A stretch of 64,000 nt of DNA from the human T2T-CHM13v2.0 reference genome, Homo sapiens. The notes under the pieces are model-generated. The model saw nothing but the letters and a program-made list of their open reading frames with translations, was not told the DNA's origin and did not search any database. Positions 1-64,000 of this stretch are shown here, piece after piece. The stretch is from positions 22,176,001 to 22,240,000 of the forward strand of contig CP068257.2 in assembly GCA_009914755.4 (NCBI GenBank), written 5' to 3'. Position 1 is the stretch's first letter. Each line of letters starts with the position of its first letter. A program made the translations under genes and the position numbers.

Positions 1-91
1 GATCCTGCCACTGCACTCCAGCACTCCAGCACTCCAGGCTGGGTGACAGAGTAAGAGTCTTTCTGGAAAAAAAAAAAAAAAAAAAAAAAAA
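1..91 (+). mobile_element. Alu SINE, 3'-terminal fragment cut by the window edge, with poly(A) tail at 67-91
   Basis: Matches the Alu right-arm end ...gcactccagcctgggtgacagagtaagagtct followed by a 25-nt A run. Contains an internal gcactccagc duplication. Confidence 0.85.
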
Positions 92-544
92 GGTATAGCT
101 TATGGTCCCTTAGAATCTTGAGGAAAATCTAAGAAAATAGAACTAATATGGTAGTACGTATCTTCTTCCATGATAAACTTTATCAGAGTAACTCAAATAC
201 AAACCATAGAATAGCAACTAAGCTGTTTTTTTCCATTCTCTTGTTGAAGTGGTTTGAGTCCTTAGCTGGCACCATGATGGATTGGAATTGCAAGAGGGGG
301 AAACATCGAGGAAGGAGAAAGGAAAGAGGTAGCTGGGAGTTAGGGAGAGCCTTTAGACAGGAGAGAAAGTCTTAACAAGGACAACATGTGAAAGGAGGGA
401 GGTAAAAATGGAGATTCATAGAAAAAGATTTCAATGGTAGTGCAGCTCTGAAAATGGAAAGTCTAGAGAAAAGACAGTCTATTAGCATAATTCACTGTTG
501 AGTAGGAGTGACCAAGATTTAGTAACACTTTTATGCTCAACTAT

Positions 545-2090
545 TGTCTGGGAGCAAGTATAGTCCAAAATTAAGTATCTTCTAACATATAATAGGGGAG
601 GAAACCTATGGGATCTTGCATTTGGTGATGTGGTTTCAGACCCGAAAGTACAATTGATGATAGAAAAAAAGGACGAACTGGACGTTATTAAAATTTCAAA
701 TTTCTTCTCTGTGGCAATGTTAAGAGAAATAAAAGACGTGCCACAAACTTGAAGAAACTATTTGCAGAGCACATATCTGATAAGGGGCTTGCATCCAAAA
801 CTTACAAAAACTAGTATTCAGCAGTATGAAAAAAATTAAAATGGGCAAAAGATACGAAAAGACACCTCACCAAATAAGATACACAGATGTCAAACCCAAG
901 ACAAGATGCTCAACATTATTTGTCAATAAGAAATTGCAAATTAGAACAGTGAGATAGCTCTACACACCTAATATAAAGGATAAAATAAAACAACAACAAC
1001 AATTAAAAAAAAACAAAACTCACAATACCAAATGCTGGTGAGGATGTGGAGCAATAGAAACAATGTCCATTGGGCCGGGCAAGGTGGCTCACATCTGTCA
1101 TCCCAGCATTTTGGGAGGCCAAGGTGGGCAGATCACGAGGTCAGGAGATCGAGACCATCCTGGCTAACACAGTGAAAACCCATCTCTACTAAAAAAATAT
1201 AAAAAATTAGCCAGGCGTGGTGGCGGGCGCCTGTGGTCCAGCTACTCGGGAGGCTGAGGCAGGAGAATGGCGTGAACCCAGGAGGCGGAGCTTGCAGCGA
1301 GACGAGATCGGGACACTGCACTCCAGCCTGGGGGACAGAGTCAGACTCCGTCTCAAACAAAAAAAAAAAAAAAAAAAAAAAAAAAAACAAGAAAAAAAAG
1401 AAACCACATCCATTGTTGGTTGGAATGAAGACTAATACAGCCACTTTTTAAGACAGTGTGGAAGTTTCTTACAAAATTAAACATAGCCTTATCAGATATT
1501 TCATAGATGGTGCTCCTGGGTACTTACCCAATTGACTTGAAAACTTATGATCACACAAATAATTTTATGTAAGTATTTACAATAACTTTAATTATAATTG
1601 CCCAAAACTGGAACAGACCAAGATATCCTGCATAGTGAATGGATAAACAGACTATATACAAAGAAACATTTTCAGCAACAAAAAGAAATGCACTATCATA
1701 TTATGAGAAGACACGATGAAACCATAAATGCATATTGATAATAAATGATGCCAGTCTGGAAAGGTCCCATAATGTGCAATTCCAATTATATGACATTCTG
1801 GAAGGGGCAAAACTATAGAGACAGTAAAAGGATCACTGATTGCCAAGCATTGGAGGAGTGTTGTATGTTAAGGGTTGAGTACTTAAAACATTTAGTACTC
1901 ACGTACCCCTGAACCTAAAAGTTTTTTTTTTAATTGGGTAATTTTATAGAATGCTGAAACTATTGTGTAAGATACTGTAAAGGTGAATGCAGAGATTATG
2001 CATTTGTCAAAATCTGTAGAATTTTACAACACAGTGAATCGTAAGGTATGCGAATTTAAAAATATCATTTAGGCTATGGAGAGATCTGAA
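545..2090 (+). mobile_element. LINE-1 3' portion (ORF2 C-terminal region plus 3' UTR), old L1M/L1P-type subfamily, split by the Alu at 1073-1399
   Basis: Colinear similarity to the L1 ORF2 3' end and 3' UTR consensus. Recognisable blocks include gaaactatttgcagagcacatatctgataagggg, atgggcaaaagatacgaaaagacacc, ccaaatgctggtgaggatgtggagcaatag, gaatggataaacagactatatacaaag, ggcaaaactatagagacagtaaaag and gtacccctgaacctaaaagtt. The Alu sits exactly between L1 positions cattg and gttggaatg. The 5' boundary near 545 is uncertain. Confidence 0.6.
1073..1399 (+). mobile_element. Alu SINE, full length, AluS/Y-like, inserted into the L1 above
   Basis: Starts ggccgggcaaggtggctcac, has the mid A-rich linker, right arm ...gcactccagcctgggggacagagtcagactccgtctcaaa, and an A tail of about 30 nt (1359-1399). 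Confidence 0.95.
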
Positions 2091-2910
2091 GAAGGAAGGC
2101 AGACTGGGAAAATCCAGCTATATTACAAATGTCTAAATTAATCTCACAGAAGAAATTGGTGATGCAGGAAAGGTACTGACCTAAGTAACTTTGAAAGTAA
2201 GTGCAGTCTGCAAGACTAAAGACAAAATTAACTGCAAATATACCCCCACCACACCACCCAGGGGTGCAGTTAACAATTCCGAAGCTGCTATACATGTATA
2301 TAGGAATTGAACGATTAAGCTAGTGAATGGCAGATGATGGTTCAAATTTGGAGTAGGCTTTTACAGCAAAACAATAGGAGGAGGCTAGGATGATCCCTGC
2401 ATAATGGGTTAGAGCTGGAGACATTACTAAGAACTCATGTTTAGCTTAATATGGATACAGTTGATTACATATTAGAAACATTTATTGATATATTAATAGG
2501 TGCATACCTAGATTAGTATATGCACATATGTTTCATTTTTTGTCCGCTGAGAGTGGCTAAAATAAATGACACCCCAGTAGTATGAAATATACCTACTGCC
2601 CAGATCATAGTTGTTGATATCATAATCCACAAAAAGGAACAGTGTTTCCTGGGGAGATGGCTGAAACTAGGATGAAAGCAGGAAATTTATAAGCCTGAAT
2701 CACCCTGTAGTGCCTTAAAGTAAGAAAGAGCTAAAAATAAGAAACAAAAATAAACCCATTCCAGAAAACTGAGGTTAGGGGGATGCACAAGGAGCCAACA
2801 GGCAAAGCTGAAACAATTTGAGCAACAGTAGTTAAAAAGTGCTTTTGGATGATAACCTGAGGTATAAAATAAACATGCATTTATACTGATATAAATAAAT
2901 TATTTTGTAA

Positions 2911-3290
<380 letters not shown>

Positions 3291-4386
3291 AACTTCTCCC
3301 TTCTTAAGAGTCCGCTGTGCATTGTGACTTCAATCCAAAGAGTTCAATATGGAAAGCAAAGGGGCAAAAAAAAAAGACTAATGTTATGGTGGAGAAACTT
3401 GACAATCACTACTTCAGTCATGTGATCAACTCTAGGTCAGCAATCATAAATTATGTTAGTGGTATGTTCCCTCAGTACAATGTAATAATCATGGCACTTC
3501 ATGAACTTCTCTTCCAAACCTATAACTTTAGTCAAATCAAAGAAAAACATCCAAAAAATTCCAGTAAAGCAGCATGCCATAATATACCTAACCATATTCC
3601 TCAAAATTCTCAAGGTCACCACCAACAAAGACAGACTGAGATATTGTCAAACTGAAGCCAACAACAAAATGAAACGTGGGATGCTGCAAGGAATCCTGGA
3701 AAAAAAAACAAAAAACAAAAAACATCTATAGCACACAGCATCAAGTTCCACCGGCTTTAGTGGATATGCCTAAATTGTTTCCCAATCTTACCACCTACAA
3801 TTTCATCGACTCTCCAAAACTATCTTGTGAAGTGGAAAGAGAATGGATTTTTTAGTCCACTTTATATTTAGAAAACAACAAAAAAAAATGAATCTTTAAT
3901 GAATCATTAAGATGAATCAGGACATATTAGTAATATGGAAAACTGGAATTAAATCTGAAGATGTGGCAATCTTGTACTTAAAATAATAGTGCAGTAGCAG
4001 CTGTAGAGATTGAGTTGCTGTTGCAGCAGCATAATTGATATCAACATGTCTTAGACATGAATATAATGTAAATATTGCTAATTCTCTATTTTAGCATACC
4101 CTGGAATTATCTTTTTGTGTCATATAGAAGCAATGCAGTAGAGAGCAACCAATCCACCATGATTGTTTCCTGGCATATTTTCTTTAATCATTATCACATA
4201 GCCAGCGGATTTATTTCGACCATAATAGCAGATGATTTATTATTTTGAGGCTACAGAATGAGACAGCTGAAAGGGGGTTTTGAAATGGAAATTGTGACAT
4301 TTACTGTGGGAGCAATGATCTTATACAGAAGCCAGGTGGTGACTGTTTACCATTCAGACAGATGGAGGTCCTGCAGTAGAGTTATT

Positions 4387-4406
4387 TGTGTGTGTGTGTG
4401 TGTGTG
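4387..4406. repeat. (TG)n microsatellite, about 10 units
   Basis: The run tgtgtgtgtgtgtgtgtgtg is directly visible. Confidence 0.9.
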
Positions 4407-5413
4407 CTTATTTTTTTTCTGTTAGAAAAATTAGCTTAAATAATTCAAGTTTCTTTTTTTCTTCCTTGCTAGACTGGTGCACTGTGCAAAACGAAGTATT
4501 AAAAGACTTTTTCTACTGAGCAAAATGCAGTTTTGTGTATGTCGATTTCCTTTTGTGTCACCGCAATTGTTTTAGCCATTTCAAGTTTTCATAACACTGT
4601 AGTGACCAGTTAACATGACCAAATGGTAGTAAGGATCCCATGCAACTATAATTATAAAGATCTATGACAATAATACAATAAACATTTGTCTCAGGAGAAT
4701 TGCCTAAATTGACTTTCTATGTATCTTTCAGACAGTATGAACATTAAAACAATAATATTAATATTTCTTAAACATTCGGCCTATTTGCTTAGAAATTTTA
4801 TAGCAAGCCCTACTGCTAAATATTGAATTGAAGAGGTCTTCGCATGTTATAGCCAAATTTACTCTTTGAAGTGTGCGTTAACACTCATTTTGTTAGTTTT
4901 TGCGTGTATACCCTGTAGTTATATTCTGAAAAAAAGGTAGATGAATGAAAGTAATAGATAGCTGTTGCTCATACATTTTAATTATGTGAATTATAAGTTT
5001 TGATTGTCCACATACAATGTCAGTACTAGAAGGAAACTTTGATTCATCTAATCTAACCAATGTGGTCAAATAAAGCTAAGGATAATGTCATAGATTACGA
5101 CTTCACTTATTCCATGAAAGTCTAGACTCCACAATCTGATAACCTACACATTTCTAATTTATCAGGCAAATCTGAATAAAAGCCATCATAATGTATGTTT
5201 GGCCAAGAGATTGTGATGTGGTCAGAAACTGCCTTGGGGTGTACCACAGTCAGCTCATCTGACAGAAAAGACGCCTGTTCTTGGCCAAAAATTAAAGAAG
5301 CATTATATCCTTAAAATTTATGGAATCGTCTTCCTTAACCCAATTGAAAACATAGCTCCTAGATGCATTTTAAAAAAAGGTAATTTTATTTTCTTTTTCT
5401 TTTTTCTTTTTCC

Positions 5414-5702
5414 TTTTTTTTTTTTTTGAGACAGAGTCTCACTTTGTTACCCAGGCTAGAGTGCACTGGCACAATCTCTCTCACTACAACCTCCTCCCAG
5501 GTTCAAGTGATCCTCCTGCCTCAGCCCCCCTAGTAGCTGGGATTGCAGGCACCCATCACCACGCCTGGCTAATTTTTGTATTTTTAGTAGAGACAGGGTT
5601 TCACCATGTTGACCAGGCTGGTCTCAAACTGCTGACCTCATGTTCTGCCCGCCTCAGGTTCCTAAAGTGCTGGGATTACAGGCGTGAGCCACTGAGCCCG
5701 CC
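5414..5702 (-). mobile_element. Alu SINE, antisense, AluS-like
   Basis: Poly(T) then gagacagagtctcactttgttacccaggctagagtgcactggcacaatctc ... ctgggattacaggcgtgagccactgagcccgcc. Confidence 0.95.
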
Positions 5703-6339
5703 TGAGTCCTATATAATATTTTAACTACTTGCTTGTTTTCTCCTTACCTATGCTGAAAAGAAAGATTCATATTAGACTCCTTGATGATAGCCTTTTCAAT
5801 ATGAAACATGAGGCATGCAAAGAAGTAGTAAAATGATATATTAATTAAATCTTAATATTATTAAAGAAGTTTAATTTAGATGGAAAACATTAATTATATG
5901 TTTAGTGGAGGCAAGAGACAGTTTACCTGCCATATGTGGAGCATCTAATAGTTTTCCATTTTGTAAAAAGTGTCTCTCTAATTGTACATATAATTAAATG
6001 CTTATATATACACTGATTTTAAAGTATCCAGGAATCTACACACTGCATGTTAAAAAATGGGTGTATACTTTTCATGCAAGTTATATCATTTTTTTCTCCT
6101 TTTCTTATCTAGGTATTTTGAGATTCCCTCAATGCACTTGTATAACTTGGACATTACAGAAATACTAAAAGAGATACTCACTTGCTAATTATCTTGGTCC
6201 CTTCTGGCTGCTTAGCAAAATATCTTAGACTGGACAATTTTTAAACAACATAATGTATTTATCAAGCTTCTAGTGGCTAGGGAGTTCAAGATCAAAGTGT
6301 GGAAAGATTCAATGTCTATAAGAACATTTTGTTTCAAAG

Positions 6340-6690
6340 ATGGTGGCAAAAGTTAGGGAAGAGGGAGGGGTAAATAGGCAGGGCACAGGGAGGTTTCAGG
6401 GCAGCTAAACTACTCTGAAAATATTATAATGGTGCAAACATGGCTTTATATATTTGCCCAAACCCATAGGTTGCATAATACCAAGATATCTTTGTTGGAC
6501 TTTGGATGATTATGGTGTGTCAATGTAGACTCATCCCTTTTACTATATATACGACCCTGGTGGGAGATACTGGCAATGGGGGAGTTATGCATGTGTGGGC
6601 GTGGAAATGTGTGGGAAACCTTTTATATCTTCTGCTCAATTTTGCTGTGAACCTGAAACATCCCTAAAAATTAAAGTGTATTAAAAGGAA
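6340..6690 (+). mobile_element. LINE-1 3' UTR terminal fragment, old L1 subfamily
   Basis: Matches the L1 3' end blocks gggaggggtaaataggcagggcacaggg, cagggcagctaaactactctgaaaatattataatggtg, tttgcccaaacccataggttgcataataccaag, gtgtgtcaatgtagactcatc, gggggagttatgcatgtgtggg and ctcaattttgctgtgaacctgaaacatccctaaaaattaaagtgtattaaaagg. The preceding 6185-6335 resembles the start of an MLT1-like LTR. Confidence 0.6.
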
Positions 6691-6889
6691 ACTAAATAAA
6701 TCAGACACTAAATGTTTGTAGATAACTCATACATAGATATATCAGTAATTCTATCCGCATGCATCATTGTTATTACTTGACTCAAAAGTTTTAAATCTTT
6801 TTGGAAAATGAATCAAGTGACATCTTATTCAAAATGAAAAACTATGTAATAAATCACTGTTGTAATACAGCTTACTCAACTCTGTATTT

Positions 6890-7440
6890 GTTTTCTATTA
6901 CCACAAACTTAACATAAATTTGTCTCACAGTTCCATAGGCCAGAAGTCTGAAATGGGTCTTACTTGACAAAGATCAAGGTATAGGCAGGCTGTGTTTCTT
7001 TCTGGAAGCTCTAGTAAGTAATTCAGTTCTTTGTAACAACATTCAGGTTCGTGAGAGCATTCAGTTTCTTGGGGTTGTAGGTCCCTGTTTCCTTTCTGGT
7101 TGCCAGGGACCACCTACCTTCCTTGGCTTACTGCTTTCTTGATCTTCAAAGCCATGAGTGGTAAGCCAAGCCTCTTTCACATTGTTAAATATTTTCTGTC
7201 TCTTCTTTTGCATCTCTCTGATGTTCCTATTTTTCTTCTTCCATTTTGAAAGCCTCATGTAATTACTTTGGGCCCCATAGATAATTCAGAATGATCTCCT
7301 CATATTAGGATCTACAATGTTAATCACCTCTGGGGTCCTCATTTTGCCATGTATTGTAATTTATTTACAGGTTGTGTGATTAAGGTGTGAACTTTCTGGA
7401 TGTCAGGCATTATTCTGCCTACCACAAGTTCACATATATT
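6890..7440 (+). mobile_element. MaLR-type (MLT1-like) ancient LTR
   Basis: Recalled MLT1-type consensus blocks: ccacaaacttaa...ttgtctcacagttc, ggccagaagtctgaaatgggtcttacttgac, aagatcaaggt, ttcctttctgg, cttgatcttcaaagcca, and ends ggcattattctgcctaccaca. The exact subfamily is not determined. Confidence 0.45.
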
Positions 7441-7448
7441 AAATATAC

Positions 7449-7748
7449 TGATATGGTTTGGCTGTGTCCCCACCCAAATCTTTTCTTGAAATTTAGCTCC
7501 CATAATCCCCACGTGTCATCGGAGGGACCCCGTGGGAGGTAATTACATCATGAGGGCGGGTTTTTCCTGTGCTGTTCTTGTGTTAGCAAATAAGTCTCAT
7601 TGGCTCTGATTGTTTTATAAAGGACAGTTTATAAAACTGTGAGGCCTCCCCAGTCATGTGGAACTGTGAGTCCATTAAACCTCTTTCTCTTTGTAAATTA
7701 CCTAGTCTCAGGTATTTCTTCATAACAGCATGAGAACAGACTAATACA
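7449..7748 (+). mobile_element. THE1/MST-class MaLR solo LTR, internally deleted (about 300 bp of about 360)
   Basis: Starts tgatatggtttggctgtgtccccacccaaatc and ends ccattaaacctctttctctttgtaaattacctagtctcaggtatttcttcataacagcatgagaacagactaataca, matching both THE1-type LTR termini. Confidence 0.65.
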
Positions 7749-8902
7749 TACTTATATAAGTAATTATAAGTATATTATATGTAGTTCAGAAAATAATTTC
7801 TAACTTTTCTATGCAATAGAAGATGGGGATTAAAATTCCAGATAATTAAGTTGATACCAGGACCTCACTTTATTTAATCTCTTAAGAGATTAATTAAGCA
7901 TAAACATTTACATATAGTTAATGGTGGAGATTATGCTGCTATTATAAAAGGTAAAATTTTGATCATCACAAACTATATGGAAATTATTACCCTGAATTTC
8001 AGGATAACTATTTATCACAATTAAATAAGCCAGACAAGAAACAGATACTGTAAACAGACAGGGAAGTTCTCTAGGGATTATAGGATTTTAATCAACTTAA
8101 GCCATCAGCCTGTTTTATAGCCTCTTGCCCTCTAGCCTGTTTCTTCCTAAATCTTGTGTGGAATTCGGTCACCTAAGTGGGCCACCTAAGCTCCTGGCAG
8201 ACTCCAGCAACTTATAGATGAACTCGAGTAACTTTCCTTATTCCTGTACTAAAGTCTCCGCCCCAAGAGGAGATATGGTTTCGTTACCATAATATGCCAC
8301 CTATGTGCAGGCAAAGTGACTCACTGCTTTTGGGCAGCAAAGACTCCTTCTCTACATGTGATGGGCACCCTCTCCCCTCTCCATCACCTCATAAAACCCT
8401 CCTGTCACTTACTCTAGGGGAGATACTGCTCTGGAGAATACTCCTAGTTTTCTCCTTCCTTGCCAGGCAATAACACCCCTCTTGAGAAAAACCTGCATCC
8501 TTGTGAAGAGTCATTGGTTACTTTCCAGGTGAATGAACCCTGTTTTTGGGGGGTAACAATACCACTTCCCAAAGAAGAACAGGTAATGGAAAAGAATTAT
8601 GGTAGCAGTCCAGACTTTAGAAGATAGGTTTGATGAACACAGTTGTAGCATTTGAAAATGAAGAAATAAGAAAGATGGCTAAATAACTGGCAGATGTTTG
8701 CAGGCTGTCTAGAGGCTACTTGCAGTTACAGGAAAAGACAGAAAAAAGATTTTGGAGAAATTCATATGTAATATATTTTGAAATCAACTGGGATTATGAA
8801 TAAATTTCAAAAGTATATGTTTTAAAAGAGAATCATAGGCAAAGCAATTGAATTACTAATTACTGTACCTGCATATACACATCAATATAAGTATACAGAT
8901 AT

Positions 8903-8962
8903 GTATGTGTGTATGTTTGTGTGTCTGTGTGTGTGTATGTATATATATATATATATATATAA
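8903..8962. repeat. Compound microsatellite (TG/TATG)n followed by (TA)n
   Basis: The stretch atgtatgtgtgtatgtttgtgtgtctgtgtgtgtgtatgt followed by atatatatatatatatatatat is directly visible. An Alu is inserted right next to it. Confidence 0.9.
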
Positions 8963-8978
8963 TATTTATATGTAAATA

Positions 8979-9266
<288 letters not shown>

Positions 9267-11198
9267 ATATATGTAAATATATAGAAAAATATACGAAAAG
9301 CATACAAATATATGACTGCACACTAGATATTGACACTCTGCTAATTGCTAATAGCATGTATCTATATTTATAAAATTAGTTTCAGGCTCTAAGCAAATGG
9401 TTGTTTTTCCAAGGTTATTAGAAATATAATGAACAATAATATTGTATATAAATGCACATAAATTTAGCCTTTTGAAGGCATAAATATATATCTGAATGTG
9501 TATATGTATGTACATATTCTTGTATGTGTGTATGTGCATACTCGCCCTTCACAGCATCAAGAACACTGGGAATACTGTATTTCAAAAGTAGAAACAAAAG
9601 TCAGTGATTTGGGTAAGAATTGAAGTGATATTAACCAAATGAACATAAAATGCTTAGTGTCTTCTATTTTAGTCATCTTCTAGTAAGTTCTCTGTAGTAG
9701 ATTTACACATCAGAACTAATAATAAATAAGAAGAAATGAACATGTTACTCTTACGTATGTTTTATTTTGAATTCCAATGTAGATATCTGTGATACATTGA
9801 AATAAATCAGTATTTTTTCTTAAATTTCTTAAATTTTCTACTTTATAAAATAATTACGAATATATGATTTCTGATCCACTACCCACATTGCAATTTCATA
9901 TTTCACTATGGAAGAAAAAATGTCCACCTATTACTTCCACAAGCCCCACAGTAAAGCATTTAGAAAAAGAGAGTTCTCCAGTGCAGTGTTACTTATTTAC
10001 CATTGATCTAAACAATAGGCAAAGTGAACTATCGTTAATCATATTTATTTCCCTTCTTTGAAGGAAGATCTCATTATTACAAGTCAACTAACAATAAGGG
10101 TTTATTACTAGAGAGTCAAAGTTTTTAACATGCAATAGTAAATTTTGTAGATCTATATAGTAATTTCAGGTAATAAGTAATAAGACAGATATAATTTTAC
10201 AAATCAGTAAATCAAAAATACAGAGCCCATGCAAACTGGGCTACAAAAATCCTGATCGCTACTATTATATATGTAATAAACTCAAACAGTAAATGACATG
10301 AGCATTAATGCATCATCTGATTCCAGAATTCCTAAGTTCATTAGCCTTTTTAAAATAAAATTTGACCCTTATGTAATATTAATGATAACCTGCTACATGC
10401 ATATTTTAAAATACATTTTAATGTTGGTGTCACTGTTTCAACTGTAAAGACAGGGCACATTTTAAAAACCTATATGGACCACAGCAGAATTTAAAACATT
10501 ACATTGCAGTGGTTGTGATTTTGTTAATAACAAAATCAGCTCTGACATTTTTATTAAAAAGTTTTTTTATTATTATCTAACTAGATACAGACATGCCTTA
10601 TTTACCTAGAACCACAAATGGACACTCTATCACATAGACCTGCTTTTTCAACTAGCATGTGATTCACTCAAGTCTTAGTCTAGAATCCCCTTGTAACCAG
10701 TTTCTGTTGGACTGCTCTGGTAGAACAGTAGTCATGAATAACAAATAAATAAACACTGAAAATCTCTATTTTAAAAGGTGTCTTGATTTTCTATCATAAA
10801 AGGAATAAGTGTAGGCCAAAATCTGATTATACATTACTCAAGATAAAATTATATTCTATCTTATACCAGAAAGGACTGCAAAAAGTAAAAATTCCACATT
10901 GTTAAGCAGCATTAAATGAGTGCTTCTTATTTACTAAATTATTCTGTTGAGATTCTAATACTATTATAACTTGTTAATTTTCAAATATATCTTTATCACT
11001 GGTCTGTAAGCTCCTTAATAATAGGGATTATGCTTTTTATCCATAAGATTAAGATTTTTATCCCTAAGATCTACACTCTTCACTTTATACTAGATGTTCA
11101 ATAGATATTTGACTCATAAGTGAATAACCTGAATTTTTAAAACATTAATGAGTTTTTACTTTTTGTGCATTTATCAACTTTAATTAAGAAATTAATTT

Positions 11199-11527
<329 letters not shown>

Positions 11528-11879
11528 AATACGTGTTTATTGAATGCTTATAATAGGCAACATTGTAGGGCACAATTGGACATAATTTATACATTTGGGA
11601 ATAAAGTAGAAAAGCATTTCAAGTAAGTTTAACAGAATAGGAAAGGAACCATGGTTGGGAAAAGTTAAGACATACATGGTAAGGATGGTGGCTCAGTTCA
11701 GTCAATATAAAAAAATAGGAATTATGTTTGTGACACCCATACAATAGTCCCATAGAACTGATGTTTATAGTTTCTCTGGAATAAACATAGAAATTGACCC
11801 TCCCAGTCTTACAACTTGAAAAAGTTACATTTGTTTTATCTGAGTTCCTTTATCAGGAAATCGACCATCAGGCCTCCCA

Positions 11880-12170
11880 GATAGTATTAGGGAATGGAAA
11901 TTTATCAGATCAACTCATGCGGACAAGGAGAAGCCAGACCCCTGGCCCATCATGACTGCCTATCCCACCTTCTGCCGACCAATTGCCTAACCTGTTGACC
12001 AACTGCTCTACCTTATCTCTCCCTAAATTCTGTTTTTTCACCCATGGTTACATTTCTTCCCTGCTATATAAACCCCTCATTTTAGTCTGTCAGGGAGATG
12101 GATTTGAGACTCCCTTCTCCTTACCAACAGCACTCAAATAATGTCTTCTCCCTTGGCAGTACTTATTATT
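11880..12170 (+). repeat. LTR-like interspersed repeat of unidentified family, copy A. It has a second inverted copy at 21180-21420.
   Basis: The segment catggttacatttcttccctgctatataaacccctcattttagtctgtcagggagatggatttgagactcccttctcc (12041-12120) is about 85% identical to the reverse complement of 21240-21330. Upstream blocks (cccatcatgac...gaccaattgcc) are also shared. It contains a TATATAAA motif. Confidence 0.4.
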
Positions 12171-14712
12171 TCAGTGGATGGCTTTCTGGTCAGGGAGCAG
12201 CAGGACACAGACAGAACTCTTGCTGTTTGGGTAACATTTGTAAGGGAATAATATAGTAAAAGTATTTTGAGACCTGGACAATAGACACCTTAAGAGTTGA
12301 TACATTTGAATATCTTTGATTGTAGACCATGGGAAACGGAGACTGAGAATTTTTGCTGAAATAAAGAAATCCTTAGATTTGTGCTTCAAGAAGTGTAATC
12401 TGCCAGTGAAGCATGAAAAGTATCACAGAAACAGAGAATGGAGGCAGAGAGACAAACGTAATGGTTCTGCCTCTATTTCAAACAGAATATTAAGGCCTTA
12501 AGGATGGTGGAAATAAAAATGAAGAGATGAAAAGAAATGGTAAATATTACAAAAAATGTATAAATAGAACCTACAAATACAGTAAATGTGGGGAAAATGT
12601 ACAGAGGTTTAATCAAGCATGAGGCTCACATTTATATAGTAAAACTGACACTAGAATGGATTTCATGTCTTTAGTATCATAAATTTGACGTGGTAAAACA
12701 TCACAATATTTTTATTCAATGCCACAAGGCATTCGAGTTTGAAAGCTAACCAAGTAGAAAAAAAAATGGTAAAAAGGATAGCTGCCTCAGTTTATAACAT
12801 ATTTTTTCACAGTTTCTCCTGGCATTAACAACAAATAATTCTTCCTTAGGGTGAAAAATGTAGGCAAAACTACTACTTGGCTAAAATTGCTAAATAAGTC
12901 AGCCCAGTCTTATCTGGGCCGAACTTGTATTTCTTGGCTAATGGAAGTTGGTTTTGTGTGTATCACCAATCACGAATCTTCTGAAGAGTTTATATTTTCT
13001 AAAATTGTATATTTTATGTCTTATATAATAAAATGTATGAGCCTGAAGGTTTGGAGACCAGGTTTTAGAAATAATTTTACACCCTAGTGCTTAAATATGC
13101 AATATCCATTCAGTAATTTAGATTAAAAATTACCAAAGCAGGATTCCTCTTGTTACGTTTGTACCATAAGTTAGCTTTGTCTTACTTTCTTCTATATTCT
13201 CAATCAGTTTTTGTAGATAAACCCTTTTTTTACTACTGTCAAGTTATATGCATTAAATTTATTAACCAGCAAAAGTATTTAAAGAGGGCCCTGCTAGATA
13301 CATATTTTATTTTTTTGGCATGCATTTGCATAAGTCTGTCAAAAGAGTATTATGGCTCACTTTTAAACATTCTAGATCCAGATTTTTTCCTTTAAATCTT
13401 GTAGGATGCATAGTAGAAAAATCAAATGTTATTACGGTTAAAATATAAAATGATCCACACTAAAATTTTAAAGAGTTTAACTCTTTAAAATAAAGAGAAT
13501 CAAATTCAAAATCATAGGCGTGTGAAAAGAAGGCTTTTATTTTTTTTAATAGGGTGAACATAGAAATAAAGAAAAGCACCTGTTTTATTGTTTGCAGCTA
13601 TGTAGTGGCCTTATTTGGTCTGTCCCATTGGAAAGTGCCTAGTTATATAACTATAAGTTAACTGGCAACCTGCTATTGGTTAAGCTTAACTTTCTTTTTT
13701 TTTTTTTTAAATATAGGCATTTACACAAAACAGCCTAAATTACATTTCACTTATGTTTGCATATCAAACAAGGTTAAGGCCACTTTCAAGGCCTGTCTTT
13801 TTCTGCTCAGGGATTATTTTCAGGCCTAGTCTCCATTTCATTTTACTTAAACTGGACCAATGACACATGATTACAAATTAGAAATGTATAAATACAAAGA
13901 TAACAGTGTGTAGTTTATGAGACAGATAGGCTCATAAACTGCATTTCTTCTCACACCCAACTTATCTCCATGTGGTGCACCTACCTACATCCTAAAGCAA
14001 AACCTTAAACGCCTTTAAAATAATCCAATGGAAGGAAAAAGGGGAAAAGAAAAAAGAGAGAGGCAAGAAAGAAGGAAGCACAAGTGATGGTAGTGAAAAG
14101 GAGAGACACATCTCTTCAGTTGGAACTTCCTACAGGAGGCTTTGCCAAGCCACCAAGTGATTAATTCAGATTTTGGCTGTGGCTTTCAGGAAAGAACACC
14201 TTGGAACTTTACTATTGAAACAGGAAAAGTTCCTTTGTCCCCCTCGCAGGGCGTGCAATGGGGGTGGGGCTCACTTATACAGCACCCCACTGCTCAGACC
14301 TCTAGGGGAGCATACAGACGGGCAGTCTGTGGGGGCTCCAACCCTACGGCAGTGTCTAGGGGTGAATGTTTACAGCTCCTGAAGCCCCAGTGGGCGTGTG
14401 TTACAGGGTTCTCTTTTAGTTTGGTGTTTATAGGCAGCCTGTGTCAACCAGCTCAATTAGACCCTCTATCTTGTCACAAGGACAGAGGGCTTTCTGTAAC
14501 CTGGGTTCTTGCCCTGGTGTACTGGAAGAATTGGATTACATGTGGGCTTGGAGAATGAATGCAAAGTTTCATTGAGTGGAAGTAGCTCTCTGCCGATAAG
14601 GGAGCCAGATAGGAGATGGATTCCCCTGGAGTTGAGCCACTCGGTGGCCCTGGTTCTCCTCCTACTGCACAGCCAAACTCCACATTGTTCCACCAGTCGG
14701 TGGCCTGCTGGC

Positions 14713-14808
14713 CTGCTGGCGCCTGTCAGCATGCTCTTCTGCTGGCATGCTCTCGTTGACCTGCTGGTGCCTGTCAGCATGCTCTTCTGCTGGCGTGCTC
14801 TCGTTGAC
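14713..14808. repeat. Tandem duplication of a 48-bp unit (2 copies, 2 transition mismatches) within a GC-rich segment
   Basis: ctgctggcgcctgtcagcatgctcttctgctggcatgctctcgttgac is immediately followed by ctgctggtgcctgtcagcatgctcttctgctggcgtgctctcgttgac. Nearby small repeats include cctgctgg x2 and ccagccacttgtgtct x2. Confidence 0.9.
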
Positions 14809-15152
14809 CAGCCACTTGTGTCTTCTTTCGCTGATGTGTTCTTCACGATGTCCAGCCACTTGTGTCTGCCTGCTAGGGTCTAAGATTTTTTTATAGGCCC
14901 AAGATAGGGGCGTGGTGGGCCGTGGTGGTCTTGGGAAATGCAACATTTGGGCACAAAGGCAGGAATGCCTGTCCTCACCTAGGTCCATGGGGGTGTAGCC
15001 CTAGCCAGGGATCACACCCTTCTCTACCCAGCACTTCTTCCCACTTCTGTTTCATTTAAAGGGACCATGCTCTTCCCTTCCCAGCACTCCTGTATCACTA
15101 CTCATAAACAAGACGAATATGCAACAAGGTTAGTTAAAAAAATAAAGTTGTT

Positions 15153-15447
15153 GGCTGGGTGTGGTGGCTCACGCCTGTAATCCCAGCACTTTGGGAAGTC
15201 GAGGCGGGCGGATCACCCGAGGTCAGGAGTTTGAGACCAGCCTGGCCAACATGGTGAAACCCCATCTCTCTAAAAATACAAAATTAGTCAGACGTGGTGG
15301 CACATGCCTGTAATCCCAATGACTCGGGAGGCTGAGACAGGAGAATTGCTTGAACCCAGGAGGCAGAGGTTGCAGTGAGCCAAGATCTCACTCCAGTCTG
15401 GGCAGAAAAGAGTGAAACTCTGTGTCAATAGTAATAATAATAATAAG
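15153..15447 (+). mobile_element. Alu SINE, sense
   Basis: Starts ggctgggtgtggtggctcacgcctgtaatcccagcactttggg and ends gagtgaaactctgtgtcaatagtaataataataataagg. Confidence 0.95.
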
Positions 15448-15559
15448 GCTGTCATTTTATTCATTTCTAATATACACAAGTAAATAAAGAATAGAAATTC
15501 AGCATTGTTTTTCTAAAATCAGAAGACATCCATTAGCCCCTGACCCCTACCCCAACCTG

Positions 15560-16500
15560 CAAATAGTTAGTAAAGATCAATTATGTTTCAGGCCCACTGG
15601 TAAATATTAATCTGGCTGTGTCCTGAAGTAGAAAAGATTGAGACTAATTGAAGAGTCTGGTGGGACTCCAGGATAAGGAATTCTTTAGAAAATTTCTACT
15701 AACCCAAGTGTCCTCGGAGACACACTTGGGTTAGCAGAAAGCTGGTAGTAGGGCCTGTCTCAGAGGGCTCTGGGGCACAATGACTGAGAATTTAGGAGAA
15801 GCCCACATAGCAACACTGTGCAGTGGCAAAGGATGCCACAGCAATGAGGACTTCCCAATGATGCCACGACAGGTGCAGGTGATAGGGAAAGGAGGCAGAG
15901 AAATTCTAGGCAGAAAAGGGCAAGTCCCCATAAAACCTCACCGTCAAGCCTGAAACCACAGCTCAAAGTGAGAACTTATATCCCTATTTTCCGGCCTGAA
16001 TGTCACCTTTTTCTAAACCAACCATGGACCACCCTGTCCCCATCTTGTGCCGATAAAAACCCCAGACTCAGCCCGTAAAGAGAGAGAAACAACTGGGTGC
16101 TAGAGAGTATGGCTGGACATCAGAGAGAAGTGGTTTGACTTCAGAAAGAGAGCTTGATGGTGTAACTCCAGAGAAGAATCCAGCAGGAGATGGCCAGACT
16201 TCAGGGGAAGATTAGCTTCCCACCCTATCTTCTTTTCTGCTCCCTTTTGACTAAGAGCCACTTTCATCGGCAATAAAGTCCCCTGCATTTACCATCCTTC
16301 AATTCGTTCATGTGACCTAATTTCTCCGGGATACTGGACAAGAGCTCGGGAGCCACGAGTGCAGATACAAAAGAATGTCGCACTGGCCCTTGGCCCTTGC
16401 TGGCAGAAGGCAACTGCCTTATGTGAAGAGGCAGAGACCCGCTGAGCAGTTAACACTCAGGCTGTCCACAGACAGCAGAGCTAAAAGAGCACTGTAACAC
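15560..16500 (+). mobile_element. ERV-type LTR-like segment of unidentified family
   Basis: Contains gccgataaaaaccccagactcagcc, a poly(A) signal context ggcaataaagtcccctgcatttacc, and a 3' part gagcagttaacactcaggctgtcc...gcactgtaacactc resembling R/U5 regions of class I ERV LTRs. The segment is moderately CpG-retaining. The family could not be assigned. Confidence 0.3.
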
Positions 16501-17150
16501 TCTCTCTGGGGATCCAGGGGTCATGGGCACTGCCCAGATGCTGCTGCAGGACCTGCATGGAGTTCGCTCCTGCAGCTCCCAAAAGCTCTTGCCTGGCTCC
16601 TGTACCTGCTCCCCTTCACACTCCCTCCCATGGGGGGTGGAACACAGCAGGTCTGAGTGGGTGGAGTTTGCCCTTGCTGGTGCTGAAGTGGCCGGCTGGT
16701 TCCATCACTCATGCACTCCAGTTCTCCCCTCATTCACTTACGTGTTTCCTCTATGAGGAGTTGAGAGCTGCAGGCTGAGTGGCCAAGGCAGCCCGTCATG
16801 AGTCCCGTGAAGGGATCAGGGAAATATCCTGCTTCAGAGGTCCCAACATAGACCTTCCTGTGACTGTGGGAGCCTGTGCTCCCAGCTATTGAGGTTTAAA
16901 CACAAAACAGAATCAATCACTAAGATCCTACTTTGTGGCAAACTCATTGAGTTCTATGATTGGGACTAAAATATTTTTGCATTACCATTGAAATTATTTA
17001 AATACTTCCTTTATGCTAACAGTTGCTAAACACAACATTCTTGACATATGGCTAAACATATTTAAAATTTATTAACTTTTCATGAGATGAATTATAGTTA
17101 TATTTTATATGTAAAATATGAAAATGTTCCTCATGCGAGCTTGCTAATTA

Positions 17151-17525
<375 letters not shown>

Positions 17526-18252
17526 TTAGTTAGGAGGATGAATGCCTGTGTGTGCTCCCTGGCGAAAAAAATAAAATATATACTTTGTATAGCTCTAGAG
17601 TGGTAAGGGATAAGAGATCTTCAGGGGCATCTAGTCCAGTTTCCATCTGATGTTGAATCACCTATCTAACAAAATGCCAGACATGTGCTCACCTAGGCTG
17701 TGCCTGAAAACTTTCAGTGATGCAGACAATATTATGGCTTAAGGTTCTGCTTCTCTAGAGGCAGTCAGAGTTATCCGTGGACAGCTCTGAGTGGTGGAAA
17801 ATTTCTCTTTACATTTAGCTAAAACTGTGTTCCCTGGAGTTTCATCTTTTTCATTCCAGTTTGAAGCATCAGGGCTATAAGGAACAAATCAAAGGCCTCT
17901 TGCACATGAAAGCACTTGGTCTATTTAAGGAGAACTCTCTTATTCCCCTTGAGTTTTCTCTTCTAGAGATTCAATATCCACAGTTTCTTTGAGGAGGCTT
18001 CATCTGTCATGTTGTCAATTCCCTTCATAATTTTAGTCTCCTCAGCTCTGAATGTCTTCCACTTTGTCAATATCTTTCTTAAAGTCTGGTGACTTGAATG
18101 GAACAAACAGATTCGGCCAAATGACAGGCAGTATACTGTCACTTTCTTTGTCCTGGGCTTCTGTCGCTTTTCTCATTTTACATGTCTATCAGTGTAACTA
18201 AGTTCAAAATGGCTTTTTAGGCAGTATGACTTATGATGATTCATGTTGTTAA

Positions 18253-18667
<415 letters not shown>

Positions 18668-20762
18668 TAAATCCTTGTTTTTCATCTGAGAACCTCACAT
18701 TAAATTCAGCTAATTTTTATATATAATCTTAAATTCATCTGTCTGGCTTTCCAAGAAAACCGTTGTCTCCTGGCCCTGTCATTTACTACCTCTCCCAGAT
18801 TTCAGAAATATTATTAGATTCTAGAGTGCATGATTCTTTGCTCTCAAGTGTCAACCACATAACTTAGCCAAACAGAAAATCACAATCATAATCTAAGGAT
18901 TTTTTTTTTCAAATTGCCTCAGAAAAACTTGATTATCTCAGTTATCTTGCATTTATTCTCTCCACATTTTTATTGTTAAAACCTAGGCAATTAAAAATTG
19001 TCTATTGGACTAGAAGCTTCATGCTGTTCTGTGTTTGGGTTTCCGTTGTGTATCTAGGATCTGACAAAGTGAGCACGTGCTGAATATTTATTTAACACAT
19101 GGGTTATTGATGTTATTTGCATGCTATGCTGGCACATGCTCTACTGCTATGAAAAAGCTGTACATAAATAATTTCTGGTGGTTAGAGACTCTTAGTGGAG
19201 TTACCTTATAAAAATATTTGAGTCGATAAGACAAACAAATAAAAACATTCACAGGGTAACTCATCTTAAAATGTTACAGAAAATAGTTACTTAAAACAAT
19301 CTACCATTTAAATACAAAAAGCACACACATGTTTGACACATAATAAAGATACAGCTGCATTTTCAGGAAGTTGTTTTATAACATCCTAAAAATAGTTCAA
19401 TTATGATGTTACCGTGTATCAAAGCAGAAAAGGAGAGAACAACTTTAAGCCAATTAAATGGGCATTACAAGCAGCTGTTCCAGAAAAGGCTGCTGGCATT
19501 AGAAAAGGCTACTGCTATACAGAAAATTATTTCTTTCCTTTTTTTGTCTCCCTGAAAGATGCAACATATACGGATTCACATCTTCATATGTGGCCTATCT
19601 AAGACATAAAATCTTTTAAAAGTGTTTTCTCTATGCTGTCAAAACTCTATGAGCCAGAACTTCATGCAAAATGGTGTTTATTTTGGTGTTTTGTCATCGC
19701 TCTCCTAGGTCATTTGAAAACCAGAAAATAATGAGTTTGAGAAAAAAATCCTTGATAGATAAACACTGCATAGAAGAGCGCTTTAAGAATCTAGGACTTG
19801 AATAAAGGCTTACCTTTAATTTTAACCAGATTTCTCCATCAGTATCGGCATATGCATGTAAAGAGATATTTCAGGATTTTTTAAAAAACTATTAAGATTC
19901 AATACCTCTTGCTAATCAAATACATATATTAAAAATATCATTAAGAATAAGCTTGCAAGCTGATGCTGTTTTCAAATACTAATCATAGCCTTCACAGTAC
20001 CTGGAACTGACAGGTGCCATTGTGTGAAAATCATGAAATCAAAGAAGCCATATTCATTTTCCCTTGAATGTCACTTAATACTGCAATGACTACATCTTTG
20101 ACTTAACTACCGCTATTGTGAGCCAATATTTGTGGTTAAATTCTTTCTTTTACATTGAGGGGAATACTCTAATTTACTTTCTGGAGAATAAACAAAAAGA
20201 ACAGATCTTTCTGATCATAACCTATCGCCTTGCCAATGGTGGTCACTTAAAAGTACTCGTTCAACCGCAATTCCAGGTACAAGTCCAGGTCTGTGAGAAT
20301 ATTCATCAGCTTTCATCTGCAGTGACATTGCTTGCTCTGTGTCACACTAAGGGTGCTTGGGAAGCCTGCATTAGCAGCGATATCAAGACTCTACTCTTTG
20401 TTCATGGACTGTAGGGAAATATTTGCACAAAAAATATGATTATTGTAAATATGTTTCAAAAATATTAACATTTACATGTCACTAATTTCAACTTGTTTTA
20501 ATAAACTGTGATCTGAGTAACATTTTTGCCAAGCACTAAATATTGGAAATACTATTCTTAAAAATGATAATTCATACTAGTTATACTCATTCAAGTACTT
20601 GTGTGACTCAAAGTATCATAAATCATAACTACAGAGAGACTTTAAATATCATTAACTTCATTTCCCTCATTTTATAAATAACCTGAAGCCAAGCAAGATT
20701 TGTTAGGAAGTAATGTAACCCAAGATGGTGCATCAGTATCCTGACTTCCACACAATTGCACT

Positions 20763-21057
20763 TTTTTTTTTTTTTTTGATGGAGTCTTGCTCTGTTGCCC
20801 AGGCCGGAGTGCAGTCGCACAAACTAGGCTCACTGCAAGCTCCGCCTCCTGGGTTCATGCCATTCTCCTGCCTCAGCCTCCCGAGTAGCTGGGACTACAG
20901 GCACCCACCATCACGCCCGGCTAATTTTTTTGTATTTTTAGTAGAGACAGGGTTTCACCATGTTAGCCAGGATGGTCTTGATCTCCTGACCTTGTAATCC
21001 ACCCACCTTGCCCTCCCAAAGTGCTGGGATTACAGGCATGAGCCATCACGCACGGCC
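20763..21057 (-). mobile_element. Alu SINE, antisense
   Basis: Poly(T) then gatggagtcttgctctgttgcccaggccggagtgcagtcgcac, ending caggcatgagccatcacgcacggcc. TSD aca(a/t)ttgcactttt at 20749-20762 and 21058-21071. Confidence 0.95.
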
Positions 21058-21179
21058 ACATTTGCACTTTTGTATGTTAACTACTTCTGCAAGGTATGAA
21101 AGGTTGAATTATATTCAGGTTTAAATTAAAGAATAAAATAATGTTACTGAAACACCAGGAGTTTTGTCTAGGTCCTGCT

Positions 21180-21420
21180 GCTTACAACACATAATGCCAG
21201 TCATAAAGACAAGAAGTATTGCAGGGAAGAGGCTTCAATCTGGGGCGGCAGCTGAAGAGATGGGAGATCAGTCTCAAATCCATCTCCCTGACTGACTAAA
21301 ATTAGGGATTTATATGGGAAGGAAGAAATGTAACCATGTATGGGAAAACAGGAGTTAGGGAAGAGTAAAGAAAAGGAATTGGTCAATATGTGGTCAGGTG
21401 ATCATGATGGGTGAGAGGTC
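21180..21420 (-). repeat. LTR-like interspersed repeat, copy B. It is the inverted homologue of 11880-12170.
   Basis: The reverse complement of ggcggcagctgaagagatgggagatcagtctcaaatccatctccctgactgactaaaattagggatttatatgggaaggaagaaatgtaaccatg aligns to 12041-12130. Confidence 0.4.
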
Positions 21421-22927
21421 TGGTATCCCCTTGTCAGATGTGGTGATCTGGTGAATGTCAGTTCCTTGATTCTATCTTAAGCCCTGATGGCTGGTTTCCT
21501 GAGAAAGGAACTCAGATAAAACAAATGAAGCTTTTCAAGTTTCAAGACTGGGAGGAACAGTTTCTATGTTTATTCAAAGGAAACCACAGACATTGGTTCT
21601 ATGGGACAGCTTGGGTGGTTTCAGTAACATTTCATAAACCCTGAGCAATGTCCTCAAATGTGTTTTGTTCTACCCACCTAGGGCCCCTGCACAGCTAATT
21701 TCTTGTCCAGTTACCTATTTTCTGCCATGTCTGAATGAACCTTTTATTGTCTGTTCCAGGAATGGACCTGAGCCCACTAAATATTATTTCTTAGCCAGCT
21801 GACACAATGTAAAGTTTTATGAGCAGGGGATGCTGAAAATACTTTGCAGAAAGAAAGAGCTTTTCTTCTTGGTCTAAGGTGCTCCTCGTGGCAGTATCTC
21901 ACAGTACATAGGGTATCCCCAGTGTCCAGCTCTGCAGTGCAGATGACTTCTCTAGTACTGAGTCATGCTGCACACACTTCTCCAGAAAACAGCTCCTGCA
22001 ATGGATAGAAGCCAGCAGCCCAAAGCCTACAGGATAAGCCAAAAGCATCCACAGGTTGTTTTGTAGAGGACTTACTCCAGTGGGTCACCTTCGAGTGAAT
22101 GGCTTTACTTGACACTCTAGAGGGCAGTTTCTGGCAAGTTCTACATGTGTGATGCCTCAGCTACTTCTCTGCCATTCAACAACTGTGCCCTCCCTAACAA
22201 GGTCTGACTTTGTCAGGAGAGATCTTGATAGGGAGGGTCTCTCTAACAAGGAGAGAATGGGGACCTGACTCAAGTGCCATTGATTGCCCATTATAGTTTC
22301 TATCCTACATTTTTAGAGTTCTTTTTACTTCTTACCAGCCAATTCCTCATTAATCCAATCTCCTAGTATAGTTAACATCCTTTTTCTTTGCTGTTCAAAT
22401 TGCTCGGCAGTATCTGTCTTCTCATTGCACCCTTACTGATACACTTCTCTTTTCCTGGAAGTTTTAACTCTTCCCATATTTTCTTCATTATTTTATACTC
22501 ATCTTCCTGAATCCAGCTCAAATGTCACATTCTCAAGAAAGACTTTGAAATTCACCCTGAGATGAATTTATATTTTTTCTTCATTGACCTTATTGTTCCA
22601 TATACTTTTTTTCATAGCCTTTACCACAGTTTTAATGTTATATATTTCTGTGACTATTTGATTACTCTGCTATTCATCTCAAATTTCTATGAGGGAGGAA
22701 ACAGTATTTCTGTCTCTTTTTGTCAATGTATATTTAAATCCCTGTACCAGATCTGGCACACTGCAGTACCCTGTAAATATTACTGCAAGAATAAAACAAC
22801 ATCTTTAATAAAGCTTTAGATTGACTCTCAAAGTTTGGAGAACTTCTAGAGAAACAGGGTAGTTTCTGAACCCCTTTTGGAAAAGCAGAGAAGCCCTGAA
22901 GATTTAACGACTAAGAATTTAAAAATA

Positions 22928-23003
22928 TCAGGTTGGTGCAAAACCTAATGAAACTACTTTACTTTCAATGGCAAAAACCACAATTACTTTTGCACCAATC
23001 TAA
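22928..23003. mobile_element. MADE1-like mariner-derived MITE (Hsmar1-related palindromic element)
   Basis: tcaggttggtgcaaaac...atggcaaaaaccacaattacttttgcaccaatctaa. The right half matches the MADE1 consensus almost perfectly, the left half is diverged, and the element has terminal inverted ttaggttggtgcaaaag-type ends. Confidence 0.65.
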
Positions 23004-24445
23004 TAAATAAATCTAAATATTGGTTATGGTAATTAAAATTAAAATTGTCTCTACAGAGTGACCAGTGAGGTAGTATTCTGTCTCTATGACCTATTCTGGT
23101 CTTGCTAAAACTTCCACATCATTTCTGGATTCCAAAATCTCTCTCGATTATTTTCTTATTTACATGATTTGAACTTTTTCTTCATACTATAGCCAACTAT
23201 TAAAATAATATGCAAGTTCCTCAGTATTCTAAAACATACTTCAGCCTGAAAGTACATTTAATGATTTTTTAATTTGATTAGTGAGAGGATAATGAATAGT
23301 CACGTAATCTGTTCCTGATTTTTGTAAGCCCAGCACTGACTGTGTATTATCCCATCCTAGTTTTGTCTGATTTTTATTCTTGCCTTTTATTGCTGGTTCT
23401 CCTCCGCTCCGCATCTTTACAAGGTTCCTAGTTTGTTTACCAGCCATTTTTCTTTACTCTCCAGAGATTTATTTATAAAATTTTCCTAAGGCTTTTCTTA
23501 TCTCAACTATTCTATAACTTTTCAAGAAATATTTACTTAATGCCAACTGATTTTTTTTATATTAATGAATCTCCAAAGATTCTTAATTTGATGATTTGAC
23601 TTGCATATTTTCTTATTTCCACTATAATTCAAATATGATCTAAACATTTTTAAATCTGTAAAGACACATTTTGTAATAAAGATTCCAATATCCTAATGCA
23701 GGGGGTAGTCCTAGAGTTACATTATGTATAACTTCATATATCCTATGGGTGCTTAGGATATATAACACTCATTCTCATCAGATGGAAATGCCAATAGTCA
23801 TGTGAAAATCATCTGTTGTTTTCTCCTCGCTTCATGGCCAAATATTCATCATTCTCATTTCAAGTTAAGATAAAATGTCAAAGCAAATATTTATTTTCCT
23901 AAGTCACAAAGTGAAGAGTCTCCAGGTCATAGTTCTTGGTGAAAACTAAAAAAAATTATGCCCAAACTTCACCATGCTGTTATTGTTCTGCCTTCCTTAG
24001 ACTTCGCTTATTTTGTAACATACAACATGTTTCCCAGTAACTACCAGGTCTAGCTCCTGAATACCTTCTCTTATTCTGATAACTGCCTTTTGTAAATACT
24101 CATCTTTTAAGTGCTTTACCTATCAATCCCTCATTTGTTTTACTGAAGTCAATATTGACTGTTTATCTTATTTGTACCACTTCAATTTAATGAATCAACC
24201 TACTGATTTTTCTTTTTTCCAAGTTACAATAATGATTATATTTTATCTCTCAAAATATTCTATCTTTATTCTATCCTTTCTTCTTTTAATTTGAAACTTC
24301 ATATGAGGATGTTTTAAAGTAATAATATCTATTCCATAGAAGGAAATCTTTTAATGGTCACTCTACATATATGCTTTCTAGAAATAGTAATCCCGACTTT
24401 TAAAAATATAATACGTATAGTCATATTTTGCACTACTATGAAAAG

Positions 24446-24498
24446 ATAGATTGATAGATAGATGGGTGGGTAGATAGATAGATAAATAGAGATAAATA
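24446..24498. repeat. (GATA)n-type tetranucleotide microsatellite, interrupted
   Basis: agattgatagatagatgggtgggtagatagatagataaatagagataaataa. Confidence 0.85.
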
Positions 24499-24519
24499 AC
24501 ACTGTAGACAAGGTAGCTT

Positions 24520-24860
24520 AGAGAGCAAACACTTATTTCTCACAGTTCTGGAGGTTGGTAAGTCCAAGATCAAGGCACTAGCGGATTCAGTATCTGGTGA
24601 GGATTCTCTTTCTAGTTTGCGGGAAAGTACTGTCTAGATCTTTTCAGTGTATTCTTACTGAATAAAAGAGAGAAAGATCGCTCTCTTTCTCTTTCTATAA
24701 GGACACTAATAAGGGGGCTCCACCCTTACAACCTAATTAACTCCAAAAGGTTCCACTTCCCAGTACCATCACATTGATAAGAGAGCTTCAACATGTGAAT
24801 TTGGGAGGATGGGAGTATTCAATTCACAGCACACAGGAATCCTGAGTAGTTATTTTATCT
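24520..24860 (+). mobile_element. MaLR-type (MLT1-like) LTR fragment
   Basis: Blocks ttatttctcacagttctggaggttggtaagtccaagatcaaggcac and ctctttctctttctataaggacactaataagggggctccacccttacaacctaattaactcc...ttcaacatgtgaatttgggaggat match recalled MLT1-family motifs. Confidence 0.35.
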
Positions 24861-25923
24861 ACTAATCAGCTACACATTGATACAGGAAAAGGACTAGAAG
24901 GCAAGTCTAAGCAAGCAATTCTTGGACAAATGGGATTTACTATTAACAAATACGGTTTTCACATAAATTGCATGCAAAAAATATGAATACCTTCTGAATT
25001 ATTACAGCTGATCTGTAGTGTAGTAGTTGACAGTAAGGCTAAGAAATGAGGCCAATATGTATTATTAATAATTTGGGTGTACTTTTCTTTAATGTATAGA
25101 AGCATAAAAGTTATTAAAGCAAAGACTGAAAACTCATCTGATGCTCTTTCATCAGGCTTTGCCTAGGTTTTTCAAAAAATATGGATTTGAACTCCAATAA
25201 TCTAAAACAATGTGTTTTTTTACTTTTTTCCTCAGAAAATTGAAAAAAATCTCTAAATAGAGTCTGACTCAATTTTTTTAAGAATGCCATAGTCACTCCA
25301 CCCTCTATATAAGGGTATCTTGTGAAAAAATATATAAAATATATTATTTTATATACTAAATGCATTATATATTTATAAATATTTATATACATATAAATTA
25401 TTTCATTCTCATACCTCCTTATTAAGAGGAGAGTTATGGGGACTATATGTGGAGGAAAATGAGAATGGGGAACATGGAAAATTATCACAATCAGATAATA
25501 TAAAATGTTTATGGACACTACAATTGCGGAATTTGGTTTAGATAGGTCTTTGTCTATTCCCATGGGATAATAAAGTAGCTTGTGACCAAAAAACTTGTAA
25601 AACTCAAGATTTTAAGCATTTGAGAGAAAACACAAATATTTTAATATCCTATGGGTGGAGACAAATGGTGACACAGTAGGATTTGTGGCCATTTTTTAAA
25701 CGAAATATTTTTGTGGAGAGGATAATAATAGATAGGACATTATCACACTGGGAAATTGATATTGGTAGAAACTACCACCTTATAAGATTTCACAGATTGT
25801 CCATTTTGAAAATTATCAGAATCAAAATGGAATCACTTACCTCAAACCCTGGCAAAATTGAGCCAGGGGTCCATGAAGGGAGGATCTTCATGAATGTATG
25901 CCTAAAAACAAAACTGTTACAAC

Positions 25924-28679
<2,756 letters not shown>

Positions 28680-29298
28680 ATAACTTTTCACAAAGACTAC
28701 CAAAACTTTACACCAAAAATACTTCTGTGAGGACATCTGCCCAGTAACTGCCTGTTCAACCTTGTACTCACACCACCCTTGTTACTGATCCTTGTTGCCA
28801 AACTTTCCTTCCTTTATCTCCCTAAATATGCCCATAGCTTACTATGGCATCATATTCCACATTGCAATGTTCACTCCCAAAGAAACATATTATCTTTGGA
28901 GAATCTCTGTACATCTGTTATTTAGGTTGACAAAATATGTGTGTGTTTGTGTCAGAGAGGAGTGGGTGTGGATGTGCGTTTTGGTCTATGAAGTTTTACC
29001 ACATCTGTAGATTTGGATAATCCAAGAACAGACAAGATACAGAACAGTTCTATTACAAGGATCCCCCATGCTATCCTTTTATAGCCATATCCACACACAC
29101 TCCTATCCCTAAGCCCTGGAAAACATTAATTTGTTCTGCATCTTTATAAACTTTTTACCTCAGGAATGTTATATATGTTACTTTGCAAGCTTTTTTTCTT
29201 AACTCAGTGTAATTTCCTTGCATTGAATTCAAGTTGCTTAATGAATCAATAGTTTTCTCCTTTTTTATTGTTGGATAGGATTCCATGGCATGAGTATA

Positions 29299-29657
29299 TG
29301 ATATGGTTTGGTTCTGTGTCCCCACCTAAATCTCATCATGTACCTCCCATAATTCCCATGTATTGTGGGGTGGACCCGGAGGAAGATAACTGAATCATGG
29401 GGCCAGGTCTTTCCCCTGCTATTCTCCTCATAGCGAATGAGTCTCACAACATCTGACAGTTTTACAAAGGGGCATTTCCCTGTACAGACTCTCTTGTCTC
29501 TTGCTGTCACCATCTAAGAGGTGACTTTCGCCTTCTGCCATGATTGTGAGGCCCCCTCAGCCACATGGAACTATGAGTCCAATAACCTCTTTTTTTTTTT
29601 TTAAATTGCCCAGTCTCAGCTATGTCTTTACCAGCAGCATGAAGGTAGACTAATATG
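29299..29657 (+). mobile_element. THE1/MST-class MaLR solo LTR inserted into the antisense L1
   Basis: Starts tgatatggtttggttctgtgtccccacctaaatctcatc, contains ccatgattgtgaggccccctcagccacatggaactatgagtcc, and ends ...gtagactaatatg. Flanked by a 5-bp TSD gtata at 29294-29298 and 29658-29662, which is typical for ERVL/MaLR. Confidence 0.7.
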
Positions 29658-30043
29658 GTATATGACAATTTGTTTAGCATTCACCTGTTGAAGGACATTT
29701 GGGCTGTTTCTAGCTACTGGATATTAATTAATAAAGCTGCTATCAACATTCCTGTACAAGTTTTTGTGTGAAAATACATTTTGATTTCATTAGGACAAAA
29801 GTCTAAGGAGGGAAACTGCTAGATCATGTGGCAAGAGTATGCTTAGTTTTATATGAAATTGCCAAGCTATTTTCTGGAATGGCTGTGTAATTAAGCATTC
29901 CCATTAGCAATGAATGAGTGATTCAGTTTATTTTCAAACTCAGAAAAAAAGATCGTGGTGATTTCACTATTTTTTAAAAATTATAACTGTTGTGATAAGT
30001 GTAGTAATATATCATTATTGGTTTAATTTATATTTCCTAGTGA

Positions 30044-30368
<325 letters not shown>

Positions 30369-32250
30369 ACAGTGTTAAACAACTTTTCATGCATTTATTG
30401 GCTGTCTGTCCTCATCAGTGAAATACATGTTCATGTATCTTTCTAATTGAATTATTTTTACTGTGCATTGTTTCGAGTCCTATATACATTCTAGACTCTG
30501 GCCCTTTGTTGAGTATGTTGCCTGCAAATATTTTCTCTCAGTCTCTGCCTGGTCTTTTCTTTCTCTTCATGGGGTAACTCAGAGATAAGTTAAAAAACAA
30601 ACAAACAAACTGATGAGCTCTAGTTAATCAATGGTCTTCAACCATTATTTCTTCAGACTCACAGACACACTCTGCTTTTTGTATCCATATTGAACTCTTA
30701 TCATAAGAGCAGTGAAGCAATTCCATCAATATTGATCTGTTCTCAAATTCACTGATTCTGTTTCCTTTCATCTCTAGTCTACATTTATCCTATCTAGCAA
30801 GCTATTTTTTCCTCCCTGTGATTGTATTGTTTAGTTCTATAATTTCCATTTGGTTCTCTTTAATAACTGATGGAATTATTTGATATTTTCTATTATGTCA
30901 TCTGTTTCAAAAGAATTTTTAGTTGCTTTTTGCAATTAAAGCATTTTTGTGCTGATTGCTCCTAAATCCTTGTCAGATAATTGCAACCTCTGATTCTGCC
31001 CAGTGTTGTCACTTGATAGTGTTTTCTCATTCAAGTTGATGATTTTCCTGATTCGCAGTATAAAATTCTGTCTTTTGTTAGAAGATTACAAGTCCTCCTG
31101 AAGTCTTTATTTTAGCAGGTAACCACCTAGTCTAAGTTTAGCAAGCAGAGCCTGGCCTACTTTTATGGACTGTGGTTCCAATGACAACTTCATCTTTAGA
31201 GTCTTTATGGTGTTATTTTGATTGCTTGTTGGGTGCCTTATGATACCACTGGGCTCTCACTGGTCTTTACTGGTACTGCCTGGTGGCCAGAAGATGCTTT
31301 CCCAGGCCTGGACTCATAGTGCCTCGATCTAGAAAAGGGAGTCTCCAGTCTTTAGAAAGAGTCTTTCCCTGGCAGTGCCACTCATTGTGACAGATTTTTC
31401 TCTCGTGGGCGCAGCCCAGTGTCTGGTGTTTTGGGTTGGGGAGGGGAGTCTCAGGCACACAAGAACAAGCATTAGTTGTGGCAGAATTTTCCTTGCTGCT
31501 TCTGCTCAGTTGACCAATGTCTCTCGGTAAAGAAGGGAGTCTCTGACCCACAAGGATGGATGGCTTCCTGGGCCAGCCTGGTTATGATGGCAAGATCCCC
31601 CTGCCAGTGCTTCGAGACCCCCTAGGTTTCCCTTAATGTGTGTGCCTGTGTGTGGCAGGGGTGAGGGAGGAGTGGGAAGCAACCATAGTCCTTGTTCACT
31701 AGCCTTGTCTGCTTTGGTCATCAGCTGGTGTCACTATCAGTCTCCATTCCTGATACTGCTGGGCTGACCTGGTGTTATTGAAAGGACTCTTATTCAATCT
31801 GGCAGAGGAATGAGCCTACCTGATCTGCCTTTTGATGCAAAATTGGGGATGGGGAAGCGGTGGGCCTGGCTTGCTTTGTTCTGTTGAGTGGGCATCAAAA
31901 GACCTGTTTCTTTAATCCTGAGACCTCTAACATCTGCCTGTCTTTCAGAGTTCTCTCTCTCTTTTTATTTTTTCTCTTACAACTTCCAGTGTTTGTGGTT
32001 GTACGTAGTTGAGAGGATCAAGAATAAACAGGCCTATCCTATCTTATCTGAACCAGAAATAATTTTATCTTCTTTTAAATTACACTAGGACCCCCAAAAA
32101 GCACACCTGCTGGTAGTATCCTTAAAAGTGAGAATAATCTTTACATAAAATGTTGGTTTTATGATCACATAAAATAATACTTAAAGTGGTAGCTTTAATT
32201 ATCATTATCTTTATTATGTTATTATTGTTGTCATTTTATCATTATTATTA

Positions 32251-32646
<396 letters not shown>

Positions 32647-46620: not shown

Positions 46621-49025
46621 CTCCAACTATTCCCTTTCTGCTGTGTACTGACAGTTTGTGTCTCATCAAAATTCAAATGTTGAAGCCCTGATTCCCAACA
46701 TGATGGTATTAGAGAGTGGGGCCTGTGGGAAATACTTAAGTCATGAGAGTGGAACCCTATTGATGGGATCAGTTCCCCCTAACAAGAGATGCCAGAGAGC
46801 TTGTTTCCATGTTCTCTGCCCTCTGTCATATGAGGATACAATCAGAAGATTGCTATCTGCAAACTAGGAAGAGTGCTCTCCTTAGACATTTGATTTGCTG
46901 GCACCTTAATCTTAGCCTTTTCAGCCTCCAGACCTGTGAGAAACCACTGTTTGTGGTTTAAGCCATCCAGTCTAGGGCAACAGAGACCTCCTTCTATCCT
47001 AACTGAGCAATTAGACTTAATAATCTTGAAACTCACTCACTACGTGACTAATGTACCTTGTCTATTCAGTGTATTTCCCATTAGATTTGTTCATATCACT
47101 GTCCCCTCTTTAAGTATTATGAACCTAAGAAAAAAATATTTTTGTATGGAAATACAAACTGTGTGATTTATGAAATTATATTTTGACATTTTCCTTATTG
47201 TAATCATACAAAACAGTATATACCTAATGTGTGAACCGGCTGTAACTGGGTAGTTAAGCAGGTCACAAATAAAAAATAGTAAAAATAGCTCCTAAATCCA
47301 AATTTTCAGAAAGAAGGGAGACCACATAATTGCATTCAAATGAAAGTTTAAATGGACATTTTAGTGTGTTGTTCATGAATTTTGGTTACAAGGAGCAATG
47401 TAGACACACATTGATTCTTTAAAAGATGGAACCATAGAGGATAAGAAAGAAGGCCGTGGAACACAATGGTAACCCACTCATTTCAAATAGGTGATGGAAA
47501 GATGAATTATTCATTTAATAGTGTTAGAAGAATTGGAAAGCCATCTGGAAGAAAATCATTTTGTGTTTTAATTTGCACCAAAATAATTTTAGATTGACAA
47601 GTTATCTATATTATATTTGCAAAAAAAAGGAGAAATCTTTAAAGTACAAGAACAAAGATTGAGGATTATTTATTAAAATGTCAGAGTAGGTAGCACTTCA
47701 AAAAGCAAAATTAAAAGCTGTAAAAAAAAGACTACACTTAAATAATTTTATCACAAAGGCAAAAGACCAACAACAAATGGGGTAAAATATTTTTACCTAA
47801 TATATCAAAAAGACTTGTAGTTTATTTAACACATAAAGAACACCTTCATACAAATAACGAAATCTTAATATATATACACAGACAGTTCATCAAAAATAAA
47901 ATGCAAATTTTTAAAAAAATACGTATAATTTCACATATGTGTTTCAAATAAAATTGATTTTTACCTCGTACATTGCAAACATCAGAAATAGTTTGATAAT
48001 TTTTGAGCAGTTGTGGAGAGTCGGGGCGTAGGTATGTAGATAGGGAAAATAGAAATTTCTGTAAGCTGCTGAAGATAATGTAAATTGGCTTGACCACTGT
48101 GAGAAGCAATTTGACAATATTTGCCTGGGAATTCAATGCAATGTTATACCCTCATCTATATTATAATATAATCTTACACCCTCATCTATATTTTGAAAAA
48201 TGACATTTTGTTATTTTTGTAGTATCTCTCATGGCTGTTACTAGTGGGGATGAGATGTCACAGAGACTCTTTGCTTACATTTCTGACCCTATCATCTACA
48301 CCTGCTCAGAAAACATTTGAAAATCCGCTGTCTTTGGAGTCAGAAAATATGTTTAATTTCTAGAACAAGTAAATAATACTCTCTTCACTTTATTTTTTTC
48401 ATCTTAAAATTTAGAACATTACAATTTTTCACATTACTGCTGTATTAAGATAAAATATATAAATTGGTATGTAGTATTCTTCATATTTACCTAATAATTC
48501 ATTTTTTATTCATTCATTCACCAAAGCATTTTCAACATGAAGATCCAGCTAATGCTCATTATCGTTCGTCATGAAATAGAATAATCTCTACACTTGAAAT
48601 AAAAGAATTCAATACAAAATCTTAAATATTACTTCTCAATTTCATAATGTATGACTGTACTAGAGTTCCTAAAGGTTGGCATTCAGGATTTCATGCAATG
48701 ATAGCAATGTAGTAGAGTTTTTATTATAATCCCTGAGACGTTATTGGCATTTTGTAGGCAGGAGCCAGAGGTGCTGATTTTCATTCAGTGTGTGGGGTCA
48801 GAACCAACCAATGAAGATTTATTGCATTGAACGTGCTAATAGTACACATGTTGAAACATGCCTATAGACAGACCATTTCAACTGAAAAATGTAAAAGATA
48901 TATATTATCCAGAGATGTTAAGGAATTTGTCCAGGTCACCTACTGAGTCAATTGCGTACTCCAAGATGAGAATCTGATGTTCTTGTCCAGCTCATGAATG
49001 TTCAAAAAAACTGTTTTATTAATCG

Positions 49026-49140
49026 TTTTCCTCCCTCCCTCCCTCCCTCTCTCCCTCCCTCCCTCCCTTCCTTCTTTCCTTCCTTCCTTCCTTCTTTCCT
49101 TCCTTCCTTCCTCTTTCCTTCTTTCCTTCCCTCTTTCCCT
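49026..49140. repeat. 115-bp pure polypyrimidine tract on the + strand, (CCCT)n grading into (CCTT)n/(CTTT)n
   Basis: ttttcctccctccctccctccctctctccctccctccctcccttccttctttccttcc...ctctttccct contains no purine across 115 consecutive bases. Confidence 0.95.
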
Positions 49141-49317
49141 ATCTCTCTGCTTTCCTGTCTCATTTTTAACTCCTCAATTTCTTATTTTCTTTCATTTTTT
49201 TCTTCCTTCTTCTCTCGAATTTCAAATTTATATCGTACAAAAACACAAAAACACTTTTCTTTCATTTAGCAAACATAAAAGATACCTTTCATTTATTTAG
49301 AAAGAAAGAAATGAGGA

Positions 49318-50081
<764 letters not shown>

Positions 50082-50965
50082 GAAAGAAATTGCTCTGAGA
50101 GGCTGATTGTAGTCCTGTACTTCACCTTTTCCAATCTTCTGCTTCCTCACAGGTTTATCTCTCCATCCTCCTAAATTCAGTTGCTTATTCCCCAGAATAC
50201 ATGATAGGACATCTGTGGTGGCTTCTTCTGAGATTTATTTAGCCAGACTTTCATTAAAATAGCAACTGAATTGACTCAATAAAATGTTGCTTATCTTAAT
50301 AAAGCTCTTTAGAGCTTTGCAAATTTGCATTTAATACTCTTTAGTGTCATTATGGCATTAATAATCTGTGCCCAAAGAGCAATAAAAAAAAACTTTATAC
50401 TTTGTATTTAATAGAGGTAGCTTCATAACCCTTCATTTTCACGCAACTTGGGCTTTTAAATTACCAGACAGAAAAAGGCAGAATATTCATAGGCAAAATG
50501 TGGTCAAGTCTCAACGATAATACTACTTAGGCTGAATGAATCTGAGGCTTCTAGGATATCAGCCTCCTTATATTACCCAATTGAAGAAAATAATCCATAT
50601 CCATTTTTGCAAGCTTGTAACATGCACATCAACATCTCTTTAAGAAGAAATTGCTTTAGAGTCTCTTGAAATATTCTCATTGCTCTTAAGAATGAGATAG
50701 GAAGAGAGCAAAGAGAAGTAGGGATGAAGCTGTAAGTAAATGAGATGATATATTGGCTGATGCTTTAAGATAAGTCTTTCAAACCCATATGCTTAAATAA
50801 ATTATTAAATGGAATAAGAAAATGTTATGACTGACTTTGGCACCTTGCTCCCATCTCTTTACATCTAGTTTCTCCTGGCAGATTCTATTTGCATTTGTAG
50901 CATAAGTGAAAATGAAAGAAATATTGAGAAATATTTCAAATCTAGATTTCAAATAGCCACAGTTT

Positions 50966-52995
50966 GGTGACAAAACTCTCTCTTTGACCCAGCTGTAGCC
51001 AGGCTCCTCTAAGCACACTTACAGAGTAGGCCTTGACCTTAGCCGCCTATCCTTGTCTGATATGCATAGTCCAGTCTTAGCAAGGTTCTCCTTAGTTTAG
51101 AAAGAATCCCTGACCTCTGATACCGGATGACTCTCCATATCTGATCAGGTTTCTCATCTCCCATCTTTGTTGTCTATGTCTTTGGCCTGCCCTTCAGCAA
51201 GAATCCAATTAAGTTGGTTTAGCAAGAATTCCTCTATCTTTGATGCCTCCTCTTAGCAATTTTCCATCCACTGACCTTCTCACTCTCCTCTTTAGCTATA
51301 AATCTCCAGCTATCTTTACCACAGTCAAAGTTGACCCCCATTTCTTTCCCCGATAGCAGTAGTCTTGAATAAACCCTTCTTTACTGTTTTAATTACTGTC
51401 TGAATAATTTTTGGCTTCCCCATTTCCAGAAGCAACTGTGTTAAGGCAAATATGTAGTTATTTAGATGTACTGAGCAGACCAATATGGTGGCCAAGAACG
51501 CTGATGCAGGATGTCTTATATATGCACAGTCTTAAAGTTGTTTTACAGTGTAGCCAAAAAACAATTCCAGGAAATATTTGTTACTTTCCTGGGCTGTAGA
51601 ATACAGTATAGTGGGAAAGTCCTTTACATCGCCTAGAGTTTAAAGTCCATTTAGATGAAAATCAAGGTGTGTGTTTAGAAACAGGAGGGAATGCTTAGAA
51701 AGCTCCAGAAATGACACAACCCCCAGACTCTGCATTTGTTAAGTGTGTCATGTATGTTGCAACACAGGTTTTCCCTGGACTGCACTTGAAACAGCCACCA
51801 TCTCAGGTTTGCTATGAGATCAAGGTGGATTTTTCCAAATGAAAGATGTCTAATGAAAATGGAGATAAACCCTTGTAGCCACACTTCTTAACACCTACAG
51901 AATACCATCTCCAGCAAATCAACCAGAAGCATCTGCCAGTAAAACAACAGAGACGTGAGAAAAACAAAAAAAGACTCAAAAAACAAATTTGAAGGCAAAT
52001 ACCTCAAATTTGGACCAGGACAATAAAAGAACATGCTTTTTACATGCAAAAAAAATAAATAAAAATAAGGCCAATGTACATGGAGATGTGCACAGCAAGG
52101 GTGTGAGCTGAAGGAAAACAATCTTGACATTAAGCAGGAGTGTGAGTGAAGAACACGTCTATGGACTGACTATAAGGCAGCAAAGGCTGAAACAGGTTCA
52201 AGTTCCCACTGTGGGAGAGCTCCCTGACAGAGGAAAGGCAGTTTCTGGTGTTCCACGGAAGAAGGAAGAAAACAAAACCCTCCTTGAAGCAGGATGGCAG
52301 GAGCCAGTGACGAAAATCAGAATAACTTGCAGCAATATTTTTTTTCTTTTTCCTTTTTTAAAATAGCCGCTCTAAAGCAACTTTTCTGACAAGCAGTGTA
52401 CGGAAGGGCATAGAAGAGGATTAAATATTTTCTAGACCAGTATCAATTCAGTTAGATACAAGTTGAGAAAAATGTGATGCTTTGACCCACATGGTAATGT
52501 TTATTTTGCACTATTAATTTTTGCACTATTAAAGCATTTACTTATATTGTAATACTTGGCGACAAAACTCTCTCTTTGACCCAGCTGTAGCCAGGCTCCT
52601 CTAAGCACACTTACAGAGTAGGCCTTGACCTTAGCCGCCCATCCTTGCCTGATGTGCATAGTCCAGTCTTAGCAAGAGTTCTCCTTAGTTTAGAAAGAAT
52701 CCCTGACCTCTGATACCGGATGACTCTCCATATCTGATCAGGTTTCTCATCTCCCATCTTTGTTTTCTGTGTCTTTGGCCTGCCCTTCAGCAAGAATCCA
52801 ATTAAGTTGGTTTAGCAAGAATTCCTCTATCTTTGATGCCTCCTCTTAGCAACTTTCCAACCACCGACCTTCTCACTCTCCTCTTTAGCTATAAATCTCC
52901 AGCTATCTTTGCTACAGTCAAAGTTGACCCCCATTTCTTTCCCCGATAGCAGTAGTCTTGAATAAACCCTTCTTTACTGTTTTAATTACTGTCTG
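50966..52995 (+). mobile_element. LTR retrotransposon-like element of unidentified family: two direct LTR-like repeats of about 440 bp (50966-51404 and 52556-52995) flanking an internal region of about 1.15 kb (51405-52555) with no ORF
   Basis: The two repeats align end to end (tgg(t/c)gacaaaactctctctttgacccagctgtagccaggctcc ... tcttgaataaacccttctttactgttttaattactgtctgaataa) with about 12 differences in about 440 bp, roughly 97% identity. Each carries TATAAA (agctataaatctcc) about 75 bp upstream of AATAAA (cttgaataaaccc). Flanks outside the repeats are unrelated. A diverged copy of the internal/3' LTR junction (about 80% identity) occurs at 60887-61010. Confidence 0.5.
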
Positions 52996-53040
52996 AATAA
53001 ATTTTGTCTTTAACATTGACCCTATTTATATTTCTAGTGA

Positions 53041-53442
<402 letters not shown>

Positions 53443-55270
53443 CCATTTTCCTCATTCTTAATGAGAGTGTTTATTGCAGTTGTGATGACTCTTTTCTATA
53501 TGTGTATACTAGGCATGTGAGGGTAGAAGGTGGTGAGGGGGATATGGCTAGAGAGAAAATACAACCTTTTTATTTGTTGGCTCCACAGAATAAAATAAGT
53601 TGTGTGGAGACTACCATAATACCCTAGATTTAGACCCTAGTGCTGTAACTGAATTGGGTTTTTCTTGGGGGGTGAAGGGAGGTGAATAGAAAGGAATTTG
53701 CTTTTCACATGTAAAGGAGACTACATTGAACATTTGAGACCAGAAGACTAGACTTGTGGTAGTCTACACAGATTGCATTTTGGGTGTAAATTCCGAATTC
53801 CCATCGCTGGGGAATAATTGTACTTTTCTCCTTGCTGGCCCCAGTTCTGGCTGTATGTCTTGTTTTGCCTGGGGAATGGTGAGCAAAAATGATATGTACC
53901 ACCTCTGCCAGATGGTGAAGAGCCAGTATGTAGCTTGCCATGACTTTCCTTCGCTGGCTATAGTGTATGGAAGGAGGTATATTGATGGAGCTCAGGGCAC
54001 ACTGCTCCAAATTACAGCACCTTGGCATTTAAGAAAACAGCAGAAGCAGGAAGGTTACTTTCACTTTTCTTCCCTGAAGGAGGGCATAAGCTTAGGAAAG
54101 ATTTTCTGACATTCCCCTAAAGAGTGCCATGAGACCCTTATGCCAAAGGGCTTTCCCTATACCGGGAGGAAAGGAACATCCTTATCTATGAAGTCACAGG
54201 ATCAAAGAGAAGAATCTAAACAAACAGGCCACTTCATAAACCTAGCATAAAAATAAGCAAATTTAACTTTTTCTTCTGGTCTTCATTTCCTTAGGGAGGC
54301 TTCCATGTCATACAAAACTTATATTAAATAAATGTATATGCTTGTATCCTGTCAATCTTGTCTTTTGCTGAAGAAGTCTCGGCCATGAAACTAGCATGAA
54401 TGAGAAAAATATATTTTTCTTCCCCTAGATTATCAAAGTTAGATGTCTATCAATAATATCTCTGAACAACAATGATAAGCAGAGGGCCTTGCTGGACCTA
54501 GTTAAACATGCTTCACGTGCAAAGAATAAACCTTGTCTTATAAACCAATTGGATTTGGGGGTTGTTTGTAATGCAACAAAATCTCTTACATCCTATATGA
54601 TCCAGAAAGAAAATATAGATAATTCACCATCAAATAGAATGCCTTAGAGGTTTGAGAAAAGATAATCAGAGTATAAAATGACAGTAAATATAAAATAAAT
54701 GTACATAGCCTACTCCTTAATCTTTTTGTTCAATATCCAAACCTTTCCTCATAATATTGGTGTGTGGATAAATTTAAAAAAGAATACCATTCAAAACTGA
54801 CAGCTTATCAGGATCATGCTATCCTAGCATCAGGTCGTCTGGACTTTAGAGACCAAAATATTAATAATGGAATTCTGGATATCAGATAATTCTAATCAGT
54901 GAATTAGTGATGAAGACAGTGAATTAATCACGAAAAATATTCAATCAATGTCATTAGAGTTTAGGTTGAGAGGTAAAAAGTACTTAAAAGAGAATGCCAG
55001 AGTTGAAATGGAGCAAGTTAATTAATAAATAATAATGATACATCAATAAATAGGAATCCCCAATGCCAATCTTTCTCATGGTAAGAATGGTCAAGATCCA
55101 TGGGTCTATAATATGTGTGGCCAGAACATCATGGAGAGTTCTTGCTGAAGGTTGTGCAAAAGATTATTGGGCCTTATGTGGAGGTCTCCTATTAATAATT
55201 TTAGGAAATGTCACAAGTACTGGAAGACAACATCCAAATATTCATTACATTGAGCTTAAGAACTCTCACT

Positions 55271-55602
<332 letters not shown>

Positions 55603-57419
55603 TAACAGAAAGTTTTACTCTCTGCATCCAAGGGAGGACAGTTATCTGCTCTTGAGGCCGAGAGAGTAAAGAAAAGAAAGTAACATGAGCAAGTCTAACT
55701 CTTCATGCAATTGAGCATAGCAAAAATAACATGTTTGGGTGCTTAAAAGCCCTGATTTTGAATTCATGCTCCAAAACTGTCAACAAATATGCTGAGCTTT
55801 ACAAAAAAAAAAAAAAAAAAAAAGCTATTCAAGATCCCTTCTTTGAAAATTTAGAAATGCTTTATGCTTCTTTTGTAACTAGTTAAGACACGCTTGCGTA
55901 TTATTTTGTTATAGTTTCTATTTTCTGAGATTACATTTAAAAAAATAGTGTGAAGGAAGGGTGTGCATCCTTGATAGAACAGTAGATGTAAAGATGCATT
56001 CAATTCCTGAGTAGCTATGGAAAAAAACCCAGGCATGTACTTGTCAAGGCAAGAGTTCTAAAGTATTTTGTTTTATTTACCCAATCTCTTAAAACTAAGA
56101 AGTAATTGTCTTTTAGGAAATACTTTTATTCTTCAATTAAATAACAATAATAGCTGTATGGAGACAGAAGCAACATTTCGTCATTGAGATTAAGAGTTGC
56201 ATATAGGGTATTTAGTTTGTTTCCACACAATTCAAGTGAAGTCTGTGAATATGTCTTGGTGTAGGCAAAATGATTTTTCTGTTGAAATAAAGGCTTTTCT
56301 TCTCTGATGAACATAGATTTGTGCAGAGCCAGGTACCTGCAGATTCCCAGTTACATAATGAAAATGTGAGTGAAAGGCAGGCTGGTGTTCTGGCTTTTGT
56401 TTCATTCCCTGAACTAAATATATCTCTGAAATTATCAACATCTATTTGTACTTATATAATAAAAAATAAAAATTATGCTCTTCTCACCTTCTCAGAAACT
56501 AGAGTGATTGTAATTCATAGTACATATAAATGCATAGTACTGTGTACACATGTAATATATATAAAAAGCTGAAACGTACAAAAGATCTTCATCTGTCTCG
56601 CTTATACTCACCTGAAATTGAGCTAAAATTAAGGCAAAAGATTGATACAAATATCTATTCACAAAGGCTTGAGTTTTTATAAAAGTTTCAATTCCACTCA
56701 CTGAAATAGTTTATCTATATGTACACTGGCCAAATCATAAAATCTTATTCCAGAAGCATAATGAGCAAAACCTGAAGATCAAAAATGGATACAGATAATT
56801 CTCAAAGAAAGCCAGCAGAGAATATTCATTCTCAGTAGTCTCCACTGAGGCTAGTGTGAACAGAACAACTGTGGAATTAACACTAATACAAATGGAATCA
56901 GTCTATTTATAGAGACTGATAAAAACTTCAGCCGAATTAAATTTAAAGGAGTTTAATTGAGTAATGAACGATTCACAAATCAGGCAGACCCAGAATCGCA
57001 GCAGTTTACAGAGACTCCAGCACAGCCACGTGGTGGAAGATCTATAGACAAAAGCGGAAAATGACATACAGAAATCAGAAGTGAAGTTCAGAAACAGCTG
57101 GATTGGTTACACCTGGCGTTTGCCTTATTTGAGCAGTTTGGACACTCAGCAGTGTATGAGCGGTTGAAGTACGGCCACCGGGATTGGCCAAGACTCAGCT
57201 ATTGTTACAGGTGCATACTCCTAACTAACATTTTCAATTCTGTCTACCAATTAAGCTAGGTCGCAGTTCGTCCACAAGGACTCAAATATGGAAGTACAGA
57301 GTCCTTCTCGGGCCATATTTAGTTTGCTTTAACAAGACTATTTATAGAGCACTATATAACACGTCCAGCAATCAATAGACTGTTTGGTTTTATTTCTATA
57401 GAATGTTTTATTGCCTGAA

Positions 57420-57735
57420 TTATTCCCCCCACCACAACCTGGAACTCCTATGCTGAAGTCTTAATTCCCGGTAACCCAGAGTGTGCTTGTATTTGGAGAT
57501 GGGATCTTTAAAGTGGTAAGTGAGGGAAAATGAAGTCATATGTGTGTGGGCTAATTCAAATGTGACCCTTGTCCTTTTAGGAACAAGAGATTAGGACGCA
57601 GACAACACAGACTTAAGAGGTGATCATGTGAGGATACAGCAATAAGATGACCATCTATAAGCCAAAGATAGGCCTCAGAATGAAATCAACCCTGTTGACA
57701 CCTGAATCTCCAGAACTGTGAGAAATAAATTTTCA
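57420..57735 (+). mobile_element. MaLR-type ancient LTR fragment (3' portion)
   Basis: Recalled consensus blocks: gtatttggagatgggatctttaaagtggtaagtgagggaaaatgaagtcat, ttaggaacaagagattaggacgcagacaacacag, catgtgaggatacagcaataagatgaccatctataagccaaag, cctgaatctccagaactgtgagaaataaattttc. An Alu abuts its end. Confidence 0.45.
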
Positions 57736-57736
57736 T

Positions 57737-58015
<279 letters not shown>

Positions 58016-58017
58016 AA

Positions 58018-58108
58018 ATGAAAGGAAACGAAAGGAAAGGAGAGGAGGGGAGAGGAGAGGAGAGGGGAGGGGAGGGGAGGGGAGGGGAGGGGAGGGGAAA
58101 GGAAAGTT
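58018..58108. repeat. Purine-rich (GGA)n/(GGGGAG)n repeat with about 8 tandem ggggag units
   Basis: aaaggaaacgaaaggaaaggagaggaggggagaggagaggagaggggaggggaggggaggggaggggaggggaggggaaaggaaag. Confidence 0.95.
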
Positions 58109-58875
58109 GTTTAAACCACTGGTCTGAGGTCCTTTGTTATGGAGTTGCTAACCCTCTCACACAAAAGGGAGTTTCTTATCTTTTCTCAACTTTCACAGTA
58201 AAATCTTCATATCCACCATTCCTGGGAACACTTGAATAACAATGTTTGAATGAGGTGAAGTATTTGTATTGATTTTGGTATGTTTTTTGTTTATATCTAA
58301 TATATATGGCATTTTAGAAAACATTTCTTAAAGTTAAGTATTTCAATAATGAAGACATTTCAGTATAACTTGTTGAATGTTGTGACAAGTCAGAACGTCA
58401 CTTGGTTAACAGCTGTGGTAGATTGCAAAGTCAGGCATAGTCTTGCATCCCTTCTTGAATTCACTCTGTGTTTCCTTCCACTAAGAGATGGAATCTGTAC
58501 TTCACATTTGCATCTGGGCAGGTCTGTGACTTGCCTTGTCAGAAAAAGTACAGCAGAGATAAGAGTGTGTCGGTTCCCAACATAAACTTTCAGAAGCCCT
58601 CTGCACTTCTCTCTTTGGCATGAAAGTTGTCCTCTCCATGAGCGAAAACCTGGATGATGAGACATGTGGCTTAGTCATCCTCTTTACATGAGCCAACCAA
58701 CTGCCAAGTGCCACCGACCTGAATTAAGCTATGTTGACTTTCCAGTTCCCTCCCCATCCATGAACTGAATGCAGACAAAAATGAGAAAGCCCAGCTAAGA
58801 TTGCACAAACCTCATCTAGCTCAGAAGAAATATCCAGCAAGCCGGTGGACTTCTGAGCATTAATAAATGACTTTT

Positions 58876-59217
<342 letters not shown>

Positions 59218-59613
59218 CTAGCCACTGAGTCCTAGGGTATTTTGTTACATGGTATAGGTAGCTATTACTGGAGCCAGTTATGCTTTTTATCTGGCATTTC
59301 TTTTGCTTTGTTACACTTTTGGGTAGATTTTTATTGTCATCTACTTAAGCTCCTTTATTTTAATGTAATCTAAAAGTCATTATATCCACTTATCTAAAGT
59401 TATTTCTATAGCATGACTTAGAATATGTTACTTTAAGTGTATACTAATCCCTTGTTAAAGATGACAGAAATTCCACTCCATCAACGGACCTTTTCTATGT
59501 AATCAATTAATCTCCTTTAGCTAAAAGTACACATAGGCACACACATACACACATATCAAAAATAGAAGTTAAATTATTTATTATTTAGCAATATTTAGAA
59601 AACGAACTACTGA

Positions 59614-59956
<343 letters not shown>

Positions 59957-60699
59957 CGGGTTATAGATCTTTATGGGTTATTTTTTTCACTACTAGTTTA
60001 AAACCAAGAATCTCTTTAATCATGTTACTATGCACTGTAATTCCTCCCAGAGTTTATTATGCATACTTGAAGCTCAACCGATGTTTGCTTCCTGGATGAA
60101 TTAATTTGAAAGGAAATGTGAAAAGTACTCTGATTTCTCATTTAGTTTTATCCTCCACGTAAATCATCAGGACTATGAATGCAGTTTGAATTTAATCATG
60201 AATCTTCCTTGAATGTATAAATACATGAAAGCTGATGACATGCCCAAGAAACAAGCAGATAAGAACTATGGACCCTTATTTATAAATGATCTTTCTAATG
60301 TAGAAGATAGTGGAGGTATCACCCTTCCCAAAGCTCACTACTACTTTGGGTTTGCTTGAAACACAAAGCTTATCAATGGTCAACTAGTCAGGTCCCCAGT
60401 CAATATGATCCAGCCTCCTATTAATAAGCTATTTGGATCCCTAAGGTTGAGGTTCCTCTGTCGTAGATTTGATATACTTTATTTCTGTAGAGCTGTGGAA
60501 GTACAAGCCTGGAAATTTCTAATACTGTCTTATTACTATCTCCATGCAACTTAACATTTAGATTTATCCCCCCTTAGAACTTTTCTGCACTCATCCTCCA
60601 GTTCATCACTACATGCACTTCCTTAGCTGTGCCCTGACACTGCCTAGTATTTGAAGCTGTCTCCACTGTTACACTCAATATGTTCTTTTCAATTATTAG

Positions 60700-61290
60700 T
60701 CACTGGCTGTATTTGCTAGGGCTGCTCTAAGCACGTACCACAGAGTTCGTTGCTTTAAAAACAGCAATTTATTGAAGCTAGAACTCCAAAATCAAGGTGT
60801 TGGCAGGGTTTGTCCCTTCTATGGCCTGCAATGGGAGGGTCAGCCCCAAACTTTGTTCCTTCATTTGTGGATGGTCATCTTAACATTTATTTTGCACTAA
60901 CAATCTTTGCACTATTAAAACATTTACTTATATTGTACTATTTACTTAGTGACAAAGGCTCCCTCTCTTTAACCAAACATTAGCCATGCTCCTCTCTATG
61001 TTATATATTAGCCACATCTTCTCTCTATGTCTCTCTGTGGTCATCTTCTCTCTATGTCTTTACATCATCTCCCTATGTGTGGTTTGATATCTATATTCCC
61101 CCTTTTTATAAGGACACCAGTCATGTTAGATTAGGGTCCACATTAGCGACCTCACTTTAATTCGATTATCTCGGTGTCTTTACAAGACACTGTCTCCACA
61201 TAAGGTCATACTCTGAGGTATTGAGGGTTAGGACTTCAACATATGATTTTTAGGAGGGTAAAATTCAGCCCATAACACCGATTATAATTT
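60700..61290 (+). mobile_element. MaLR-type (MLT1-like) ancient LTR with an embedded segment of about 130 bp (60887-61010) homologous to the internal/LTR junction of the element at 52497-52600
   Basis: 5' blocks: gctgctctaagcacgtaccacagagttcgttgctttaaaaacagcaatttattg, ctagaactccaaaatcaaggtgttggcaggg. 3' blocks: tataaggacaccagtcatgttagattagggtccacattagcgacctcactttaattc, ctgtctccacataaggtcatactctgaggtattgagggttaggacttcaacatatgatttttaggagggtaaaattcagcccataaca. Confidence 0.4.
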
Positions 61291-62689
61291 TAAATTGATG
61301 GTACTGATTACATGAACTTGATTTTTTTGTATTATTATTACTGAGATTGAAAAACAAAATAAATGCTAAATAGAAGCCCAATATAATCTAAGGATTCAAA
61401 GTGAAAAAATATCAGATATGCTTTTCTCCCACTCTCCTCTACTTTGCCATTTTGGCATACAAAACAGCTCTCTTAATTCGGTTTTGTTTGGTTTTCATGG
61501 TTGAAATGCTAAGATCAGAGGGTTAAGAAAGTTAAAATACAAGAAGGTATATAAGTAGAATATCTAAGATCAAGGAAATAAGCAATATATCCTTGAATTG
61601 ATTGTGATGAATTTTTAAGATTAGAGTTGTTTAAATTTACAGAAAAGTTGCAAGGATACTGTGGAGAGTTTTACCATACACCTCACCCAGAGTCTCATAT
61701 TGTTAAAATCTTACATGAATTATTACAGAGCATTTGTCATGACTAAAAACTCAACATTAGTACGATAATATCAATGTAGTCTACACTTACTTTGGATTTG
61801 ACCATTTTACTAGTTTTCCCTTAATGACTGTTTTCTATTCCAGGGTACTCTCAGGAAAACCCATCATCCTTAGATTTCATATATTTGTATTTTCTTCTGG
61901 TCTGTAACCATTTCTCAGACTTTCTTGACTTTTACAGTTTTGAGGTTCCTGGTCAGATATTTTGTAGAGCAATCCTCAATGTGGGTTCTTTCCATGTTTC
62001 TCTCCTGTTCAGACTGCTGTTATGGGTTTGGGGGACCAATGCCACAGAGGTGACGTGCCCTTCTTGTCACATCCAATCAGGCGTGCTTGCTATCACTATG
62101 ACTTATGACTGATGGTGTTAGTCTTTATTACTTGGCAAAGGTCGTGACTGATTTAAAAGACTTGCTAATACCTGCTTGGGAAACATTTTATCTGAGGAAA
62201 TAGGCAAAGTTGTTCTACCAATTATTTAGGTATTTTTAAGCCAACTTTGGTTTTAAATAACCTATTAGGTCTTCAGGTTTAGCTATTTTTAATACCTTAA
62301 AATTATTAAGATTTTTATATTATGTTTGTTCTTACAATAAAGGTTGTATTGGGGGTAGGAAATCATGTGAATAATTCTTCAGCATTAACTATTGAATATT
62401 ATGTTGTTTCCATGGATAAAGTTTTACATATAAATGTCTAATATAAGGTATTAGCAATGTTAGTTGCATCTATCTTAGTAATGTTATGTTTTATTTATTT
62501 TAATGAATAAACTTGCTATATACCATTAGTAGGCTTTCATTTCAGAGAGGCAGTAGTGTATAAGAGGTTTAAATGTCAGAATTTAAATCTAATTTACTTA
62601 AATCCAATCCTTACTATCTATGACTTACTAACTATGAGATCTTGGGCAGGTCCGTTAATTTATCTGAGTGTATTAGTCACGGTTCTCTA

Positions 62690-63090
62690 TAGAAACAGAA
62701 CCAATAGTATATAAAAATATAGATTGATTGATAGAGATACGTAAGAGAGAATTTATTACGGGAATTGGCTCACATGCATATGGAGGCTGAGAAGTCCCAT
62801 AAGCTGCTTCTGCAAGCTGAAAAACCGGAAAAGCCGGTGGTGTAATTTAAGTCCAAATCTGAAGGCCTTAGAACCAGGGGAGCTGATGATGTAACATCCA
62901 GTACAGGCCAAAGGCCTAAAAACCCGGGGGCTGCTGGTGTAAATCCTAGATTGCAGAGGTCCAAGAACCAGTGGCTCCAATGCCCAATGGTGGGAAATGT
63001 ATGTCCCATTTTCAGAAGAGACAGAATGAATTTAACCTTCCTCCACCTTTTTGTTCTAGTCTGCCTTCAACAGTTGGAAGATGCCCATCC
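62690..63090 (+). mobile_element. Ancient LTR-like interspersed repeat of unidentified family
   Basis: Begins tgtattagtcacggttctctatagaaacagaaccaatag and contains ggaattggctcacatgcatatggaggctgagaagtcccataagctgc, ccggtggtgtaatttaagtccaaatctgaaggcc, ttcctccacctttttgttctagtctgccttcaacagttggaagatgcccatccacactggggagggtgga, a block set I recall from a common mammalian LTR consensus. Confidence 0.3.
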
Positions 63091-63104
63091 ACACTGGGGA
63101 GGGT

Positions 63105-63199
63105 GGATTTTTTTTTTTTTTTTTTTTTGAGATGGAGTCTTACTCTGTTGCCAGGCTGAGGTACAGTGGTGAGATCTCGGCTCACGCAACCTCCGGCTC

Positions 63200-63200
<1 letters not shown>
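63105..63200 (-). mobile_element. Alu right-arm fragment, antisense, about 95 bp including poly(T)
   Basis: ttttttttttttttttttttttgagatggagtcttactctgttgccaggctgaggtacagtggtgagatctcggctcacgcaacctcc. Confidence 0.85.
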
Positions 63201-63551
<351 letters not shown>

Positions 63552-64000
63552 TTACTGCATTCTTAAGCATATAGATTTTTAAAATAAATTAGGATTAGTC
63601 AGACATCTTTAATCTTGTGACTGCTTTGGTTATCCTTTTTTTTTGTTTTTCCTTTACACTTTGGTAGAAATAGATTTGACACAAAGTAAGTTGTGAAAGC
63701 ATGTGGCCATTGCTTTCTCAGGAAAGTTAGATAAAAATAACCTGAATACTTTATAGGAATAGGGTAATAAATGCAGCTGCAGTCTTAAAATAGTGCACAT
63801 TGCATTTCTGAGCTGTATGTATTCTACTTCTTAAATATGCCTATTAGTTATTATGTAAGTTAGAAAAACAGTAAGCAAAATGCGGCATTGAAAACAGCAT
63901 AAATTCAAAAGAGTGCAAACTATGGCAATCTACTATAAATGGTAAATAGGGGAATTAATCTTGCTAGTTGGTCATAAGGGTGCTATTTCCAGTGTGCCCT

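What the first reader, a model, noticed from the sequence alone, without database searches (positions are those of the whole stretch)
50966..52995. Compact LTR-internal-LTR element with about 97% identical 440-bp LTRs, family not recognised
Two direct repeats of about 440 bp (50966-51404 and 52556-52995) differ at only about 12 positions, mostly CpG-type transitions plus one 1-bp indel. Each carries a TATAAA box about 75 bp upstream of an AATAAA signal, which is the U3-R layout of a retroviral or MaLR LTR. Flanks outside the repeats are unrelated, so this is not a simple tandem duplication. The 1.15-kb interior has no ORF. A diverged copy (about 80%) of the junction between the interior 3' end and the start of the downstream LTR is embedded in an MLT1-like LTR at 60887-61010, which argues that the junction belongs to a dispersed repeat family. 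If LTR divergence is taken at face value, a small non-autonomous LTR element this similar would be unusually young for a human LTR retroelement outside HERV-K. The alternatives are gene conversion between the LTRs or a known family I failed to recognise.
Basis: partly seen in the sequence, partly recalled or inferred. Interest (0 to 1): 0.6.

Follow-up and report, generated by a model that had tools for sequence, protein, structure and literature searches.

The report
Damaged LTR-like repeat pair, probably ordinary
Two 455-base copies of an LTR-like sequence really do flank 1.14 kb of non-coding DNA, but the structure lacks the marks of a fresh retroelement insertion, its age is a common one for primate LTR elements, and it is most likely an ordinary, already catalogued repeat remnant.

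Summary
The direct repeats are 50964-51417 and 52556-53010: 455 columns, 13 substitutions plus 1 indel, 96.9% identity, K2P 0.029. They flank a 1138-bp interior with no coding signal. TATAAA lies 71 bp upstream of AATAAA in both copies. A third, 78-86% identical fragment at 60871-60995 sits inside an MLT1-type LTR.

- Only 2 of the 13 substitutions are CpG-type.
- A divergence of about 3% (about 7-15 My) is a common age class for human LTR elements outside HERV-K, not an unusual one.

The element also fails most tests for a clean retrotransposon insertion.
- There is no target-site duplication.
- There is no tRNA primer-binding site after the 5' copy.
- There is no polypurine tract before the 3' copy.
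- There are no TG...CA ends at the repeat edges.
- The third copy runs about 70 bp past the supposed LTR start, so the 5' copy looks truncated.

Best reading: a damaged, non-autonomous LTR-type remnant. Its two copies were last identical in the Miocene, either through insertion or through gene conversion. A DNA-level partial duplication is a serious rival.

I could not assign a family, because no repeat library or primate genome was available. Low interest.

The parts
50964..51417 (+). Upstream direct repeat (copy 1, LTR-like). It probably lacks the first 60-70 bp of the family unit.
   Evidence: blastn and global alignment with copy 2: 455 columns, 96.9% identity. Homology with the third copy starts only at the shared TTGGTGAC.
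51297..51373 (+). TATAAA (51297-51302) and AATAAA (51368-51373) in copy 1, 71 bp apart. This is a putative U3/R promoter and poly(A) layout. The repeat ends about 45 bp after the AATAAA, which leaves a very short U5.
   Evidence: Motif positions and chance estimate. The functional reading is inference.
51418..52555 (+). Interior between the repeats, 1138 bp and non-coding. It has an A-rich stretch at about 51955-52075 and a T-rich stretch at about 52338-52362.
   Evidence: Longest ORF is 80 aa. No Pfam match in six frames. No protein relatives. No similarity to the rest of the window except its last 70 bp.
52485..52555 (+). Last 70 bp of the 'interior'. In the third copy this stretch is contiguous with the start of the repeat, so it is family sequence and may be the true 5' part of the LTR (a TG lies at 52497). 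It is not purine-rich.
   Evidence: nhmmer and MAFFT, 54/63 identical. Purine-run scan.
52556..53010 (+). Downstream direct repeat (copy 2, LTR-like). TATAAA at 52890, AATAAA at 52961, and a second AATAAA at 52996 created by a T-to-A difference. The next 5 bases (TAACA, to 53015) would give a CA end, but they do not match copy 1.
60871..60995 (+). Third, diverged copy of the junction region (equivalent to 52485-52602). It lies inside a minus-strand MLT1-type MaLR LTR (about 60709-61281) and is bracketed by repeats of the MLT1 motif GGTCATCTT / CATCTT.
   Evidence: The MLT1 context comes from reading the sequence and from comparison with a second MLT1-like copy at 57397-57659. The MLT1 identification itself is from memory of the consensus and was not tested against a library.

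Best explanation
This is a damaged, non-autonomous LTR-type element, or the remnant of one, from an ordinary and probably already catalogued primate LTR family.

The family unit is an LTR of roughly 455-520 bp. It has a U3 region with short internal repeats, a TATA box, a poly(A) signal 71 bp downstream of it and a very short U5. Copy 2 (52556-53010, perhaps starting near 52495) is the more complete LTR. Copy 1 (50964-51417) is the partner LTR and has lost its 5' end and the outer flank. The 1.1 kb between them is a non-coding interior.

The two copies were last identical roughly 7-15 million years ago. That date marks either the insertion or, as I think somewhat more likely given the missing primer-binding site, polypurine tract and target-site duplication, a later homogenisation of the two closely spaced LTRs of an older element by gene conversion.

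Shown: the repeat structure, its statistics, the absence of coding capacity and the absence of the hallmarks. Inferred: the LTR identity, the truncation and the choice between conversion and insertion.
For: - The pair is 455 columns long at 96.9% identity, in direct orientation and 1138 bp apart. It is by far the best non-Alu self-match in the window.
- TATAAA followed by AATAAA occurs in the same order and spacing on the + strand of both copies, and neither hexamer occurs on the minus strand.
- Flanks are unrelated to each other and to the interior, so this is not a simple tandem duplication.
- A third, 78-86% identical fragment shows the sequence belongs to something present more than once and much older than 3% divergence.
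- The 14 differences are evenly spread (KS p = 0.85), as expected from a single whole-length origin.
- CpG observed/expected in the LTRs (0.16 and 0.26) and in the interior (0.19) is at the window background of 0.22. The sequence is therefore not CpG-rich as a fresh exogenous provirus would be.
- Gene conversion between the two LTRs that flank a HERV has been observed directly in humans (PMC4921805).
- The age class is common: 568 dated human loci fall at 6.6-31.6 My (PMC4335370).
Against: - No target-site duplication at or near the repeat edges.
- No primer-binding site. The best match to 18 tRNA-derived PBS strings, which I supplied from memory, is 11/18, equal to the mode in shuffles. The only TGG near the end of copy 1 (51411) has C where a PBS needs G to pair with the invariant tRNA C61 (plus established tRNA structure).
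- No polypurine tract next to 52556 or 52495.
- The repeat edges are TTGG...CTT, not TG...CA.
- The truncation of copy 1 is inferred from a single 125-bp third copy.
- No family could be named, and no other copies could be retrieved from any accessible collection.
Confidence: 0.5

Rival explanations
1. DNA-level partial duplication. Copy 2 is a solo LTR-like repeat (or part of some other old repeat) in its native context. About 7-15 My ago a 455-bp internal part of it was copied about 1.6 kb upstream by a replication or repair error such as template switching. The 'interior' is then simply the host DNA that lay between the two sites.
For: - Both edges of copy 1 look like breakpoints inside a longer unit. 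The third copy continues 70 bp left of the boundary.
- Copy 2 reaches a CA end 5 bp beyond the homology.
- There is no TSD, PBS or PPT.
- The sequence just upstream of 52556 is conserved family sequence and is not purine-rich.
- The only other copy found lies just 8 kb away, which fits local copying as well as it fits a dispersed family.
Against: - Non-tandem insertional duplications of this size are much rarer than LTR-interior-LTR structures in primate genomes (general knowledge).
- No microhomology or flank duplication is visible at the junctions.
- Direct orientation with a 1-2 kb spacer is exactly the geometry of non-autonomous LTR elements.
Confidence: 0.28
2. One reading: an intact, genuinely young (hominoid-age) retrotransposition of a small non-autonomous LTR element. 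It might come from a family that was not recognised, or even from an uncatalogued one.
For: - LTR divergence is 2.9% with evenly spread differences.
- The TATA and poly(A) layout is present in both copies.
- The interior is non-coding, as in MaLR-type elements.
- A junction-containing fragment occurs elsewhere in the window.
Against: - At about 1.5% change per copy, an 18-nt PBS, a PPT and a 4-6 bp TSD should all still be readable. None is present.
- The ends are not TG...CA.
- The family sequence immediately upstream of the supposed U3 start is not a polypurine tract in either of two copies that differ by about 17%.
- The age would not be unusual anyway.
Confidence: 0.12
3. Two independent insertions of the same LTR family, 1.6 kb apart and in the same orientation, later homogenised by gene conversion over their shared part.
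For: This would explain the unequal extents of the two copies and the absence of a shared TSD, PBS and PPT. Ectopic LTR gene conversion is documented (PMC4921805).
Against: It needs two hits of a family that is rare in this window within 1.6 kb, in the same orientation, followed by whole-length conversion. The even spread of differences gives no sign of patchy conversion tracts.
Confidence: 0.05

Closest known systems
MaLR non-autonomous LTR retrotransposons (THE1 / MST / MLT1 with their -int sequences)
   Same: Overall size is about 2 kb. LTRs of 350-450 bp flank a 1-1.6 kb interior with no pol. The LTR carries a TATA box and a poly(A) signal close to its 3' end, which gives a short U5.
   Different: No sequence similarity to the two MLT1-type LTRs in the same window beyond the embedded 125-bp fragment. 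The ends do not have the MaLR TGT...ACA form. There is no 5-bp TSD and no PBS. The MaLR features listed here are from my own knowledge.
Deleted class I HERV proviruses of hominoid or catarrhine age (for example HERV-H with 450-bp LTR7)
   Same: LTR length is about 450 bp. LTR-LTR divergence of a few percent falls in the commonest age class of human ERV loci (PMC4335370).
   Different: There is no gag, pol or env remnant in any frame. No PBS was found, including the His, Glu, Phe, Trp, Lys and Pro types. The LTR start does not resemble the LTR7 consensus as I remember it; that comparison is from memory and was not tested.
LTR pairs homogenised by gene conversion
   Same: These are closely spaced direct repeats whose similarity understates the age of the element. 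The third copy at about 80% identity and the decayed hallmarks point to an older origin than 3% divergence suggests. The process is documented for HERV-flanking LTRs (PMC4921805).
   Different: No patchy tracts are visible; the differences are evenly spread. Conversion cannot be shown without orthologous sequences from other primates.
TRIM / LARD-type non-autonomous LTR elements (plants and some animals)
   Same: Terminal direct repeats flank a short non-coding interior.
   Different: Those families are defined by a PBS and a PPT next to the repeats and by TSDs. All three were tested here and not met.

Membership tests
LTR retrotransposon / endogenous provirus (generic) | Two long terminal repeats in direct orientation flanking a unique interior | tested here: met
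   454/455-bp repeats at 96.9% identity, separated by 1138 bp.
LTR retrotransposon / endogenous provirus (generic) | LTR termini 5'-TG...CA-3' with short inverted ends | tested here: inconclusive
   The homology edges read TTGG...CTT. TG is present one base inside the left edge, but there is no CA at the right edge. A CA lies 5 bp further on in both copies, yet those 5 bases match at only 2 of 5 positions. A TGTT...AACA reading is possible only if the LTR is 52497-53015 and copy 1 is truncated on both sides.
LTR retrotransposon / endogenous provirus (generic) | Target-site duplication of 4-6 bp immediately outside the two LTRs | tested here: not met
   A systematic search for k = 4-6 over flank-end positions 50945-50971 and flank-start positions 52985-53034 found no pair compatible with the edges.
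LTR retrotransposon / endogenous provirus (generic) | tRNA primer-binding site within a few bases of the 5' LTR end | tested here: not met
   The best match is 11/18 to any of 18 PBS strings, equal to the mode of 500 shuffles, and it lies 70 bp downstream. The TGG at 51411 is not tRNA-like at position 16. Caveat: the PBS panel was written from memory and does not cover all tRNAs.
LTR retrotransposon / endogenous provirus (generic) | Polypurine tract immediately upstream of the 3' LTR | tested here: not met
   The only purine run of 7 or more bases in the last 100 bp is GAGAAAAA at 52465. That is 90 bp from 52556 and 30 bp from 52495.
LTR retrotransposon / endogenous provirus (generic) | U3-R-U5 signals (TATA box upstream of a poly(A) signal) in the LTR | tested here: met
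   TATAAA and AATAAA lie 71 bp apart in both copies, on the + strand only. Specificity is modest: 1.3% of shuffles and 5.7% of window tiles show the same layout.
LTR retrotransposon / endogenous provirus (generic) | Dispersed family: other copies of the LTR and the interior elsewhere in the genome | not testable with these tools
   Only one 125-bp fragment was found, 8 kb away. No primate genome or repeat library was reachable.
MaLR (ERVL-MaLR: THE1/MST/MLT1) | Sequence similarity of the LTR to MaLR LTRs | tested here: not met
   No alignment to the MLT1-type LTRs at 60709-61281 or 57397-57659 apart from the embedded fragment. Only two MaLR copies were available for comparison, so this is a weak test.
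Autonomous ERV (any class) | gag / pro / pol / env remnants in the interior | tested here: not met
   Six-frame translation against Pfam gave no match at E <= 1. There were no homologues among 5.8 billion proteins.
Named Dfam/Repbase family | Match to a curated consensus or HMM | not testable with these tools
   No repeat library is present in the sandbox. Rfam found only Alu/SRP-related hits. A literature search with sequence strings found nothing.

The most novel reading that the evidence does not exclude
The pair belongs to a low-copy, so far uncatalogued non-autonomous LTR family that was still being mobilised in hominoid ancestors about 10-15 My ago. It would have used an unconventional priming or integration route, since it has no PBS, PPT or TSD.
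Probability: 0.03. Interest if true: 0.4.

Novelty: already known. Interest (0 to 1): 0.1.

Why it matters
It matters little. If this is an ordinary LTR remnant, its only lesson is methodological. LTR-LTR identity on its own is not an age, and a TATA-plus-AATAAA layout with direct repeats is not enough to call a young retroelement without a TSD, a PBS and a PPT. It would matter modestly if primate comparisons showed a whole-length LTR-LTR gene conversion in a 2-kb element, which would be a clean example of dating bias. It would also matter modestly if the family proved to be uncatalogued.

Tried and rejected
**Simple tandem duplication.** Rejected: the 3' flank is unrelated to the interior, and the flanks are unrelated to each other.

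**Insertion of the interior with a long 455-bp target duplication, for example L1-mediated.** Rejected: neither end of the interior carries a poly(A) or poly(T) tract. The interior/copy-2 junction is also contiguous in the third copy.

**Minus-strand orientation of the element.** Rejected: neither hexamer (TATAAA, AATAAA) occurs on that strand, no PBS is found there, and only a short GGGGAAG purine run is present.

**Coding remnants.** None found.

**Retrieving other family copies or orthologues.** None of these routes produced a related sequence.
- Six-frame chimeric protein queries of the LTR and the interior against 5.8 billion proteins found nothing.
- Exact-ORF look-ups found nothing on record.
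- A 20-mer scan of bacterial/archaeal genomes and viral contigs found nothing.
- The same 20-mer in metagenomes gave 2 hits, both bare 20-21 nt chance matches.
- A 29-mer junction pattern found nothing.
- blastn against plasmids and phages found nothing.
- A full-text literature search with six sequence strings found nothing.

**Rfam.** Only Alu/SRP-type hits, plus a sub-threshold JPX_1 match (E = 0.13) in the interior that I treat as chance.

**Repeat library in the sandbox.** None present.

**Reconstructing an empty site from the flanks.** Not possible: the flanks are unique in the window.

**Kijima & Innan 2010 on LTR gene conversion.** Not readable; the paper is not held.

Full report
**1. 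The observation**

The window is AT-rich primate DNA with many Alu copies. Evidence: the self-matches, the SRP/Alu hits, and the composition profile.

Within it, 50964-51417 and 52556-53010 form a direct repeat of 455 aligned columns at 96.9% identity. This is the strongest self-match in the window; all other strong pairs are Alus at 80-85%.

A formal count gives 454 aligned bases with 9 transitions, 4 transversions and one 1-bp indel. The p-distance is 0.0286 and K2P is 0.0293. The differences are evenly spread (KS p = 0.85; largest identical run 88 bp, P = 0.63).

TATAAA (51297, 52890) lies 71 bp upstream of AATAAA (51368, 52961) on the + strand only. That layout occurs in 1.3% of shuffles of the repeat and in 5.7% of 455-bp tiles of this window, so it is supportive but not strong.

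The flanks are unrelated to each other and to the interior. The interior (51418-52555) has no ORF above 80 aa, no Pfam match in any frame at E <= 1 and no relatives among 5.8 billion predicted proteins.

**2. The third copy**

nhmmer of the element against the whole window finds exactly one further match: 52485-52602 to 60871-60995, E = 1.8e-11.

It lies inside a sequence that I recognise from memory as a minus-strand MLT1-type MaLR LTR at about 60709-61281. I did not test that identification against a library. A second MLT1-like fragment at 57397-57659 aligns only to the part to the right of the insert. The foreign segment is bracketed by two copies of the MLT1 motif GGTCATCTT / CATCTT.

The important point is where the homology runs. 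It crosses the supposed LTR start at 52556 and continues about 70 bp into the 'interior'. Identity is 54/63 (86%) there and 37/47 (79%) inside the repeat.

So the sequence just upstream of 52556 is family sequence, and in both copies it is AT-rich and mixed rather than a polypurine tract. Two readings follow. Either the true LTR starts further upstream (a TG sits at 52497, where the homology begins) and copy 1 is 5'-truncated, or 52556 is simply a breakpoint.

**3. Hallmark tests for a retrotransposed LTR element**

- Target-site duplication: none for k = 4-6 at or within about 15 bp of the edges.
- Termini: TTGG...CTT at the homology edges. A CA lies 5 bp beyond in each copy, but those 5 bases agree at only 2 positions.
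- Primer-binding site: the best match to 18 PBS strings is 11/18. I supplied those strings from memory, so this rests on established knowledge and not on a database. That score is the modal best score in 500 shuffles, and the match is 70 bp from the LTR end. The only TGG at the end of copy 1 (51411, TGGCTTCCCCATTTCCAG) has C at PBS position 16, where G is needed opposite the invariant tRNA C61. It also lies inside the repeated block.
- Polypurine tract: absent next to 52556 and next to 52495.
- Minus-strand orientation: this does no better.

At about 1.5% change per copy since the two repeats were identical, a functional PBS, PPT and TSD should still be legible. Their joint absence argues against a clean insertion 7-15 My ago. 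It points instead to an older, decayed and damaged element whose LTRs were homogenised, or to a DNA-level copy.

**4. Age and the 'unusually young' claim**

K2P 0.0293 gives 14.6, 11.3 or 6.7 My at 1.0, 1.3 or 2.2 x 10^-9 substitutions per site per year.

Magiorkinis et al. 2015 used the same LTR method at 1.0 x 10^-9. They place 568 human ERV loci between 6.6 and 31.6 My. HERV-H accounts for 88% of all integrations of the last 30 My, and 15 other families make up their 'other' group (PMC4335370). A pair that differs by 3% is therefore in the commonest dated age class and is not exceptional outside HERV-K.

The same paper attributes odd near-identical LTR pairs in old families to chance identity between short LTR fragments or to gene conversion. 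Trombetta et al. 2016 observed conversion between the two LTRs flanking a HERV directly (PMC4921805).

CpG observed/expected is 0.16 and 0.26 in the repeats and 0.19 in the interior, against 0.22 for the window. The element is at background CpG depletion.

**5. What it most likely is**

I rank the readings as follows.

- (a) A damaged non-autonomous LTR-type remnant of an ordinary, probably catalogued family. Copy 2 is the more complete LTR and copy 1 is truncated. The 3% divergence dates either the insertion or, as I think somewhat more likely, a whole-length homogenisation. Confidence 0.5.
- (b) A DNA-level partial duplication of a solo LTR-like repeat, with the 'interior' being host DNA. 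Confidence 0.28.
Confidence 0.12.
- (d) Two independent insertions followed by conversion. Confidence 0.05.

The general architecture works like a MaLR or TRIM-type non-autonomous LTR element. Membership of any named family could not be tested, and four of the generic defining features were tested with a negative or inconclusive result.

**6. Limits**

No repeat library and no primate genome were reachable. Every indirect route was tried and failed:
- spurious-ORF protein searches;
- exact ORF look-ups;
- pattern scans of bacterial/archaeal genomes, viral contigs and metagenomes;
- plasmid and phage BLAST;
- a sequence-string literature search;
- Rfam.

The species is also not established; only 'Alu-bearing primate' is shown.

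**7. Verdict**

The feature is real and the description is mostly accurate. The interpretation overreaches on youth and on intactness, and the finding is most likely ordinary. Interest 0.1.

Noticed in passing
window 49972-50081: A near-perfect palindrome with 48-nt arms that are 94% complementary and a 14-nt spacer. As single-stranded DNA it folds at -44.4 kcal/mol, z = -13.7 against shuffles. GAAATGAAAG occurs just upstream (49939-49948) and again across its right end (50077-50086). It may be a MITE-like DNA-transposon relic or an inverted duplication.
   Followed up: partly
window 60868-61047: The foreign segment of about 125-160 bp inside the MLT1-type LTR is bracketed by direct repeats of the MLT1 motif (GGTCATCTT at 60874-60882 and 61039-61047; CATCTTCTCTCTATGTCT occurs twice). 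It looks like an insertion or templated repair patch combined with a local tandem duplication.
   Followed up: partly
window 57397-57659 and 60709-61281: Two MLT1-type MaLR LTR fragments in opposite orientations, 3 kb apart. The first matches only the half of the second that lies right of the foreign insert. The family call is from memory of the MLT1 consensus.
   Followed up: partly
window 52996-53001: A T-to-A difference at 53001 (51408 in copy 1) gives copy 2 a second AATAAA, 35 bp after the first. Copy 1 has AATAAT at that position.
   Followed up: yes
window 51705-51823 (minus strand): A sub-threshold Rfam match to JPX_1, the conserved region 1 of the JPX lncRNA, inside the interior: 25.3 bits against a gathering score of 55, E = 0.13. 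Probably chance.
   Followed up: no
window 14000-18000 and 26000-28000: GC-richer patches (0.46-0.48 against about 0.37 elsewhere). They hold overlapping ORFs of 110-140 aa on both strands and an internal protein-level repeat (ARQQKSMLTG.SR twice) at 14466-14846. They could be another LTR or VNTR-like repeat, or a CpG-rich element.
   Followed up: no
window about 39770-40000 and about 45810-46100: Dinucleotide microsatellites, (CA/TG)n and (TA)n-like, abut Alu tails. They show up as poly-(CV) and (YI) runs in the ORF translations.
   Followed up: no
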